From positions 1,764 to 65,763 of the forward strand of contig CABYVV010000002.1 in NCBI GenBank assembly GCA_902522465.1: a stretch of DNA of 64,000 nt, in the 5' to 3' direction. Made by a program: the position numbers and the translations under genes. Positions 1 to 64,000 of this stretch are shown in pieces. A model generated the notes under the pieces. The model saw only the letters and a program-made list of their open reading frames with translations, did no database searches and was not told the DNA's origin. Positions within the stretch are counted from its first letter, which is position 1. Every line of letters starts with the position of its first letter. Source of the DNA: an uncultured Alphaproteobacteria bacterium. Lineage in GTDB: Bacteria > Pseudomonadota > Alphaproteobacteria > Methylaequorales > Methylaequoraceae.

Positions 1-1
1 A

Positions 2-742
2 GGAAAAAGAATATTAAAAGATTTTGATTTAGAAGTATCCGAATTCTTAACTGATCAACTAAAGCTTAGAGGAATCAAGTTCATTACAAATTATTTTCCT
101 GAAAAGGTTTCTTTTTTAAAAAAAAAATATCAAATTTCAATAGGCAAAAAAGAAAAATTTTTTGATGAAGTTTTAGAGGCAACAGGTCGCGTTGCAAATA
201 TTGAAAGATTGGGAATTGGAAAATCAGGTGTTAAATTAGATAAAAACAAATCAATCATTATTAATGATTATTTTGAGACCTCAAAAACAAATATTTTTGC
301 TATTGGTGACGTTGTGGATAAAACACAACTTACACCAGTCGCAATTTCTGAAGCAATGACTTTTGTTGAAAATTTAAAGAAAACAAAGAAAAAAAAATTC
401 AATTATAATAATATCCCAACTGCAGTTTTCTCAAGTCCAAATTATGCTTTTGTTGGTTTTTCAGAGAATGAAGCAAGAAAAAAATTTTCAAGTGTTAAAG
501 TATTTAAATCCACGTTTACACCATTAAAATATTCTATGACAAAGATTAAAACTAAAGTTTTTATAAAGTTAATAGTAACTGGTGCCAGGCAAAGAATTAT
601 TGGTATTCATTATATTGGTGAAAATGCAGCAGAAATTATTCAAGGTTTTTCAGTTGCGGTTGTAAATAAATTGACAAAAAAACAACTAAATAAAACTCTT
701 GGGATTCATCCTACTAGTGCTGAAGAGATTGTCACTCTTTAA
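2..742 (+). CDS. gor: Glutathione-disulfide reductase, C-terminal part (5' end lies outside the window)
   Basis: Frame 2 is open from nt 2 with no stop, so the track's TTG start at 209 is internal. The product has a pyridine-nucleotide-disulfide oxidoreductase NAD and dimerisation domain ending ...LGIHPTSAEEIVTL, the typical GR-type C-terminus. Confidence 0.85.
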   Translation, partial: GKRILKDFDLEVSEFLTDQLKLRGIKFITNYFPEKVSFLKKKYQISIGKKEKFFDEVLEATGRVANIERLGIGKSGVKLDKNKSIIINDYFETSKTNIFAIGDVVDKTQLTPVAISEAMTFVENLKKTKKKKFNYNNIPTAVFSSPNYAFVGFSENEARKKFSSVKVFKSTFTPLKYSMTKIKTKVFIKLIVTGARQRIIGIHYIGENAAEIIQGFSVAVVNKLTKKQLNKTLGIHPTSAEEIVTL

Positions 743-797
743 AACAAACAATATTAAGGATTTGTAATTTATTTATAAATTATTATAAACTTATAAT

Positions 798-2147
798 ATG
801 AAACATAATTGGAATCCTTTATCTTGGAAAAATAAAAAAGCTCTTCACCAACCAATTTATGAAGATTTGAGTAAATTGAATAAAGTAATAGCGAGAATGA
901 AAAAGCTTCCTCCGTTGGTTTTTGCTGGAGAAGTAAGGGAACTTAAATGTGAATTATCAAAATGTGTAGACGGAAAAGGCTTTCTACTCCAAGCAGGAGA
1001 TTGCGCAGAAAGTTTTGCAGAATTTCATCCAAACTACATAAGAAATACTTTTAGAGTTATAATGCAGATGGCGGTTATTTTATCTTTTGCTTCAGGAGTA
1101 CCAGTTGTAAAGCTTGGAAGACTTGCGGGTCAGTTTGCAAAACCAAGATCGTCTCCAATTGAAAATAAAGATGGCATAGAACTACCAAGTTATCTAGGTG
1201 ACATGATAAATGGGATTGAATTCAACGAATTTTCTAGAAAACCTGACCCAGAAAGAATGATTCAATCTTACAATCAGGCAGCATCAACACAAAACCTTCT
1301 TAGAGCGTTTGCATACGGAGGTTACGCAGATTTATCTACAGTTCAAAATTGGAATCTTGATTTTGTAAAGAAATCAAAACAAGGTTCTAATTTTAAAAAT
1401 CTAGCCAATAGAATTTCTGAATGTCTTAATTTTATGAATGCCTGTGGAGTTAATAATCATAGTGTAAGACAATTATCTGAAACTAATTTTTATATTTCTC
1501 ATGAGGCACTACTATTACCATATGAATCGGCTTTCACAAGAGTAGATAGCACAAGTGGAGATTGGTATAATGTTGGAGCACATATGTTATGGATTGGAGA
1601 CAGAACTAGACAACTAAATGGAGCACATGTAGAATTTTGTTCTGGGATAAGCAATCCAATCGGAATAAAGGTTGGTCCTAAGACTGATTTATCAGAATTA
1701 ATTGAGGTAATAAAAAAAATTAACCCACAAAATGAAAAAGGAAAAATAATCTTAATTATTAGAATGGGGGCTAAATCTATTGAAAAGTTATATCCTCCAA
1801 TTTTAAAGAAAATTAAAAAATTGAAACTTAATGTGGTTTGGTCATGTGATCCTATGCATGCAAATACGGAAAAGGCTAAAAGTGGTTTTAAAACAAGAAT
1901 TTTTAGAAATATTTTGTCTGAAGTGAAATCTTTTTTTAAGATTCATAATATTCTAGGAATATACGCTGGTGGTATCCACCTTGAGATGACCGGTCAGAAT
2001 GTTACAGAGTGTATAGGAGGACTCCAAAAGATTTCAGATAAGGATTTAAGTAGCAGGTATCACACACACTGTGATCCACGGTTAAATGCTTCTCAGTCAA
2101 TTGAGTTGGCATTTTTAATAGCCTCTCATTTAAAAAAAATAAAATAA
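798..2147 (+). CDS. 3-deoxy-7-phosphoheptulonate (DAHP) synthase, class II
   Basis: 449 aa, the length and motif pattern of class II (plant/actinobacterial-type) DAHP synthases: LPPLVFAGE, QAGDCAESF, WIGDRTRQ, HLEMTG, HTHCDPRLN. Confidence 0.9.
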   Translation: MKHNWNPLSWKNKKALHQPIYEDLSKLNKVIARMKKLPPLVFAGEVRELKCELSKCVDGKGFLLQAGDCAESFAEFHPNYIRNTFRVIMQMAVILSFASGVPVVKLGRLAGQFAKPRSSPIENKDGIELPSYLGDMINGIEFNEFSRKPDPERMIQSYNQAASTQNLLRAFAYGGYADLSTVQNWNLDFVKKSKQGSNFKNLANRISECLNFMNACGVNNHSVRQLSETNFYISHEALLLPYESAFTRVDSTSGDWYNVGAHMLWIGDRTRQLNGAHVEFCSGISNPIGIKVGPKTDLSELIEVIKKINPQNEKGKIILIIRMGAKSIEKLYPPILKKIKKLKLNVVWSCDPMHANTEKAKSGFKTRIFRNILSEVKSFFKIHNILGIYAGGIHLEMTGQNVTECIGGLQKISDKDLSSRYHTHCDPRLNASQSIELAFLIASHLKKIK

Positions 2148-2160
2148 TTCTTGGAGATTA

Positions 2161-3792
2161 ATCATAAAGATTTTTATTTCACAGAAAAATACCACAGTAG
2201 GTGACATTGAAGGGAATTATGAAATTCTTAAAAAGTCTTATAATTCTGCAAGTAAAAATAATTGTGATTTTTTTCTAACAACTGAACTCTCTCTAACAGG
2301 TTATCCGCCACAGGATTTACTTTTTAGAGCAGATTTTATGAAAAGAGTAGATAATTACAAAAAAAAAATTGTGAAGCTATCCAAAAATAAGAAAACTATA
2401 TTTGTATTGAGTATTCCACAATTTTTTAAGAAAAAAGTCACAAATAGTTTATTACTAATAAATTCAGGAAAAATTATTTATACAGTTAGAAAAAAAGAGT
2501 TACCAAATTATGGTGTTTTTGATGAAAAAAGATATTTTAGTTCTTACGATGGCAAACGTAATATTTTCAAATATAAGAATTCTAAAATAAAATTTCTAAT
2601 ATGTGAAGATATGTGGGCTGATGATTTTTTCAAAAAAAAAAATAAACAGACTGTAGATTTATTAATTATAATAAATGCCTCGCCATTCGAAGTTGGTAAA
2701 TTTGAGTTAAGAAAAAAATTAGCATCTAAAAGAGCAAGGTTTTACAAATCACAATTAGTTTACTTAAATTTAGTTGGTTCCCAAGACGATCTAATTTTTG
2801 ATGGAGGTTCATTTGTGATGAATACCTCTGGAAAAATAATTTTACAAAAGCAATTTTTCAGTGACTCAGAAAAAATAGTTGATCTAAATATAAAACACAA
2901 AGCAGAAAAAAAAAATAAAGTTTCTGATTTAGAGCATTTATATAAAGCTTTAATGATCGGTCTTAAAAACTACTTTAAAAAAAATAACTTTAGTTCTGTT
3001 ACTTTGGGATTGTCAGGGGGAGTTGATTCCGCCCTTACATTATCTATAGTTGCAGATTGTTTGGATAAAAAAAAAATTAATTCTTTTTTTCTTCCATCAC
3101 TGTTCACCTCTAATGAAAGTAGAGTTGATGCTTTTAATCTTTCTAAAAGACTTAATTTGGAAACCACAGAGCTATCGATAGAAAATTTACGAAAAAATAT
3201 TTTACAAGAATTGAAGTTAGTTTTTAAAAAAACTAAACATGGTATAACAGAAGAAAACATACAATCCAGAATAAGAGGACTTCTACTCATGGCACTATCT
3301 AATAAATTCAATTCATTGCTTATTACAACAGGCAATAAATCAGAATTATCTGTTGGTTACTCTACTTTGTATGGAGATATGTGTGGAGGTTACTCTTTAT
3401 TGAAAGATATTTACAAAACCAAAGTATTTGAACTTTGCAAATGGAGAAATAATAATTATGCAGATGATTTCCTAATAAAAAAATTGAATGTAATCCCTGA
3501 AGAAATAATAAATAAAGAACCTTCAGCGGAATTAAAATTTAATCAAAAAGATAGTGACTCACTTCCAAAATATGAAACTCTTGATAATATTTTGGAATTG
3601 TTAATTGATAAAAATCAGGGAATAGAGTTCATTGTTAAGCAGGGATTTCCAAAAAAAACTGTGATGAAAATATGGGATCTCATCAAAAAGTCTGAATTCA
3701 AACGTTATCAAAGTGCAATTGGTCCTAAAGTATCTGGGATGTCATTATCCGCTGACAGAAGATTTCCCTTAATCAATAAATTTAGGTTATAG
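2161..3792 (+). CDS. nadE: Glutamine-dependent NAD+ synthetase (N-terminal CN-hydrolase domain plus C-terminal PP-loop synthetase)
   Basis: PP-loop GLSGGVDSAL. Nitrilase-type E-K-C triad contexts: TTELSLTGYPP, KKELPNYGVFDEKRYF, FLICEDMW. The conserved N-terminus (..KIFISQKNTTVGDIEGN) lies upstream of the first ATG (2338) in an open frame that has no ATG/GTG/TTG. The start is therefore uncertain (ATC 2161, ATA 2164 or ATT 2170). Confidence 0.85.
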   Translation: MIKIFISQKNTTVGDIEGNYEILKKSYNSASKNNCDFFLTTELSLTGYPPQDLLFRADFMKRVDNYKKKIVKLSKNKKTIFVLSIPQFFKKKVTNSLLLINSGKIIYTVRKKELPNYGVFDEKRYFSSYDGKRNIFKYKNSKIKFLICEDMWADDFFKKKNKQTVDLLIIINASPFEVGKFELRKKLASKRARFYKSQLVYLNLVGSQDDLIFDGGSFVMNTSGKIILQKQFFSDSEKIVDLNIKHKAEKKNKVSDLEHLYKALMIGLKNYFKKNNFSSVTLGLSGGVDSALTLSIVADCLDKKKINSFFLPSLFTSNESRVDAFNLSKRLNLETTELSIENLRKNILQELKLVFKKTKHGITEENIQSRIRGLLLMALSNKFNSLLITTGNKSELSVGYSTLYGDMCGGYSLLKDIYKTKVFELCKWRNNNYADDFLIKKLNVIPEEIINKEPSAELKFNQKDSDSLPKYETLDNILELLIDKNQGIEFIVKQGFPKKTVMKIWDLIKKSEFKRYQSAIGPKVSGMSLSADRRFPLINKFRL

Positions 3793-3794
3793 AT

Positions 3795-5138
3795 ATGTTA
3801 AGATTTGCTCCAAGTCCAACGGGATTTCTTCATATGGGTAATATGAGAGTCGCCTTACTAAATTTTCTATTTGCAAAAAAAAATAATTTTAAATTCTTTT
3901 TGAGAATTGATGATACTGACCAAGAAAGATCAAATGATAAATTTATTGACTCTATTACTGAAGACCTAAAATGGATAGGAATTGATTATTATAAAACGAT
4001 AAAACAATCAGATCGTAAATCAAAATATAGGGAAATTTTTGAAAAACTTAAAAATAAAAATTTTATTTATCCATGTTTTGAATCGCCAGAGGAACTTGCT
4101 TTAAAAAGAAAAATACTAATGAAACAAGGAAAACCACCAATTTATGATAGATCGTCTTTAATGTTAAAAAAAGATCAAATTAGGTCATTGTTATCTTCAG
4201 GTAAAAACCCTCACTGGAGACTTAAATTAAATAATGAAACAATAAAATGGAATGATATGATTCACGGAGATTTAAACTTCAATAATTTATCAGTATCTGA
4301 TCCTATAGTTTTTAGGTCTGATGAAATGCCATTATTTACAATTACTTCAGTTGTCGATGATGCTGACATGGGTGTGACACATGTATTTAGAGGAGATGAT
4401 CACATAACCAATACCGCTGCTCAAATCAAACTTTTTAAAGTAATTGATGCAAAAATACCTACCTTTGGACATTTTCCTTTAATGAAATCGAAATCAGGAA
4501 AAGGATTATCTAAAAGAACTGATTCGTTTTCGATAAGAGAATGTAGGAAAAATAAAATATCACCTATAGTTATTCTTAACTATTTAAAAAAAATTGGAAC
4601 TAATCAACCAATGGAAAAATTTGAAAATTTTGAAGAATTAGTAAAAAAATTTGATTTAAATTCATATTCTAGGAATTCAGTTTTTTTTGAACCAGAAGAT
4701 ATAATAAGATTAAATTCAAAATTTTTAAAAAACTTAGATTATATAAATGTAAAGGATAAGTTTAACGTAACATTTAATAAGGAATTTTGGGACATTATTA
4801 AATCTAATATCGATTCTATCGAAGAGGCAAATGATTGGTATGATATTTTAACTAAGCAATTAAAGTTAAAGGAAAAAATAGAATTAAGTAATGGATTTAA
4901 AAAAATTATTTTAGAGTCCATGCCAGAAAATATTAACAAAGAATTCTGGTCTACTTGGACAAACAGGATTTTAAAAAACACTGATTTAAAGCCAAAAGAA
5001 GTCTTTATTTTACTGAGAGAGATTTTAACTGGGAAGAAACATGGGCCAAGTATGAATGATTTGCTGACATTAATTCAAAAAGATGAGATTATCAGAAGAG
5101 TGGACTTAAATTGTGAAGAAAAAAATAAAATTATATGA
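3795..5138 (+). CDS. gltX: Glutamate--tRNA ligase
   Basis: Class I aaRS N-terminus MLRFAPSPTGFLHMGN (HIGH-type), a KMSKS-like GLSKR, and a length of 447 aa. Confidence 0.9.
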   Translation: MLRFAPSPTGFLHMGNMRVALLNFLFAKKNNFKFFLRIDDTDQERSNDKFIDSITEDLKWIGIDYYKTIKQSDRKSKYREIFEKLKNKNFIYPCFESPEELALKRKILMKQGKPPIYDRSSLMLKKDQIRSLLSSGKNPHWRLKLNNETIKWNDMIHGDLNFNNLSVSDPIVFRSDEMPLFTITSVVDDADMGVTHVFRGDDHITNTAAQIKLFKVIDAKIPTFGHFPLMKSKSGKGLSKRTDSFSIRECRKNKISPIVILNYLKKIGTNQPMEKFENFEELVKKFDLNSYSRNSVFFEPEDIIRLNSKFLKNLDYINVKDKFNVTFNKEFWDIIKSNIDSIEEANDWYDILTKQLKLKEKIELSNGFKKIILESMPENINKEFWSTWTNRILKNTDLKPKEVFILLREILTGKKHGPSMNDLLTLIQKDEIIRRVDLNCEEKNKII

Positions 5139-6687
5139 TAGTACTTTAAGAGATGGAGCACAGACAAAAGGTGTAAACTTTAGTTTAGACGATAAACTAA
5201 AGGTTGCAAAAATACTTGACCAGATTGGAATTGACTATATTGAGGGAGGGTGGCCCGGAGCAAATCCAACTGATGATAAATTTTTTAAGGCACTACCAAC
5301 ACTAAAAAATTCTAAAGTAGTTGCATTTGGTATGATGAGAAAGTCAGGTAAAAGTGCAAGTAATGACCCTAATTTAAATGCAGTTCTAAATTCTGGTGTC
5401 TCTTCAACATGTCTAGTTGGAAAGTCATGGGACTTTCAAGTTAAAAATGCATTGAGAGTTTCTCTTAATGAAAATTTAGATATGATAAGTGACACAATAA
5501 CGTTTGCCTCTAAAAGATTAGATGAAGTTCTTTTTGATGCAGAGCATTTTTTCGATGGCTATAAAAATAACCCTAAATATTCTCTTAACACATTAAAAAG
5601 AGCTTATGAAGCAGGTGCAAATTGGATAATTCTTTGTGATACTAATGGTGGAACACTACCATACGAGTTAAAAGACATTTTAAACCAAGTTAAGAAATTA
5701 ATTCCTGAAAACTGTCTTGGTGTTCACTTTCATAATGATACTGATAATGCAACATATAATTCACTAGAATCAGTCATAAATGGGGCAACCCAAGTACAAG
5801 GAACTTTTAATGGATTGGGTGAAAGATGCGGGAATGCTAATCTTGTAAACGTAGCTGCAAATATAATACTTAAAATGAAATATGACTGTAAGTTAAAAAA
5901 AAATATCAAAAAACTTACAAAGATTAGTAGATTAATAGATGAAACATTAAATAGAGAATCATCAAGGAACCTTCCTTTTGTTGGTTCAGCGGCCTTTGCG
6001 CATAAGGGAGGTCTTCATATCTCTGCTGTAGAGAAAGACCCAAAATGCTATGAACATATTGATCCCTCAAATGTTGGAAACGAGAGAGTATTGGTTGTTT
6101 CTAATCAATCAGGAAAAAGTAATATAATCAATAGACTAAAAAAATTAGATATACCTATTGAAGGTAAAGAAAAAAAAGTAGCAATTTTTTTAGAATTAAT
6201 AAAAAAACAAGAATTTCTTGGCTATGCGTATGATGGAGCTGAGGCGAGTTTTGAACTTATGGCAATAAGAAATTTTAAAGAATTTCGGGAATTCTATAGC
6301 TTAGAAAGTTTTAAAGTCTCTGATGAAAAAAGAAAAAATTCAAAAAATGAATTTGTACCTTTCTCTGAGGCAAGTGTAAAAATTATTGTTGAATCTAAAG
6401 AATTTTACAGTGCTTCTGAAGGCAACGGACCAATTCATGCTCTTGACAAAGCACTAAGGAATGCACTAGTAAAATTCTATCCGAAAATAAAAAAATTAAA
6501 TCTTGTTGATTATAAGGTCAGAATTTTAACACCACAAGATGGGACTAAAGCATTGGTAAGAGTAAGAATTGAATCTCGTAATGATAAATTAAAGTGGTCA
6601 ACTATAGGTGTTTCATATAACGTGATTGATGCTTCATACATCGCACTCAATGACAGTATTACTTATCATTTGCTAAAATCAAAATAA
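5113..6687 (+). CDS. cimA: (R)-citramalate synthase / 2-isopropylmalate synthase family protein
   Basis: HMGL-like TIM-barrel N-terminus LYDSTLRDGAQTKGVNFSLDDKLKVAKILDQIGIDYIEGGWPGANP, HFHNDTDNA, and a C-terminal LeuA-dimer regulatory domain. GTG start overlaps gltX by 26 nt. Confidence 0.8.
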   Translation: MKKKIKLYDSTLRDGAQTKGVNFSLDDKLKVAKILDQIGIDYIEGGWPGANPTDDKFFKALPTLKNSKVVAFGMMRKSGKSASNDPNLNAVLNSGVSSTCLVGKSWDFQVKNALRVSLNENLDMISDTITFASKRLDEVLFDAEHFFDGYKNNPKYSLNTLKRAYEAGANWIILCDTNGGTLPYELKDILNQVKKLIPENCLGVHFHNDTDNATYNSLESVINGATQVQGTFNGLGERCGNANLVNVAANIILKMKYDCKLKKNIKKLTKISRLIDETLNRESSRNLPFVGSAAFAHKGGLHISAVEKDPKCYEHIDPSNVGNERVLVVSNQSGKSNIINRLKKLDIPIEGKEKKVAIFLELIKKQEFLGYAYDGAEASFELMAIRNFKEFREFYSLESFKVSDEKRKNSKNEFVPFSEASVKIIVESKEFYSASEGNGPIHALDKALRNALVKFYPKIKKLNLVDYKVRILTPQDGTKALVRVRIESRNDKLKWSTIGVSYNVIDASYIALNDSITYHLLKSK

Positions 6688-6688
6688 T

Positions 6689-7423
6689 ATGAATTTATCA
6701 AGAATGCCTGAATTTATTTTGGTAAATACACAAATACCTGAAAATCTAGGAGCTTCTGCAAGAGCGATGCTCAATTTTGGACAAAAAAAAATGAGTATTG
6801 TTGCTCCTAAATTTGACTTAGCTAATGAAAAAATAATACCATTAGCTGCGGGAGCAGATGAGATATTGCAAGGTTTAAAAGTTTATTCAACTTTAGGGGA
6901 AGCTATAAAAAAACTTAATATCATTATTGCTACAACAAACAGAACAAGATCAATAAAAAAAAAACAAATTAATTTTGACAAACTTTGTAAACTATTTGAT
7001 GACAAAAGAAATAAAGTAGGAATAATATTTGGGCCTGAAAAAAGCGGATTAAATAATGACGATATATCTATGTGTGATTTTTTATTAAAAATTGAGTCAA
7101 ATGTAAAATTTTCTTCATTGAATCTTTCGCATGCTGTTGCAATTGTGTCTCATGAAATAATGAAGAACCAAAAACTAAGATTAAAACAAAATTTTATACC
7201 TGTTTTAAAAAACAATGAACAGGCAAGTAAAAGTGAATTAATCAATTTTTTTTCTCTTTTAGAAAATAATTTAGAAGATTCAGATTTCTTTTTGGTGAAA
7301 GAAAGAAAAAATATAATGAGACAAAAAATTAGGAATATTTTTAACAAATTAGAATTAACCTCTAATGATATAAAAACTTTACTAGGAATTATAAAAAGTT
7401 TAAAAAAAACAAGTAAAAAGTAA
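6689..7423 (+). CDS. SpoU/TrmH-family RNA 2'-O-methyltransferase (TrmJ-like)
   Basis: SPOUT-type motifs NLGASARAMLNFG, IIFGPEKSGL and LNLSHAVAIV, followed by a Lys-rich C-terminal tail. Confidence 0.75.
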   Translation: MNLSRMPEFILVNTQIPENLGASARAMLNFGQKKMSIVAPKFDLANEKIIPLAAGADEILQGLKVYSTLGEAIKKLNIIIATTNRTRSIKKKQINFDKLCKLFDDKRNKVGIIFGPEKSGLNNDDISMCDFLLKIESNVKFSSLNLSHAVAIVSHEIMKNQKLRLKQNFIPVLKNNEQASKSELINFFSLLENNLEDSDFFLVKERKNIMRQKIRNIFNKLELTSNDIKTLLGIIKSLKKTSKK

Positions 7424-7460
7424 ATTGACATAGTGGAAATTAAAAGTATATTTTTCTGAT

Positions 7461-8078
7461 ATGACAAGAATACTAAAATCAAAATATAAAGTCGATAGAA
7501 GGCTTAGATGTAACCTTTGGGGAAGACCAAAGAGTCCCTTTAATAGAAGAGATTATCCACCTGGATTAAACGGTCAGAATAGAAGAAAAAAACCATCTGA
7601 TTTTGGTATACAGCTTATGGCGAAACAAAAACTTAAATGTCACTACGGATATATAACTGAAAAACAATTCAGGAATCTGTTCTACAAAGCTTCGAAAATC
7701 AAAGGCAATACAAGCGAAAATTTAATTGAGCTTCTTGAGAGAAGACTTGACGCAGCAGTTTACAGAATGAAATTTGCAACAACAATATTTGCAGCCCGTC
7801 AATTTGTTAGTCACGGACATATTTTTGTTAATGGTAAAAAAGTTACTATTGCTTCCTATTCACTCAAAGATGGAGATTTGGTTGAAGTCAAAGAAAAAAG
7901 TCGAGAAATTCCTGTTGTTCTTGAAGCAATAAGCTCTACTGAAAGAGAAACACCTCAATACCTTTCTGTAGATTATGACAAACTTAAGGGAACTTTTCTT
8001 AAAGGTCCCAAGCCAGATGAAGTGCCCTACCCAGTAGTGATGGAACCTAATTTAGTAATTGAATATTATTCAAGATAG
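7461..8078 (+). CDS. rpsD: 30S ribosomal protein S4
   Basis: 205 aa. N-terminus [19 protein letters not shown] and an S4 RNA-binding domain [30 protein letters not shown]. Confidence 0.95.
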
Positions 8079-8119
8079 ATCATACTATCAAATCTATAAA
8101 CAAACATTAGTTATCTTTT

Positions 8120-8863
8120 ATGTCAATTAGTGCGTTAATTGTTGCCAGAAACGAAGAGAAAATAATAGAAAATGCTTTTAAATCATTAGATTTTGTTGAT
8201 GAAATTGTTGTTGTTTTAGACAGATCAGAAGATAAGACCAAAGAAATAGCCTTGAATTATTCACAAAAGGTTTATGAGGGTTCATGGGCTTGTGAAGGTG
8301 TGAGAAGAAACTTTGGAATCTCCAAATGTAATTCTGACTGGATAATAGAAATTGATTCAGATGAGGTGGTTAGTAAAAAATTAGCAAGAGAAATTTTGCT
8401 AAAAACAAAAATTAGAAAAATAGATTTTTATTATATACCATTGATTAATTATCTATCAAAAAAGAAGATAATTAATGGATGGATGGCTTGCATGGCTCCA
8501 GAAGGAAAGTTTTTATTGTTTAGGAAGCAGAGCAAAATTTGGAAGGATGGTTCTGTTCATCCAGAATATGTCTTAAAAGGAAGGAAAGGTGAAGTTTTTA
8601 TTAATTGTTTAGATCATTACATGTCTGAGAATTATTTTGATTTAATATTAAGATTTAACAGAAATACGACCCTATATGCTAAAGATCTAAAATCACGAAA
8701 CGAGAACTTAAATAAACTTTTTTCAATAAGAAAGATATTTTCAAGATTTATTAAATCATTTTTATTAAAAAAGGGTTACAAATCAGGTGGAACGGGCATT
8801 TTAATAGCAATACTTTGCTCTACTTATCCTTTTATTTCTGCTCTAAAGTCAAAATATGATTGA
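8120..8863 (+). CDS. Family 2 glycosyltransferase
   Basis: GT-A N-terminus ISALIVARNEEKIIENAFKSL..DEIVVVLDRSEDKT and the acidic motif EIDSDE. Confidence 0.75.
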   Translation: MSISALIVARNEEKIIENAFKSLDFVDEIVVVLDRSEDKTKEIALNYSQKVYEGSWACEGVRRNFGISKCNSDWIIEIDSDEVVSKKLAREILLKTKIRKIDFYYIPLINYLSKKKIINGWMACMAPEGKFLLFRKQSKIWKDGSVHPEYVLKGRKGEVFINCLDHYMSENYFDLILRFNRNTTLYAKDLKSRNENLNKLFSIRKIFSRFIKSFLLKKGYKSGGTGILIAILCSTYPFISALKSKYD

Positions 8864-8865
8864 TT

Positions 8866-9201
8866 TTAATCTTTCAGCTCAAACTGTATATCTTTTTTTT
8901 TAAATAGGTCCTCAATCTCCCCATTTTCTAGCATATCTCTTAAAATATCAAATCCTCCAATGAATTCACTTTTTATATATATTTGAGGAATAGTGGGCCA
9001 ATCTGAAAAGACTTTAATTCCTTCTCGAAGTTCTATATCTTCAAGAACATTGTAAGTTTTATAATTAATTCCAAAATGATTCAATATTCCCACAACATTA
9101 GCAGAAAAGCCACACTGAGGAAAATCAGGAGTACCTTTCATAAATAATACAACATCATCTTTATTTATCATATCTTTGATCTTTTGATTAAGTTCTTCCA
9201 T
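8866..9201 (-). CDS. grxD: Monothiol glutaredoxin (Grx4 family)
   Basis: CGFS active-site context FMKGTPDFPQCGFS, then WPTIPQIYI..EFIGGFDI. Confidence 0.93.
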   Translation of the reverse strand: MEELNQKIKDMINKDDVVLFMKGTPDFPQCGFSANVVGILNHFGINYKTYNVLEDIELREGIKVFSDWPTIPQIYIKSEFIGGFDILRDMLENGEIEDLFKKKDIQFELKD

Positions 9202-9210
9202 ATCTCTCCT

Positions 9211-9441
9211 TTAATTATCTGAAGTTGTTAACATTAAGGCATGTAATGTAGTACCCATATGATGTCCAATTGCATTGTAAACTAGTTTATGTTGGTTTAT
9301 CTTTGACAGCCCCTTAAACGCCGATGATGTTATTTTTGCATGATAATGATTGTTATCACCTCTTATATCCTCAATTTCTATAATTGCGTCTGGAATCTTT
9401 TTTTTAATAAGTTCTTTTATTTCAATTGCAGTTAAAGTCAT
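9211..9441 (-). CDS. bolA: BolA-family protein
   Basis: 76 aa with BolA-like ..[29 protein letters not shown]. It is adjacent to its usual Grx4 partner. Confidence 0.85.
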
Positions 9442-11621
9442 ATGTCTACAAATTTTTTATACCAAGAATTATTATATTTTATAAGTTTTTTTATGGGAAT
9501 TTTAAAATTATCTTCAACTATAAAATTATCAGTATTTTCAACAATAGCAACTTCGCTTATCTTAACTTTATTTTTTTTGGCTATTCTTTTAAAATCATCA
9601 GTACTGTTTAAAACCAAAAGATATCTAGATTGATCTTCTCCAAAAAACCATTCTTTGAGTTTTTTTGTATTCTTTGGTAGTTTTATTTTCATACCTTTCT
9701 TATTGCTAATACATAATTCTGCTAAAGCTAATAATAATCCACCATCAGAAATATCATGACAACCGGTGACTAAATCACCATAATCTTTCAAAAATTTCTT
9801 TACAAACATTCCATTTTTGTACTCTATTTTTAAGTTTAGTGGTGGAGGAGTGCCATCGTTATTTCCACAAATTCTATTATATTCAGAAAGTTCTAGGTGA
9901 CCATATGAATCGCCAATGATAAAGATCTTGTCATCAAGGTTTATTTTAAACCCTTTAATATTTTCTGTTTTATTTATCAATCCCACTCCTCCAATTACAG
10001 GAGTAGGAAATATAGATTTTTTTTTTGTTTCATTGTACAAAGAAACATTTCCGGAAACTACTGGAAATTTAAGATAGTCACATGCCATTTTTATTCCTTT
10101 AATTGATTCTTTAATTTGAAACATAATATGTTCCTTCTCTGGATTTCCAAAGTTGAGATTATCAGTTATTGCTATAGGTTCTGCTCCAGATGCAATCAGA
10201 TTCCTCCAAGACTCGGCTACTCCTATAGCAGAACCTAACTTTGGATCTGAATTACAAAAAATTGGATTACAATCACATGTTATAGCAATAGCTTTGTTGG
10301 TATCGTGTATTCTGACTATCGCTGCATCAGATTGTTCTGAAGACATTAGAGTATCGCCCATCACAGATCTATCATATTGTTCATATATCCATTTTTTTGA
10401 AGAATGGTTGGGGCCTGAAATCATTTTAAGCAATGCATGATGAATTGGAATATCTTTGTATTTTTTCTTTAATTTATTTTTTTTAAGTTTTTTTGCTGGC
10501 CTGTTATATTCTGGAGACATATCAGCAAGGGGTTTTATTGGTAACTTACCTACCATCTTTTTATTAAAAAAAAGTTCCATATCCCCCGAATCTGTTAAAT
10601 TACCTATCTCAACTGCATCTAGTCCCCATTTTTTAAAAACCTCTAAAGTCAATTTTTTTTTATTTGGTTTAATTATCATTAGCATTCTTTCTTGTGTTTC
10701 GGATAGCATTATTTCATAGGGACTCATTTTTTCTTCTCTACACGGAACTTTATCAAGATTTAGTTTAACACCACATGAGCCTTTTGATGCCATTTCGAAT
10801 GATGAAGAAGTTAAACCAGCTGCACCCATATCTTGTATAGCTATGATTGCATCTTGCTTCATTATCTCCTGACATGATTCTAACAAAAGTTTTTCAATGA
10901 AAGGGTCACCTACTTGAACTTGAGGTCTATTATCCTGAGTTTTGTCATCAAACTCAGCTGATGCCATGGTTGCTCCATGAATGCCATCTCGTCCTGTTTT
11001 TGAACCAACATATATAATGGGATTTCCGACTCCTTTAGCGGTTGAATAAAATATTTTATTTTTTTTTACCAGTCCAACGCACATAGCGTTTACTAGAATA
11101 TTGTTATTATAGCATTTATGAAAGAAGCATTCACCTCCAATAGTTGGGATCCCGACACAGTTTCCATAGTCTCCAATACCTTTTACAACTCCTGTTAATA
11201 GGCTTTTGGTTTTTGGGTGTTTAGGATCACCAAACCTTAGTGAATTTAAATTTGCTATAGGTCTTGCACCCATTGTAAATACATCTCTCATAATTCCACC
11301 GACACCAGTTGCAGCACCTTGATATGGTTCTATAAAAGACGGATGATTGTGACTTTCCATTTTGAAAACTAAAGCATCACCATCGTCTATATCAACAATT
11401 CCAGCATTTTCTCCAGGTCCACAAATTACTCGTTTTCCTGATGTGGGCAAAGTTTTTAACCATTTTTTTGTTGATTTATATGAACAGTGCTCACTCCACA
11501 TCACAGAGAAGATTCCTAATTCTAAAAGATTTGGTTCCCTTTTGATTATTTTCAAAATCATATTGAACTCAGCCAAACTGATCCCATGGTTCTCAATTAC
11601 TTCTTTGGAAATTTTACTCAT
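9438..11621 (-). CDS. purL: Phosphoribosylformylglycinamidine synthase subunit PurL
   Basis: 727 aa. Small-PurL motifs [17 protein letters not shown] and GVGGIMRD. Confidence 0.95.
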
Positions 11622-12307
11622 AAAAGTTCCTTAAGGCCTTCAAAAAAAATATTACCGTCTGCAGTTGATTTATCACTAATTGCTCTTTCTGGATGAGGCA
11701 TCATGCCTAAAATATTTTTTTTTTTATTTGTTATACCTGCAATATTATTTAATGAGCCGTTTGGATTATTTTTATTTTTAACTGACCCTTTATTTGAACA
11801 ATACCTAAAAATTACTTGTTCATTGTCCTCCAGCTTTTTAAGTGAATCTTTACTTGCGTAATAATTTCCTTGGCCATGAGCAATAGGAAACTTTAGTATG
11901 TCTTTTTTAATATTTTTTGAAAAAATTGATTTTTTGTTCTCGATTTTTAAAAAAATATCTTTGCAAATGAATAGTTGATTTTTATTTACTAAGAGTGATC
12001 CCTCAAGAAGCTTACACTCAGTTAATATTTGAAACCCATTACATATTCCAATTATTGGAACACCCTTTTTGGAGAAATTTATCACTTCTTTAATTGCTGG
12101 TGATTTAGTGGCTAGAATGCCAGCCCTCAAGTAATCTCCAAATGAAAACCCTCCGGGTATAAATATCATTTCGTGATGTTTTATTTTTGCTTCATTATGC
12201 CAAATATACTCTGTTTTCACATTGAGATGTTTCTGAATTGCAATTGCTAGATCTCTATCGCAATTTGAACCCGGAAAAACAATAATTGAAACAACTTTTT
12301 TTGGCAC
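11618..12307 (-). CDS. purQ: Phosphoribosylformylglycinamidine synthase subunit PurQ (glutaminase)
   Basis: Class I amidotransferase with [18 protein letters not shown] (nucleophile Cys) and MMPHPER. Confidence 0.93.
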
Positions 12308-12310
12308 CAG

Positions 12311-12544
12311 CTATTTCTTTAGAATTTTAAAATTTTCAATAACAGGATTTGATAACAGCTCTTCACTTAAATTTCTTATTTCTTCAAGTCCTGCTTTTTT
12401 TTCTGAAATCTCAATATCAAAAAACTTGCCCTTTGAAATATTTTTCATTGACTTGAATCCCATTCTCTTTGCAGTTTTTTTAATTGCTTCTGCCTCCGGA
12501 TCAAGAATACCCTTTTTATAATTCACAAAAACTCTATAGATCAT
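12311..12544 (-). CDS. purS: Phosphoribosylformylglycinamidine synthase subunit PurS
   Basis: 77 aa with [10 protein letters not shown] and a position between purC and purQ. Confidence 0.85.
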
Positions 12545-13292
12545 TTTTAATTACTTTTTTAAATTCATTTTCAGATAATACACCCAGTCTATATGCCACT
12601 TCCTTATATGCCTTATCTACATCACCTAGGTCCTGTCTAAATCTATCTTTATCTAATTTTTTATTGGTTTTTAGATCCCATAATCTACAATTGTCTGGGC
12701 TTATTTCGTCAGCTAAGATTACAGATGTTTCATCATTTTTCCAAAACCGTCCAAATTCTAATTTAAAATCTATTAGTCTGATATTGAGTGAAAAAAAATA
12801 TCCTGTTAGGAAATCATTAATTCTTGACGACAACGATATGATTTCTTCTAACTCATGATGTGAAGCCCAGTCAAACACGAGAATATGCTCCTCAGAAACT
12901 AATGGGTCATTTAATTTATCATCCTTAAGATAAAATTCGATTATAGGTCTTGATAAAATTTTTCCATCTTTAATTCCTAATCTTTTTACTAACGAACCTG
13001 TTGCAATATTTCTAACAACAACTTCAATTGGGATTATCTCAAGTTTTTTTATTAATTGTTCTCTCATATTAATTCTTTTAATAAAGTGAGTAGGAATGTT
13101 TATATCCTTTAATCTCGTCATTATTAGCTCGGAGATGAAATTATTAAGTACTCCTTTCCCAGGTATTTGAGCTTTTTTCTTATTATTAAATGCAGTGGCA
13201 TCATCTTTAAAATATTGAATTAGTGTGTTAGCCTCTGGTCCTTTATAGAGAATTTTAGCTTTTCCTTCATATAGTTTTTTTCTATTTTTCAT
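12534..13292 (-). CDS. purC: Phosphoribosylaminoimidazole-succinocarboxamide (SAICAR) synthase
   Basis: [19 protein letters not shown] and [12 protein letters not shown]. Confidence 0.93.
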
Positions 13293-14580
13293 GTAATACC
13301 CTTTGGTATATTGTTTCTATATTTTTGAAAAAATGATTTAAATCAAAAAGTTTATTAATTTCTTCATTGCCCAAATTTGATTTTATATATTTGTCCTTTT
13401 TTAATAAAGTTAAAAAGTCTTTATTATTTTTCCAGGATTGTAGAGCAACTTTTTGAACAAATTTATAAGCACTTTCTCTTGAAACTCCCTTTTTAACCAA
13501 TTCTAGCATTACTCTTTGGGAATTAAATAATCCGTTTGTCTTCTTCAAATTCTCTCTCATCATTTTTTTGTCTATAACAAGATTTTCTATAATATTCTTC
13601 ATCCTATTTAATGCAAAATCACAAAGAACAATAGTATCTGGAGCAAGTGTTCTTTCTACAGACGAATGGGATATATCTCTTTCGTGCCATAGTGCTATGT
13701 TTTCCATAAAAGGTATACAACTTGACCTAATTACTCTCGAGAGACCTGTTAGATTTTCACTTAAAACAGGATTCTTTTTATGAGGCATCGCTGATGATCC
13801 TTTTTGATCCTCGGCAAAAAATTCCTCTACTTCACGCACCTCACTTCTATGAAGATGTCTTACTTCTATGGCTAAATTTTCAATTGAAGAGGCTATCAAT
13901 GCCAGAGTTGAAAACAAATAAGCATGCCTATCTCTTGGAATAATCTGTGTGGCAACATCTTCTGATTTTAATCCTAACTTTTTTGCAACATAATTTTCTA
14001 CAAAAGGATTTATATTTGCATAAGTTCCAACTGCTCCTGAAATACTACATATTGAAATTTCCTTTTCAGCTTCACATAATCTTTTATAGTGTCTTTGAAA
14101 CTCACAATATTTACCAAGCATCTTTAGTCCAAATGTTGTAGGTTCCGCAAAGATTCCATGGCTCCTACCAATACATTCTGTTTTTTTATGTTCAATTGCT
14201 TTAGATTTTAAAGTTGATATTAGGTCAATCAATTCTTTTTTTAATATTTTGCATGATTTTTTTAATTGAATTGAAAAAGCAGTATCAATGATATCTGAAG
14301 ATGTTACTCCTTTATGAATAAATCTGGATTCGCTTCCAACATTTTCAGCAACATTGGTTAAAAAAGCAATTACGTCGTGTTTTACATCTCGTTCTATTTC
14401 ATCAATTCTATTGATATCAAATTTTGCGTTTTCTTTAATTGATTTTAATGATTTTTTTGGGATTTCTCCTTTTAAGCAGAGAGCTTCACAAATAAGAATT
14501 TCAATATCCAACCAAATTTTAAATTTATTAGTTGGCTGCCATATCTCTGAAATTTCTTTTCTTTTATATCTTGGAATCAT
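13282..14580 (-). CDS. purB: Adenylosuccinate lyase
   Basis: Fumarate-lyase signature [17 protein letters not shown], and a length of 432 aa. Confidence 0.93.
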
Positions 14581-14586
14581 TTTTTT

Positions 14587-15369
14587 TTAATAAGGTGGGT
14601 ATGTGTATTTCTTTTTTGAAAGAGTAAATATTTCATAACCATTTTTTGTTACTCCAACTGTGTGTTCAAACTGTGCAGATAAAGATTTATCTGAAGTTAC
14701 TGCAGTCCATCCATCTGAAAGTACTTTTATTTTGTAATCCCCAATATTAATCATCGGTTCAACAGTAAAAAACATTCCCTCTCTAAGTTTTTCTCCTTGT
14801 CCTGGTTTGCCAAAGTGTAATACGCTTGGTTGATCATGAAAAACCTTACCCAAACCATGACCACAGAAATCTCTGACAATTGAATAATTTTTTTTTTCCG
14901 CGAAAACTTGAATCGCATGGCCAATATCACCTAAAGTATTTCCTGGTTTAATCTTTTCTATTCCCTTCATCATTGCTTCATAAGTCGTTTCAACTAATTT
15001 TCTTGCTTTTAATTTTACTTTCCCCACATAAAACATTCTACTAGTATCTCCATGCCACCCATTTAAGATTGGTGTTACATCAACGTTAATAATATCACCA
15101 TCATTAAGTATCTTATCTCCTGGAATTCCATGACAGACTACATGATTTACTGATGTACATATTGATTTAGGAAACCCTTTATAATTTAAAGGAGCAGGAA
15201 TGGCTCCTCTACTTATTTGAAATTCATGACAGATATCATTCAATTCTTGAGTAGAAACACCTGGTTTTATAAAGTCAGTCAAATAATCTAAACATTCAGA
15301 TGCTAGCTGCCCGGCATTTCTCATAAAATCGAATTCATCTTTTGTATGTAATTTGATACTATTATCCAT
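14587..15369 (-). CDS. map: Type I methionine aminopeptidase
   Basis: VCHGIP, DIINVDV, FCGHGLG and the usual metal-ligand contexts. 260 aa. Confidence 0.93.
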   Translation of the reverse strand: MDNSIKLHTKDEFDFMRNAGQLASECLDYLTDFIKPGVSTQELNDICHEFQISRGAIPAPLNYKGFPKSICTSVNHVVCHGIPGDKILNDGDIINVDVTPILNGWHGDTSRMFYVGKVKLKARKLVETTYEAMMKGIEKIKPGNTLGDIGHAIQVFAEKKNYSIVRDFCGHGLGKVFHDQPSVLHFGKPGQGEKLREGMFFTVEPMINIGDYKIKVLSDGWTAVTSDKSLSAQFEHTVGVTKNGYEIFTLSKKKYTYPPY

Positions 15370-15417
15370 AAAAAGATCAATTTATATTAAAAATAAATAA
15401 ACTTACAGAAAAAATTA

Positions 15418-16164
15418 ATGAAAAAACAAAGAAAATCGTCTGGAATAGTTATTATAGGAAATGAAATTCTATCTGGAAAAACATTAGAAACGAATTCTAA
15501 TTATATGTGTAATCAGTTGTTCAATATTGGAGTGGAGTGTGAGGAAATAAAAATAATAAAAGATAACAAATTAAAAATCATCGAAACAGTAAGACGTTTT
15601 AGTAAAAAGTTTAGTTATGTATTTACTTCAGGTGGAATAGGACCAACTCATGATGATATAACTACCGCAGCAATTACAGAGGCTTTCAATCAAAAACTTT
15701 GTTTAAATGAAGAAGCGAAAAAAAGACTAGAAAAGCATTATTCTGATGATGTTCTTACAAAAGCAAGGCTTAAAATGGCTTACCTACCAGAAAAATGTCG
15801 CCTTATTGATAATCCAGTAAGTATTGCTCCAGGTTTTGTTATCAAAAATGTTTATGTCTTACCAGGTGTTCCAAAAATCTTTCAAATTATGGCTAACGAA
15901 ATTATTAAATCCTTAGATGAAGGAAAAAGATATTATAAGAAGACAGTATCAACAAAATTATCTGAGGGAATAATAGGAGGTTACATAGAAAAGATCCAAA
16001 AAAAATTTCATTCGCTTGAAATTGGAAGTTATCCTTATTTTAAAAAAAATTCATTTGGAGTTTCTTTGGTAATAAAAGGGGAAGAAGAAAAAATTGTTGC
16101 TGAGGCTACAAACGAAATATTTAGTTTTATTGAATCAAAAAAAGGAAGTCCCAAGATCTTCTAA
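15418..16164 (+). CDS. CinA-N / MoCF-biosynthesis-domain (molybdopterin-binding) protein
   Basis: IIGNEILSGKTLETNSNYM..FTSGGIGPTHDDIT, typical of the CinA N-terminal/MoaB-like fold. There is no C-terminal deamidase domain. Confidence 0.75.
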   Translation: MKKQRKSSGIVIIGNEILSGKTLETNSNYMCNQLFNIGVECEEIKIIKDNKLKIIETVRRFSKKFSYVFTSGGIGPTHDDITTAAITEAFNQKLCLNEEAKKRLEKHYSDDVLTKARLKMAYLPEKCRLIDNPVSIAPGFVIKNVYVLPGVPKIFQIMANEIIKSLDEGKRYYKKTVSTKLSEGIIGGYIEKIQKKFHSLEIGSYPYFKKNSFGVSLVIKGEEEKIVAEATNEIFSFIESKKGSPKIF

Positions 16165-16571
16165 CTCTTTGTATTTTTGACACGAATTTGTAATTCCTTT
16201 TCAATTAATTTTTTTAGATTTTTATCAATCCATTGAGTTAACAATTTATTAAATTGATTACTGCAATTTGATAATTGATCAAGACTACTCTCAGTTAAAT
16301 CTGGAATAGATTTTTCTTCAAAAGCATACTTTTCAAAATCTGTAGTTTTATTGAATTCATTTACATTAAAATTTTTTTTTTCTTCTATGTAATCAATTTT
16401 TTCACTATCATTAGCTACTTTAGACAATTTATTAGGGAGAAAAACTTCTTTTTCTATTTCTTTCAAACTGTTACTTTCAATATTTATTGTGCTTTCGTAT
16501 TCCTTCTTTGCTTCACTTATCAGCATATATATAGAATTAAGGAGCTCCTCTATTGATCTTTTATTTTTCAT
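16161..16571 (-). CDS. popZ: PopZ-like (DUF2497) pole-organising protein homologue
   Basis: The N-terminus SIEELLNSIYMLISEA resembles PopZ MEEILASIRRIISED. An acidic low-complexity middle region follows. The C-terminus LLTQWIDKNLKKLIEKELQIRV resembles PopZ LLKEWLDQNLPRIVE... This is by-eye recognition only. Confidence 0.6.
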   Translation of the reverse strand: MKNKRSIEELLNSIYMLISEAKKEYESTINIESNSLKEIEKEVFLPNKLSKVANDSEKIDYIEEKKNFNVNEFNKTTDFEKYAFEEKSIPDLTESSLDQLSNCSNQFNKLLTQWIDKNLKKLIEKELQIRVKNTKS

Positions 16572-16662
16572 TAACCAAACTTATAATTAAAGAATAAAAT
16601 AATCAAATCTTTAAATTTAATATTCTATGCTAAAAGTTATTATTTGATATTATAATGACACT

Positions 16663-17115
16663 ATGTTGGATAACACCTTTAATGAAATCATCCCATATGC
16701 ATTTTTTTTTATTTTTATTATTTTTCTACTAGCTAAAAAAAAAGCAAAAAAAAAAGTAAAACAAGAACAAAAAGTAGTTTTAATAGAAAACCAGGATGAT
16801 GAGAAACTTAAAGTTCTTCAAAATGCTGAAACAAAATTAATTGCTCTCAAAGATCTGTACAAACAAGAATTAATTGATGCAAATATTTATGTAGAAAAAA
16901 CAGAGGTTGTAGCTAAAAACATTAGTAAAGAAATTGGAAAAGATATAATGGATTTTCCAAAAATCCAGCAAAAAGTAATTTTTAATGATTTAAAAAAGGA
17001 AATTAAGAAAAAAATTAATGATGGAGATGAAAAAAATGTTAAAAATAACTTGGACAATTTGATAAGTGCTGTAGATAATAAAATTAAAGATGGAACTTTG
17101 CATGAAGAAAAGTAA
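16663..17115 (+). CDS. Hypothetical membrane-anchored protein with a SHOCT-like segment
   Basis: N-terminal TM helix IIPYAFFFIFIIFLLA, a Lys-rich linker, then LIALKDLYKQELIDANIYVEKTEVV, which resembles a SHOCT motif. Confidence 0.45.
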   Translation: MLDNTFNEIIPYAFFFIFIIFLLAKKKAKKKVKQEQKVVLIENQDDEKLKVLQNAETKLIALKDLYKQELIDANIYVEKTEVVAKNISKEIGKDIMDFPKIQQKVIFNDLKKEIKKKINDGDEKNVKNNLDNLISAVDNKIKDGTLHEEK

Positions 17116-17293
17116 CTCAGAAATTTTAAATAAAGTTAAGAACTTAGTTTCTGAAAAAAAACAAAGTAATGCTAAAACTATTCCTGAAAATGAGGTAAAA
17201 AAAGATAATGAAATTAATGATTGGATTCAAAAAAATGCAGAAAGAATTGCAAGAGAAATTATTCAGAAAGAAATAAAAAAGATTTTTAAATAA
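17102..17293 (+). CDS. Hypothetical 63-aa protein with a PopZ-C-terminus-like helix
   Basis: The ATG at 17102 overlaps the upstream gene's last codons (track start TTG 17090). The C-terminal NDWIQKNAERIAREIIQKEIKK shares the W-I-x-K-N core with the popZ-like gene 0.5 kb away. Confidence 0.4.
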   Translation: MKKSNSEILNKVKNLVSEKKQSNAKTIPENEVKKDNEINDWIQKNAERIAREIIQKEIKKIFK

Positions 17294-17393
17294 CCTTCTT
17301 TTAAAAATAAATTTCGTTTAATTTTTCTCTTTAGTTAATATATATTCATCATGACTACTTTAATTTAAGAATTATTACAAAGGTTATAAAATT

Positions 17394-17482
17394 GCGAGCG
17401 TGCTGAAATTGGTAAACAGACAGGACTTAAAATCCTGCGGGTGGCAACACCCTTGTGGGTTCAAGTCCCACCGCTCGCACCA
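17394..17482 (+). tRNA. tRNA-Leu (anticodon UAA), type II with long variable arm and encoded CCA
   Basis: Cloverleaf folded by hand. Acceptor GCGAGCG/CGCTCGC. Anticodon stem CAGGA/TCCTG with loop CTTAAAA. Variable arm GGGTG-GCAA-CACCC. T arm GTGGG-TTCAAGT-CCCAC. Discriminator A followed by CCA. Confidence 0.95.
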
Positions 17483-17499
17483 ATTTTATAAATTTATTT

Positions 17500-18210
17500 A
17501 TGACTTTTAAAATAAAAATAATTTCTGTACTTTTAATACTTTTCATAATCGATTTCCCTGTATTCTCAAACGAAATAGATGAGAAAGTAAGACAGTTTAT
17601 TTTAAAAAATCCCAAGGTAATCATTGAATCTCTTCAAAATTACGAAAAGCAATTAGAATTAGAAAGAAGCAACGAGAATAAAAATAAAATATTTGAAAAT
17701 AAAAAAAAATTATTTGAGTCAAATAATAATTTATATGAAGGTAATCCTTACTCGAAGAAAAAAATTGTAGAGTTTTTAGATTATAACTGCTCTTACTGTA
17801 AAAAGGTTCATATGGATATTAAAAAATTACTTGGTGAATCCAAAGATTTTCAAGTGATTTATAAAAACTTTCCTATACTATCTGATAACTCTGTGGTCCT
17901 TGCTAAATATGCTATTGTTATTTCGGAAATTGATCATAAAAAATTTGTAGAATTTCATAACGAAATACTTGCTACCAAGGGGATAGTCAAAGACCCAGAT
18001 TTAAATAGGATTTTAAAAAAAATTAATTTAAAAAAAGAGACCTTAGTTCAAAGCCTGAATGAAGCTAGTATTGAAAAAAAATTACAATCTGATATAGAAT
18101 TAGCTCAAAAACTTGGTTTACGAGGCACACCAGCCTTTATTATTAATGATGAGATTCTATTCGGTTATATAGAATTAGAAGAAATGAAGGCAAAATTAAA
18201 TCAGCAATAA
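17500..18210 (+). CDS. DsbA-family periplasmic thiol:disulfide oxidoreductase
   Basis: Signal-like N-terminus MTFKIKIISVLLILFIIDFPVFS, CxxC site DYNCSYCKK, and C-terminal GLRGTPAFII. I trimmed the start to ATG 17500 because the track start at 17455 lies inside the tRNA. Confidence 0.85.
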   Translation: MTFKIKIISVLLILFIIDFPVFSNEIDEKVRQFILKNPKVIIESLQNYEKQLELERSNENKNKIFENKKKLFESNNNLYEGNPYSKKKIVEFLDYNCSYCKKVHMDIKKLLGESKDFQVIYKNFPILSDNSVVLAKYAIVISEIDHKKFVEFHNEILATKGIVKDPDLNRILKKINLKKETLVQSLNEASIEKKLQSDIELAQKLGLRGTPAFIINDEILFGYIELEEMKAKLNQQ

Positions 18211-18647
18211 AGAGTATTTTTCTCAGTTGTTTTAAATTTCGCAGCAAAACCATTACTGTATAAAATTTTTTTCCCGAACTGACTTAGATATACGTTATGA
18301 TTAACTAAAGCATCCATTTCTCTCAGGTGTTTTTTTGTTTTGTCGTCGTAATCAATAAAATAATTTTGATCCTCTTGTAAGATATGAATAAGTTCATGTA
18401 ATAGAATCCCTCTATGACATACGTCATCCATTGGAGATAACTCTTTTGATAAGTAAATGGTGTATTTGGGTTCATTTGGTGTTAATGCCATAATCTCACA
18501 ATCTCTTCCACAAGCCATTTGTGAAAGTTCTTTTTGTTCTATAAAGTGTATTTTAGGAAATATTTTTGGATCTTTGTAACCTGTATGGGTTGTGATCCAC
18601 AAAAGTAATGTTACTATAAGTTGGTTTAAAGATTCAAATTTTTCCAT
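18201..18647 (-). CDS. Hypothetical exported protein with an HExxH motif (putative zinc metallopeptidase)
   Basis: Hydrophobic N-terminus LIVTLLLWITT. Motif GILLHELIHILQ, with a possible third ligand in HLREMDA. I recognise no family. Confidence 0.4.
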   Translation of the reverse strand: MEKFESLNQLIVTLLLWITTHTGYKDPKIFPKIHFIEQKELSQMACGRDCEIMALTPNEPKYTIYLSKELSPMDDVCHRGILLHELIHILQEDQNYFIDYDDKTKKHLREMDALVNHNVYLSQFGKKILYSNGFAAKFKTTEKNTLYC

Positions 18648-18659
18648 ATATACTTAGTA

Positions 18660-19601
18660 ATGATAAAAAAATTATTTATACATCGATCCTTACCAGAAAT
18701 GTATAACATAGATGTTGGAGATGACAACAAAATTTATGTAGAAGTAAGCGGAAAAAAAGATGGCATCCCAGTTATATTTGTTCATGGAGGTCCAGGCGGA
18801 CAATGTAGAAGTGAGCATCATTCATTATTTGATCCAAATATTTACAAATCAATAATTTTCGATCAAAGGGGGTGTGGAAAAAGTACACCATATAGGTCTC
18901 TAGCTGGTAACAATACCAAAAATTTAATTGATGATATAGATAAAATAAGGGACTTCCTAAAAATTAAAAAGTTTATAATTGTAGGTGGTTCATGGGGTGC
19001 AACATTAGCTACACAATATGCAATAAATTATCCTAAAAATTTATTTGGAGTCTTGTTGAGGTCAGTTTTTCTTGGAACAAATAAAGAAATAGATTGGGCA
19101 TTTATAAACGGACCTAAGAACTTTGCCCCTAATCTTTATTATACTTTCACTGAATCTGTTTGTGGAAAAGATTTAATAGATTCTTATTATGAACAAATTT
19201 TCAAAAAAAATTCAAAATTTCATTCATGGGTATGGCATGACTATGAAAGAATTTTGTCTCAATTGAATCCAAAAAACTATTTTATTGAAGGAAAAGAAGA
19301 TCTTTTAAAGAGAGATGGATTACCCAATTCACCTTACATGGAATTATATTTTATAAAAAATAGATTTTTCATGGAAAATAATGAAATTTTAAAAAATATT
19401 AAAAATGTTAAATCTATTCCATGTTATGTAGTGCAGGGTAGGTACGATTTAATTTGTCCACCCGTAAATGCTTACAATTTACATACAAATTGGAATTCCT
19501 CAGAACTATGCATAGTAAATACTGCTGGTCATTCGTCTTCGGACGAAGGTATTGTTGACAATTTACTAAAAGGTTTAAGAAAATTAACCGATCAAATTTA
19601 A
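18660..19601 (+). CDS. pip: Proline iminopeptidase (alpha/beta hydrolase)
   Basis: FVHGGPGG, FDQRGCGKS, nucleophile elbow GGSWGATL, and a C-terminal GHS. Confidence 0.88.
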   Translation: MIKKLFIHRSLPEMYNIDVGDDNKIYVEVSGKKDGIPVIFVHGGPGGQCRSEHHSLFDPNIYKSIIFDQRGCGKSTPYRSLAGNNTKNLIDDIDKIRDFLKIKKFIIVGGSWGATLATQYAINYPKNLFGVLLRSVFLGTNKEIDWAFINGPKNFAPNLYYTFTESVCGKDLIDSYYEQIFKKNSKFHSWVWHDYERILSQLNPKNYFIEGKEDLLKRDGLPNSPYMELYFIKNRFFMENNEILKNIKNVKSIPCYVVQGRYDLICPPVNAYNLHTNWNSSELCIVNTAGHSSSDEGIVDNLLKGLRKLTDQI

Positions 19602-20699
19602 TTCGTATAAAACGTATTGATTTTTCTCATTAAGAAGTAACACATCTTTTAGTTCATTTTTACTCTTCTTATCTAAAAGTTGGCTGAGAGACCAAACACA
19701 GGATCCTCTAATAATTGAATTTTCATTTTCCAAGTGTTGAAATAAATCATTCACAAGATTTTTATTTTTGCTGTTACCAGATGCTATAATTACATTTCTC
19801 AAAAACCTAATCCATCCAATTCTTTTTACAGGTGAATTATGAAAATAATTATCAAACTTTTTTTTATTGAAATTAAGAAAAAAATTTAGGTCATTTAATT
19901 TTTCATTTGAAATAAGTTTCTTTTCAACCGCCTCAGTTGAAAATTTATTCCATGGGCAAATAGATAAACAGTCGTCACATCCATAAACTTTATTACCAAT
20001 TTTTTTCCTTAGGCTCATAGGAATTGGCCCTTTGTACTCTATAGTTAAATATGAAATACATCTTCTGGAATCAATAATATTATTCTTCAATAATGCATTT
20101 GTAGGACAGATATCTATACATTTATTACAAGTTCCACAGTTATCTTGCTCCTTTTCTGTCTCATGGATTTCTATAGGTAAAAAAATTTCAGCAAGAAATA
20201 ACCACGAACCAAATTTTTTGGATACTATGTTTGTATGTTTACCTTGCCAACCTAAACTTGCTTTTTGTGCAAAATACTTTTCTAGTATTGGAGAAGAATC
20301 AACAAATATTTTTGATTCTAATTTAAGTTTATTTTTCAACCAATATTGAATTCTTTTTAGTTTTTCTTTAATTACAACATGATAATCTTCATTGCTAGCG
20401 TATACACTAATGTTAGCTTTACCTTTTTTATTATTATATTTTATCGGGTTGCTTGGTGGTGAATAATTTTGCCCAACAACTAAAATAGTTTTAACATCTT
20501 TCCATATTAACTTTGGATTAATTTTTTTAGCGTAATGTCTTTCTAACCACTTCATTTCTCCGTGGTAATTTTTTTTGAGAAAATTTAAATAATTACTCTT
20601 TGTTCTTCTATCAATTTTAATATTAGAAAAACCTACCACATCGAAACCCGAATTTAAGATTTCATCTGAAATTCTTTTTTTTAAATCTTTCATTTTCAT
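19584..20699 (-). CDS. queG: tRNA epoxyqueuosine(34) reductase
   Basis: Ferredoxin-type CGTCNKCIDICPTNA and CDDCLSICPWN, with C-terminal HEAT-like repeats. 371 aa. Confidence 0.88.
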   Translation of the reverse strand: MKMKDLKKRISDEILNSGFDVVGFSNIKIDRRTKSNYLNFLKKNYHGEMKWLERHYAKKINPKLIWKDVKTILVVGQNYSPPSNPIKYNNKKGKANISVYASNEDYHVVIKEKLKRIQYWLKNKLKLESKIFVDSSPILEKYFAQKASLGWQGKHTNIVSKKFGSWLFLAEIFLPIEIHETEKEQDNCGTCNKCIDICPTNALLKNNIIDSRRCISYLTIEYKGPIPMSLRKKIGNKVYGCDDCLSICPWNKFSTEAVEKKLISNEKLNDLNFFLNFNKKKFDNYFHNSPVKRIGWIRFLRNVIIASGNSKNKNLVNDLFQHLENENSIIRGSCVWSLSQLLDKKSKNELKDVLLLNEKNQYVLYELNLIG

Positions 20700-20726
20700 T
20701 TTATACGCAATTATTATAATTCTCTA

Positions 20727-21416
20727 ATGCATAATAAATCAAATAAAGCTTTAGTTCTTTTAAGTGGTGGATTAGATTCATCAGTTGTTCTATCAATTTG
20801 TAGTAGAAAAAAATATCAAATTTATGCAATTTCTTTTGATTATGGTCAAAGACATAAGATTGAGTTAGAAAATGCAAGATGGCAAGCAAATTATTTTAAT
20901 TGTAAAATCCACGAGATATTCAAAATTGAATTTTATGGGGGTTCTGCGCTCACAGATAATATAGAAGTTCCTCAAAATAGATCTGTAGAAACAATTCCAG
21001 ACGATATACCAATTACTTACGTACCTAGTAGAAACATTGTTTTTTTATCATATGCATGTGGATATGCCGAAATAAATGATATAGATAACATTTACCTGGG
21101 AGTAAACTCTTTAGACTACTCTGGGTATCCAGATTGTAGAAAAGAATTCATAGATAGATTCGAAGATTTAATTAACAATTCTACTAAAAAAGGTCTTGAA
21201 GGAAGAAAATTTAAAATAAATACACCGCTTATTAATATGACTAAAGCACAAATAATTCAGTTAGGAAAAAATAACAATGTCAACTTTGCAATGACATTAA
21301 GTTGTTATAATCCAGAAAAAAAATACCCATGTGGAAAGTGTGATTCTTGTCTTTTGAGACAAAGGGGTTTTGAAGAAGCGGGCTTAAAAGATCCATTAAA
21401 AAATTATATAATTTAG
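20727..21416 (+). CDS. queC: 7-cyano-7-deazaguanine (preQ0) synthase
   Basis: PP-loop LLSGGLDSS, and a C-terminal Zn cluster CYNPEKKYPCGKCDSCLLR. Confidence 0.93.
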   Translation: MHNKSNKALVLLSGGLDSSVVLSICSRKKYQIYAISFDYGQRHKIELENARWQANYFNCKIHEIFKIEFYGGSALTDNIEVPQNRSVETIPDDIPITYVPSRNIVFLSYACGYAEINDIDNIYLGVNSLDYSGYPDCRKEFIDRFEDLINNSTKKGLEGRKFKINTPLINMTKAQIIQLGKNNNVNFAMTLSCYNPEKKYPCGKCDSCLLRQRGFEEAGLKDPLKNYII

Positions 21417-21428
21417 GGGTAAATTTAA

Positions 21429-22061
21429 ATGTATAAAGTAAAAGAGATATTTAAATCAATACAAGGTGAGGGATATAATTCTGGAAAAGATTCGGTTTTT
21501 GTAAGATTTGCTGGGTGCAATCTGTGGAATGGAAAAATTGAAGATAAAGAAAAAGCAGTTTGTAATTTCTGTGATACTGATTTTGTTGGGACAAATGGAA
21601 AAAATGGTGGAGTTTATAGATTAAAAGAACTAGTAGAGATTATAGATAAAGTTTGGGACTCATCTTTTTCTATAGAAAAAAAATTTGTTATATTAACTGG
21701 AGGAGAACCATTACTTCAAGTAGATGAGAAATTAGTAAGAACTCTTAAAAATATAAAGTATGATGTTGCTTTGGAAACAAATGGAACAATTAATACAATG
21801 ATAGATTTTGATTGGATCTGCGTTAGTCCTAAAGACCCAAATAATTGGAAGTTAAAGAGAGGGGACGAACTAAAGGTAATCTATCCTCAAAATAAGTTTA
21901 ATCTAAAACATCTACTGAAGTTAAATTTTAAACATTTTTTTTTGCAACCTAAAGATGATAAGTTCACTAGGTTAAATTTAGATAAAACTTTAAATTACTG
22001 CAAGCATAACAAGAAGTGGGTCCCTAGTTTTCAATTACATAAAATTATAGGAATGGAATAA
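21429..22061 (+). CDS. queE: 7-carboxy-7-deazaguanine synthase (radical SAM)
   Basis: IFKSIQGEGYNSG, with the cluster motif in the extended form C-X14-C-X2-C (CNLWNGKIEDKEKAVCNFC). Confidence 0.9.
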   Translation: MYKVKEIFKSIQGEGYNSGKDSVFVRFAGCNLWNGKIEDKEKAVCNFCDTDFVGTNGKNGGVYRLKELVEIIDKVWDSSFSIEKKFVILTGGEPLLQVDEKLVRTLKNIKYDVALETNGTINTMIDFDWICVSPKDPNNWKLKRGDELKVIYPQNKFNLKHLLKLNFKHFFLQPKDDKFTRLNLDKTLNYCKHNKKWVPSFQLHKIIGME

Positions 22062-22062
22062 A

Positions 22063-22419
22063 TTGTTAATTTTTAAAAAATATTACTTTGACGCTTCTCA
22101 TTTTATGCCAACCTTTGAAAAAGGGCATCATTATAGAAACATGCATGGACATAGTTATGAGGTGATAATAAAACTGTCTGGAAAGGTAAATGCCAAAAAT
22201 AATTGGGTTATGGATTTTGATAAAATAGACTCCTATGTGAAACCCGAAATATCCATTCTCGACCATTCAGTTTTAAATGAAATTGATGGACTTAAGCATC
22301 CAACTAGTGAAAACATAGCACAATGGTTATGGAAAAGAATAAAGAAGAAAATTCCAAATTTAGAAAGTATTGAAATTAATAGACCAAGGATAGGTGGATG
22401 TGTTTTTAATGGGGATTAG
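22063..22419 (+). CDS. queD: 6-carboxy-5,6,7,8-tetrahydropterin synthase
   Basis: 118 aa, PTPS fold, with FDASHFMP..HGHSY..V. TTG start lies 1 nt after the queE stop. Confidence 0.9.
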   Translation: MLIFKKYYFDASHFMPTFEKGHHYRNMHGHSYEVIIKLSGKVNAKNNWVMDFDKIDSYVKPEISILDHSVLNEIDGLKHPTSENIAQWLWKRIKKKIPNLESIEINRPRIGGCVFNGD

Positions 22420-22875
22420 TTATCTGTTTCCGTACAATGGTATATGAAGCTCATTAATAAAAACATCAGATGGTTTTTTACCTGACTGAGATATAACATC
22501 AATTGGGATACCACCTCTAGGATTCCAAAAACTGGCAACTCTGAGCCATTTTGGTTTTACAAACTTTATTATTTTTTTTGATATTCTAATAGTACAGTCC
22601 TCATGGAATCCACCATGATTTCTAAAAGAAAACAGAAATAACTTAAAAGATTTACTCTCCATCAAATATTTATTAGGGATATAGTCTATTATGATTTTGC
22701 CAAAGTCAGGTTGAGATGTTATGGGACAGATACTTGTGAACTCTGGTGCTATAAATCTTATACTGTAATCATGATCCTGGTGTTGGTTTTCAACGCAATC
22801 CAAAATAAAAGAATCTGGAGTGTAATCGGTTTTAGTTTCAGCACCTAGGTATTTAGGTTTTTTTATATTTGCCAT
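22420..22875 (-). CDS. queF: NADPH-dependent 7-cyano-7-deazaguanine reductase, unimodular type I
   Basis: Catalytic Cys context FTSICPITSQPDF and QueF motif ESKSFKLFL. Confidence 0.92.
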   Translation of the reverse strand: MANIKKPKYLGAETKTDYTPDSFILDCVENQHQDHDYSIRFIAPEFTSICPITSQPDFGKIIIDYIPNKYLMESKSFKLFLFSFRNHGGFHEDCTIRISKKIIKFVKPKWLRVASFWNPRGGIPIDVISQSGKKPSDVFINELHIPLYGNR

Positions 22876-23974
22876 GGTATTTACTATATTTATTTTTTAT
22901 TGTTTGAAAATCATTGTCAATAATTGACTTTCTTATATCAGACATCATCTTCATGTAAAATGCAATATTATGTAAACTAAGAATCATTGAGGATAATATT
23001 TCATTACTTTTTGTTAGATGATGTAAATATGATTTGGAAAAGTTCTGAGAAACATGACAATTTATGGTATCATCCAAAGGTGTCTTATCAAATGCAAAAC
23101 AAGAGTTTCTAAGGTTAATTTCTCCAAATTTTGTAAAAGCTCTACCATTTCTTCCAAATCTCGTTGGCAAAACACAGTCGAACATATCAATTCCTTTTTC
23201 AACTGCGCAAATAATATCTATTGGTCTTCCAACACCCATCAGATATCTTGGTTTTTCTGTTGGCAATTCATCTAAACAAAAATCTAACACTTCCATCATT
23301 TTTTTATGCGATTCTCCAACAGATAATCCACCAACTGCATAACCATCAAAAGATATTTTAGTTAATTGATGTGTACATATTTTTCTTAAATTCTCATAAA
23401 TTCCTCCTTGGATTATTCCAAAAAGACCAAATCCAGTTCTTTTATTAAATGCAACCTTGCATCTTTGTGCCCATCTCAATGACAGTTCCATAGATTGTTT
23501 TGTTCTCTCATACGAAGCTGGGAATTCTGTACATTCATCTAAAACCATAGATATATCAGAATTCAATTTTTCTTGGATTATTATGGCATTTTCTGGTGTT
23601 AAATTTATTTTTTTCCCGTCAAGATGTGAAGTGAAATTAATGCCATCCTCATTTATGGTTCTTAATTTAGATAAAGACCAAACTTGATATCCACCAGAAT
23701 CAGTAAGGATAGGCTTTTTCCAGCTAATAAAATTTTGCAAACCACCCATTTTTTGAATTAGACCTTCACCTGGCCTGAGCATTAAATGATATGTATTGGC
23801 TAAAATTATTTCGGTATTAAGTTTTTCTAGATCTTTTTGAAATACAGCTTTAACAGTACCTTGCGTTCCAACTGGCATGAACACAGGAGTTTTAATTTCT
23901 CCATGTTTTGTTACTAACTTTCCTGCTCTCGCTTTATCATTTTTTGAGTCAATAGAAAAACTAAATTTAGTCAT
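22853..23974 (-). CDS. tgt: tRNA-guanine(34) transglycosylase
   Basis: TPVFMPVGT, LTDSGGYQ, GLSVGE, and the Zn site C..C..C..H region (INCHVSQNFSKSYLHHL). Confidence 0.93.
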   Translation of the reverse strand: MTKFSFSIDSKNDKARAGKLVTKHGEIKTPVFMPVGTQGTVKAVFQKDLEKLNTEIILANTYHLMLRPGEGLIQKMGGLQNFISWKKPILTDSGGYQVWSLSKLRTINEDGINFTSHLDGKKINLTPENAIIIQEKLNSDISMVLDECTEFPASYERTKQSMELSLRWAQRCKVAFNKRTGFGLFGIIQGGIYENLRKICTHQLTKISFDGYAVGGLSVGESHKKMMEVLDFCLDELPTEKPRYLMGVGRPIDIICAVEKGIDMFDCVLPTRFGRNGRAFTKFGEINLRNSCFAFDKTPLDDTINCHVSQNFSKSYLHHLTKSNEILSSMILSLHNIAFYMKMMSDIRKSIIDNDFQTIKNKYSKYHGKYKKT

Positions 23975-25013
23975 TTCTGTTCCAGATTAAACATGCGTCT
24001 CCGTATGAAAAAAATCTCATTTTATTTTTAATTGCAAATTCATAAAGCTTGATGGTTCTTCTTTTTCCAAGGATGGCAAAAATTATTGCAAGTAGTGTTG
24101 ATTTTGGCGTATGAAAATTTGTTATAATTCCGTCAATAGTATTGATTTTCCATCCTGGTTTAATAAATAAATTCGTCTGACCTTTGAAAGGTTTTATACT
24201 TCCATCTGAATTTTTAGACGATTCTAAAAGTCTTAAAACAGTTGTTCCTACAGCAATTATTTTTCCTCCGTTTTCTCGTATTTTATTTATTTTACTGGCT
24301 GCTTCTTTGGTTATTTCTCCACTTTCAAAGTGCATAATGTGATCTGATAAATTTTTCGTCTTAACTGGTAAGAAGGTTCCTCCATTAATGTGCAAAGTGA
24401 TTTTAATAATGGAGATCTTTTTCTTTTTAATTTTTTCTATTAAATTACTGGTAAAATGCAGACTAGCAGTTGGAGCAGCAACTGCTCCTTCCTTTTCGGC
24501 AAAAATAGTTTGATAATCTTTAAAATCATTTTTTGTTAAACCACGTTTTTTTATATAAGGAGGCAGAGGGATTTTGCCAAATTTATCTATTTTCTTTTTA
24601 AAATTCTTTAATGTTTTATTGAATCTAAGGAAGTAAAGATTATCATTTTTGCCTATTTTTTTTACAATAATAGTTCCATAAAAGCTTTCAAAAAAAAAAA
24701 TTTTTTCTCCATCTAAAACATGTTTATTTTTTTTTATAAATACACTCCAAATATTCTTCTTATGATCTTCAAGTTTATTAAGATTGATTTGAATTTTTTC
24801 ATCTTTTATTTTTCCTTCTAAATCAGCATTTATTACTTTTGTGTCATTTATAATCAGTGCATCTTTAGGACTAAGTATATTAAGAATCTCGGAGAATTTA
24901 ATAATTTTATTTTTCTTTCCATTTACAAGCAAACTTGATTGATCTCTTGGTTTTTTTGGATAAAGTGCAATTAGTTCTTTTGGTAAATTAAAGTTTAGAT
25001 CATCTAACTGCAT
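23967..25013 (-). CDS. queA: S-adenosylmethionine:tRNA ribosyltransferase-isomerase
   Basis: FNLPKELIALYP, PLPPYIKK, AAPTASLHF, AVGTTVLR and FFSYGDA. Confidence 0.93.
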   Translation of the reverse strand: MQLDDLNFNLPKELIALYPKKPRDQSSLLVNGKKNKIIKFSEILNILSPKDALIINDTKVINADLEGKIKDEKIQINLNKLEDHKKNIWSVFIKKNKHVLDGEKIFFFESFYGTIIVKKIGKNDNLYFLRFNKTLKNFKKKIDKFGKIPLPPYIKKRGLTKNDFKDYQTIFAEKEGAVAAPTASLHFTSNLIEKIKKKKISIIKITLHINGGTFLPVKTKNLSDHIMHFESGEITKEAASKINKIRENGGKIIAVGTTVLRLLESSKNSDGSIKPFKGQTNLFIKPGWKINTIDGIITNFHTPKSTLLAIIFAILGKRRTIKLYEFAIKNKMRFFSYGDACLIWNRND

Positions 25014-25015
25014 GA

Positions 25016-26149
25016 TTAATACAAACTTTTGATTATTTTTTTTAAAAATGTTTCACATTTCTTCAATTGAGATATTCTGATAAATTCATTAGGTTTATGT
25101 GCCTGCTCAATACTACCTGGACCACATACTACAGTTTGAAAACCCAATTTATTAAAAACACCAGCCTCAGTCCCAAAACTAACTGTATCAATGGAATTAG
25201 AATTCAGGTTATTTAAACATAATGAAATTACTTCAGAATTTTCTGGTGTATTTAATGGAGGAAAAGTGATTTGTTCTTCAAATTTAATTGAACACTTACT
25301 GTTAAAATTTTTCATTTCTGACTCTAATTTGTTCAAATAATTCTTAGTCTCACTTAAAAATTCTCCTGTGTTAAAACTTGGTGTATTTCTAATCTCAAAC
25401 TCTAGTTCACATAATTTTGGTATTATATTTACAGCAATACCACCATGAATTTTTCCAATATTAATTGTTGAAAAGCTAGGAATAAATTTTGGATCTTTTT
25501 TCTTTTTTATTTCTAGTTGTTTTTTTTTTAAAAATTCAATAAAATTTGAACAATAAATTATCGAATTTAAACCGTTTTCAATCAGTGATGAGTGTGATTC
25601 GAGTCCATTAAAATATACTTTAAAATTTCTTTTTCCTTTGTGCTGATTTACCAATTTCATTTCAGTGGGTTCACCTACTATACAAAATTTAGGTTTTGGA
25701 TTTAGTTTAGATAAAAATGGAACTAGTTTTTGTATTCCCTTGCAACCTACCTCTTCGTCGTAAGAAAAAATAAGGTGAAGTGGTTTTTTTAACTGATTTA
25801 CTTTTATTTGCGCTAATAAACTAAGAACAACTGCAATAAATCCTTTCATATCACAAGTACCTCGCCCAAAATATTTATCTCCTTTTTTTACTAATTTAAA
25901 TGGATTTGTTGCCCAATCTTGGCCACTAACTGGGACAACATCAGTATGACCTGATAATATTATTCCACCTTCTTTAGCTGGACCGATTCTTGAGTAGATA
26001 TTAAATCTACCTTTATGACCCTCAAACCTTCTAACTTCACAGTTTAGATTTTTTAAAAAATTAATTATGAAAAAAGCTATATCTTTGTTGCTGGTTTCAC
26101 TGATAGTTTCATATGAAACTAACTTATTGAATATTACCTCAAGGTTCAT
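25016..26149 (-). CDS. argE: Acetylornithine deacetylase (M20 peptidase family)
   Basis: SGHTDVVPV and GRGTCDMKGFIA resemble E. coli ArgE HTDTVP / GLGTADMKGF. 377 aa. Confidence 0.8.
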   Translation of the reverse strand: MNLEVIFNKLVSYETISETSNKDIAFFIINFLKNLNCEVRRFEGHKGRFNIYSRIGPAKEGGIILSGHTDVVPVSGQDWATNPFKLVKKGDKYFGRGTCDMKGFIAVVLSLLAQIKVNQLKKPLHLIFSYDEEVGCKGIQKLVPFLSKLNPKPKFCIVGEPTEMKLVNQHKGKRNFKVYFNGLESHSSLIENGLNSIIYCSNFIEFLKKKQLEIKKKKDPKFIPSFSTINIGKIHGGIAVNIIPKLCELEFEIRNTPSFNTGEFLSETKNYLNKLESEMKNFNSKCSIKFEEQITFPPLNTPENSEVISLCLNNLNSNSIDTVSFGTEAGVFNKLGFQTVVCGPGSIEQAHKPNEFIRISQLKKCETFLKKIIKSLY

Positions 26150-26151
26150 TT

Positions 26152-26916
26152 TTAAGAATTATCGAATTGTTCATTAATTATTCTTTCTTCAAGGTCATGC
26201 CCAGGGTCAAATAATAAATTTACGAATAATTTTTTTTCTAGTCTTATTTCTAATTTTTGAATATTTTGGAATTGCATGAAATCTGCTTCGGCTCTAACTG
26301 GTCTTAAGTCAGAATCTTTTGCATAAAGCGTTATTTTAGCATCGTTGTTCAATAGAGCCCCTCTCCATCGTCTTGGTCTATATGGGCTAATAGGCGTAAG
26401 TGCTAACACTTTTGCACCTACAGGAATAACCGGGCCTCTGAGAGATAAGTTGTAGGCTGAACTTCCAGCAGGCGTTGAAATAAGACATCCGTCACCAAGA
26501 AATTCTTCTATTCTTATTTTATTATTTATTTTAATTTTAATTTTAGCAATTTTAGAACTATTTCTTATTAAAGAAACATCATTGAAAGCCAAACTTTCTG
26601 TGATTTCATTTTCTTTATTATAACATTTGATTTTTAGTGGATAAAGTTTGTAAGGTATTGCTTCCGTAAGTCTTTTTACCAACCCTTTTTCAGAAAACTC
26701 ATTCATTAAGAAACCTATATGTCCTCTATTCATTCCATAAATTGGTTTTTTTAAATGCATAAAATTATGTAAAGATTGAAGCATTGTTCCATCACCTCCA
26801 AGAGCAACAATAATATCAGCGTTTTTTGGAGGAACATGATTGTATTTTTCTTTTATCTTTTTTAATGACTTTTTTGCATCTGGTTTGTTCGAAGATACAA
26901 ATCCTATTTTTGTCAT
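26152..26916 (-). CDS. nadK: NAD+ kinase
   Basis: GGDGTML, and STPAGSSAYNLSLRGP (the NE/D-GxxxYxxSxGG-like region). Confidence 0.9.
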   Translation of the reverse strand: MTKIGFVSSNKPDAKKSLKKIKEKYNHVPPKNADIIVALGGDGTMLQSLHNFMHLKKPIYGMNRGHIGFLMNEFSEKGLVKRLTEAIPYKLYPLKIKCYNKENEITESLAFNDVSLIRNSSKIAKIKIKINNKIRIEEFLGDGCLISTPAGSSAYNLSLRGPVIPVGAKVLALTPISPYRPRRWRGALLNNDAKITLYAKDSDLRPVRAEADFMQFQNIQKLEIRLEKKLFVNLLFDPGHDLEERIINEQFDNS

Positions 26917-26918
26917 TG

Positions 26919-27902
26919 CTATCCTCCAGTTGTATTCATATACCTTTTTTTTATATAACTCTTTTCATTAATATTGAAAAAATGTTTTTCAGGCTTGGTA
27001 TATATTAATTTTTGCAGAATTTTGATTAACTTTTTATCATCCTGTTCATTCAAGAATGGATTAAGATCTACAGAATTATTATCGCCGAGACATGGATATA
27101 TTATACCATTAGAAGTAACTCTAATCCTATTACATGTGCGGCAAAAATGGTTAGAAATTGGTGAAATGAAACCAATATGTGTGTCTAGACTCTTGCAATA
27201 ATAATAATTTGATGGACCGGGAGACTTTAGAGATGAGGGTTCTAATTTTAACTCTTTATTGATGATCTCTTTTGCATTTGAAACAGGAAGATATTGTTTA
27301 TTTCTTGATATTGGCACATCACCAATTGGCATAATTTCGATGAATGATAGTTTGAAGTTATGTTCCCCACACCATTTTACTAAATTTATAATTTCATCTT
27401 CATTAAAATTTTTAATCAAAACCGTATTTATTTTTACTTCAATTCCTTTTTTTTTTATAGAGAATATTCCCTCAAGTACTTTTTCTAAAAGTCCCCCATT
27501 AGTTATAAAGTTAAATTTTTCACTTATCAGTGAGTCTAATGAGACATTTATTCTTCTAACACCATACTTAAATAAACTCTCTGAATATTGACTTAGTTGT
27601 GTGCCATTGGTAGTTAAAAGCAATTCATCAATTTCGTTGTTAATTTTCTTTGATCCTAAAAATTTTATGTATTCAATTATATCTTTACGAATAAGAGGTT
27701 CACCTCCTGTTATTCTAATTTTTTTTATACCAAGTTTAATAAGCGCCTCAGATATCTTCTTTAAATTGGTGAGAGTTAAAATGTCTTTTTTTTTATAAAA
27801 AAAGGGATTGGTTTGAGGCATACAATATTTACATCTTAGATCACATCTGTCTGTAACAGATATTCTAACGTAATTAATTCTTCTTCCAAAACTATCTAAC
27901 AT
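26919..27902 (-). CDS. moaA: GTP 3',8-cyclase (molybdenum cofactor biosynthesis protein A)
   Basis: Radical SAM CDLRCKYC, a C-terminal auxiliary cluster CRTCNRIRVTSNGIIYPC, and a GG C-terminus. Confidence 0.92.
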   Translation of the reverse strand: MLDSFGRRINYVRISVTDRCDLRCKYCMPQTNPFFYKKKDILTLTNLKKISEALIKLGIKKIRITGGEPLIRKDIIEYIKFLGSKKINNEIDELLLTTNGTQLSQYSESLFKYGVRRINVSLDSLISEKFNFITNGGLLEKVLEGIFSIKKKGIEVKINTVLIKNFNEDEIINLVKWCGEHNFKLSFIEIMPIGDVPISRNKQYLPVSNAKEIINKELKLEPSSLKSPGPSNYYYCKSLDTHIGFISPISNHFCRTCNRIRVTSNGIIYPCLGDNNSVDLNPFLNEQDDKKLIKILQKLIYTKPEKHFFNINEKSYIKKRYMNTTGG

Positions 27903-27985
27903 TTATTTTTCTTTGAAGTTTGTTTATATTTAAGTGTCATTAGTTAAAATAATAATGTAATCAAATTTTTAGTAAATTTAAAGCC

Positions 27986-28780
27986 ATGAAAATAAAACCC
28001 AACTTAAACGATACCTATTTGACAAAAAAAAAAATAGGAATTAATGAAAATTTTAAAAAAATAAAACTCGATGTTATAGAAGAAAGACCTGTTACATTGT
28101 TCCTTAATGACCAAGAAATTGTAACTATGATGACAATTAACGATTATCCAAAATATCTGGGAATTGGTTATTTACTAAATCAAAATATGATTAATAAAAA
28201 AACTAAAATCGAATCAATTGAATATCATTCCGACTTAAGTACGATAGTCGTAAGAACTGCGAAAAGTACAAATTATGAAAATAGATTGAAAAAAAAAACT
28301 GTAACGTCCGGTTGTGCACAAGGCACATTATTTGGTGATGTAATGGAAAAGTTTAAAACTATTAAATTCAATAATGTCTCAAAAATAAAAAAAACATGGA
28401 TTTATGACTTATCAAAAAAAATTAATTTAACTCCGAGTCTTTATTTAAAAGCTGGTGCAATTCATGGATGTGTTCTTTGTCAAAAGAATAAACCGTTAGT
28501 TTACATGGAAGATGTTGGGCGACATAATGCGATTGACAAAATAGCTGGGTACATGAAAGTTAATAAAATTTTACCTAATAATAAAATCTTCTATACAACT
28601 GGGAGACTAACAAGTGAGATGATAATTAAAACTGTTCAAATGAGAATACCTATACTTATTTCTAGATCTGGTTTTACAGCCTGGGGAATTGAATTAGCTA
28701 GAAAAGCTAACCTAACATTGATTGGAAGAGCAAAAGGAAAAAGATTTATTATTTTAAGTGGAGATAAAAGAGTTGAATAA
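27986..28780 (+). CDS. fdhD: Formate dehydrogenase accessory sulfurtransferase
   Basis: VTSGCAQG (conserved Cys loop), EDVGRHNAIDK and SRSGFT. Confidence 0.9.
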   Translation: MKIKPNLNDTYLTKKKIGINENFKKIKLDVIEERPVTLFLNDQEIVTMMTINDYPKYLGIGYLLNQNMINKKTKIESIEYHSDLSTIVVRTAKSTNYENRLKKKTVTSGCAQGTLFGDVMEKFKTIKFNNVSKIKKTWIYDLSKKINLTPSLYLKAGAIHGCVLCQKNKPLVYMEDVGRHNAIDKIAGYMKVNKILPNNKIFYTTGRLTSEMIIKTVQMRIPILISRSGFTAWGIELARKANLTLIGRAKGKRFIILSGDKRVE

Positions 28781-29390
28781 AGATACAGTAGGAATGATTT
28801 TAGCTGGTGGAAAATCAAGTAGAATGGGACAAGATAAATCTATAAAAAGAATCAATGGAAAAAATTTAATTGAACTTGTATTTAGAAGATCTGAAAAACA
28901 AGTTAGTGAAATGATAATAAACTCAAATCTCGCACGAGAACATTTTCAAAATTTAAACTATAATGCATTACTTAGTGATTGTATTCCCGGTAGCTTAGGC
29001 CCAATGGCGGGGATATTAACTGGAATTAAATGGGTTAGAAAAAATACAAAGAAAAAATGGCTTGTTTGTTTTCCGGTGGATTCTCCATTTTTTCCTAAGA
29101 ACTTAGTTATGGAATTTTTACATGAAAGCAAAGGAAAACAAGTTGTATTAGCCGAAAGTTCGGGTAGGTTACACCCAGTTTTTTCAATGTGGAATATAGG
29201 TTTTGAATTAGAGAACAAAATAGAGCATTTATTAAAAAATGGAGAAAGAAAAATAGACAAAATTTCTAAAAAATTTAAAACTAGGGTAGTAAATTTTCCA
29301 GATATTGGATATGATCCATTTTTTAATATTAATACTCCCGAGGATTTAGAAACAGCAAATAGAATAGAAAAAGAATTTAAAATTAATTAA
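28758..29390 (+). CDS. mobA: Molybdenum cofactor guanylyltransferase
   Basis: GMILAGGKSSRMGQDK, GPMAGIL and DSPFFP. The start is ambiguous (GTG 28758, TTG 28773 or ATG 28794), and all candidates abut or overlap fdhD. Confidence 0.85.
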   Translation: MEIKELNKDTVGMILAGGKSSRMGQDKSIKRINGKNLIELVFRRSEKQVSEMIINSNLAREHFQNLNYNALLSDCIPGSLGPMAGILTGIKWVRKNTKKKWLVCFPVDSPFFPKNLVMEFLHESKGKQVVLAESSGRLHPVFSMWNIGFELENKIEHLLKNGERKIDKISKKFKTRVVNFPDIGYDPFFNINTPEDLETANRIEKEFKIN

Positions 29391-31148
29391 ATGAGTTTTA
29401 CCGAAAAATTACACAAAAAAAATATTATAGCGAAACCTGGCTTCAATAGATGGCTTGTTCCACCTGCATCAATAGCAATTCATCTTTGTATAGGGTCGGT
29501 TTATGCATGGAGTATGTTCAACCCGGCTCTTGTTAAAGTTTTGGGAGTGGTTACTTCATCAGGAGATGATTGGAATTTAGGGCAAGTTGTGTGGATTTTT
29601 TCAGTTGCTATTGTGTCACTTGGTTTGGCGGCAGCTTATGCTGGAAAATGGCTTGAGGAAGTTGGACCGCGGATGGTTGGTTTTGTTGCAGCCTGTTGTT
29701 GGGGTGGAGGTTTTTTAATTGGAGCTCTCGGTATCTACCTTCAGGAACAAGGAGTCCAAATAACTCTTTCTCTACCTATGTTTAGTGAAGAACCTTTGAT
29801 ATTAAGCATTGGGTTATATTTACTGTATTTAGGGTATGGAGTAATTGGCGGTATAGGATTAGGCTTGGGATATGTGTCCCCGGTATCCACACTTATAAGA
29901 TGGTTTCCAGACAGAAGAGGTATGGCAACTGGAATGGCAATAATGGGCTTTGGTGGAGGAGCAATGATTGCAAAGGTAACAATAGACCGCTTGCTTGCAA
30001 AATTCTATAAGGTTCCTGAATTTCTAGGTGAAATAGACTCTGTTAATTTAATAACAGAGGGTGGAAGAAGGTTTGTTGATGTATCTGGCGCTTTAGTTGA
30101 AGTTGTAGTTGTCACAGTAAATGATATTGCCAAGATGATCGTTCCAGGTGACCCAGGAGTTTATATAGTTGGAACTGGATCAAGCGGTGCAGCTCAAACT
30201 TTTCTTTTTCTTGGTATTGTATACTTTGTAATAATGACAATTGCTGCATTTTCTTACAGAGTTCCACCCGAAGGCTGGGCTCCAAAGGGTTGGTCTCCTC
30301 CAAAAGATTCCAAAAAAACCAGATTGATAACTAAAAATAATGTACACATAGATCAGGCCCTTAAAACCCCCCAATTTTACTTTTTGTGGATCGTCTTATG
30401 TTTCAATGTCACAGCTGGAATTGGAGTTATTGGAGTTGCAAAGACAATGATGATAGAAATATTTGAGCCAAGTTTGCCATCAATTGTAACAGCAGGATTT
30501 GCTGGAACATACGTACTTATGATAAGTGTGTTTAACATGGTTGGAAGAATATTTTGGGCTTCAATGTCAGATTTTATTGGAAGAAAAACTACTTATTTCA
30601 TATTTTTTTCTCTAGGAATCTTTTTGTATTTATCTATCCCATTTACTGCAAAAGCAATGAGTGTAGATCCTGTTGTTACCTACCTAATATTATTCTATGC
30701 CGCATCAATGATTATTTTTACAATGTATGGAGGAGGGTTTGCTACAATACCAGCATACCTAGCCGATATTTTTGGTACTAAATATGTAGGAGGTATTCAC
30801 GGACGACTTCTAACTGCCTGGTCAACAGCTGGAGTTTTAGGACCAGTTGCAATTACCCAGTTAAGACAAAATTCAGTAGATAACGCCATTACCGACCTAG
30901 TAAGTAAAATAAGTCCAGAAAAGTTCTCAGAAATTTATGGTGATTCAATTGAGAATCTCTCGCTATTAGTTCAACAAAAAACAGTTACAATTTCAAATTT
31001 AATGCCTCATATGCCAGAAGGTACAATCAATCCGTCTACAACTCTCTATAATTCAACAATGTTTGCTATGGCTGCTTTACTAGGTATTGCTTTTATATCG
31101 AACTTATTGATAGGGCCAGTTAACGAAAAACATCACATGAAAGAATAA
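29391..31148 (+). CDS. MFS transporter, oxalate/formate antiporter (OFA)-like, long form
   Basis: Multiple hydrophobic helices, with MFS-type FPDRRGMATGMAIMGFGGG between helices. 585 aa, with a long central soluble insertion and a C-terminal extension ending in an extra helix. The ATG comes directly after the mobA stop. Confidence 0.7.
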   Translation: MSFTEKLHKKNIIAKPGFNRWLVPPASIAIHLCIGSVYAWSMFNPALVKVLGVVTSSGDDWNLGQVVWIFSVAIVSLGLAAAYAGKWLEEVGPRMVGFVAACCWGGGFLIGALGIYLQEQGVQITLSLPMFSEEPLILSIGLYLLYLGYGVIGGIGLGLGYVSPVSTLIRWFPDRRGMATGMAIMGFGGGAMIAKVTIDRLLAKFYKVPEFLGEIDSVNLITEGGRRFVDVSGALVEVVVVTVNDIAKMIVPGDPGVYIVGTGSSGAAQTFLFLGIVYFVIMTIAAFSYRVPPEGWAPKGWSPPKDSKKTRLITKNNVHIDQALKTPQFYFLWIVLCFNVTAGIGVIGVAKTMMIEIFEPSLPSIVTAGFAGTYVLMISVFNMVGRIFWASMSDFIGRKTTYFIFFSLGIFLYLSIPFTAKAMSVDPVVTYLILFYAASMIIFTMYGGGFATIPAYLADIFGTKYVGGIHGRLLTAWSTAGVLGPVAITQLRQNSVDNAITDLVSKISPEKFSEIYGDSIENLSLLVQQKTVTISNLMPHMPEGTINPSTTLYNSTMFAMAALLGIAFISNLLIGPVNEKHHMKE

Positions 31149-31159
31149 TCTTGAAGACT

Positions 31160-33916
31160 TCAAGCAGTTAACTTTTCAATCTTGGCAGCACAATATTTTA
31201 GTTCAGGGATTTTACCATCCGGATCTAAAGCCTGGTTTGTAAGCAGATTTGCCGGTGCATTCTCAAAGCAAAAAGGCATAAAAATCATTCCATCAGGAAT
31301 CATTTTATCAAACCTAACTTTGACACTTATCTTGCCTCTCCTTGTGGATAGTTCAACTTGTTCGTCTTGTGAGAAGTTATTTTTTTTCATTTCATTTTTT
31401 GAAAGATGAACATAAGGTTGTGGTTCAATAGTATTTAGGACCTTCGATCTACTTGTCATTGATCCAGTGTGCCAGTGCTCTAATAATCTTCCTGTAGTGA
31501 GGACAAAAGGAAATTTCTCGTCTGGACTTTCGTCAGGAGAAATAAGTTTTGCCGGTACTAGTTTACCCTTTTTATTGTGTGTAGGAAAACCCTCGCCAAA
31601 AATCACCTCATTTCCTGGTTTGTTTTCGTCATCACAGGGGTAAGTGACAGCACCATCTTTTATTAACCTCTCCCAAGTAATATTTTTCATTGATTCCATA
31701 CATTTACTTAGTTCATCATAAACTTCGTCAGGACCGGAATAATTCCAGTTAAGCCCCATTCTTTTTGCTAATTCCTGTATAATCCAAAGATCTTGTTTGG
31801 CCTCTCCCGGAGGGTTTATTGCTTTTTTTGCTAATTGAACTCGTCTGTCTGTATTCGTAAAAGTTCCAGTTTTTTCTGGAAAAGCAGAGGCAGGTAAAAC
31901 TATATCAGCAAGATAAGCAGTTTCTGTTAAGAATATATCTTGAACTATGAGTATTTCTAATTTAGCAAGTGCTTCTCTTGCGTGATTGGCGTTAGGGTCT
32001 GACATAGCTGGGTTTTCACCCATGACATACAAACCTTTAATATTTTTTTCATAAATAGACTCCATTATCTCGACCACAGTTAAACCAGGGTTAGGGTCAA
32101 GTTTGGTTTGCCAATAATTTTCGAAGAACTCTACATTTTTTTTATCTGAGATCGGCTGGTAGTCAGGATATACCATTGGAATCAATCCAACATCTGAAGC
32201 ACCTTGAACATTGTTTTGTCCTCTAAGAGGATGAAGTCCTGTTCCCTTCCTTCCAATATTACCAGTTATCATTGCAAGTGAAATTAAGCATCTGGAGTTA
32301 TCAGTTCCATGGATATGCTGAGAAATTCCCATCCCCCAAAAGATCATAGCTGATTTTGCATTAGCAAAAAGTCTTGCTGTTTCTTTAATCTCTTTTGGAG
32401 AAATTCCACATATTTCCGTCATCTCTTCTGGTGTAAAATCTTTAATATGTTCTTTTAACTCTTTGTAACCCTCTGTATTTTTTTCAATATATTGTCTATC
32501 AACCAATCCTTCTTCAACAATTGTATTTATCATTGCATTTAATAATGCTACATCAGCTCCAGGTCTAAATTGAAGACTTTTCTCAGCTATTCTGGATAAA
32601 TCTTGTTTTCTTGGATCCATTATTATCAACTTTAAATTATTTTTTTTTACAGCATTCTTTATAAATGTTGCCGCTACAGGGTGATTCTGTGTTGGTCTTG
32701 CGCCGATAACTATTGCAACATCAGCATTTTGAATTTCTGATACTGGAGCCGTAACAGCTCCTGAACCAATTGTTTCCATGAGTGCTGCGACTGAGGAAGC
32801 ATGACACATTCTTGTGCAATGATCTACGTTGTTATTTTTAAAGCCTGTTCTGATGAGCTTTTGAAATAAATAAGCTTCTTCATTTGAACCTTTCGCGCAT
32901 CCAAAACCAGCCAAAGATCTATCCCCAGATTTGTTTAGTATATCTTTCAGTTTGTTGGCAGCTAGGTCAAGAGCTTCATTCCAGGATGCTTCTCTAAAGT
33001 GAGTAAATGGGTTTGAAGGATCGATTTTCTCTAGTGGGTTTTTAGGTTTATCTGATTTTCTAATCAGAGGTACTTTCAGTCTTTCTGGGTTATGAACATA
33101 ATCAAATCCAAATCTTCCTTTAACGCATAGCCTATTCTTGTTGGCTGGTCCATCTCTTCCATCAACGGAAATTATTTTTTCATTTTGAATATTATATGTT
33201 AGTTGGCAACCAACACCACAATAAGGACATAATGAATCGACCCTTCTGTCTGGTTTGGCGTTTTTTGAACCATCTTCATCTAATAAACTAGATTCCATTA
33301 ATGCGCCAGTAGGACATGCCTGAACACATTCTCCACAACTCACACAAGATGAATCACCCATTGGATCATTAAAGTCAAAAATAACCTTCGAATGATGTCC
33401 TCTATTTCCCATTCCAATTACGTCATTAACTTGAACTTCTCTGCATGCTCTTACACATAGGTTGCAATGAATACATGCATCAAGGTTAACTGACATTGCA
33501 ACATGTGAAGAGTCTTCGGATGGAACTATATTTTTTTCTCTTTTATCAAATCTACTCTTTTCTATATCTAAACTTGAAGCTATATTCCAAAAATGTGAAT
33601 CGGGATCGTGAGAAGTTTCTCTATTTGGCTGATCAGTAACTAAAAGTTCTAAAATCATTTTTCTAGACTTTGTTGATCGTTCATCATTAGTTAAAACTTT
33701 CATCCCCTCAACAGGCTTTCTAATACAGGAAGCTGCTAAAACTCTTTCTCCCTCAATAGAAACCATACATGCTCTACAGTTGCCGTCCGCTCTATATCCA
33801 GGTTTATCCGCAAAACAAAGGTGAGGAAGAACAATTCCTTCTCTTTTGGCGACAGTCCAAATTGTTTCGTCGTCTTTTGCTTTTACCCTTTTATTATTGA
33901 GAAAAAATTCAACCAT
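31160..33916 (-). CDS. fdsA: NAD-dependent formate dehydrogenase, alpha (Mo-bis-PGD) subunit
   Basis: N-terminal 2Fe-2S plus several 4Fe-4S Cys clusters (CIHCNLCVRAC, CVSCGECVQACP, CPYCGVGC). The molybdopterin domain has the active site ..DHCTRMCHASS.. (Cys, not Sec). 918 aa. Confidence 0.92.
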   Translation of the reverse strand: MVEFFLNNKRVKAKDDETIWTVAKREGIVLPHLCFADKPGYRADGNCRACMVSIEGERVLAASCIRKPVEGMKVLTNDERSTKSRKMILELLVTDQPNRETSHDPDSHFWNIASSLDIEKSRFDKREKNIVPSEDSSHVAMSVNLDACIHCNLCVRACREVQVNDVIGMGNRGHHSKVIFDFNDPMGDSSCVSCGECVQACPTGALMESSLLDEDGSKNAKPDRRVDSLCPYCGVGCQLTYNIQNEKIISVDGRDGPANKNRLCVKGRFGFDYVHNPERLKVPLIRKSDKPKNPLEKIDPSNPFTHFREASWNEALDLAANKLKDILNKSGDRSLAGFGCAKGSNEEAYLFQKLIRTGFKNNNVDHCTRMCHASSVAALMETIGSGAVTAPVSEIQNADVAIVIGARPTQNHPVAATFIKNAVKKNNLKLIIMDPRKQDLSRIAEKSLQFRPGADVALLNAMINTIVEEGLVDRQYIEKNTEGYKELKEHIKDFTPEEMTEICGISPKEIKETARLFANAKSAMIFWGMGISQHIHGTDNSRCLISLAMITGNIGRKGTGLHPLRGQNNVQGASDVGLIPMVYPDYQPISDKKNVEFFENYWQTKLDPNPGLTVVEIMESIYEKNIKGLYVMGENPAMSDPNANHAREALAKLEILIVQDIFLTETAYLADIVLPASAFPEKTGTFTNTDRRVQLAKKAINPPGEAKQDLWIIQELAKRMGLNWNYSGPDEVYDELSKCMESMKNITWERLIKDGAVTYPCDDENKPGNEVIFGEGFPTHNKKGKLVPAKLISPDESPDEKFPFVLTTGRLLEHWHTGSMTSRSKVLNTIEPQPYVHLSKNEMKKNNFSQDEQVELSTRRGKISVKVRFDKMIPDGMIFMPFCFENAPANLLTNQALDPDGKIPELKYCAAKIEKLTA

Positions 33917-33923
33917 GTTGATA

Positions 33924-35588
33924 TTATAATCTGTCTTTAAAGTAATTTAAAGAACAAGTTATTGGATTTCCAGCAGCTTGCCCCAACCCGCAAATTGATG
34001 ATTCGCTCATGGTATCAACAAGTTCTCTTAACAACTTTTCGTCCCAAATGTTTTTTTCTAAAAGTTTTACCGCTTTTTCAGTACCAACCCTGCATGGTGT
34101 ACATTGACCACAGCTTTCATCATTGAAAAATTTTAATAAATTTAAAACCACACTTTTTATACTGTCTTTATGCGAAAAGACAACAATCGCCCCTGAACCA
34201 ATAAAACAACCATGTTTTTCGAGAGAACCAAAATCTAGTGGTATATCTGCTTTTTCTGCTGGAAGGATTCCACCCGAGGCGCCTCCTGGTAGATAACCAA
34301 AAAAATTATGACCATCCTGCATTCCTCCACAATATTCGTTTAGCAATTCATTCATAGTAATACCTGCGGGTGCAAGTTTTACTCCAGGCTCTTTCACTCT
34401 TCCAGAAACAGAATAGCTATGAGGACCTTTGTGTCCATTTTTACCTTGATTACTATACCACTTATGTCCTTTTTCAAGAATATCTCTAACCCAATATACC
34501 GTTTCAATGTTATGGTTAAGCGTAGGTTTACCAAAAAGACCAATTTTTGAAACAAAAGGGGGTTTATGTCTCGGAAGGCCTCTTTTACCTTCAATAGATT
34601 CAATCATAGCTGACTCTTCCCCGCAAATATAAGCGCCAGCGCCTCTTCTTAAATAAATTTTAATCTCATTACCTATGATCTTACTATTTTGTAATTTATT
34701 TAATTCTTTTTTCATTTTTTTAATAATTCCTGGATACTCGTCTCTCATGTAAATATATATTTTCTTGGCTTCTACGGCCCATGCAGCTATTAGCATTCCT
34801 TCAAAGAATTTATGCATATTTGTTTCTAAATAAAGTTTATCTTTAAATGTTCCTGGCTCGCCTTCATCTCCATTGATTGTCATAAGTCGAGGGGCTTTCT
34901 CCATCCTGACAAATTTCCATTTTTGTCCAGATGGAAAACCTGCTCCTCCCATACCTTTTAAACCCGATTTATCAAGTTCATCAATAACTTCTTCAACACT
35001 AATTTTACCTTCGTAGCATTTGGTTAGGATTTTATAGCCATCATTAGCAATGTATTCTTCGAAGGAAATGCCTCCTATTTCTTTAGGATGAACTTCGTTT
35101 TTTAATAAAGCATTTTCAACATCTTTGAGGGAAAATTTTTCTAAGTGATTATGCCCAACCTCACAGGCTGGAGCTTTATCACATAAACCCATGCATGGAG
35201 CTCTTATAACCCTAACTTTATTTTTGTCTAGTTTTGAATTAAGCTTTTTCATTAGATCTTTGGCCCCAAACAATTCGCATGTTAAACTGTCACACACTCT
35301 AATGGTTGTAGGTGGTAATGATTTATCTTCATCTTCGATAACATCAAAATGAGCATAAAATGTTGCTACTTCAAAGGCTTCAGCCATAGGTATTTTTAGT
35401 AGGGTAGCGAGTGCAGCAAGATGTTTTTTTCGAATTTGATTATATTTGTCTTGAATTAAATGAAGAAACTCAATGAGCATATCTCTCTTCAAAGGAAGAT
35501 GATCTATTAACTCTTTAATTTCTAATACATCAGAATCTCTAGTGTCTCTACCTTTTGGGTAAAATTTTTTGTTTTTTATATTAAGCAT
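33924..35588 (-). CDS. fdsB: NAD-dependent formate dehydrogenase diaphorase subunit (fused NuoE-like gamma and NuoF-like beta)
   Basis: N-terminal thioredoxin-like 2Fe-2S pattern (CDSLTC ... CMGLC). FMN/NADH site GMGGAGFPSGQKW. 4Fe-4S ESCGQCTPCR. Confidence 0.9.
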   Translation of the reverse strand: MLNIKNKKFYPKGRDTRDSDVLEIKELIDHLPLKRDMLIEFLHLIQDKYNQIRKKHLAALATLLKIPMAEAFEVATFYAHFDVIEDEDKSLPPTTIRVCDSLTCELFGAKDLMKKLNSKLDKNKVRVIRAPCMGLCDKAPACEVGHNHLEKFSLKDVENALLKNEVHPKEIGGISFEEYIANDGYKILTKCYEGKISVEEVIDELDKSGLKGMGGAGFPSGQKWKFVRMEKAPRLMTINGDEGEPGTFKDKLYLETNMHKFFEGMLIAAWAVEAKKIYIYMRDEYPGIIKKMKKELNKLQNSKIIGNEIKIYLRRGAGAYICGEESAMIESIEGKRGLPRHKPPFVSKIGLFGKPTLNHNIETVYWVRDILEKGHKWYSNQGKNGHKGPHSYSVSGRVKEPGVKLAPAGITMNELLNEYCGGMQDGHNFFGYLPGGASGGILPAEKADIPLDFGSLEKHGCFIGSGAIVVFSHKDSIKSVVLNLLKFFNDESCGQCTPCRVGTEKAVKLLEKNIWDEKLLRELVDTMSESSICGLGQAAGNPITCSLNYFKDRL

Positions 35589-35642
35589 ATTAAAATATTT
35601 AAAGTGTTTTATTAATATATATATTATAATTTTTTTGAAATA

Positions 35643-36155
35643 CTATAGATGATCTTTTAAAATTTTACCAATTTTTACTGATAAATCACCCCCTTCGAAC
35701 AAAAACCCTTTTATTGATGCATTCCTCGCCGTCTCAAGATCACTTAACTTATCTCCAACCATAAAACATCTTCCCTTGTCTAGATTATATTTCTCAACTG
35801 CTTCATCTATCATTTTTGGTGAAGGTTTTCGTCTTGATTCTCTGTCATTTGAAGGTAAATCTTCAGAAAAAAAAAAATCATTGATTTGAACATCATTCTC
35901 TTTAAGAACTTTATTCATCCACTTGTGCAAATTTTTAACATCATTTGAAGTGTAGTAACCTCTCCCGACTCCAGATTGATTTGTTATTACGATAACTAGG
36001 TAATTGTTTTTCTTTAATAATTTTATAGCTTCAATTGCTCCTTTTATCCACCTAAAGTCCTCACTTCTATGAAGATATCCAATATCCTCATTAATAACTC
36101 CATCTCTATCTAAAAAGCATGCTTTATTAATTTTTTTAAATTTTTCTTGATTCAT
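35643..36155 (-). CDS. gmhB: D-glycero-D-manno-heptose 1,7-bisphosphate phosphatase (HAD-IIIA)
   Basis: CFLDRDGVIN, VITNQSG, RKPSPKMI and VGDKLSD. Confidence 0.8.
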   Translation of the reverse strand: MNQEKFKKINKACFLDRDGVINEDIGYLHRSEDFRWIKGAIEAIKLLKKNNYLVIVITNQSGVGRGYYTSNDVKNLHKWMNKVLKENDVQINDFFFSEDLPSNDRESRRKPSPKMIDEAVEKYNLDKGRCFMVGDKLSDLETARNASIKGFLFEGGDLSVKIGKILKDHL

Positions 36156-36201
36156 TTTTTTTCAAATATAATTATAGTGCAATAAATTATAATGTTGAAA
36201 T

Positions 36202-36630
36202 ATGGTTAAAAAAAAAAAAATTAACGGTTCCTACACTCCATCTGAGAATGAAAAGTTCATGAATCCTCAACAATTAGATTATTTTAGACAACTTCTCTTG
36301 GATTGGAAAAATGATCTTATGAAAGGCTCATCAACAACTATCAGCAACCTAAAAGAAGAATCATCTAATAAACCTGATAATGCAGACAGGGCTTCAATTG
36401 AATCCGAAAGAAGTCTTGAACTAAGAACTAGGGATCGGGAGAGAAAATTAATTAATAAAATAAATAAAGCGCTAAAAAAAATTGAGGATGGTACTTACGG
36501 TTTTTGTGAAGATACCAACCAACCGATATCTCTTAAAAGATTAATTGCAAGACCTATTGCTACCCTTTCACTTGAAGCTCAAGAATCACACGAGAAATCA
36601 GAAAAAATTTATAAAGAGACAGAATATTAA
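36202..36630 (+). CDS. dksA: RNA polymerase-binding transcription factor DksA (Cys-poor, non-zinc-finger variant)
   Basis: Coiled-coil tip DNADRA (DxxDxA). The C-terminal region YGFCEDTNQPISLKRLIARPIATLSLEAQ aligns with E. coli YGYCESCG..RRLEARPTADLCIDCK but keeps only 1 of 4 Cys. Confidence 0.88.
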   Translation: MVKKKKINGSYTPSENEKFMNPQQLDYFRQLLLDWKNDLMKGSSTTISNLKEESSNKPDNADRASIESERSLELRTRDRERKLINKINKALKKIEDGTYGFCEDTNQPISLKRLIARPIATLSLEAQESHEKSEKIYKETEY

Positions 36631-36657
36631 ATTAATTGTTGTATTAACATTTTCAAA

Positions 36658-36666
36658 TGATAATAT
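36658..36666 (+). promoter_or_regulatory. Candidate extended -10 element (TGaTAATAT) of the recA promoter
   Basis: TGATAATAT lies 25 nt upstream of the recA ATG. A possible -35 (TTGTAT, 36639-36644) sits at 16-nt spacing. This is pattern match only, in AT-rich DNA. Confidence 0.3.
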
Positions 36667-36671
36667 GATTA

Positions 36672-36686
36672 GAACATTAATAGAAC
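36672..36686 (+). promoter_or_regulatory. Alphaproteobacterial-type LexA (SOS) box GAAC-N7-GAAC
   Basis: GAACattaataGAAC, embedded in a perfect 9-nt direct repeat TAGAACATT (36670-36678 and 36681-36689), ending 4 nt before the recA ATG. Confidence 0.7.
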
Positions 36687-36690
36687 ATTT

Positions 36691-37755
36691 ATGGATAAAC
36701 TTAAAACTTTAGAGTCTACAATCAGCCAAATTGAGAGAAACTTTGGAAAAGGCTCGGTAATGAAACTAGGAGAAAGAGAAGTTGTAGAGATAGACGCAAT
36801 TTCGTCTGGATCTCTTAGCCTTGATATGGCCTTAGGTATTGGTGGTCTGCCAAAAGGAAGGATAGTCGAGATATATGGTCCTGAAAGTTCTGGAAAAACT
36901 ACACTCGCACTTCATGTAATTGCAGAAGCTCAGAAGAAAGGTGGAACTTGTGCATTTGTTGACGCTGAGCACGCTTTAGACCCAATATATGCAAAAAAAC
37001 TTGGAGTTAATACCGATGAAATGTTGATATCACAACCAGACAATGGAGAACAGGCACTTGAAATAGCTGACACACTAGTGAATTCCAACGCTATTGACGT
37101 TTTAGTTGTCGATTCAGTAGCTGCGCTAGTACCTCGTGCAGAAATAGAGGGAGATATGGGAGATTCACATATGGGCTTACACGCGAGGTTAATGAGTCAA
37201 GCTTTACGAAAGCTAACCGGATCAATATCAAGATCTCAAGCTCTGGTAATTTTTATTAATCAAATTAGACAAAAAATTGGTGTTATGTTTGGTAGTCCCG
37301 AAACCACAACAGGTGGAAATGCTCTAAAATTTTACGCTTCAATTAGAATGGATATTAGGAGAATAGGCGCTATTAAAGATAGAGATGAGGTTGTAGGAAA
37401 TCAAACTAGAGTTAAGGTTGTAAAAAATAAATTAGCTCCCCCATTTAAAACAGTTGAATTTGACATTATGTACGGTGAAGGTATTTCAAAAACTGGAGAG
37501 ATATTAGACCTTGCTACTAAGGATGGGTTGGTAGAAAAAGCAGGTGCATGGTATTCTTATAATGGTGAAAGAATTGGTCAAGGAAGAGAAAATGCTAAAA
37601 TGTATTTAAAAGAAAATAATAATATTGCCTCCGAAATAGAACAAACAATTAGATCAAAATCAGTGAATCAAGAGGAGGGTCTAGATGAAAAACCAGTAGA
37701 TGAGGCTAAACACGATAAAAAAGATTCAGAAAATAAAGAAATCAAAGTTGATTAA
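36691..37755 (+). CDS. recA: Recombinase A
   Basis: Walker [10 protein letters not shown], plus [12 protein letters not shown] and [30 protein letters not shown]. Confidence 0.97.
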
Positions 37756-37789
37756 TTAATTAGTTTTTCATTATAATTAGATAGTTTAA

Positions 37790-40414
37790 ATGAAAAACTC
37801 AAATAACATAAGAAGAACGTTCATCGATTTTTTCAAAAAAAGGTCTCACACAGAGATTTCATCGTCTCCTTTAATCCCTCAAGATGATCCCAGTATTCTT
37901 TTCACCAATTCAGGAATGGTTCAATTTAAAAAATACTTCACAGGTGAGGAAAAATCTAAGTTTAAAAATATTGTAACTGCGCAAAAATGTCTAAGGGCAG
38001 GAGGAAAGCATAATGATCTTGAGAATGTTGGCTACACTCCAAGACATCATACTTTCTTTGAAATGTTAGGTAATTTTTCCTTCGGAGGATATTTTAAGGA
38101 AGAAGCTATAAAGTTTGCTTGGGATTTATTAACCAAGGAGTTTTCCATAGACAAAAATAAATTGATTATAACAGTTTATAAAGATGATGAAACTTCCTTT
38201 GATTTGTGGAAGAAAATTTCGGCTTTTCATTCAGATAGAATCATAAAAATAAGTACAGATGATAATTTTTGGTCAATGGGTGATTCTGGTCCGTGTGGAC
38301 CTTGTAGTGAAATATTTTTCGATAATGGAGATAGTATTTCAGGAGGATTACCAGGATCAAATGAACAAGACGGAAACAGATTTGTTGAGATATGGAATTT
38401 AGTTTTTATGGAATTTGAAAAAGTTGAAAATAATTTAACTAAATTGCCAGGAAAATTCGTTGATACAGGTATGGGTCTAGAGAGAATTAGTGCAGTCTTG
38501 TCTAATAAAATTAACAATTATGATACAGATTTGTTTGAATATATTTTTAAACGAATTTCGATCGAAGCAGAGACTAAATTAAATAATGATCTTATAATTT
38601 TTTTTAGAATTATTTCTGACCACATTAAATCAATTGTTTTTATGATGTCTGAAGGAATACTTCCTAGCAACGAAGGCAAAGGATATGTTTTAAGAAGAAT
38701 TATTAGAAGAGCATTATTGAATCTATACAAAATTAAACCTGGTTTAATTATTTTAAATAAGTTGGTTGATGATATCATTGAAAATTATTCAGGAGTTTAT
38801 TTTGAGCTAAAAAAAACTGATTCTTTCATCAAAAAGAATTTGAAGAATGAAGAAGAAAAATTTTCTGAGACCCTTAGCATGGGATTAGAGTTGCTAAACT
38901 CTGAAATAAAAAAACTTAAAAATAAAACCTTTCCACCGGAAATTGCATTTAAATTGTATGACACATATGGTTTTCCTGTTGATATGACAAATTCAATTTT
39001 GAAAGAAAAAGACTACAATCTTGATATCAATAAATACAAATCAATTGTCTCATCTCATAAGGAATCACAAAAAAATTCTTGGATTGGATCTACGGAAATT
39101 GAAAGAGACAGAACGATTCACGCACTTGCAAGGAGCTTTTCTGAAACCAAGTTTTGCGGTTATGAAAATTATAAATCAAAATCTAAATTGCTATACATTA
39201 TTGAGAATAACAAGTTGGTAGAGTCTGTATCAAGTTCTAAAAAATGTATTCTAGTCTTTAATAAAACACCTTTCTATGCGGAATCTGGTGGACAGGTAAG
39301 TGATAAAGGTGAAATTTTAGACGCTAACGGAATAGGAATCGGAAAAATAAATGATGTAAAAAAAATGGGTAATGGAGCATATTTGCATTATTTAGAAGAA
39401 AGCTGTAAAAATTTAGAGGTTAATAAGAACTATTTTTTGGAAATTAATAAATGTAATCGTGAAGTTATTAGAAACAATCATTCAGCTACTCATCTTTTAC
39501 ACGAATCATTACGCCGTATTGTTGGAGAACATGTTGCTCAAAAAGGTTCATTAGTTAATGAAAAGAAATTGAGATTCGATTATTCATCAAATGAACAACT
39601 TTCTAAAACACAGATTTATAAGATTGAATCATTGGTTAACAATACAATAAGGTCTAATGTAAAAGTTGAAGTAAAAAAAATGCCAATTAAAAAAGCTATT
39701 AATGGGGGAGCAATTGCATTATTCGGAGAGAAGTATCCAGAAATTGTTAGAGTTGTTCAAATGATTAATTCAACAAAAAATGAAAACGTACTTTCCTCAG
39801 TTGAACTTTGTGGTGGTACTCACGTCGATAGTACCGGTGAAATAGGAGTATTTAAAATCTTAAGTGATACTTCAGTATCCTCTGGAGTAAGAAGAGTAGA
39901 GGCATTAACTGGTGTTGATGCTAATATTTACTTTCAAAAAAAAATAGATGTTCTAAATGAGATAAAAAAAGAGTTAAAAGCAACAGATGAAAATGTTTTA
40001 AAAAAATTACTAGAAATTAAAAAAGAATTCAGTAATTTGAAGCGTAAATCCGTCACAAGTAATGTTTTATTTTCTAATTCTAAAATAATTAAAATCAAAC
40101 AACATAATGTTTACTATGATGATTTAAAATGTCACCCTAAAGATCTAAGAAATAATTCTGATGAGATAAAAAAAAACTTAAAATCAGGACTTATTGTTTT
40201 GACGACCAGCCACGACGAAAAGGTTTCAGTAGTAGTTTCAATAACCGAAGATTTATTAAATACTTTTGACTCAATAAAAGTTGTAAAAAAAATAATTTTG
40301 TTTCTTGGAGGAAAAGGAGGAGGAGGAAGAAAGGATTTATCTCAAGGTGGGGCTCCACTTAACAATAAGTTTGCAAAGTTAAAGAATGAATTAGTAGAAA
40401 TTATTAGTTCTTGA
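37790..40414 (+). CDS. alaS: Alanine--tRNA ligase
   Basis: 874 aa. FTNSGMVQFK, FEMLGNFSFGGYFK, editing-domain HSATHLLH ... CGGTH, and a C-terminal DHHA1 GGKGGGG. Confidence 0.95.
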   Translation: MKNSNNIRRTFIDFFKKRSHTEISSSPLIPQDDPSILFTNSGMVQFKKYFTGEEKSKFKNIVTAQKCLRAGGKHNDLENVGYTPRHHTFFEMLGNFSFGGYFKEEAIKFAWDLLTKEFSIDKNKLIITVYKDDETSFDLWKKISAFHSDRIIKISTDDNFWSMGDSGPCGPCSEIFFDNGDSISGGLPGSNEQDGNRFVEIWNLVFMEFEKVENNLTKLPGKFVDTGMGLERISAVLSNKINNYDTDLFEYIFKRISIEAETKLNNDLIIFFRIISDHIKSIVFMMSEGILPSNEGKGYVLRRIIRRALLNLYKIKPGLIILNKLVDDIIENYSGVYFELKKTDSFIKKNLKNEEEKFSETLSMGLELLNSEIKKLKNKTFPPEIAFKLYDTYGFPVDMTNSILKEKDYNLDINKYKSIVSSHKESQKNSWIGSTEIERDRTIHALARSFSETKFCGYENYKSKSKLLYIIENNKLVESVSSSKKCILVFNKTPFYAESGGQVSDKGEILDANGIGIGKINDVKKMGNGAYLHYLEESCKNLEVNKNYFLEINKCNREVIRNNHSATHLLHESLRRIVGEHVAQKGSLVNEKKLRFDYSSNEQLSKTQIYKIESLVNNTIRSNVKVEVKKMPIKKAINGGAIALFGEKYPEIVRVVQMINSTKNENVLSSVELCGGTHVDSTGEIGVFKILSDTSVSSGVRRVEALTGVDANIYFQKKIDVLNEIKKELKATDENVLKKLLEIKKEFSNLKRKSVTSNVLFSNSKIIKIKQHNVYYDDLKCHPKDLRNNSDEIKKNLKSGLIVLTTSHDEKVSVVVSITEDLLNTFDSIKVVKKIILFLGGKGGGGRKDLSQGGAPLNNKFAKLKNELVEIISS

Positions 40415-41606
40415 TTCTTGACACAATAATATCAAAAAATTCATTTGTTGTTATCCATTTTTGGTCTGGTCCACACATAAGTGCTAGATCTTTTGTCATG
40501 TAACCTTTATTTAATGTCTCTAAACAAAATTTTTCTAAATTAATAGAAAACTCTTCTAATTGATTATTGGAGTCAAGTATTGCTCTATGTTTCAGTGCTT
40601 TGCTCCATGCAAATATTGAAGCCACTGGATTTGTTGAAGTTTCTTTTCCATTCTGATGTTGTCTAAAATGACTAGTAATGGTTCCATGAGCAGCCTCAGT
40701 CTCTACAATTTCTCCATCAGGGCTTTGAAGAATCGATGACATTAGCCCCAGTGAGCCAAATCCTTGTGCAACAAGATCTGACATAACATCTCCATCATAA
40801 TTTTTACATGCCCAAACAAATCCACCACTCCATTTCATTAAACATGCAACCATGTCGTCAATCAATCTATGCTGGTAAAGAAGGTTTTTTTTTTCAAATT
40901 CTTTTTTAAATTCTTTTTCGTATAAAACATCAAATATTTCTTTAAACGATTCATCATATTTTTGTAGAATTGTATTTTTAGTTGAAAGAAAAAGTGGAAA
41001 ATTTCTTTTGATTGAAAAGTTAAAACAAGAATAAGCAAAATCCTTTATTGAATCAAAAGTATTAAAATAAGCTAGACCAACTCCGTCTGATTTAAAATCA
41101 TAAATATCAATTTCTTCTTTAATTCCATTTTTATGTTCATAAAGCATTTTTAACTTTCCACCATTTCCAGTAAAAACTTCTTTTGATCTATATATGTCAC
41201 CAAAAGCATGACGGGCAATAACTACTGGCTGATTCCAATGTCCTACTATTTTTGGAATCTTCTTAACTATTATTGGTTCACGAAAAATTGTCCCATTTAA
41301 AATATTTCTGATTGTTCCATTAGGGGAGGGATATTTTTTTTTTAAATTAAACTCTTTTACCCTTTTATCGTCAGGAGTAATTGTGGCGCACTTGACTCCA
41401 ACCTTATTAGTTTTAATTGATTTGGCTGATTCAATTGTGATTTCGTCATTTGTTCTGTCTCTATTTTCAATACTTAAGTCAAAAGTTAATAAATTTAAAT
41501 CTATGAACGGAAAAATTAATTCTTCTTTAATTTTATTCCATAAAACTCTTGCCATTTCGTCCCCATTAATATCAACTATGGGATTATTGACTACTATTTT
41601 AGACAT
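40404..41606 (-). CDS. icd: NADP-dependent isocitrate dehydrogenase, eukaryote-like homodimeric type
   Basis: 400 aa. DGDEM-like NGDEMARVLW, CATITPD, SPNGTIRNILNGTIFREPI and DGDVMSD. Confidence 0.92.
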   Translation of the reverse strand: MSKIVVNNPIVDINGDEMARVLWNKIKEELIFPFIDLNLLTFDLSIENRDRTNDEITIESAKSIKTNKVGVKCATITPDDKRVKEFNLKKKYPSPNGTIRNILNGTIFREPIIVKKIPKIVGHWNQPVVIARHAFGDIYRSKEVFTGNGGKLKMLYEHKNGIKEEIDIYDFKSDGVGLAYFNTFDSIKDFAYSCFNFSIKRNFPLFLSTKNTILQKYDESFKEIFDVLYEKEFKKEFEKKNLLYQHRLIDDMVACLMKWSGGFVWACKNYDGDVMSDLVAQGFGSLGLMSSILQSPDGEIVETEAAHGTITSHFRQHQNGKETSTNPVASIFAWSKALKHRAILDSNNQLEEFSINLEKFCLETLNKGYMTKDLALMCGPDQKWITTNEFFDIIVSRIKN

Positions 41607-41787
41607 GTGGTTTTAACAGTGTAGATTGATAAAATAGAAAAACGGTTGAAATAAATATTATTCATTACTTTTAAAAATTAATTATTATTGTTTTATTTTA
41701 TTATTTAATTTAATACATCTTTTAAATAAAAAATAAATAATATTGGAAAATGGAAATTTGGATATATTATAAAATAGAAGCTTATCA

Positions 41788-42762
41788 ATGAAAAATGAAT
41801 TTAAAATATTGTTTTTTTTATCATCAATAATAGTGGTATTTTATATCATACTCCCTGATTTAGAGAATATCGAAACAGAAAAAAAAAGCCAATCTCAAGC
41901 TGTACAAAATAAACAGGCCATTGAAAACATCGCCGAAGAACAAAATAAAACAATCCCGCTTACATTTGATATTGTACGAGTTTCTAAATTTGGGGATGCG
42001 GTAATTGCAGGTAAATCAGAACCGAATATATTTATCGAACTCTTAAATAAAAATAAAAAAATTGCCTCTTTTTATTCTGACAATAACGGTGAATGGATTT
42101 GGGTCAGTGAGGTTCCACTCTTAGATGAATACCTAGAATTAAGATTAAGGTATATTGATGACAAAAAAAATAACTTTTTTTCAGATCAAACAATTGTGGT
42201 TTTAAATGAGAGAAAAAAAAATGTTAAACCGATAATTGTAAAAATTCTATCTAATGAAAACGAGACAATTGATATTCTTAATCTAGACTATGTATCAGAT
42301 GGTTTGTCTATGGATATGGTTAATTTTTCTAATGGAAATTTCTTTTTGTCAGGTAGAACGATATCTGATCAAAAACTTTTCTTTAAAAACAAAGCTAGTT
42401 ATGATAAAGAATTTTATTCAGATGAAATTGGCAATTGGAGAATAAGTTTTAATGTGAAAGAAATTTCTAATGATTTAATTGAAATATATACAAAAATAAG
42501 AGATGAAGATATCTCATTAACTTTTAATGTTTCAGAATTTAATAAGAAATTGACCAAAAGCTCTAATAAAATAAAAAACAAAAAAATTATAGTTGAAAAA
42601 GGAAATAGTCTTTGGAGAATAGCCAGAAAAAGTTATGGTAATGGAATCTTTTATTCCGAGATATATAAAAATAATTTAAAAAAAATTAAGCATCCCGATC
42701 TAATATTTCCAGGTCAAGTTTTCAATATTCCAGTTTTAAACAAAAAAATTTCATATGAATAA
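41788..42762 (+). CDS. LysM-domain membrane-anchored protein
   Basis: N-terminal TM helix, and a C-terminal LysM IVEKGNSLWRIARKSYGNGIFYSEIYKNNLKKIKHPDLIFPGQVFNIP. Confidence 0.7.
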   Translation: MKNEFKILFFLSSIIVVFYIILPDLENIETEKKSQSQAVQNKQAIENIAEEQNKTIPLTFDIVRVSKFGDAVIAGKSEPNIFIELLNKNKKIASFYSDNNGEWIWVSEVPLLDEYLELRLRYIDDKKNNFFSDQTIVVLNERKKNVKPIIVKILSNENETIDILNLDYVSDGLSMDMVNFSNGNFFLSGRTISDQKLFFKNKASYDKEFYSDEIGNWRISFNVKEISNDLIEIYTKIRDEDISLTFNVSEFNKKLTKSSNKIKNKKIIVEKGNSLWRIARKSYGNGIFYSEIYKNNLKKIKHPDLIFPGQVFNIPVLNKKISYE

Positions 42763-43495
42763 AAAAAGCGATTTTTTTGATAAGCTGATTGATGCATTTA
42801 GAGAATTAGAGTTTATTAAAGAATATATACCTCCAATAAATAGAGCAGGATATCCGTTCATAATTTTATTTTTAATTTTTACAATCATAATATCAATTCT
42901 CTCAGATTTCCTAGGATGGATAGGCTTGATTTTAACGATATGGTGTGTATATTTTTTTCGTGACCCCAACAGGATAACCCCAAAACATCCAAATGTTCTG
43001 GTTGCTCCTGCAGATGGAAAAGTTCTAAAAATATCACAAGCAGCAGCACCTGAAAACTTAAGTGATGGTAAACGTGAAGATATGAATAAGATATCAATAT
43101 TTATGAATATTTTTAATGTTCATGTTAACAGAATTCCAGTGAGCGGAAGGGTTGTATGGTTAAAATATGTTCCTGGTGCTTTTTTTAATGCATCACTTGA
43201 CAAATCTAGCGAAAAAAATGAGAGAATGATTGCTAAAATTGAAATAAAAAAGGATTTATATGTTTATGTTGTTCAGATTGCTGGTTTAATTGCGAGAAGA
43301 ATTAAATGTGAACTAGAGGAAAATCAAAACGTTAAAGTTGGAGAACGTTTTGGGATTATAAGATTTGGAAGCAGAGTTGACCTTTACCTACCTAAAACCT
43401 TTAACATAAGTGTTCTGGAAGATCAAACTATGGTTTCAGGAGAAACTATTGTTGCAGATGCTGAACGTTCTATTAGTAAAATACAAAAAAAATAA
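42755..43495 (+). CDS. psd: Phosphatidylserine decarboxylase proenzyme (short alphaproteobacterial type)
   Basis: Two N-terminal TM helices, FFRDPNR, and the self-cleavage region IIRFGSRVDLYLP. Confidence 0.88.
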   Translation: MNKKSDFFDKLIDAFRELEFIKEYIPPINRAGYPFIILFLIFTIIISILSDFLGWIGLILTIWCVYFFRDPNRITPKHPNVLVAPADGKVLKISQAAAPENLSDGKREDMNKISIFMNIFNVHVNRIPVSGRVVWLKYVPGAFFNASLDKSSEKNERMIAKIEIKKDLYVYVVQIAGLIARRIKCELEENQNVKVGERFGIIRFGSRVDLYLPKTFNISVLEDQTMVSGETIVADAERSISKIQKK

Positions 43496-43504
43496 ACAAA
43501 GATA

Positions 43505-44215
43505 ATGAAAAAATTATCACTAAGAAGTTTAATACCGAATTTGTTCACTTTTATATCCTTAACTTTTGGATTGTCTGCAATAAGATTTGCGATAGATGAA
43601 AAATATGAGATGGCAGTTTCTCTTATTGTTTTTGCCTCTTTTCTAGATAATATAGATGGAAAGTTAGCTAGATTATTAAAAACAAATTCAGATTTTGGCG
43701 TCGAATTAGATTCTTTGTCAGACTTTATAAGTTTTGGAATTGCTCCTGCAATTGTTGTTTATCTTTGGTCTGAATCTCTGTTTTATGAAAGTAGTTGGGC
43801 ATTTGTAATTTTTTATGCAATATGTTCTTCTTCAAGACTTGCAAAGTTTAATCTTTCAAACTTTGAGAACAATAACGATTTAAAAAAAGTAAAGTTTTTT
43901 TCAGGTATTTCTACCCCTGCTGCTGCTGGGTTAACCTTATTACCAATGATGTTTTATTTTAGATTTAATCCTTCAATTAATGAAATATTGATAAAATTTT
44001 ATTTGTTTATTCCTGCAATTCTTATGATATCAAATATTCCTACATACTCGCTAAAAGGAATAAAGTTTGAAAAAAAGAAGATTTCCTTTTTAATAGTTGT
44101 TTTAGCTAGCTTTTTATCTTTGCTGTTAACTGACTTTTGGCTTGCAATGATACTTTTAATAATTGTTTATTTCCTGAGTATTCCATTTGCGGTTTATGAA
44201 TTCAAAAAGAACTAA
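43505..44215 (+). CDS. pssA: CDP-diacylglycerol--serine O-phosphatidyltransferase
   Basis: CDP-alcohol phosphatidyltransferase motif DNIDGKLARLLKTNSDFGVELDSLSD. Confidence 0.9.
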   Translation: MKKLSLRSLIPNLFTFISLTFGLSAIRFAIDEKYEMAVSLIVFASFLDNIDGKLARLLKTNSDFGVELDSLSDFISFGIAPAIVVYLWSESLFYESSWAFVIFYAICSSSRLAKFNLSNFENNNDLKKVKFFSGISTPAAAGLTLLPMMFYFRFNPSINEILIKFYLFIPAILMISNIPTYSLKGIKFEKKKISFLIVVLASFLSLLLTDFWLAMILLIIVYFLSIPFAVYEFKKN

Positions 44216-47200
44216 AGATTTTTGACTTTTCACCAATGTATATTAAACAAGGTGTGATTATAAGAGTTAGAATAAATGAAATCATTACACCAAAAACCAT
44301 TGCGTTTGAAAGTTGTATCCACCATTGAGAACTAGGACTTCCGAAATTAACTTCAGCATCGAGAAAATTGATATTAAGACCAATTGCCATTGGAATTAGA
44401 CCAAAAAATGTGGTTAATGTGGTAAGTAGGACTGGTCTAAGACGTTGAGCTCCAGTCCTAATTATAGCCTCTTTTACTTTCTCTCCTCTTTCACGAAGAT
44501 TCTTATAAGTATTCAGTAATACTATATTATTATTGACTACAATACCTGCTAAAGCAATTATTCCAATGCCACTCATAATGATACCAAAGGGTTTGTCGGA
44601 AATAAGAAGACCAATCATCACCCCGATTGTTGAAAAGATGACTGCACTTAGAATAATAAAACAGTAATAAAAACTATTAAATGTTGCGATTAAAATAATT
44701 GTAATGAGAAAAAGGGAAACGAAGAATGCCTTTATTAGGAATTCTTTTGCCTCGGTTTGATCTTCTTCTTGTCCACTAAAGATTATTTGAGAGTTAAAAG
44801 TGTTTGATTGTTTCAACCAATCTTTAATTTCATTAACTTTATTATTACTGATTATTCCCTCAACTACATCAAATTTTATTGTCTTTGAGTTTATTGTTTG
44901 ATACCTAGAAATTTTACCTACTTTTTTTTTTGGCACTCTTTCAACAAATAAACTTAGTGATACGGGACCTATCTCTCCTTCAATTAAAATTTCGTCTAAT
45001 TCATCTAAGGTCCTAAATTCTCTATCGTATTTAACTACGATATCTATTTCTTCATCACTATCTGATGGCATGAATTCTGTCACTTTTAAACCATGAGTAA
45101 GCATTTGAATTGCATTGCCAATGGTTTGGATATCTACTCCGTGCTTATCAGCCTGTTCTCTATCAATTAGAAGTTCCCACTCAATTCCAGGATTATCGAT
45201 ATCAGTATCAATATTCTTCAGCCAGTCCTTAGTTTTCAAAAAACTATAGAGGTTAGAAGTATCAGAAATTAATTTTCTACTATCATTATTTACAATGTAT
45301 ATTTCGACATCTCTATCTTTTGGAGGACCATCTTTTTTTTCAATGAACTCTAGATATATTCCGGGGAATTGATTTGTCTTTTCTTTCAAATCTTTAAGGA
45401 TAATTTTAGCTTGTGGTCTTTTTTTCCAATCAATTAATTCAATCTTAATACTTCCAATTACATCCTCTGATTCACTCCTTTTTTGCCCTTTAACATGGCC
45501 ACTTCTTGAATAAATATTTCTTATGTATTCGTTGTCAATAACCTTTTTTTCAATTTTTTTGACAATTTGATCTTTTTCATTTGGAGAAAAATTTCCTCTT
45601 GCGTGTATAACTATTTCAGCGTAATCAGGTTCTATTGCAGGGAAATATTCAATTCCTTTTCCAAAACGAACATATAGTAGTTGAATAAAAAAAAGAAAAA
45701 CCAAAGTAAGTAATAATAATTTTTTAGGATTGTCTAAAGAATATTCTATAATTTTTATGTATTTTGCTTGCAATCCTGTTATCTGATTAAGATCACCTTT
45801 CTCCAGTAAATTAAGATTTTTTATATTTTGTTTTGATAGTGTTTTATCAAATCCAAAAATGCCACCAATAGTAGGTATGAAAATTAATGCCATAACTAAT
45901 GATGACGATAAAACAGCCAAAAGAGTTACTGGGAGAAAAAACATAAATTCACCGGCTACTCCTGGCCAAAAAATCAAAGGAAAAAATGCTGCCAGTGTTG
46001 TTAATGTAGATGCAAGAACAGGAATGAACATTTTTTTTGCTGACATAATGAAAACTTTCTGTTTTTCTATTCCTTCACTTGATCTTCTGTTGGCATATTC
46101 AACAACAATTATTGCTCCATCAATTAGAATGCCCACAGAAAGAATTAGCGCAAATAGAACAACTACATTTATGGTTACATTAAAGAATGAAAGAACTATC
46201 ATGGATAAAAGAAATGAAGATGGTATTGAAATACTAACAAGTAATGCAGACTTCCATCCCATAAATATTATTATAATTATTAATACAATTAAAGTAGCTA
46301 AAATCACATTATTTTCTAAATCTTTAATCTGATTCTTAATTTTTTCTGACTCGTCCTGAAAAATACCAATTTTTAAATAATCTGGAATTTCGTTTTTGTT
46401 GAGTGCTAAAAAACCTTTTATTTTGTCTATTGTTTTAATAATGTTTTCACCAGTTCTTTTAGAGATTTCCAAAATAATTGCGTTTTTGCCGTTGTTTCTT
46501 GCAAATCCTACCTTTTCTTTAAACGAGTCTCTTATCTCAGCAACATCTTTAAGTGTGAGGACAGAATTAGTTGTTGACTTAATGGGAATATTTAATAAAT
46601 CTTTTCTACTTTCTATTAGGCTTGGAATTTTAATATTAAAACTGCCTTTTTCATTTACTAATGTTCCGGCAGGAATCATTAAGTTACTTTGAGCGATAGC
46701 TGATAAAACGTCTTTATCTGTAAGTCCGTAATTCTCTACAATTTTAGGATCTACGATAATATTTATTTCTCTTTCATTTTCACCTAATGTGGTAACCTCT
46801 AAAACTTCCGAAAACGTTTCGATTTTTTTTTTTAAAAATTTAGCATATTTTTGAATAATTCTATCATCTACATTTCCAGAAATTGCTACAGCTAACACTG
46901 GAAATCTAGATAAATTAATCTCAGTAGCTCTAGGTTCATCAGTTTCATCTGGTAATTTACTTTTTGAAATATCAATTTTTACTCTTGTTTCTGATAAGGC
47001 CTTATTAGAATCAAAACCTGCATCAAATTCTAAAATAATATTTCCTCCACCAAGAAAAGCAGTAGAAGAAATTTTTTTAACTCCTTCTATTTTTTTTAAC
47101 TCTTTCTCAATTGGTTTAATAAGTAATCTTTCAGAATCTTTTGGTGAAATACCTTTGTGCGATATTGTAGTGTATATAACTGGCAGACTAATATCCGGAT

Positions 47201-47303
47201 CCGATTCTTTTGGTAAGGTAATATATTTATAAAAACCGAAAAAAATAAAAAAAGTTAAAAAAGTTAAAATAAGTTTTCTTTGGATAAGAATTTTCTCTAT
47301 CAT
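44202..47303 (-). CDS. RND-family efflux transporter, inner-membrane (AcrB-like) subunit
   Basis: 1033 aa with a 12-TM AcrB/AcrD/AcrF-type layout and two large periplasmic loops. Confidence 0.88.
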   Translation of the reverse strand: MIEKILIQRKLILTFLTFFIFFGFYKYITLPKESDPDISLPVIYTTISHKGISPKDSERLLIKPIEKELKKIEGVKKISSTAFLGGGNIILEFDAGFDSNKALSETRVKIDISKSKLPDETDEPRATEINLSRFPVLAVAISGNVDDRIIQKYAKFLKKKIETFSEVLEVTTLGENEREINIIVDPKIVENYGLTDKDVLSAIAQSNLMIPAGTLVNEKGSFNIKIPSLIESRKDLLNIPIKSTTNSVLTLKDVAEIRDSFKEKVGFARNNGKNAIILEISKRTGENIIKTIDKIKGFLALNKNEIPDYLKIGIFQDESEKIKNQIKDLENNVILATLIVLIIIIIFMGWKSALLVSISIPSSFLLSMIVLSFFNVTINVVVLFALILSVGILIDGAIIVVEYANRRSSEGIEKQKVFIMSAKKMFIPVLASTLTTLAAFFPLIFWPGVAGEFMFFLPVTLLAVLSSSLVMALIFIPTIGGIFGFDKTLSKQNIKNLNLLEKGDLNQITGLQAKYIKIIEYSLDNPKKLLLLTLVFLFFIQLLYVRFGKGIEYFPAIEPDYAEIVIHARGNFSPNEKDQIVKKIEKKVIDNEYIRNIYSRSGHVKGQKRSESEDVIGSIKIELIDWKKRPQAKIILKDLKEKTNQFPGIYLEFIEKKDGPPKDRDVEIYIVNNDSRKLISDTSNLYSFLKTKDWLKNIDTDIDNPGIEWELLIDREQADKHGVDIQTIGNAIQMLTHGLKVTEFMPSDSDEEIDIVVKYDREFRTLDELDEILIEGEIGPVSLSLFVERVPKKKVGKISRYQTINSKTIKFDVVEGIISNNKVNEIKDWLKQSNTFNSQIIFSGQEEDQTEAKEFLIKAFFVSLFLITIILIATFNSFYYCFIILSAVIFSTIGVMIGLLISDKPFGIIMSGIGIIALAGIVVNNNIVLLNTYKNLRERGEKVKEAIIRTGAQRLRPVLLTTLTTFFGLIPMAIGLNINFLDAEVNFGSPSSQWWIQLSNAMVFGVMISFILTLIITPCLIYIGEKSKIFSSF

Positions 47304-48340
47304 TGTTTTTTTATAATTATTACTTTTTCACCATCGACCGTAAAATCTTGGCCTTGAGTTATTATTGATAATTTATTCTGTTTCTCAATATTATTTGAAT
47401 TAATCCAGAATCCATTACCTGTGTCACTTAAGATCTCAATTGGAATAAACTTTACTTTATTATTAACTATTATCTTTATACCAATCTGTCCTTTGCCATT
47501 TAATGTTGCAAGTGAGGATGGTATAAAATAAGCTTTACTTGAGGGACCATCAATAATAATTTCGCTGGATAATCCACTAAGTATTTTATTTTCTTTATTT
47601 TCAACTCTTACCTGTATTGTAAAACTCCTTGTGGACGGATCCGAGGTTTTTGATATATAACTTACAACTCCTTTTTCAGTTTTATTACCAATTCTTACTA
47701 ACGCATTCTGATTAATATTTATATTGTTTATTTCTCTCTCATTTGCAGTGGCTTGAATAACTATTGGATCTAGATCAACAATTTTTGCTATTGAATCTCC
47801 TTTTTTTACATAATCTCCTAATTCCACAAAACTTTTATCAACCACACTATCAAACGGTATCGAAACTTTCGTATTATTTAATTCAACTTGACTTTTTTCA
47901 TAAAGTGCCAGTGCATTTTCAAAATTTGTTCTTGATTGACTTAATTTTACCTCTGATCTAAAACCCTTTGTGTAAAGACTTTCAGCGACCTCAAATTCTT
48001 TTTTTCTTTGGTTTAATAGAGCTTCCATTTCTTTGACCTTCGCAACTTTGTCTTCTGGATCTATTAATAAAAGAATACTTCCTGCTTTATAAAAAAAACC
48101 TTTTTCAAATTGTTTTGAACTTACTTTTCCGTCAACCTGTGCTTTAATAGTTACAACTCTGGATGCTTCACTAAAACCCCGAAGTTTAATCTTTTTTGAA
48201 AATTTAGTTTTAGCAAATTCTTTGACCTCTACTTTTTTGGTTAATTCTGTATTAAGTGTTGGTGCAACCTTATTATCTTTTTTAAAAAAAAGAAATACCG
48301 AAGCCAACGAGAGCAATACTATCAAGACAATAATTTTCAT
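47300..48340 (-). CDS. RND efflux periplasmic adaptor (membrane fusion protein)
   Basis: Signal/anchor N-terminus, lipoyl-like and coiled-coil segments, and a 4-nt overlap with the RND pump gene. Confidence 0.8.
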   Translation of the reverse strand: MKIIVLIVLLSLASVFLFFKKDNKVAPTLNTELTKKVEVKEFAKTKFSKKIKLRGFSEASRVVTIKAQVDGKVSSKQFEKGFFYKAGSILLLIDPEDKVAKVKEMEALLNQRKKEFEVAESLYTKGFRSEVKLSQSRTNFENALALYEKSQVELNNTKVSIPFDSVVDKSFVELGDYVKKGDSIAKIVDLDPIVIQATANEREINNININQNALVRIGNKTEKGVVSYISKTSDPSTRSFTIQVRVENKENKILSGLSSEIIIDGPSSKAYFIPSSLATLNGKGQIGIKIIVNNKVKFIPIEILSDTGNGFWINSNNIEKQNKLSIITQGQDFTVDGEKVIIIKKQ

Positions 48341-48423
48341 TTTCTATTTTGTGAAATATAATTCCAAATTTGATTAAATAATTAATTACTAATAAAATAA
48401 AGTATAATTAAAAAATTTTTAAA

Positions 48424-49341
48424 TTGAAAAAATTAGTATTCGCAGCAATCGATATTGGAAGTTATAATTGTAGATTGACAATTTTCGAAACACAAGATGA
48501 TGGTTTTAAAATTCTTCATACTTTTTCTAACGGAACTAATTTAATTAAAAACTTATCATTTAATAATGAGTTCAATGAAAAAAATACAAAAAAAACATTA
48601 GATTGTTTAATAAAATTTTCTAAAAAATTAGTCCAATATAAAGTTGATAATTACAGGTGTATTGCCACAGAGGCTTGTAGGCAAGTTATAAACCCAAATT
48701 ATTTTGTTAATTTAGCAAGGGAAAAAACTGGCCTAAAAATTGAAATAATTTCGTCATATGAGGAAGCTCAGTTGTCATTTAAAAGTTGCTCTGACTATGT
48801 GGAAAAAATTGGTCGCAAAGGAATTTTATTTGATATCGGTGGTGGAAGTACAGAGTGTTCATTTTTCAATGATGATATAAATTTGTTTAATACAAAGTCA
48901 ATTTCATACGGTGTAATTAATTTATCCGAAAAAAAAGAATTATTTGGAAAAGAAATTGTTAATAACGAACTTAATAGTCACTTTACTAATATCTGGAATG
49001 AAATTAAAAGCAAAATAGATATAGACATTATCTCCATTGGTTCTTGTAGCACAATAACAACCTTGTGTGCCATTCATCTTAATTTAAAATCTTTTGATTC
49101 AAAAAGAATTGAAAAGTTTGAGATGGATAATGAGCAATTACAAGAAGTAATAAATTATATCAAGTCAGAACCAATTGAAGAACTAAAAAAAATACCATGT
49201 GTTGGTTCAAAATATAAATTATTACTGAATGGGATAATTATTCTAGAAAGCATGCTTAAGGCCATTCCAATAAAAAAAGTCATTGTAACATTTAAAGGAT
49301 TAAGAGATGGTATTATGAAAGAGTTTGAATCTTTGAAATGA
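48424..49341 (+). CDS. Ppx/GppA-family phosphatase (N-terminal ASKHA domains only)
   Basis: FAAIDIGSYNCRL, IATEACRQ and FDIGGGSTE. Confidence 0.8.
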   Translation: MKKLVFAAIDIGSYNCRLTIFETQDDGFKILHTFSNGTNLIKNLSFNNEFNEKNTKKTLDCLIKFSKKLVQYKVDNYRCIATEACRQVINPNYFVNLAREKTGLKIEIISSYEEAQLSFKSCSDYVEKIGRKGILFDIGGGSTECSFFNDDINLFNTKSISYGVINLSEKKELFGKEIVNNELNSHFTNIWNEIKSKIDIDIISIGSCSTITTLCAIHLNLKSFDSKRIEKFEMDNEQLQEVINYIKSEPIEELKKIPCVGSKYKLLLNGIIILESMLKAIPIKKVIVTFKGLRDGIMKEFESLK

Positions 49342-49973
49342 AAAAAATTAAACTAATAAAAAAACAAAAATCTAGTCAAAGTACAAAATGGATGCAACGC
49401 CATTTAAATGACGAATATGTTATAAAATCAAAAGTTGAAGGTTTTAGATCAAGATCTTCATATAAATTAATAGAAATAAATAAAAAATTTAATATTTTTA
49501 AAAAATGTAATTCTGTTTTAGATTTAGGTTGTGCTCCTGGTGGATGGTTACAGGTTGCTAAGAAAATGACATCAGAAAAATCTCATATTGTTGGAATTGA
49601 TAAGAATAAAATTGAAGGAATTTCGGGAATAGATTTCATACAGAATGATATCTTTGATCCTAAAATTGAAAATATTCTGAATAATAAATTTGATTCAAAA
49701 ATAGATATTCTTATGAGTGATATGTCTCCTAATTCATCTGGAATTAAAAGTGTTGATCATCTAAGAATAGTATCATTAATAGAGAGAGTAGTCGAAATTG
49801 CTAAAATAATATTAAAATCAGATGGTTTTTTAATTTCAAAAATATTTCAAGGGGGAGCTCAGGGAGAACTTATACAAATTATGAAAAAAGATTTGCATAA
49901 TATCAAATATTTTAAACCAAAATCATCTAGAAAAACTTCTTCAGAAACCTATCTAATTGCAAAAAAAAATTAA
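49338..49973 (+). CDS. rlmE: 23S rRNA (uridine2552-2'-O)-methyltransferase
   Basis: FtsJ motifs RSRSSYKLIE, VLDLGCAPGGW, MSDMSPN and KIFQG. Confidence 0.92.
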   Translation: MKKIKLIKKQKSSQSTKWMQRHLNDEYVIKSKVEGFRSRSSYKLIEINKKFNIFKKCNSVLDLGCAPGGWLQVAKKMTSEKSHIVGIDKNKIEGISGIDFIQNDIFDPKIENILNNKFDSKIDILMSDMSPNSSGIKSVDHLRIVSLIERVVEIAKIILKSDGFLISKIFQGGAQGELIQIMKKDLHNIKYFKPKSSRKTSSETYLIAKKN

Positions 49974-50014
49974 TTATTTGTTTTAAAAATTTTAATATTC
50001 GTTTAAATTATTTT

Positions 50015-51484
50015 ATGAACAATTTAATCGAAGCCCTTACTTTTGATGATGTTCTGATAGTACCCTCAAAATCATCTGTCAAACCCTCTGATTCAAGTGT
50101 TACGACAAATTTGACTAGATCTATCAAGCTAAATATACCTTTAGTATCTGCAGCTATGGATACAGTAACTGAATCAAATTTAGCAATAAAGATTGCTCAG
50201 ATGGGAGGGTTAGGAATTATTCATAAGAATCTTGATTTAAAAGAGCAAGCTAATGAAGTGAGCAAAGTTAAAAGATTTGAGTCAGGTATGGTTGTGAATC
50301 CAGTTACGATAAATCCAGAATGTTCACTTAACGATGCATTGGAATTAAAGAAGAAATATAATATTTCAGGAATCCCCGTTGTTGAGCCAGTTACAAAAAA
50401 ATTAGTCGGAATTCTTACAAATAGAGACATAAGGTTTGCAATTAATCTTGAACAAAAAGTAAGTTCTTTGATGACCAAAGAGAATTTAATTACTGTACAA
50501 GAAAATATTTCAATGAATAATGCTCAAAAACTTCTTCATGAACATAGAATTGAAAAGTTGATTGTTGTTGACAATCAATATAAATGTGTAGGCTTGATCA
50601 CAGTAAAAGATATTGAAAAGGCTGAGAAATTTCCACTTGCATCAAAGGACAAATTTGGAAGACTTCTAGTTGGCGCTGCCGTTGGAGTAGGAGACAAAGA
50701 AGGCTTAGAAAGAGTAGAGTTATTAGAAAAATCAGGAGTAGACGTGATAGTGGTAGATACAGCCCATGGACACTCAAAAAATGTAATTGATATTTTAAAA
50801 AAAATTAAAAAAAAATTCTCACATCTTCAAGTTGTTGTAGGAAATATCGCAACAGCTGAGGCAGCTAAAGATCTAATAAAGGAAGGTGCAGACGCTCTCA
50901 AAGTTGGAATTGGTCCGGGTTCAATTTGTACTACAAGGATTGTTGCAGGTGTTGGAGTTCCTCAACTTCATGCAATTTCTGAGACTTATAAAATTGCAAA
51001 AAAAAATAATATTCCAATAATTTCTGATGGAGGTATTAAATATTCCGGTGATATTGCAAAAGCAATAGCTTTCGGAGCAGATGTAATAATGATTGGCTCT
51101 CTTTTCGCCGGAACTGACGAATCTCCTGGAGAAATCTTTCTATCTAATGGAAGAACATATAAATCTTACCGTGGTATGGGTTCTATTGCTGCTATGGGGA
51201 AAGGTTCTGCAGATAGATACTTTCAAGAAGAAATTATGAATAATGATAAATTTGTTCCTGAAGGAGTTGAAGGAAGAGTTCCTTACAGAGGAACGGTTGT
51301 AAAGATAATTGAACAATTAATTGGAGGTTTAAAAGCTTCAATGGGATATACTGGTAATAAGAACATAGTTGATTTCAAAAAGAATGTAAAAGTTATTAAA
51401 ATTACTTCCGCTGGTTTAAATGAAAGTCATGTGCATAGTATTTCAATCACAAGAGAGTCACCAAACTATCAACAGAACAAATGA
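50015..51484 (+). CDS. guaB: IMP dehydrogenase
   Basis: LTFDDVL, a CBS pair, the catalytic loop [11 protein letters not shown], and GGIKYSGD. Confidence 0.96.
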
Positions 51485-53031
51485 AAGAATCAATTCTAAT
51501 TATTGATTTTGGTTCTCAGGTAACGAAATTGATTGCTAGAAGAATTAGAGAAATTGGAGTTTTTAGTCAAATTATTCCATTCAATGAAATAAAAAAGGAT
51601 TGTGTAGATCTTAACAGTATAAAAGGAATAATTTTTTCTGGTGGTCCTAAATCTGTAAAAGAAAAAAATTCACCAAAAATTAAAAGCTTTATTTACGAAC
51701 TTGGAATTCCAATACTAGGCATCTGTTATGGATTACAATTAATAGCTAAGAACTTTGGTGGAGATGTAGGTCCTTCAACAGATAGAGAGTTTGGAAAAAG
51801 AGAACTGATATTAAAAAAAGAATCACCAATGTTCAGTAATATTATTGCCATCAATGAAGCCCAACAAATTTGGATGAGTCATTCAGATAAGATTTCATCA
51901 TTACCAAGTTCTTTTGAAAAAGTGGCATCTAGTCAAAACTGTGAGTATGCTGCAATTCAAAACCTAGAAAAAAAAATATTTGGCGTTCAATTTCATCCAG
52001 AAGTTGTTCATACTTTTGCTGGCCATAAAATTATAAGAAACTTTGTAAGAAATATTTGTAATTGTAAGGCTGACTGGAATATGAAATTATTTAAAAATAA
52101 AATTTTGACAGAAATCAAAAATAAAGTTGGAGATAATAAAGTTATTTGTGGACTATCAGGAGGAGTTGATTCAACAGTAACTGCAGCTCTTATTCATAAA
52201 GCAATAAAAAATAATATTATTTGTGTGTTTGTTGATACCGGATTTATGAGGTCCGGTGAAAGAAAACAAATACAAGAATTATTTAATAAAAATTTTCAAA
52301 TTAAATTAAAAGTAATAGATGCCAGTAAAATCTTTTTTGAGAAGTTAAAGAATGTCAAGGATCCTGAAAGAAAGAGAAAAATAATCGGTAAAGAATTCAT
52401 CAAAATTTTCGAAAATTTTGCTTTACAACAAAAAAATGTAAAATTTCTTGCACAGGGAACACTTTACCCAGATGTAATTGAATCAAATTCAAAAATTGGA
52501 GATACAAATGTTACTATCAAATCACATCATAATGTTGGAGGTTTACCAAAAAAAATGAAGCTCAAATTATTAGAACCTTTGAATGAATTATTTAAAGATG
52601 AGGTAAGAGAGCTAGGAAGAGAGTTAAAAATTCCTAAAACCTTTACAAACAGACATCCATTTCCAGGCCCTGGTTTGGCAATTAGATTACTGGGTAAAGT
52701 GAATAAAAAAGATATCACTATCTTGAGAGATGCTGATAAAATATTTATTCAACTGATCAAAGATGAAGGTTTATATGATGAAATATGGCAAGCTTTTTGT
52801 GTTATACTTCCAGTAAAAACCGTTGGTGTTATGGGAGACAGAAGGACATATGAAAAAATTTGTGTTTTAAGAGCAGTTACATCCGTAGACGGAATGACCG
52901 CAGAAGCATACAAGTTTAAGAGTGATTTTATAGAAAAGTGTGCTAGTGAGATTATTAATAAAGTGCCGGGAATAAATAGAGTATGTTATGATTATACTTC
53001 AAAACCACCTGGTACCATAGAGTATGAATAA
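51481..53031 (+). CDS. guaA: GMP synthase (glutamine-hydrolysing)
   Basis: GATase GICYGLQL / HPE, PP-loop GLSGGVDSTV, and a C-terminal GTIEYE. Confidence 0.96.
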   Translation: MKESILIIDFGSQVTKLIARRIREIGVFSQIIPFNEIKKDCVDLNSIKGIIFSGGPKSVKEKNSPKIKSFIYELGIPILGICYGLQLIAKNFGGDVGPSTDREFGKRELILKKESPMFSNIIAINEAQQIWMSHSDKISSLPSSFEKVASSQNCEYAAIQNLEKKIFGVQFHPEVVHTFAGHKIIRNFVRNICNCKADWNMKLFKNKILTEIKNKVGDNKVICGLSGGVDSTVTAALIHKAIKNNIICVFVDTGFMRSGERKQIQELFNKNFQIKLKVIDASKIFFEKLKNVKDPERKRKIIGKEFIKIFENFALQQKNVKFLAQGTLYPDVIESNSKIGDTNVTIKSHHNVGGLPKKMKLKLLEPLNELFKDEVRELGRELKIPKTFTNRHPFPGPGLAIRLLGKVNKKDITILRDADKIFIQLIKDEGLYDEIWQAFCVILPVKTVGVMGDRRTYEKICVLRAVTSVDGMTAEAYKFKSDFIEKCASEIINKVPGINRVCYDYTSKPPGTIEYE

Positions 53032-53045
53032 GTAAGATTTATAAA

Positions 53046-53921
53046 ATGATAAATGGAGATAACAAGTTATCATTTTTTAATCGAATTTATTATTTCGCAC
53101 AATGTGTTTTAAATCATAAAAAAGGTTCGAATTTTTATTTAAAGACTCTCACTCCTAAATTATCCATTAAAAATTTACAAACTAATAAACTAAGTCCTTC
53201 AAGATTGTTATGTGATGCTTTTTGGAATACTATTGATTTTAAATTTTTAGCAAAGCAATTAAATGCAAAATTAAATATTATTGATTTAGGATGTGGAAAA
53301 GGTGATTATGGTAATTTCATTAGGAAATTAGCAGATAAATCGTTTGATTCTTACACTGGATTAGATATTTACAAAGATGAAAAATTTCCATCTTATTTTC
53401 AACACATAAAATCTAAGGCAGAGGATGCTTATAAATTTTTAAAGAAAAATCACAATTTTATAATGAGCCAGTCGGCTTTAGAACATATTGAATCTGATTT
53501 TGATGCAATTAAAAAAATTACTAAAGTGCTTATTAAAAATAAAGAACCATTTATCCAAATTCATATGGTACCGTCTGCTTCTAGTTTGTGGTTATATTTG
53601 TGGCATGGTTGGAGACAATACTCAAGAACAAATCTTTCCTTATTAGCCGAAAGATTAATTGATGACTTTCCCCTAAATATTGCACTTGTCCCAATTGGAG
53701 GTAAAAATACATTCTTGACACATTTTCAAAATATTACTTTGCCATATTATACTGATAGAAAAATCAGAAAATATGGCTGGCATATCAGGAAAGGCGCTAC
53801 TGATAGGATTCTAAAATCAGTTCTTTTGGACTTGAATTGTAATAAAGAAAAAATGAATTCTTTTTGGGCATTTGTAATTTCAAGTGAGTCAGTTGAATTG
53901 CATTTCAAAAAAATTAAATAA
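53046..53921 (+). CDS. Class I SAM-dependent methyltransferase
   Basis: Motif I IIDLGCGKGDYG, with post-I GLDIY and SQSALEHI. I recognise no closer family. Confidence 0.6.
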   Translation: MINGDNKLSFFNRIYYFAQCVLNHKKGSNFYLKTLTPKLSIKNLQTNKLSPSRLLCDAFWNTIDFKFLAKQLNAKLNIIDLGCGKGDYGNFIRKLADKSFDSYTGLDIYKDEKFPSYFQHIKSKAEDAYKFLKKNHNFIMSQSALEHIESDFDAIKKITKVLIKNKEPFIQIHMVPSASSLWLYLWHGWRQYSRTNLSLLAERLIDDFPLNIALVPIGGKNTFLTHFQNITLPYYTDRKIRKYGWHIRKGATDRILKSVLLDLNCNKEKMNSFWAFVISSESVELHFKKIK

Positions 53922-53959
53922 AAAAAGAATATATGAGAACAATAATTTATTACATTTTA

Positions 53960-55273
53960 TTACTTTTGATCTATAAGTGATGTCTTTGTTTTTAAGAAGT
54001 CATTGATTTCTTTTAATGGGTGAAACCAGTTATTTAATTCTTTTTGTTTGAACTTTTTAACACATTTGTAGAGAACCCCATGATTTTTTTCATTCCATTT
54101 GGGGTCATAGATTTTAGAAAGTAAAAGAAGAGTTTTAACATCTAATAATGCTGATAAATGTACAAGAGATGTGTCTACAGAAACTACAAAGTCCATTTTG
54201 GATAAAAAGAATGCTGTATCAGTAAAATCTTCTAAGAAACTATCCAAATTATGAAGATTATCAATTTGGTTAATTATTTTATAATCATCGATATTAGATA
54301 TTTTTTGTAAAACAAAGAAACTAATATCTTTATTACTTAATATTTTTTCAAAAAATTCTAGTCTAACTGATCTAAAAGAATTTCTAGTTTGACTGGATCT
54401 ACCACTCCATGCAATGCCAACTTTAAGTTTTTTTTCTTCTATTAATCTATGAATATTTTGAGGATATTTTCTAATATTTTTGACAGAATTTACTTTTTTT
54501 AATTTTAAGGGCGTTCTGTTAATGTTTGATTTATAAAAAAGAAAAGGCAGACTCATACTAAAAACTTTATAGCTAAATGATTTCAAATCATTTTCTGTGA
54601 TAATTTTTTTTATTTTAACTTTTTCTAATCCAGAGATATTTTGAATTAAATCAAATAATTTTTCATTTATTAAATATGTTATATTAAACCCTAATTTTTG
54701 TAATCTAGCAATGTAATGACAAGCCATAAGTTGATCACCGAACCCCTGTTCTCCAATGATGAGAATATTTTTTTTCTTATCTATTAAGTTTAGATCTGTT
54801 ACCTCGATAAGGTGATTTTCTTTATAATTTTGATGTAGTAGTAAACATCTTTCTTTATCCCTCTCTTCATATAATGATAAGCCTTTAAAGTAATCACCTG
54901 AGGTTTGTTCTAACATGGAGAGATTCAACTTACCCCACTCAGATGTTTTATCAATTTCTAGAGTTTTTTTATAAAATTTTTTTGCTAGTTTAAATTTATT
55001 AGATTCATAATAAAAGAGACCGAGTGCACAAGTAACATTTGAATTTTGGGGATTTATTTTATATGCTGTTTCGAAACACATAAAAGACATTTCAAAATCA
55101 AGATTCTTGAGATGAGCAAATCCAAGTTCTACCCATATGTTGGAATCATGAGGATGGTTTTCTAAGAGTTTACTAAATAGGTTTATTCCTTCAATCAAAT
55201 CGCCTTGTGAGTATAAAAGATATGGCTTTGAATTAAGAATATCAGTATAACTATTTTTGTAAAAGGTCTCCAT
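53960..55273 (-). CDS. TPR-repeat protein fused to a GT9-like (heptosyltransferase-fold) glycosyltransferase domain
   Basis: N-terminal TPR-like repeats (..NIWVELGFAHLKNLDFEMSFMCFETAYKINPQN..). The C-terminal half has IGEQGFGDQLMACHYIARL and DFTDTAFFLSKMDFVVSVDTSLVHLSALL, matching the DTAAL..DLVI(S/T)VDT..HLA signature of this family. Confidence 0.65.
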   Translation of the reverse strand: METFYKNSYTDILNSKPYLLYSQGDLIEGINLFSKLLENHPHDSNIWVELGFAHLKNLDFEMSFMCFETAYKINPQNSNVTCALGLFYYESNKFKLAKKFYKKTLEIDKTSEWGKLNLSMLEQTSGDYFKGLSLYEERDKERCLLLHQNYKENHLIEVTDLNLIDKKKNILIIGEQGFGDQLMACHYIARLQKLGFNITYLINEKLFDLIQNISGLEKVKIKKIITENDLKSFSYKVFSMSLPFLFYKSNINRTPLKLKKVNSVKNIRKYPQNIHRLIEEKKLKVGIAWSGRSSQTRNSFRSVRLEFFEKILSNKDISFFVLQKISNIDDYKIINQIDNLHNLDSFLEDFTDTAFFLSKMDFVVSVDTSLVHLSALLDVKTLLLLSKIYDPKWNEKNHGVLYKCVKKFKQKELNNWFHPLKEINDFLKTKTSLIDQK

Positions 55274-55504
55274 ATTTCTATTAGTTCAAATATTATGCCA
55301 AAAATCACTTTAAATCCTTTACTTTAAAGTTATTAAAGTGTTAGTTTTGTGTGAATTTTTAGTGCCAGATCTTTGCTCCAGATGAGACTTTTTTCCTAAT
55401 ACTGGCATAATTATTGCTCAATATTATACGATAAAAGTAATATAATTAGGATAAACCAATACAAAATTAATCTATTAAAACTTGTTAATTACTAAGGTAT
55501 ATTT

Positions 55505-56269
55505 ATGAAAGCTGTTATTCTAGCAGGCGGATTTGGAACTAGAATTTCTGAAGAGACCCATTTGAAACCAAAACCAATGATTGAAATTGGTGGAAAACCA
55601 ATAATTTGGCATATCATGAAACAATACTCGCAGCATGGTATAAATGATTTCATAATCTGTTGTGGATATAAAGGATATTTAATCAAAGAATACTTTTATA
55701 ATTATTCATTACATTTAACCGATATTACAATCAATACAAAAAATAATCAGACATGGTTTCATGACAACTATGCAGAAGACTGGAACGTAACACTTGTTGA
55801 TACTGGTGAAAATACAATGACTGGTGGAAGATTAAAAAGAATCTCAAGGTATTTGGACAATGAAGAGGATTTCTGCTTTACCTACGGAGACGGTATCGGT
55901 GATATAAATATTTCCAAAGCAATTAACGAACATAAAAAGAACGGAAAATTAGCTACAGTCACGGCAACTCAACCTCAAGGAAGGTTTGGTTCGCTTTCAT
56001 TAGATAAAGGTGAAATAAAAAGTTTCAAAGAAAAGCCAGCTGAGTGGATTAATGCAGGGTTTTTTGTGCTAAAAAAGAAAGTTATTGATAGAATTGATGG
56101 TGACAATTGTGCATGGGAAGAAAAACCCATGGAAAGTCTGGCATCTGAGGGTCAATTTTCGGTTTACTTTCACAATGGATTTTGGCAACCAATGGATACA
56201 TTAAGAGATAAAATTAAATTGGAAAAATTATGGAATAATGGTGACGCTCCCTGGAAAACATGGTCATGA
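55505..56269 (+). CDS. rfbF: Glucose-1-phosphate cytidylyltransferase
   Basis: MKAVILAGGFGTRISEETHLKPKPMIEIGGKPIIWHIM, and a C-terminal WQPMDTLRDK..LW..G.APWK. Confidence 0.92.
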   Translation: MKAVILAGGFGTRISEETHLKPKPMIEIGGKPIIWHIMKQYSQHGINDFIICCGYKGYLIKEYFYNYSLHLTDITINTKNNQTWFHDNYAEDWNVTLVDTGENTMTGGRLKRISRYLDNEEDFCFTYGDGIGDINISKAINEHKKNGKLATVTATQPQGRFGSLSLDKGEIKSFKEKPAEWINAGFFVLKKKVIDRIDGDNCAWEEKPMESLASEGQFSVYFHNGFWQPMDTLRDKIKLEKLWNNGDAPWKTWS

Positions 56270-57339
56270 AGAATTCCTTTTGGAATGGAAGAAGGGTTTT
56301 AATAACTGGTCACACTGGTTTTAAAGGTAGTTGGCTAACCTTATGGTTAAAAAATTTGGGAGCAAGTATTTGTGGTTATGCTTTAAAACCTGAATCTAAG
56401 AAATCTCTTTTTTACGAAGCAGATGTTTCGAAAGGTATAGAATCAAATTTTGCAAATATTCTTAATTATAAAGTTTTATGTGAAAAAATTCACAATTTTT
56501 CACCAGAAGTTGTTTTCCATCTTGCTGCCCAACCATTAGTGAAAAAGTCTTATCTATTTCCGCAAGATACTTTTTCAACTAACATTCATGGTACAATAAA
56601 TTTATTAGAATCATTAAGAGGCTGCAAAACAATAAGGTCAGTTGTTGTTGTAACAACAGATAAAGTTTATAAAAATAAAGAAAGCCAAGAGGGGTATAAA
56701 GAGACCGATACACTTGGTGGTTTTGATCCATATAGTAGCAGTAAAGCTTGTTGTGAAATTATAACAAATTGTTACAGATCTTCCTTTTTTAAAAACAAAA
56801 ATTTAAAAATTGGAATTGCCACCGCTAGAGCTGGGAATGTAATAGGTGGAGGCGATTATTCAGAGAATAGATTAGTACCGGATATATTTAGGTCAATAGA
56901 AGAAAAAAAAGCAATAAAAGTCAGAAATATAGGTTCTACCAGACCGTGGCAACATGTTTTGGAGGCATTAAATGGATATATAACTCTGGCAGAGTCACTT
57001 TATCATAATCATAAAAAATATTCTGAAGCCTGGAATTTTGGACCAAGATCTCAAGACTGTAGAAAAGTTAAATGGGTACTGAGTGAGTTTCAAAAAAAAC
57101 ATAATTTTGATATTATTGATATTTCTAATCATAGTAATGATTTTGAATCAAAAGCTCTAAATCTGGATATTTCTAAATCTCTTAAAAACCTAAGTTGGAA
57201 GCCATATTTACCAATTAATGAAGCAATACAACTTACTTCGCAATGGTTTAAACAAAAAGAAGGTGGAAGATTACCATCACAAATTATTAACGATCAAATA
57301 AATTATTATCAAGAAAAAATAAATGGTAATTTAAGTTAG
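56260..57339 (+). CDS. rfbG: CDP-glucose 4,6-dehydratase
   Basis: FWNGRRVLITGHTGFKGSWL, YSSSKACCE (YxxxK), and RPWQHVLE. Overlaps rfbF by 10 nt. Confidence 0.92.
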   Translation: MVMKNSFWNGRRVLITGHTGFKGSWLTLWLKNLGASICGYALKPESKKSLFYEADVSKGIESNFANILNYKVLCEKIHNFSPEVVFHLAAQPLVKKSYLFPQDTFSTNIHGTINLLESLRGCKTIRSVVVVTTDKVYKNKESQEGYKETDTLGGFDPYSSSKACCEIITNCYRSSFFKNKNLKIGIATARAGNVIGGGDYSENRLVPDIFRSIEEKKAIKVRNIGSTRPWQHVLEALNGYITLAESLYHNHKKYSEAWNFGPRSQDCRKVKWVLSEFQKKHNFDIIDISNHSNDFESKALNLDISKSLKNLSWKPYLPINEAIQLTSQWFKQKEGGRLPSQIINDQINYYQEKINGNLS

Positions 57340-57351
57340 TCTAACCTTAAG

Positions 57352-58446
57352 TTACTTAAGACTATTATAAAACTTAACAGTTTTCGTAATTGAACTCTCA
57401 AGAGATGTAAAAACTCTTAAGTTATTCTTTTTTGCTAAATTTATGTTAGGAACGTATGCAGTTGATAAAAATTGTGGTTTATTTTCAGTTAAAATCTGAA
57501 TATTTCTTTTAGTAATTTTTTTTACTAAACAAGCCACTTCATATAATGAATAAGCCTCATCTGATCCGACGTTTATGGTGAGAAATCTTTTTTCACATAT
57601 TAAAATTTTTAACAACCAAATAACAAGATCAGATGTATACATATAACTTCTAACTGAAGATCCATCGCTATGAATTACAATATCTGAATTCGTAGTTGCG
57701 GATTTTATAAAGTTACCTATTGCAAAGTGAGTGTCGATTGGAAGCCATGGGCCAACAAATGAAAAGCATCTGGCAATTTTAATCGTTTTTTCATTTTTTT
57801 CTGTTGCCCAATAATTACAAAGTAATTCTGCAGTTTTCTTAAAAATACCGCTGGCATCGTTAAAATTTGAGGAGTCCAAGTAAAATCCAGAACTTTCGAT
57901 AATTTTTGTAAAGTTTTTTGAAGGCTGTTTTCCATATACTGAACCTGAGGAAATATAAAGAATATTATTAATTTTTTTTTTATTAGCAAAATCTAAAATG
58001 TTTTTAGTACCCTTAATTATCACTTCCGATAAATTAAAAATATTTTGGTGTGCTTCAATGGTGGCTTCAGTAGCACCATGTATAATATGAGTAAAATCAT
58101 TTTCATTTGTCGAAAAATTAATAATATTTCCTTCAATAAAAAAAAGTTCTTTATAATTTCTTACCTCAGGAAACTTATTTATAAACCTAGTTGGATTTCT
58201 TGATAAAACAAAAATTTTGATATTTAAATTTAATGATACATTTAAATGTAAAAGGCTACTCAAAATAGACTTTCCAAAAAATCCTGTTCCCCCAGTTATC
58301 AATATTTTTGCATTTTTAAGCTTTACAATTGATGTTTTTAATTCAGATAGAACAAAATTTAAATCATCATTACAAATGTTAAAAATACTGGGTTTCTCAG
58401 GCTTCACAAAGATTAGTATGGCATTATAATTGCAGCAAATAAACAC
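57352..58446 (-). CDS. Extended-SDR (NAD-dependent epimerase/dehydratase/reductase fold) protein, atypical active site
   Basis: Rossmann ILITGGTGFFGKS and YISSGSVYG. Where YxxxK is expected I read SGIFK. The start may be the internal GTG at 58407 rather than GTG 58446. Confidence 0.65.
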   Translation of the reverse strand: MFICCNYNAILIFVKPEKPSIFNICNDDLNFVLSELKTSIVKLKNAKILITGGTGFFGKSILSSLLHLNVSLNLNIKIFVLSRNPTRFINKFPEVRNYKELFFIEGNIINFSTNENDFTHIIHGATEATIEAHQNIFNLSEVIIKGTKNILDFANKKKINNILYISSGSVYGKQPSKNFTKIIESSGFYLDSSNFNDASGIFKKTAELLCNYWATEKNEKTIKIARCFSFVGPWLPIDTHFAIGNFIKSATTNSDIVIHSDGSSVRSYMYTSDLVIWLLKILICEKRFLTINVGSDEAYSLYEVACLVKKITKRNIQILTENKPQFLSTAYVPNINLAKKNNLRVFTSLESSITKTVKFYNSLK

Positions 58447-58462
58447 TTTTTAAACAAATTAA

Positions 58463-60367
58463 ATGGACAAAATAAATTATAATCAAGAATCTCTAATAAA
58501 TAATTTGGAAGAAAAAAAATTTAAATTTAGAGAATTAAATTTTAAAAAAAAAAAAGATACTCTTTCATATCTTTTATTTGATTATCTTTCAAAAATTGGA
58601 ACAAAAGCTGTTTTTCTTGTTCCTGGAGGTGGAAATATGTTTCTTGTTGATGCAGTAGGAAGACATCCAGATATAAAATGTATTTGCACTCATAATGAAC
58701 AATCTGCTGTAATTGCTGCAGAAGCATATTCAAGACTCAATAAAGGGATAGGGGTTGCATTAGTAACAACTGGTCCAGGTGCTACCAATTCAGTAACAGG
58801 TATAGCAGGTTCATGGATTGATTCTATTCCTCTTTTAGTCATTTCGGGGCAGGTTAAAACTGATGATATTAATTTTGAAAAAAAACTGAGGCAAAAAGGT
58901 CCACAAGAAGTTGACATAGTTTCGATGGTTAAAGGTATAACCAAACATTCTGAAACAATTACAGATCACAAGAATTTTCTAAAAAAACTTAGCAAAATTA
59001 TAAATCTCTCAAAAAATGGAAGGCCAGGACCATGTTTGATAGATATACCTCTAGACATTCAATCTAAAAAGGTCAAGATACCTCTTGACTACAAATCTTT
59101 CCTAGAGAATGAAAAAATTGAAGTTAAAAAACAAATACCGGATGATTTAATTCATAAGATTATAAAATCAAAGAAACCACTTTTTTTGATGGGACATGGT
59201 ATTAAAAGTTCAAAATCAGAAAAATTAGCCATAGAATTGATAAAGCACTCAAATATTCCTGTATGTGTTACCTGGCCAATGATAGACCTTCTAGCATTTA
59301 ATGATCCTCTTTACGTAGGAAGACCTGGAGTAGTTGCAAAACGAAACGCTAATTTAACAATACAAAACTGCGATTTATTAATTAGTATTGGAGCAAGATT
59401 AGATAGAATTGTTACGGCTTTCAATTCAGATAATTTTGCAAAAAATGCAGAAATTTATTGTATTGATATTGACAAGGCTGAACTAAAGAAGCATCCAAAG
59501 AGATTTAATAAATTAAAATTTGATTGTAAATACTTCTTGTCAGATTTATTGATCAAGCTAAAGAATCACAAATATAATAATAACAATACAAAATGGATAA
59601 ATTTTTGTAAAAACCTCAAAACAAAGTATGGCAAAAGTGAATCGAGAAAAAAAAAGAGTATGAGTATTTATAATACTGTAAATTTTTTGTCAAAAATAAT
59701 ACCATCTGATAGTACCATTGTTACAGGAAGTTCTGGTTTATGTATTGAAGTTTTTTACACACATTTTGAAAATAAAAAGAATCAAAAAACATTTCTCACA
59801 ACAGGTTTAGGTTCAATGGGTTATGGATTTCCAGCTTTAGTTGGCGCTAGTTCACAAATTAAAAAAAAATTATTTTTATATGAAGGTGATGGAAGCGCGA
59901 TGATGAACCTTCAAGAGTTACAAACTTTAAAAACAAACAATTGTAAAGCAAAAATTTTTCTCATAAATAATCAAGGTTATGTATCTATAAGAAATACCCA
60001 AAAAAATTATTTTAAAGGAAGATTTATAGGAATTAACAAAAAATCTGGAATGGAGACCTCCTCTATATCAAAAATTGCTAAGGCAATCGGTATCAAATCA
60101 TATGTTATAAAGAAATATTCTGATTTTAATAAAATCAAAGAGACATTAAATAAGGATGAACTTATTATTTATGAAATTTTTGTAAATAAGGACGAAAAAT
60201 TAGTTCCTAAATGTTCAGCATACAAATTGGATAATGGGGCAATGGTTTCATCACCAATAGAGGATATGACACCTTTAATAGAGATTGAGGAATTAAAAAA
60301 ACTTATCCCAGGTCCAATTGATCAGAGATCATATTCAATGAGAGAGGTAAGAAATGAAACAACTTAA
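58463..60367 (+). CDS. Thiamine-diphosphate-dependent enzyme, acetolactate-synthase-large-subunit-like
   Basis: N-terminal PYR domain (LVPGGGNMFLVDA, HNEQSAVIAAEAYSR, TTGPGATNSVTGIA). C-terminal ThDP motif GDG-X24-NN (YEGDGSAMMNLQELQTLKTNNCKAKIFLINNQGY). Confidence 0.8.
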   Translation: MDKINYNQESLINNLEEKKFKFRELNFKKKKDTLSYLLFDYLSKIGTKAVFLVPGGGNMFLVDAVGRHPDIKCICTHNEQSAVIAAEAYSRLNKGIGVALVTTGPGATNSVTGIAGSWIDSIPLLVISGQVKTDDINFEKKLRQKGPQEVDIVSMVKGITKHSETITDHKNFLKKLSKIINLSKNGRPGPCLIDIPLDIQSKKVKIPLDYKSFLENEKIEVKKQIPDDLIHKIIKSKKPLFLMGHGIKSSKSEKLAIELIKHSNIPVCVTWPMIDLLAFNDPLYVGRPGVVAKRNANLTIQNCDLLISIGARLDRIVTAFNSDNFAKNAEIYCIDIDKAELKKHPKRFNKLKFDCKYFLSDLLIKLKNHKYNNNNTKWINFCKNLKTKYGKSESRKKKSMSIYNTVNFLSKIIPSDSTIVTGSSGLCIEVFYTHFENKKNQKTFLTTGLGSMGYGFPALVGASSQIKKKLFLYEGDGSAMMNLQELQTLKTNNCKAKIFLINNQGYVSIRNTQKNYFKGRFIGINKKSGMETSSISKIAKAIGIKSYVIKKYSDFNKIKETLNKDELIIYEIFVNKDEKLVPKCSAYKLDNGAMVSSPIEDMTPLIEIEELKKLIPGPIDQRSYSMREVRNETT

Positions 60368-61253
60368 TCAAAACTTTAATAATCTACCTAAGGATAGAAT
60401 TGCGGAATTTTGTATTTGTTGTGGATCGAAAAAATTAAAAAATAGTCCTGCAGTTTTAATGCCTTTTGTGGCTGAACGAGTCTTCAATTGGAGGCAAATT
60501 AAAATAGATAAAACCTGGGGACTTAAAACAATAAAAAACGGTCAGACATATTCTATATGTAACACGTTATTATGTAATGAATGTAATTTTTTATTTTTAG
60601 ATATTAGATTTTCAGACAGAGAACTTTCAAATCTTTATACTAACTACAGAGGTGTTAAGTATACTAAACTCAGAGAGAAACACGAAAAGGATTATAAAAA
60701 AAGAAATAAAGATTTAATTAAAGGCATAACTTATTTAGACGATGTAGAGAAATTTATTTCGAAAAACATAAAATTACCAGCATCTATATTAGATTGGGGA
60801 GGTGATACTGGAAAAAATACACCTTTTAAAAATCATAGTAAAAAAATTCATATTTATGATTTAGGAAACTCAAACACTGTAAGAGGGACAAAAAAAATAA
60901 GTAAAATAGATTTAAAAAATAGAAAATATGAATTAGTTATATGTAGTAATGTGCTTGAACATGTTTCTTATCCATCTGAGACACTTTTCGATATAAAAAA
61001 ACATATGAGTTTAAAATCATTACTTTATATTGAACTTCCTTATGAAAAACTGATTATGGAAATTGAAGATAAAAAAAAAACATACAAAGATAAGAGACAT
61101 TGGCATGAGCACGTGAATTTTTTTTCAAAAAAATCAATATTAAAATTATTAAAAAAATGTAAACTTAAAATAATTGATTTTAGAAAACTTGATGTGCCTG
61201 AAGGAAATTTCTCACTTATGCAAATTATTTGTAGAAAGGATTTAGACCAATAA
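60354..61253 (+). CDS. SAM-dependent methyltransferase with an N-terminal four-Cys zinc-ribbon
   Basis: CICCGS...CNTLLCNECNF, then ..LSNLYTNY.., then a class I MTase core (ILDWGGDTG, VICSNVLEHV). Overlaps the upstream ThDP gene by 14 nt. Confidence 0.65.
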   Translation: MKQLNQNFNNLPKDRIAEFCICCGSKKLKNSPAVLMPFVAERVFNWRQIKIDKTWGLKTIKNGQTYSICNTLLCNECNFLFLDIRFSDRELSNLYTNYRGVKYTKLREKHEKDYKKRNKDLIKGITYLDDVEKFISKNIKLPASILDWGGDTGKNTPFKNHSKKIHIYDLGNSNTVRGTKKISKIDLKNRKYELVICSNVLEHVSYPSETLFDIKKHMSLKSLLYIELPYEKLIMEIEDKKKTYKDKRHWHEHVNFFSKKSILKLLKKCKLKIIDFRKLDVPEGNFSLMQIICRKDLDQ

Positions 61254-61257
61254 ATCA

Positions 61258-62724
61258 ATGAGACCTCGAAGAATTTATAGGACACCGACAACAGTAGATC
61301 TAGAAATTACAGATATTTGTAATGAAAAATGCGTCTATTGTTTTAATTTTGATAGGGATCTTTCAATGGGATCCCTGAAACTTGATAAAGAAAAAATAGA
61401 TCATTTAGTCAGACAATTTGTAAATTTTGAAGTTTTTCACGTTATATCGTCTGGTGGGGAAGCCTTTGCTAACTTTGAAATGCTATTGTATCTTAATGAA
61501 AAGCTCAAAGAAAATAATATTTCAACTTCAATTAACAGTAATCTTTCCATTAAAGCAAAGAGAATAGAGAGGTTACAAAGATTATTTGACTCCGGATGTG
61601 ATCACATTTTAACAAGTTTACCTTCCTATCTATCTGATGTAACAAATAAGCTAGTTAACAGTAAAAATGCATTTGATAGAATAACAAGTGGAATTGAAGA
61701 TGCTGTGAAAATAGGATTTAGGGTTAGTGCTAATATGGTTGTACATAATTCTAATAAAAATCAAGTTTATTTGACGGCGAAACTTGCCAGTGAATTGGGA
61801 TGTCAGAGAGTTTTTGCTACACGAATTGTTGGTCCTGATTACGAAACTGAGGTAGATTATGATAATACAAATGATGAAAATCCTAATATATTATCAAAAA
61901 AATCAGCATTAGAGTGTTTGGATCAACTTATAAAAGCTAGAGACGAATTTGGAATTGATGTTAGCACTATAGTAAGCTATCCACTTTGTTTGCTCGGTGA
62001 TCTCCAAAGGTATGCAGACTTTGTAGGAAGAGGTTGTCCAACTCAAAGAGGTCATAGATTAAATATCCTGCCTAATGGAGACATTAGATCGTGTGTACAT
62101 CTTTCGTCAGAAAGGTTGGGGAATGTCTTTAATGATGAAATTGATTTATCTGAGCAGTATAAAAAACTTAGAAACTGGCATGATGGATCATTAGCTTTTA
62201 ATGAATGTAGAAAATGTGATTATAAGTATGTATGTAATAGTGGGTGTAGGGTTGACGCTAAGGCTTATTCGGGCAAACTAAATGGAAAAGATCCGTTGAT
62301 GGTTGGTCCGATTATTAACGGAAAGATTCATGGTAAATCACTTAGGAATTTTGTTCCATTTAAAATTACCTACGACAAAAAAACAAGAGAAATTATACAA
62401 ACGAGTGATTTTATAGTTAATGAAGGGGCTAGATTTAGATATGAAGATAATTTTTATTTATGTAGCGTTAAATATGGAAATATAATTGAAATTGATTATG
62501 ATGTTGCAAAATTTCTTATAGAGAAACAAAAGTCAAATCTTTCATTCAATCTAACAGAATTTGGTGAAGCAAGAATTCAAATTATGATTGATTACTTCTG
62601 TAAAGATTTAATTAGAAGTGTTGACAACAAATTGAATGAAATGAGAAATAAAAATTTATTAAAAAAAGGCCTTGGCATTGACCCCAATAATCTTCCAGAA
62701 TATGACCAATTTATTTTTAAGTAA
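61258..62724 (+). CDS. Radical SAM / SPASM-domain enzyme with a ~135-aa C-terminal extension
   Basis: CX3CX2C (ITDICNEKCVYCF) and the full SPASM signature: CX13GX4C (CPTQRGHRLNILPNGDIRSC), then CX2CX5CX3C (CRKCDYKYVCNSGC). Starts 4 nt after the methyltransferase stop. Confidence 0.85.
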   Translation: MRPRRIYRTPTTVDLEITDICNEKCVYCFNFDRDLSMGSLKLDKEKIDHLVRQFVNFEVFHVISSGGEAFANFEMLLYLNEKLKENNISTSINSNLSIKAKRIERLQRLFDSGCDHILTSLPSYLSDVTNKLVNSKNAFDRITSGIEDAVKIGFRVSANMVVHNSNKNQVYLTAKLASELGCQRVFATRIVGPDYETEVDYDNTNDENPNILSKKSALECLDQLIKARDEFGIDVSTIVSYPLCLLGDLQRYADFVGRGCPTQRGHRLNILPNGDIRSCVHLSSERLGNVFNDEIDLSEQYKKLRNWHDGSLAFNECRKCDYKYVCNSGCRVDAKAYSGKLNGKDPLMVGPIINGKIHGKSLRNFVPFKITYDKKTREIIQTSDFIVNEGARFRYEDNFYLCSVKYGNIIEIDYDVAKFLIEKQKSNLSFNLTEFGEARIQIMIDYFCKDLIRSVDNKLNEMRNKNLLKKGLGIDPNNLPEYDQFIFK

Positions 62725-62729
62725 TTTAT

Positions 62730-64000
62730 TTATATAACACCTTTAATTCTAATTGTTGGATCACTTAAGTTCTCAAAAGTTTTTTTATACTTGGAAGATA
62801 CAATTGAGCTTTGAAAAATTTTTGCAGCTTCACTGTAAATACTGTTATCCCAATATTCAAACAAAGGAAAAGGAAAAGTTTTAGGTATTTCTTCCATATA
62901 GAAATTCATAAATTTAAGTGCATTATTTTGTTTAAAATTAGGCAAAGTGAATTTTTTATTTTTAATAAAAAAGTTAATTTTTTTAAAATAATCTGTCGAA
63001 CTTTTTGGATCATATTGAATATTTTTACCCCACGCAGCGCCCTTTCCACCAGAAACTACTGGTTTTTTCTTTACAACCATTTCCCAACCTATGTCTGAAG
63101 AATACACTAAACCTAAATCAGCTATATCTATTAAACCATATGTATTTATTGATGTTTGACTTGGTAGTATAACAAAATTGTCTGCAAGCTTATCAAAATA
63201 ATTATTGATATATCTTTCACATGACATGTTACAATTTGTTAATTTTTCGGCTGGATGAGGTCTAATAATAATATTACAGTTCTTTTTTGGAATTAAAAAT
63301 TCTATTGTTTTTTTTAACCAATCAAAATGAGATTGGAATAAGTAATTTGTTTTTCTAGTTAGAACAGTTGTATCAAATGAGAGATTAGTAAGAATTAAGA
63401 TTGTGTAGGAGTCTTTTTTTAGAAATAATTTTTTATAAATTATTTCTTTTTTTAGGGGATCTTCGGAGTGAAAATTTAAGAAGACATTTTTTTTATAAAA
63501 TTTCTTTTTTGAAACTCTATCAATCGTAAAATAAGATTTACGAATTTTATTGTTTCTCATTCTCTTCCAAGCTTCATCAATATTTAAATTATTAAAAGGA
63601 GTATTTTTTGAAATTATAATACTGTTTTTGTCATTCCTGTATCCGTAACAAGTTATAGTTTTATTTAGTTCCTTAAGAATTGAAAATGCCACGCCGTATT
63701 CTGCCCATGATCCACTATCAATTATATGATTATCAAATCTATTTCTTTTGATAAATGATTTAAATTTAACAGCAAAATTCAAATTTCTTTTTTGAATTTT
63801 CTCAAATATCTTTTTATTTTTGTTATTTTTTTCATAAAGAGGATTTTTCAGAATTCTCTGAATATCCTCTTCAGTCTGACGATAAATTTCCTTTTTTAAT
63901 TTTACAGAAATATATAGATTCTTGTCAGTAAAATCTTTTTTGTATTCAACATTAATTTCATTATTCTTTATAACTTTGAGTAATGATGAAAACGTTCTTT
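62730..64000 (-). CDS. Capsule-biosynthesis (KpsC/KpsS-like, PF05159-type) putative glycosyltransferase, 5' end outside the window
   Basis: I hand-translated the frame and it stays open from the track's TTG (63782) to the window edge (..RTFSSLLKVIKNNEINVEYKK..KIQKRNLNFAVKF..), so the CDS is partial. Motifs TILILTNLSFDTTVL, IIRPHPAEK and LVYSSDIGWEMVVKKKPVV resemble KpsC/S-type enzymes by eye. Confidence 0.5.
   Translation of the reverse strand, partial: RTFSSLLKVIKNNEINVEYKKDFTDKNLYISVKLKKEIYRQTEEDIQRILKNPLYEKNNKNKKIFEKIQKRNLNFAVKFKSFIKRNRFDNHIIDSGSWAEYGVAFSILKELNKTITCYGYRNDKNSIIISKNTPFNNLNIDEAWKRMRNNKIRKSYFTIDRVSKKKFYKKNVFLNFHSEDPLKKEIIYKKLFLKKDSYTILILTNLSFDTTVLTRKTNYLFQSHFDWLKKTIEFLIPKKNCNIIIRPHPAEKLTNCNMSCERYINNYFDKLADNFVILPSQTSINTYGLIDIADLGLVYSSDIGWEMVVKKKPVVSGGKGAAWGKNIQYDPKSSTDYFKKINFFIKNKKFTLPNFKQNNALKFMNFYMEEIPKTFPFPLFEYWDNSIYSEAAKIFQSSIVSSKYKKTFENLSDPTIRIKGVI

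Follow-up and report, generated by a model that had tools for sequence, protein, structure and literature searches.

Six adjacent genes in a SAR11-type surface-glycan island raise the question of whether they encode a single, undescribed CDP-sugar pathway, as was originally predicted, or belong to more than one. The stretch of DNA analysed, hereafter the window, is 64,000 nucleotides long. We favor, with moderate confidence, the reading that the six genes are not one new pathway and are instead parts of two interleaved sugar modules: a YerE-type acyl-branched CDP-3,6-dideoxyhexose pathway (module A) and a CMP-ulosonic-acid pathway that would include the radical-SAM/SPASM enzyme (module B). The relevant features are as follows.

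53046-53921, plus strand: class I methyltransferase (Pfam/NCBIfam; context)
53960-55273, minus strand: TPR and GT9-like protein (Pfam/NCBIfam; context)
55505..56269, plus strand: rfbF, glucose-1-phosphate cytidylyltransferase (TIGR02623 equivalog, 425.7 bits against a cut-off of 300; Pfam NTP_transferase)
56260..57339, plus strand: rfbG, CDP-glucose 4,6-dehydratase (TIGR02622 equivalog, 449.7 bits against a cut-off of 278)
57352..58446, minus strand: extended SDR, proposed YerF-like reductase (Pfam Epimerase and 3Beta_HSD)
58463..60367, plus strand: YerE/JanthE-like ThDP-dependent carboligase (domains TPP_enzyme_N, M and C)
60354..61253, plus strand: Zn-ribbon class I SAM methyltransferase (Methyltransf_23)
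61258..62724, plus strand: radical-SAM/SPASM enzyme (Radical_SAM; SPASM model TIGR04085, 48.6 bits against a cut-off of 27)
62730..64000, minus strand: unk496, conserved protein, C-terminal ~420 codons (phmmer, 695 bits to the L001 protein)

The six ORFs from rfbF to the radical-SAM gene are long and match their profiles strongly, and are thus genuine genes and not chance ORFs; their coordinates, profile matches and translations agree with the junctions and motifs described originally. rfbF and rfbG overlap by 10 nt, the SDR gene converges on rfbG across a gap of 12 nt and diverges from the ThDP gene with 16 nt between them, and the ThDP and methyltransferase genes share 14 nt, with the radical-SAM gene following 4 nt after the latter. 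Such short distances are typical of this streamlined genome. The glycan island begins directly after guaB/guaA (53046..55273), and the minus-strand unk496 ORF is truncated by the end of the window at 64000.

The window is collinear with three SAR11-type genomes (L001, L004 and L005), at 83-86% nucleotide identity that extends to its final base; L005 keeps both genes at the start of the island, and L001 only the TPR/GT9-like gene. Past the point at which the window ends, all three carry on with unk496, TylF, NeuB, CMP-transferase/HAD, rfbH and GT2. As originally stated, the window is without rfbH: a phmmer search of the 64 kb detected no ORF for rfbH, NeuB, CMP-transferase or TylF. However, the further conclusion that the pathway is without E1 does not hold: in each of the relatives a bona fide rfbH/ddhC (E1) lies ~3 kb past the window end, scores 703 bits against NF011936 (cut-off 423) and shows the E1 hallmarks, namely a His replacing the PLP-binding Lys and a Cys-rich [2Fe-2S] stretch. 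Judging from these ~85%-identical relatives, rfbH, NeuB, CMP-transferase and TylF are probably present beyond the window here as well, in an island that is likely variable.

Five of the six genes fit a known route to acyl-branched CDP-dideoxy sugars. In the published unifying scheme, genes for a CDP-deoxy-ketosugar are accompanied by those for a ThDP enzyme and a reductase, to which a SAM methyltransferase is added in some cases (PMC9306805; see also PMC12247030), and the CDP-side genes match this set, contrary to the earlier view that no characterised pathway has the combination. RfbF would make CDP-glucose and RfbG would convert it to CDP-4-keto-6-deoxyglucose, as had been proposed, both assignments resting on equivalog HMM matches above cut-off. 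RfbH (E1) would then remove the 3-OH to give CDP-4-keto-3,6-dideoxyglucose, with an electron donor from outside the cluster. A crude motif screen found no E3-like ORF at any of 80 related ThDP loci, and a missing E3 is therefore normal for this ThDP family; nor did an E3-type reductase come up elsewhere in the analysis.

The ThDP protein, in which the motif GDG(475-477)-X24-NN can be read from the translation, is by its sequence YerE-like and not an acetolactate synthase (AHAS). Ranked against the PDB, it scored highest with JanthE (8rph, confirmed to be a YerE-like enzyme; 324 bits), followed by PpYerE (5ahk; 240 bits) and then AHAS (at most 206 bits), and the JanthE alignment reaches residue 628, C-terminal extension included. 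It fell under all AHAS profile cut-offs, the top match being TIGR00118 (335 versus 538). We propose that the enzyme acts on pyruvate or a longer alpha-keto acid, decarboxylating it and joining the acyl group so activated to C-4, the carbonyl carbon of the CDP-4-ketosugar, which would create a tertiary-alcohol branch. This role, which the original prediction also gave it, is suggested by its family and by the rfbFGH context of its homologues: in an unbiased survey of 80 metagenomic homologue loci, the customary gene order was rfbF-rfbG-rfbH-(keto-acid-forming enzyme)-ThDP, and, among the 26 with enough flank, 23 carried rfbH and 21 rfbF. SDRs of the same family as that in the window and C-methyltransferase-type enzymes also adjoin ThDP genes in the survey. 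An SDR and a methyltransferase are plausible tailoring partners, as first suggested.

The closest solved relative of the SDR is the Campylobacter jejuni CDP-6-D-fructose reductase HS5.17 (8v4g/8v4h; 81 bits). Beyond the SAR11 clade, 18 loci with a ThDP gene (17 from the 80-locus set plus L077) also have a same-family SDR (107-244 bits), which stands beside the ThDP gene wherever its position is apparent. The SDR may reduce the side-chain ketone left by acyl transfer, which is the role of YerF, but this assignment is uncertain because the catalytic Tyr of the YxxxK site is replaced by Ser in the SAR11-clade protein: the site reads S-G-I-F-K here and Y-x-x-x-K in 11 of 13 aligned homologues.

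The methyltransferase has six cysteines (C20, C22, C23, C69, C74 and C77) that are invariant among 22 homologues, with the pairs C20/C23 and C74/C77 among them; its HWHEH motif is likewise invariant. When its AF2 model (pLDDT 88.6) was searched with Foldseek, the top 18 matches were MtmC, TcaB9 and KijD1 over ~310 columns. Compared with these NDP-4-ketohexose C3-methyltransferases the protein is shorter, but the catalytic His/Glu/His are kept: a profile alignment places H203, W250, E252 and H253 opposite H181, Y222, E224 and H225 of TcaB9. Further, a Methyltransf_23 plus Methyltransf_14 C-methyltransferase follows the ThDP gene directly in 19 of the 80 loci, the same slot as that of the window methyltransferase. 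The enzyme may thus methylate a carbon adjoining a keto group, either in the 4-keto intermediate or in the side chain.

The radical-SAM/SPASM enzyme keeps different company. Its C21-x3-C25-x2-C28 motif, read from the translation, and its SPASM cysteines (C244, C260, C279, C317, C320, C326 and C330) are invariant in 23 homologues, it has a conserved C-terminal domain of ~120 aa, and its family numbers 747 representatives at E <= 1e-30. Among 62 loci that span Alphaproteobacteria, Campylobacterales, Desulfobacterota, Nitrospinota, Planctomycetota, Prochlorococcus and archaea, NeuB and/or a CMP-transferase lies no more than 8 kb from the radical-SAM gene in 57, and a TylF-type methyltransferase adjoins it in 31 (median distance, 107 bp); a cytidylyltransferase domain is found in 51 of 73 loci of a radical-SAM set that includes duplicates and remote matches. 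By contrast, a ThDP gene is near in only 4 of the 62 and Rfb genes in only a few, and the family is absent from all 80 ThDP loci. The surveys returned two groups, ThDP with rfbF/rfbH, SDRs and C-methyltransferase types, and radical-SAM with NeuB, CMP-transferase and TylF, and do not support the six genes being one co-inherited set. Because NeuB-module genes are its conserved neighbors across phyla, we assign the radical-SAM enzyme, on genomic context, to the neighboring CMP-ulosonate module and not to the CDP-sugar pathway. It would most likely abstract a hydrogen atom from an ulosonate or CMP-ulosonate, leading to oxidation, epimerisation or deoxygenation.

In the relatives, the rest of module B lies just past the point where the window ends and comprises a short NeuB, a KdsC-like HAD phosphatase/CMP-transferase fusion, a TylF-type O-methyltransferase and unk496. 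The last is a 496-aa protein in L001, is found in eight radical-SAM loci and gives a faint Capsule_synth hint (PF05159; E = 0.024, below cut-off). In the relatives it leads a convergent operon whose following genes are TylF, NeuB, the CMP-transferase/HAD fusion, rfbH and GT2. The two modules are transcriptionally interleaved, given that the radical-SAM gene is co-directional with the ThDP-methyltransferase pair and that rfbH belongs to the NeuB operon. Interleaving is seen also in L055, a distant alphaproteobacterium, and the radical-SAM/NeuB module of L002 contains a ThDP gene, with Rfb genes absent for 10 kb around; the modules may thus be functionally coupled.

Such coupling bears on a possible but distinctly less probable explanation, a single convergent pathway in which the product of short NeuB and HAD, a 2-keto-3-deoxy ulosonic acid, is the ThDP donor. 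The acid, possibly first tailored by TylF and the radical-SAM enzyme, would be decarboxylated by the JanthE-like enzyme and transferred to CDP-4-keto-3,6-dideoxyglucose. The product would be a branched sugar of higher carbon number resembling caryophyllose, and NeuB would take the part that the published scheme gives to a class II aldolase. A NeuB-like gene directly adjoins the ThDP gene in 34 of the 80 loci, either as a NeuB+Cupin_2 fusion or in a short form with a KdsC-like HAD after it. Its place, between rfbH and ThDP, is the one taken by an HMGL-like aldolase in six loci. None of the 80, including those with an adjacent NeuB, has a cytidylyltransferase domain; the NeuB of the window's relatives groups with that of the RfbFGH-NeuB-HAD-ThDP loci in one short-NeuB clade; and ErwE, MMAR_2332 and MyGE take hydroxylated C4-C8 keto acids (PMC9306805). 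However, the island's HAD is fused to a PseF-like CMP-transferase, which suggests that the ulosonate is activated with CMP to serve as a glycosyl donor itself, and the radical-SAM family nearly always occurs with a CMP-transferase and without ThDP. Moreover, the NeuB module of L055, which includes a NeuC-like epimerase, resembles a standard nonulosonate pathway starting from UDP-GlcNAc, and no YerE-like enzyme is known to accept an ulosonic acid.

It is improbable that the radical-SAM/SPASM enzyme acts on a peptide or protein, for instance a glycan acceptor, bound through a PqqD/RRE-like C-terminal domain. Its closest structural and sequence relatives, SuiB, PqqE, SkfB and anSME, are peptide-modifying SPASM enzymes, and residues ~392-448 of its AF2 model form three strands and then three helices that we read as RRE-like. 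Yet sequence searches of Pfam and the PDB gave no match to the C-terminal domain, the gaps of 4 and 5 nt flanking the gene are too small for a precursor-peptide gene, and the conserved neighbors are sugar enzymes. Sugar-acting BlsE and DesII score nearly equally in the fold search, which returned only generic SPASM enzymes.

The original prediction, that the radical-SAM enzyme and the SDR replace E1/E3 in C-3 deoxygenation or another radical step on a CDP-sugar, now seems very improbable. The radical-SAM gene does run in the same direction as the ThDP and methyltransferase genes and is packed closely with them, the motif screen found no E3, and BlsE and DesII are among the fold matches, but close packing is usual in this genome, rfbH is present in all three collinear relatives and in most ThDP loci with enough flank, and 58 of the 62 radical-SAM loci are without a ThDP gene. 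A role for the ThDP protein as a conventional acetolactate synthase, serving the synthesis of branched-chain amino acids, can be dismissed almost entirely: AHAS models lead its NCBIfam matches by E-value, but they fall far under cut-off, YerE-like structures outscore AHAS, a small-subunit gene is absent nearby and homologues are located in rfbFGH clusters.

Overall, we conclude that the CDP side of this island represents a new instance of the already described YerE-type branched-sugar scheme, and that it stands beside a sialic-acid-like CMP-ulosonate module that is widely conserved and uncharacterised.

We examined the sugar island that begins immediately after guaB/guaA (window 50015-55273). 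The six ORFs named in the original prediction lie exactly where it had placed them:

Genes of the sugar island in the window
55505-56269, plus strand: rfbF; overlaps rfbG by 10 nt
56260-57339, plus strand: rfbG; the SDR gene converges 12 nt downstream
57352-58446, minus strand: SDR gene; divergent gap of 16 nt to the ThDP gene
58463-60367, plus strand: ThDP enzyme; overlaps the methyltransferase gene by 14 nt
60354-61253, plus strand: Zn-ribbon methyltransferase; the radical-SAM gene begins 4 nt later
61258-62724, plus strand: radical-SAM/SPASM protein; the next ORF converges, 5 nt off

The G+C content of the window is ~29%. Its nearest genomes, assembled from single cells and metagenomes, carry the labels Alphaproteobacteria, Rickettsiales and Pelagibacteraceae, i.e. 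are SAR11-type. A search of the 64-kb window with Rfam returned a single match, a tRNA (17394-17479, plus strand), and thus no riboswitch or other RNA tied to the cluster. Further, we note that in Candidatus Methylopumilus (locus L074) a homologue of the Zn-ribbon methyltransferase also adjoins guaA/guaB, among GT9 heptosyltransferase-like genes; this flank may be a site where insertions recur, or an LPS-core neighbourhood that has been conserved.

Both RfbF and RfbG scored above the cut-offs of their NCBI equivalog models (426 bits against 300 and 450 bits against 278, respectively), which places these two enzymes of the CDP-3,6-dideoxyhexose entry pathway in the window. No rfbH, the gene for the E1 dehydrase (RfbH/DdhC), lies within the 64 kb, and the original prediction had proposed that the radical-SAM enzyme may replace E1/E3. 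The window ends inside its final ORF, which is on the minus strand (62730 to 64000), and the last 11 kb of the window is collinear, at 83-86% nucleotide identity to the final aligned base, with three SAR11-type genomes (loci L001, L004 and L005). In all three of these relatives, the minus-strand operon goes on past the equivalent of the window end with the same gene order:

Operon of the three collinear relatives (L001, L004, L005)
Gene 1, minus strand: 496-aa conserved protein
Gene 2, minus strand: TylF-type methyltransferase
Gene 3, minus strand: short NeuB, 287 aa
Gene 4, minus strand: cytidylyltransferase fused to a KdsC/KDN-9-P-phosphatase-like HAD domain
Gene 5, minus strand: DegT-family protein, 439 aa (RfbH)
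Gene 6, minus strand: GT2 glycosyltransferase

The 439-aa DegT protein is RfbH (703 bits on NF011936, against a cut-off of 423), with His in place of the PLP-binding Lys in the motif SFYPAHH and a Cys-rich [2Fe-2S] stretch of 22 residues, and its gene is found ~3 kb past the equivalent of the window end in each relative. The ddhC-type gene that the original prediction had itself allowed for just beyond the window is therefore there in every close relative, and the apparent lack of E1 was probably a window-edge effect. For E3, the DdhD reductase, the called genes of L001 (21 kb) contain no Fer2, FAD-binding or NAD-binding Pfam domains, and a crude motif search (plant-type 2Fe-2S plus RxYS signature) detected no E3-like ORF in 80 metagenome loci around ThDP homologues. 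A missing E3 is therefore a trait of the family and not a gap for the radical-SAM enzyme to fill. Because rfbH is present in the relatives and a radical-SAM protein of the window type occurs in none of the 80 ThDP loci, we rejected the proposal that the radical-SAM enzyme replaces E1/E3. The first protein of the operon (L001 11473-12963; window 62730-64000, minus strand) gave a faint, sub-threshold match to Capsule_synth (KpsS/KpsC-type family) and no match in the PDB; as far as such a resemblance goes, it would suit an ulosonic-acid transferase.

The ThDP protein contains all three ThDP domains (N, M and C; PF02776, PF00205 and PF02775) and the cofactor motif GDG-X24-NN at residues 475-503. 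Biosynthetic acetolactate synthase (AHAS, IlvB) could be ruled out, since the protein missed all AHAS cut-offs (the best, TIGR00118, gave 334.8 against 538) and no ilvN/ilvH-like small-subunit ORF flanks the gene. Reportedly, work by Krug in 2024 arrived at more than 200 predicted YerE-like enzymes, and JanthE is said to have been treated by Lanza in 2024. The solved relatives with the highest scores were 8rph (324 bits), which aligns with residues 33-628, C-terminal tail included, and 5ahk (240 bits), which we take to be PpYerE, compared with at most 206 bits for AHAS structures. By this bit-score ranking of solved structures, the ThDP protein is nearer to characterised YerE-like enzymes than to AHAS or other ThDP classes. 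The first of these structures, 8rph, is JanthE from Janthinobacterium sp. HH01, a YerE-like carboligase that accepts ketones and whose physiological substrates are not known (PMC12188165); structures exist of both PpYerE and JanthE (PMC12247030). JanthE has a CDG motif, whereas the window protein has the canonical GDG.

The 80 ThDP loci, at 33-46% identity, came from scanning metagenomes with a query built by aligning seven members of the family. When only loci with more than 5 kb of upstream and more than 3 kb of downstream flank were considered (n = 26), rfbH was found in 23 and rfbF in 21, and the common gene order is rfbF-rfbG-rfbH-X-ThDP. The same linkage to CDP-4-keto-3,6-dideoxyglucose synthesis holds for the island, with rfbF and rfbG inside the window and rfbH in the three collinear relatives. 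We also note in the ThDP loci a DJ-1/PfpI-family gene (~180 aa) that directly adjoins the ThDP gene in 9 of the 80 (L112, L120, L134 and six more), HAD_2 phosphatases (20/80) and FkbM-type methyltransferases (13/80). The ThDP loci follow the gene logic by which a published scheme unifies the acyl-branched sugars (PMC9306805). This unifying scheme covers the clusters for erwiniose, caryophyllose, gastriose and the branched sugar of R. palustris; it brings together genes for a deoxy-ketosugar, an enzyme that forms an alpha-keto acid, a ThDP enzyme and a reductase, to which R. palustris adds a SAM methyltransferase.

The nearest solved relative of the SDR is the Campylobacter jejuni CDP-6-D-fructose reductase HS5.17 (8v4g/8v4h; 81 bits), a reductase of a CDP-linked ketone that has the same N-terminal helix as the window protein. 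Beyond the SAR11 clade, 18 loci with a ThDP gene also carry SDRs of the same family (107-244 bits), and we naturally infer a YerF-like role for the enzyme, in which it would reduce the side-chain ketone. At residues ~198-203 of the window SDR (57352-58446, minus strand), this protein and its SAR11 orthologue read S-G-I-F/L-K, compared with the catalytic Y-x-x-x-K in 11 of 13 homologues encoded beside ThDP genes; the Lys of this site is invariant. Judged from these residues, the proton may come from a different donor, or the enzyme may lack activity. Further, the 16-nt gap (58447-58462) between the GTG start of the SDR gene and the start of the ThDP gene is too short for two promoters: either the start of the SDR gene has been called wrongly, or the promoters are located within the neighbouring genes. 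The homologues and the HS5.17 alignment start near SDR residue 28.

The methyltransferase, which ends at residue 299 and has Methyltransf_23 as its sole match, belongs to a large family (more than 1,000 matches, with ~50% identity across phyla) in which the pairs C20/C23 and C74/C77, the motif HWHEH, and H203, E252 and H253 are invariant. When its AF2 model (pLDDT 88.6) was used as a query in Foldseek, the 18 best PDB matches were MtmC, TcaB9 and KijD1 over ~310 columns, after which the list drops to generic methyltransferases of 200 columns; TM-scores normalised to the target were 0.40-0.44. In a profile alignment, H203, W250, E252 and H253 correspond to H181, Y222, E224 and H225 of TcaB9, a register confirmed by the entry for the Y222F mutant. 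The protein thus has, like these NDP-4-ketohexose C3-methyltransferases, an N-terminal four-Cys Zn module and a class I SAM domain that retains the catalytic His, Glu and His. It differs from them in a Trp for Tyr222, in an insert of ~50 aa in the Zn ribbon and in the absence of the C-terminal domain (Methyltransf_14); the N-terminal Pfam domain Methyltransf_13 is absent as well. Because the C-terminal domain is missing, we predict that the protein works like TcaB9, MtmC and KijD1 but do not file it as a member of their group. Its gene lies directly 3' of the ThDP gene, the slot held in 19 of the 80 ThDP loci by a C-methyltransferase with Methyltransf_23 and Methyltransf_14. Family members accompany rfbF/G/H, ThDP and NeuB genes in three loci (L076, L077 and L111) and also occur among LPS-core glycosyltransferase genes with no NDP-sugar genes nearby, as in Methylopumilus (L074).

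Overall, the original prediction appears partly right, in that it proposed a CDP-sugar that is methylated and bears a YerE-like branch, and we conclude that the CDP part of the island follows the already known YerE-type scheme for branched sugars. With the pathway that makes yersiniose A in Yersinia pseudotuberculosis (DdhA/B/C/D, YerE and YerF) and with the clusters of the unifying scheme it has in common CDP-glucose synthesis, 4,6-dehydration and, as seen in the collinear relatives, the E1 dehydrase, along with a three-domain ThDP carboligase predicted to add an acyl branch at C-4, a putative NAD(P)H reductase and, as in R. palustris, a SAM methyltransferase. The island differs from both in that it has neither E3 nor a class II aldolase gene, its ThDP enzyme is a JanthE-type protein extended at the C terminus, its reductase lacks the catalytic Tyr, its methyltransferase is a shortened TcaB9-like protein, and the E1 gene of the relatives shares its operon with those for NeuB, the CMP-transferase and TylF.

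The radical-SAM protein has a CX3CX2C core (PF04055, 71.8 bits) and a seven-Cys SPASM domain (TIGR04085, 48.6 bits against a cut-off of 27), and these cysteines are invariant in its homologues. Homologues at 40% identity or more are widespread, and a profile search returned 747 family representatives at E <= 1e-30. An exact look-up of the protein gave no recorded match, and a 91%-identical relative was taken in its place. A scan of species-representative genomes yielded 70 loci, which were annotated with the island's own proteins and by de novo clustering; neighbours were then counted within 8 kb at the 62 loci with a clear radical-SAM relative, duplicates set aside:

Neighbours of the radical-SAM gene
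NeuB and/or CMP-transferase: 57 of 62 loci
TylF-type methyltransferase, median 107 bp away: 31 of 62 loci
B12-dependent radical-SAM enzyme: 17 of 62 loci
NeuC-like 2-epimerase: 16 of 62 loci
ThDP enzyme: 4 of 62 loci

A cytidylyltransferase domain was found in 51 of 73 loci of the radical-SAM set, and the association with NeuB, CMP-transferase and TylF genes extends across bacteria, Prochlorococcus included, and to some archaea. Conversely, the 80 ThDP loci contain neither a radical-SAM protein of the window type nor a cytidylyltransferase domain. This makes the radical-SAM enzyme part of CMP-ulosonate (nonulosonate-like) clusters; the proposal that all six genes form a single co-inherited set does not hold. 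For this island, the NeuB and CMP-transferase genes near the radical-SAM gene are those seen in the collinear relatives only. In the searchable literature, we found no paper that links a radical-SAM enzyme to NeuB-type (nonulosonic, pseudaminic or legionaminic) clusters.

No NCBIfam equivalog was reached by the radical-SAM protein, and a fold search returned generic SPASM relatives only (SuiB, PqqE, SkfB, anSME, BlsE and DesII; E ~1e-13 to 1e-11), among which the sugar-acting DesII and BlsE are 12-19% identical. The CX3CX2C core and seven-Cys SPASM domain are common to PqqE, SuiB, anSME, BlsE and DesII, whereas the window protein is 13-19% identical to SPASM enzymes and has a conserved C-terminal domain of its own (~120 aa). 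As for a possible kinship with radical-SAM enzymes that deoxygenate or oxidise sugars (AprD4, BtrN and DesII), the family is accompanied by NeuB and CMP-transferase genes and not by NDP-hexose genes. In the C-terminal domain (residues ~368-488; loci L007-L066), RFR, N, F, K and G are invariant, and the AF2 model shows three strands followed by three helices. The domain has no sequence match in Pfam or the PDB, and it is therefore from this modelled topology that we read it as possibly RRE-like. Our best guess is that the enzyme would abstract a hydrogen from the ulosonate and in this way oxidise, deoxygenate or epimerise the acid.

The relatives' NeuB (271 bits on TIGR03569), KDN-9-P phosphatase/KdsC-like HAD domain and PseF-like cytidylyltransferase recall the CMP-Kdn and CMP-nonulosonate pathways. 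They differ from these in that none of the three proteins reaches its curated cut-off, NeuB, short at 287 aa, has no SAF domain, and TylF-type methyltransferase and radical-SAM tailoring enzymes are added. We consider it probable, with moderate confidence, that the island makes two separate nucleotide sugars, a branched CDP-3,6-dideoxyhexose and a CMP-ulosonic acid.

A single pathway, which we regard as rather unlikely, would have NeuB and the HAD phosphatase make a polyhydroxylated 2-keto-3-deoxy acid, which the JanthE-like ThDP enzyme would decarboxylate and graft onto CDP-4-keto-3,6-dideoxyglucose, with TylF and the radical-SAM/SPASM enzyme tailoring the chain. In 34 of the 80 ThDP loci, a NeuB-like gene directly adjoins the ThDP gene, either as a NeuB+Cupin_2 fusion of ~510 aa or as a short NeuB with a KdsC-like HAD of ~190 aa (examples among loci L079-L158 are L079 3782-5326, L082 8264-9965 and L098 2813-4251). 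Lying between rfbH and ThDP, NeuB occupies the slot held by an HMGL-like aldolase in 6 loci, and no CMP-transferase (cytidylyltransferase) gene was found near the ThDP-adjacent NeuB genes; by this pattern, NeuB-type synthases may be able to provide the alpha-keto acid that acts as donor. The NeuB of the island falls in the short-NeuB clade that takes in the ThDP-adjacent loci, in an NJ tree whose split between NeuBs that supply a donor and NeuBs of the CMP pathway is too poor to place the island's copy with either. However, the HAD domain of the island is fused to the CMP-transferase, and the radical-SAM family nearly always occurs with a CMP-transferase and without ThDP. In favour of a single pathway, the genes of the two modules are interleaved in the island: the operon of the ThDP and methyltransferase genes includes the radical-SAM gene, and that of NeuB, CMP-transferase and TylF includes rfbH. 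The same interleaving recurs in a distant alphaproteobacterium (L055), but its NeuB module looks like an ordinary UDP-GlcNAc-derived pathway. In a further locus (L002), a ThDP gene lies inside a module of radical-SAM and NeuB genes, and Rfb genes are absent within 10 kb. On balance, we retain the reading of two separate nucleotide sugars.

SAR11 bacteria are among the most abundant organisms in the ocean, and their variable surface-glycan islands are thought to shape interactions with phages and grazers. An island that probably encodes a branched dideoxyhexose akin to yersiniose, together with an ulosonic acid that is tailored, provides concrete targets for glycan analysis. Worth following are the association of the radical-SAM gene with NeuB, CMP-transferase and TylF genes and the pattern of NeuB in the aldolase slot of YerE-type clusters. 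If the single pathway were true, NeuB-type synthases would provide YerE-type branching with donors from a second source, and a widespread one (34/80 loci), and a radical-SAM family of 747 representatives with no characterised member would gain a function.

What the first reader, a model, noticed from the sequence alone, without database searches (positions are those of the whole stretch)
61258..62724. Radical-SAM/SPASM enzyme with an uncharacterised C-terminal domain that looks PqqD/RRE-like, and no visible precursor peptide
**Seen in the sequence.** The protein has a canonical CX3CX2C (C21/C25/C28) and a complete SPASM signature: CX13GX4C ... CX2CX5CX3C. That implies two auxiliary Fe-S clusters. 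After SPASM come about 135 more residues.

**The C-terminal segment.** The stretch ..ARFRYEDNFYLCSVKYGNIIEIDYDVAKFLIEKQKSNLSFNLTEFGEARIQIMIDYFCKDLIRS.. has the beta-beta-beta-helix-helix-helix rhythm of PqqD-like RiPP recognition elements. It also has landmark positions of those elements: ..g....LN.ta..i..l....s...l......v..fl..L....li. This is a by-eye comparison with K. pneumoniae PqqD.

**Interpretation.** SPASM enzymes mostly modify peptides or proteins, as with the sulfatase maturase AnSME, PqqE and sactisynthases. A peptide-binding domain would imply that this glycan island also encodes a peptide or protein modification, possibly working with the TPR-glycosyltransferase 6 kb upstream. 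No obvious precursor ORF is adjacent: the next gene is convergent and only 5 nt away. A sugar substrate, in line with the CDP-sugar hypothesis, is equally possible.
Basis: partly seen in the sequence, partly recalled or inferred. Interest (0 to 1): 0.7.

Follow-up and report, generated by a model that had tools for sequence, protein, structure and literature searches.

The report
Radical-SAM enzyme of sialic-acid-like sugar clusters
This is an intact radical-SAM/SPASM enzyme whose extra C-terminal domain is predicted to fold like a peptide-recognition (RRE) module. In 54 of 61 species its relatives sit beside genes that make sialic-acid-like nine-carbon sugars, so it most likely tailors such a sugar rather than a peptide, by a reaction nobody has described.

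Summary
**Observation.** It holds. ORF 61258-62724(+) encodes a 488-aa radical-SAM/SPASM protein with CX3CX2C at C21/C25/C28. Seven SPASM cysteines are invariant in 35 homologues. After SPASM comes a conserved ~100-residue domain.

**C-terminal domain.**
- Its best Foldseek matches are RREs (TbiB1, McbB, PbtF), but none is significant (E >= 0.1).
- Sequence methods find no PqqD relationship: Pfam gives no hit, hhalign gives 0.7% probability, and an HMM search of 1.84 billion proteins returns only this family.

**Genomic context.**
- The conserved partners argue against a peptide substrate. 54 of 61 species-level loci carry a NeuB-like synthase and/or a CMP-ulosonate cytidylyltransferase within 10 kb (39 of 40 loci with full flanks). 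33 of 61 carry a TylF-type methyltransferase.
- In this lineage those genes lie just beyond the window's end.
- The CDP-glucose genes upstream are shared only by the three closest relatives.
- No precursor-like small ORF is conserved.

**Verdict.** This is an uncharacterised SPASM family that most likely does radical tailoring of a (CMP-)nonulosonic acid, with the RRE-like domain acting as a substrate-binding lid. The chemistry is unknown. It is a new variant of a known kind.

The parts
61258..62724 (+). Whole gene: 488-aa radical-SAM/SPASM enzyme with a family-specific C-terminal domain
   Evidence: ORF. Pfam Radical_SAM E 9.7e-20. TIGR04085 SPASM scores 48.6 bits, above the cut-off of 27, and no equivalog model is reached. 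More than 260 homologues, most of them full length. AF2 model has pLDDT 86.9 and pTM 0.88.
61318..61341 (+). CX3CX2C motif (C21, C25, C28) that binds the SAM-cleaving [4Fe-4S] cluster
   Evidence: Positions. Invariant in alignment A1. The GGE motif G66-G67-E68 is also invariant.
61987..62301 (+). SPASM region, residues 244-348. Seven invariant cysteines (C244, C260, C279, C317, C320, C326, C330) for two auxiliary Fe-S clusters. The eighth ligand is not Cys: D345 is invariant, and M348 sits at the PqqE Cys position.
62410..62619 (+). [quoted passage not shown] The invariant R392-F393-R394 lies on the first core strand (nt 62431-62439), and the invariant K449 follows helix 3.
   Evidence: Secondary structure and pLDDT. 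Foldseek best hits are RREs with E 0.1-1. Conservation. The domain is found only in this family among 1.84e9 proteins.
58463..60367 (+). First gene of the apparent operon: a ThDP-dependent acetolactate-synthase-like enzyme. It is a lineage-specific neighbour, not conserved with the family.
   Evidence: All three TPP_enzyme domains are present. Best NCBIfam score is 335 bits, below every cut-off. It overlaps the next gene by 14 nt. The best promoter-like site, 58403-58430, lies upstream. Strong homologues occur in only 3 of 61 loci.
60354..61253 (+). Second gene of the operon: a class I SAM methyltransferase (Methyltransf_23). It ends 4 nt before the radical-SAM start.
   Evidence: Homologues in only 3 of 61 loci.
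62730..64000 (-). Convergent neighbour: the 3' 402 codons of a ~496-aa Capsule_synth (KpsS/KpsC)-like glycosyltransferase, cut by the window end. In collinear relatives it heads the operon GT-TylF-NeuB-(CMP-transferase/phosphatase)-RfbH.
   Evidence: tblastn to the L006 protein gives 73% identity over residues 95-496, and the frame is open to the window end. PF05159 hit has E 2e-8 for a family member and 0.024 for the L006 copy. Gene order in L006.

Best explanation
**What it is.** The gene encodes a functional radical-SAM/SPASM enzyme of an uncharacterised family. Its conserved role is radical tailoring of a sialic-acid-like (nonulosonic or ulosonic) sugar: the free acid, its phosphate, or most plausibly the CMP-activated form. 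It does not modify a peptide.

**Proposed mechanism.**
- Shown from sequence: the C21/C25/C28 cluster is the site that would cleave SAM to a 5'-deoxyadenosyl radical.
- Inferred: this radical abstracts a hydrogen from a sugar carbon.
- Inferred: the two SPASM clusters then take the electron from the substrate radical. One of them has an Asp345 ligand or an open site.
- Inferred: the net result is an oxidation of an alcohol to a ketone, as in anSME or BtrN. Epimerisation, dehydration or decarboxylation cannot be excluded.
- Inferred: the C-terminal RRE-fold domain is docked on the barrel as a substrate lid. Its invariant Arg392, Arg394 and Lys449, together with the invariant core Arg33, Arg155, Arg189 and Arg258, hold the anionic carboxylate and phosphate of the sugar.
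- Inferred: in about half of the loci a TylF-type O-methyltransferase acts on the same sugar.

**In this SAR11-type island.** The enzyme is transcribed with a ThDP enzyme and a methyltransferase. It faces the operon that makes and transfers the ulosonic acid.
For: **An intact, constrained enzyme.** All cluster cysteines and the GGE motif are invariant. The AF2 model is confident (pLDDT 86.9, pTM 0.88). The core matches the SPASM enzymes SuiB, SkfB, PqqE and anSME at E ~1e-12.

**Context in one genome per species.**
- Of 61 loci whose homologue carries the C-terminal domain, 54 have NeuB and/or CTP_transf_3 within 10 kb. 43 have both, and 33 have TylF.
- Among the 40 loci with at least 5 kb on both sides, 39 have NeuB and/or CTP_transf_3.
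- The same-strand neighbour within 150 nt is TylF in 18 loci, the CMP-transferase in 12 and NeuB in 6.
- The loci span Pelagibacterales, Rhodospirillales, Campylobacterales, Desulfobacterales, Nitrospinota, Planctomycetota, Chloroflexota, Prochlorococcus and a Thermoplasmata archaeon.
- Eight independent metagenome or genome contexts show the same pattern.

**Other recurrent neighbours are nonulosonic-acid pathway genes.** They include NeuC-type 2-epimerase, DegT aminotransferases, WbuX amidotransferase with HisH/HisF-like partners, a CBS-nucleotidyltransferase, and BFO_1060-like and Capsule_synth-like transferases.

**Negative control.** Eleven relatives that lack the C-terminal domain have none of these neighbours.

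**This lineage.** The window is collinear at 85% nucleotide identity with L006/L013. There, TylF, NeuB-like (271 bits), a PseF-like cytidylyltransferase fused to a KDN-9-P-phosphatase-like domain, and RfbH follow directly.

**Hints of an anionic small-molecule substrate.** Seven invariant Arg/Lys residues are spread over core and C-terminal domain. The C-terminal domain is nearly as conserved as the core (0.56 against 0.62). Leader-specific RREs are described as sequence-divergent (PMC12710340).
Against: - No biochemical or genetic datum exists for any member. Eight literature searches found nothing.
- Gene neighbourhood does not identify the substrate or the reaction.
- The partner genes are not inside the window. 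Their presence here is inferred from relatives whose enzymes are 89-94% identical.
- In the window the gene is co-transcribed with genes of a different, CDP-hexose-type module.
- The best structural matches of the C-terminal domain are peptide-binding RREs.
- I could not read model coordinates, so the position of Arg392, Arg394 and Lys449 relative to the active site is untested.
- One fully flanked locus (L052, Prochlorococcus) has no NeuB or CTP_transf_3 within 10 kb.
Confidence: 0.55

Rival explanations
1. It belongs to the CDP-hexose pathway encoded immediately upstream: RfbF, RfbG, an SDR and a YerE-like ThDP enzyme, with RfbH downstream. It would act on a CDP-linked 3,6-dideoxy or C-branched hexose, for example by radical epimerisation, oxidation or rearrangement, or by supplying electrons to the E1 dehydrase RfbH in place of the missing E3 reductase.
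For: - Operon structure in the window: the ThDP enzyme overlaps the methyltransferase by 14 nt, and the methyltransferase ends 4 nt before the radical-SAM start.
- RfbF scores 426 bits (cut-off 300) and RfbG scores 450 bits (cut-off 278) just upstream.
- RfbH scores 703 bits (cut-off 423) in the collinear relative.
- No E3-like reductase is seen within 10 kb of L006.
- Sugar-nucleotide-modifying radical-SAM enzymes exist. DesII and BlsE are among the structural and sequence matches.
Against: - Strong homologues of RfbF, RfbG, the ThDP enzyme and the methyltransferase occur in only 2-3 of 61 loci, all of them the closest relatives. NeuB or the CMP-transferase occur in 54 of 61.
- A family conserved at 38-45% identity across phyla without these genes cannot depend on them.
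Confidence: 0.15
2. One reading: a RiPP- or protein-modifying SPASM maturase. Its C-terminal RRE binds a leader peptide, or a segment of a protein such as a glycoprotein acceptor, encoded elsewhere.
For: [quoted passage not shown] TbiB1 gives probability 0.98 and TM 0.59 relative to the target, followed by McbB, PbtF, TbtB, MibB and MccB.
- Most characterised SPASM enzymes act on peptides (established knowledge). The closest sequence-level structure is PqqE at E 5e-11.
Against: - No Foldseek hit has E <= 1e-3.
- No PqqD similarity is found by Pfam, by hhalign (0.7%) or by an HMM search of 1.84e9 proteins.
- No small ORF is conserved next to the gene except an XRE-type HTH in 6 of 61 loci. The window has no intergenic room for one.
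- The neighbours are sugar genes, not peptidases, transporters or precursors.
- The invariant charged motif is atypical of leader-specific RREs.
Confidence: 0.1
3. The C-terminal winged-helix domain is only a structural cap or a partner-docking module, for example for the TylF methyltransferase or the CMP-transferase. It would have no ligand-recognition role, and the enzyme's substrate would be unrelated to the neighbouring genes.
For: - High pTM (0.88) suggests the domain is rigidly packed on the core.
- The domain never occurs on its own or in other architectures.
- The gene abuts or overlaps TylF or the CMP-transferase in 30 loci.
Against: - Invariant Arg-Phe-Arg and Lys across phyla are more than a cap needs.
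- Relatives without the domain lose the sugar context entirely, which links the domain to the pathway.
Confidence: 0.1

Closest known systems
PqqE (radical-SAM/SPASM C-C crosslinking enzyme of PQQ biosynthesis; PDB 6C8V)
   Same: It is the best sequence match among solved structures (E 5e-11 over residues 9-348) and the best NCBIfam model. Both have a radical-SAM barrel plus SPASM. In both, one auxiliary cluster is not ligated by four cysteines (Asp in PqqE from established knowledge; here D345 is invariant and the last Cys is missing).
   Different: It scores 65 bits against an equivalog cut-off of 381. No pqqA-D genes are nearby. PqqE uses a separate or N-terminal PqqD, whereas here the RRE-like domain is C-terminal and shows no PqqD sequence signal. 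The context is sugar genes.
anSME (anaerobic sulfatase-maturating enzyme; PDB 4K36-4K39) and BtrN (2-deoxy-scyllo-inosamine dehydrogenase)
   Same: anSME has the highest TM-score among PDB hits (0.53 relative to the query, 0.68 relative to the target). Both use auxiliary clusters as electron acceptors in radical dehydrogenation (established knowledge). That is the chemistry proposed here, and BtrN shows it can be applied to a carbohydrate.
   Different: The anSME model scores 33 bits against a cut-off of 349. No sulfatase is nearby. anSME has eight Cys ligands and no C-terminal winged-helix domain.
Sugar- and nucleoside-sugar-modifying radical-SAM enzymes BlsE (cytosylglucuronate decarboxylase, 7VOB) and DesII (8HZV)
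   Same: They act on nucleotide- or nucleobase-linked sugars. BlsE acts on a sugar acid. Both appear among the matches: BlsE by sequence at E 3e-4, and by Foldseek at 3e-11 for both.
   Different: Similarity is limited to the common barrel (residues 16-183 for BlsE). Identity is 15-16%. Neither has a full SPASM domain with this Cys pattern or the C-terminal domain.
RiPP recognition elements (PqqD-like, PF05402; e.g. TbiB1 5V1V, PbtF 8T19, McbB 6GRI)
   Same: Same order of secondary-structure elements and similar size. They are the top Foldseek matches of the isolated domain.
   Different: No significant structural E-value and no sequence or profile similarity. The domain is C-terminal to SPASM rather than N-terminal or stand-alone. 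It carries an invariant RFR...K signature and has no cognate peptide.

Membership tests
Radical SAM superfamily (PF04055) | CX3CX2C cluster motif and SAM-binding GGE motif in a partial TIM barrel | tested here: met
   C21/C25/C28 and G66-G67-E68 are invariant. Pfam E 9.7e-20, 71.8 bits against a cut-off of 29.5. Barrel matches radical-SAM structures at E ~1e-12.
SPASM subfamily (TIGR04085 / PF13186) | Domain model above cut-off | tested here: met
   TIGR04085 scores 48.6 bits against a cut-off of 27, residues 263-344. PF13186 is precomputed on many homologues.
SPASM subfamily (TIGR04085 / PF13186) | Seven-cysteine motif CX9-15GX4C ... CX2CX5CX3C ... C, giving two fully Cys-ligated auxiliary clusters | tested here: inconclusive
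   C260-X13-G-X4-C279 and C317-X2-C320-X5-C326-X3-C330 are present, plus an upstream C244, all invariant. The final downstream Cys is absent. M348 aligns with the PqqE Cys, and D345 is invariant. Cluster number and ligation need spectroscopy.
PqqD / RiPP recognition element | Sequence membership (PF05402 or profile similarity to PqqD) | tested here: not met
   No PF05402 hit in 28 members at E <= 10. hhalign against a PqqD alignment gives probability 0.7%. The domain HMM finds no PqqD among 1.84e9 proteins.
PqqD / RiPP recognition element | [quoted passage not shown] | tested here: met
   Met on predicted models only. Strands are 392-395, 399-403 and 409-413. Helices are 414-426, 432-435 and 437-448, with pLDDT around 90. 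Foldseek top hits are RREs but with E 0.1-1.
PqqD / RiPP recognition element | A cognate precursor peptide whose leader it binds | tested here: not met
   No conserved small ORF within 3 kb in 61 loci except an XRE-type HTH in 6. No room in the window. Binding itself is not testable here.
PqqE (TIGR02109) | Equivalog score and pqqABCD neighbourhood | tested here: not met
   65.1 bits against a cut-off of 381. Neighbours are sugar genes.
Anaerobic sulfatase maturase (TIGR03942) | Equivalog score and a sulfatase substrate gene | tested here: not met
   33.1 bits against a cut-off of 349. No sulfatase domain in the nine neighbouring proteins scanned.
Nonulosonic-acid biosynthesis cluster (accessory enzyme) | Co-location with a NeuB-type synthase and a CMP-ulosonate cytidylyltransferase | tested here: met
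   54 of 61 loci, and 39 of 40 with full flanks. In this lineage they are shown in collinear L006, L011, L012 and L013. Not inside the window itself.
Nonulosonic-acid biosynthesis cluster (accessory enzyme) | Catalytic action on a nonulosonic acid or its CMP derivative | not testable with these tools
   Needs anaerobic reconstitution and product analysis.

The most novel reading that the evidence does not exclude
An RRE-type fold, so far known only as a peptide-leader clamp, has been recruited here as the recognition module for an anionic sugar nucleotide (a CMP-nonulosonate). The SPASM enzyme carrying it performs a radical modification of sialic-acid-like sugars that has no described precedent. 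The product would be a new class of nonulosonic acids on the surface of SAR11, Prochlorococcus and many other environmental bacteria.
Probability: 0.3. Interest if true: 0.8.

Novelty: new variant of a known kind. Interest (0 to 1): 0.6.

Why it matters
- **A gap in sugar biochemistry.** Nonulosonic acids (sialic, legionaminic and pseudaminic acids) shape phage, grazer and host recognition of bacterial surfaces. In the literature I could search, no radical-SAM enzyme has been placed in their biosynthesis. A conserved SPASM enzyme in these clusters across more than ten phyla points to an undescribed sugar modification. The carriers include SAR11 and Prochlorococcus, the most abundant marine bacteria.
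- **A caution for genome mining.** RRE-like folds are used as class-independent markers of peptide natural products. A well-conserved RRE-fold domain in a non-peptide pathway would be a source of false positives, and an example of fold recruitment.
- **Testability.** The hypothesis is easy to test, because the putative substrates can be made with the neighbouring enzymes.

Tried and rejected
- **Sequence route to PqqD.** A Pfam scan of 28 C-terminal domains found no PF05402. An HMM of the domain against PDB sequences gave 0 hits at E <= 10. hhalign against a PqqD alignment gave 0.7%. That PqqD alignment was built from a Klebsiella PqqD I recalled from memory, after checking it against PDB 5SXY and 3G2B. 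It is shallow (8 sequences, mostly enterobacterial), which limits this one test.
- **Other architectures of the domain.** None were found. All 104 representatives are this family or fragments of it.
- **Precursor-peptide hunt.** The only conserved small ORF is an XRE-like regulator.
- **anSME and PqqE membership.** Rejected on scores and context.
- **Plasmid and phage collections.** No family member was found. The single plasmid hit is a true pqqE.
- **Exact-protein look-up.** I tried to see the window's own downstream DNA, but the protein is not on record. I relied on collinear relatives instead.
- **Literature.** Eight searches on radical SAM with nonulosonic, legionaminic or pseudaminic acid, NeuB, nucleotide sugars, SAR11 islands, and the Methanococcus 5-O-methyl-hexosulose genes found nothing on this family.
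- **Model coordinates.** I could not obtain them, so the orientation of Arg392, Arg394 and Lys449 toward the active site could not be measured. Too few sequences were available for coevolution analysis.
Full report
**1. What is in the sequence**

The ORF at 61258-62724(+) is intact, starts with ATG and encodes 488 aa. It begins 4 nt after the stop of a Methyltransf_23 gene (60354-61253). That gene overlaps a ThDP-dependent acetolactate-synthase-like gene (58463-60367) by 14 nt. The best promoter-like site of the region lies just upstream of the ThDP gene, although such sites are no more frequent here than in shuffled sequence. The three genes therefore look like one operon. Five nucleotides after the stop, a convergent gene begins.

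Base composition is about 28-30% G+C throughout. The nearest relatives are single-cell genomes and MAGs of SAR11-type Alphaproteobacteria, at 89-94% protein identity.

**2. Check of the observation**

- Pfam Radical_SAM gives E 9.7e-20. The NCBIfam SPASM domain model scores 48.6 bits against a cut-off of 27.
A further upstream cysteine, C244, is also present.
- All ten cysteines, and the SAM-binding G66-G67-E68, are invariant in an alignment of 35 homologues down to 38% identity.
- One detail differs from 'complete SPASM'. No cysteine follows the CX2CX5CX3C block. In the alignment with PqqE (6C8V), the position of PqqE's last cluster cysteine is M348, which is variable. The only invariant residue nearby is D345. 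One auxiliary cluster therefore probably has an Asp ligand or an open iron site. This is inference and needs spectroscopy.
- None of the 61 NCBIfam models hit comes near its cut-off. The best is PqqE at 65 bits against 381, and anSME scores 33 against 349. The family has no curated name.

**3. The C-terminal domain**

Homologues cover 92-100% of the query, so the extension belongs to the family. Conservation is nearly as high as in the core: mean top-residue frequency is 0.56 for residues 380-455 against 0.62 for residues 1-350. R392, F393, R394, K449 and G471 are invariant.

AlphaFold2 with the 35-sequence alignment gives a confident model (pLDDT 86.9, pTM 0.88). After the SPASM region it shows strands 392-395, 399-403 and 409-413, followed by helices 414-426, 432-435 and 437-448. 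The isolated domain folds the same way. [quoted passage not shown] (PMC12710340).

Foldseek of the isolated domain against the PDB gives no match at E <= 1e-3. The head of the list, however, is dominated by RREs:
- TbiB1 (E 0.11, probability 0.98, TM 0.59 relative to the target)
- McbB
- PbtF RRE (TM 0.57)
- TbtB, MibB and MccB

The same paper warns of about 75% false positives when Foldseek is used on such short domains.

Sequence methods see nothing:
- No PF05402 hit in any of 28 members.
- No PDB sequence hit for the domain profile at E <= 10.
- hhalign against a PqqD alignment gives 0.7% probability, out of register.
- An HMM search of 1.84 billion representative proteins returns only 104 entries, all of them this family or contig-edge fragments of it.

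The 'landmark residues' are not supported. The domain is a private invention of this family, placed C-terminal to SPASM, whereas in SuiB or CteB the RRE is N-terminal and in PQQ biosynthesis PqqD is a separate protein (established knowledge).

**4. What the neighbours say**

I took 74 loci from one-genome-per-species contigs. I searched their six-frame ORFs with HMMs built from NeuB, CTP_transf_3 and TylF genes that had been identified by precomputed Pfam hits in metagenome contigs.

Among the 61 loci whose homologue carries the C-terminal domain:

| Neighbour within 10 kb | Loci (of 61) |
|---|---|
| NeuB-type synthase and/or CMP-ulosonate cytidylyltransferase | 54 |
| Both of the above | 43 |
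| TylF-type methyltransferase | 33 |
| All three | 30 |

- Among the 40 loci with at least 5 kb on both sides, 39 are positive.
- A same-strand TylF lies within 150 nt in 18 loci, the cytidylyltransferase in 12 and NeuB in 6.

Clustering all neighbouring ORFs shows further recurrent genes typical of legionaminic- or pseudaminic-type pathways and their transferases:
- B12-radical-SAM enzymes (19 loci)
- SDR dehydratases or epimerases (19)
- BFO_1060-like glycosyltransferases (15)
- DegT aminotransferases (14)
- NeuC-type 2-epimerases (14)
- WbuX amidotransferase (10) with HisH/HisF-like partners
- Capsule_synth-like glycosyltransferases (9)

Eleven more distant relatives from CPR bacteria, Woesearchaeota and Lachnospiraceae lack the C-terminal domain, and none has these neighbours. 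The two apparent exceptions, L066 and L081, are genes cut by contig ends. The domain and the sugar context thus travel together.

**5. Why the window does not show this**

The window contains no NeuB, CTP_transf_3 or TylF gene. It is, however, collinear at 83-86% nucleotide identity with L006/L013, L011 and L012 right up to its last base.

In those contigs the convergent gene is a ~496-aa Capsule_synth-like glycosyltransferase. The window holds its last 402 codons. It is followed by:
- TylF
- a NeuB-like synthase (TIGR03569, 271 bits, below cut-off)
- a PseF-like cytidylyltransferase fused to a KdsC/KDN-9-phosphate-phosphatase-like domain
- RfbH (703 bits against a cut-off of 423)
- a GT2

The radical-SAM gene therefore sits at the junction of two modules.

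The upstream module is RfbF (426 bits against 300), RfbG (450 against 278), an SDR, the ThDP enzyme and the methyltransferase. It resembles a CDP-3,6-dideoxy or C-branched hexose route; YerE of yersiniose biosynthesis is the analogy, from my own knowledge. Strong homologues of these genes occur in only 2-3 of the 61 loci, all of them the closest relatives.

**6. Precursor peptide**

Within 3 kb of the gene in 61 loci plus the window, only one small ORF family is conserved across loci. It is a 78-100-aa protein abutting the radical-SAM start in 6 loci. It has weak but consistent XRE/Cro-type HTH matches and is probably a regulator. It is absent from the window. Nothing resembles a RiPP precursor.

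**7. Interpretation**

- The best-supported reading is a radical-SAM/SPASM tailoring enzyme of nonulosonic or ulosonic-acid biosynthesis. Confidence is 0.55 for the pathway assignment and lower for the chemistry.
- Shown: an intact catalytic apparatus, a constrained C-terminal domain, and a family-wide association with NeuB, the CMP-transferase and TylF.
- Inferred: the substrate is the sugar acid or its CMP ester.
- Inferred: the seven invariant Arg/Lys residues (R33, R155, R189, R258, R392, R394, K449) bind its carboxylate and phosphate.
- Inferred: the two auxiliary clusters serve as an electron sink for a dehydrogenation like those of anSME or BtrN. Epimerisation, dehydration and decarboxylation are the alternatives.
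- The loci contain different pathway flavours: diamino Leg/Pse-type with WbuX, and non-amino Kdn-type with a phosphatase. The modified position should therefore lie in the part common to all nonulosonic acids. This too is inference.

**8. Rivals**

- CDP-hexose pathway enzyme (0.15). It is favoured by the local operon and disfavoured by the family-wide context.
- Peptide or protein maturase with a true RRE (0.10). It is favoured by the fold. It is disfavoured by the lack of sequence signal, of a precursor and of RiPP-type neighbours.
- C-terminal domain as a mere cap or docking module (0.10).

**9. Comparison with the known, and novelty**

The protein is a member of the radical-SAM superfamily and of the SPASM group. 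It is not a member of the PqqE, anSME, BtrN, BlsE, DesII or PqqD families.

No paper in the searchable library links a radical-SAM enzyme to nonulosonic-acid clusters. No homologue occurs in the annotated plasmid or phage collections.

I rate it a new variant of a known kind: a known catalytic scaffold with a new domain architecture and a new pathway context. Interest is 0.6. It is a concrete, testable lead for both radical-SAM enzymology and bacterial glycobiology, and it is present in very abundant marine bacteria. No function has been shown, and the RRE resemblance rests on predicted structures with non-significant scores.

Noticed in passing
window 55505-60367; L006 15697-17016: RfbF (426 bits), RfbG (450 bits), an SDR and an acetolactate-synthase-like ThDP enzyme that reaches no ALS cut-off lie in the window. 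RfbH (703 bits) lies just past the window end in collinear relatives. Together they look like a CDP-3,6-dideoxyhexose route with a YerE-like C-branching step (analogy from memory). No E3/RfbI-type reductase is visible within 10 kb.
   Followed up: partly
window 62730-64000 (-): The convergent gene is cut by the window end. It is the last 402 codons of a ~496-aa Capsule_synth (KpsS/KpsC)-like glycosyltransferase, a candidate ulosonic-acid transferase. Pfam found nothing for the 350-aa fragment listed by the ORF tool.
   Followed up: partly
L020 1823-2113, L024 9762-9998, L032 5050-5301, L035 1612-1920, L053 9693-10001, L068 9762-9998: A conserved 78-100-aa XRE/Cro-type HTH protein (motif QIRMARAALRWxVDDL...WARIQ) abuts or overlaps the start of the radical-SAM gene in 6 of 61 loci. 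It is probably a cluster regulator. It is absent from the window.
   Followed up: partly
L072, L074-L080, L082-L084: More distant relatives of the enzyme (22-33% identity) in CPR bacteria, Woesearchaeota and Lachnospiraceae lack the C-terminal domain and have no NeuB or CMP-transferase neighbours. Their contexts were not examined further.
   Followed up: no
window 26922-27902 (-): A second radical-SAM gene in the window matches the family HMM only through the common core (56 bits). It looks MoaA-like by its N-terminal sequence and was not examined.
   Followed up: no
window 60354-61253 (+): The Methyltransf_23 protein upstream has an N-terminal Cys-rich stretch (CICCGS ... CNTLLCNEC) that resembles a zinc ribbon, ahead of the methyltransferase fold (residues 130-272).
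   Followed up: no
L001 2383-6735, L009 9427-14149, L004 16782-20334: Several homologous clusters combine an HldE-like kinase/nucleotidyltransferase fusion, two SDRs and a split transketolase with the NeuB gene. This hints at unusual, possibly chain-extended, precursors for the ulosonic acid.
   Followed up: no
P0016; P0046: One metagenomic homologue (P0016) is annotated with a fused sulfotransferase domain (PF00685). Another (P0046) comes from a eukaryote transcriptome set (Anaeramoeba) and is probably of symbiont origin.
   Followed up: no
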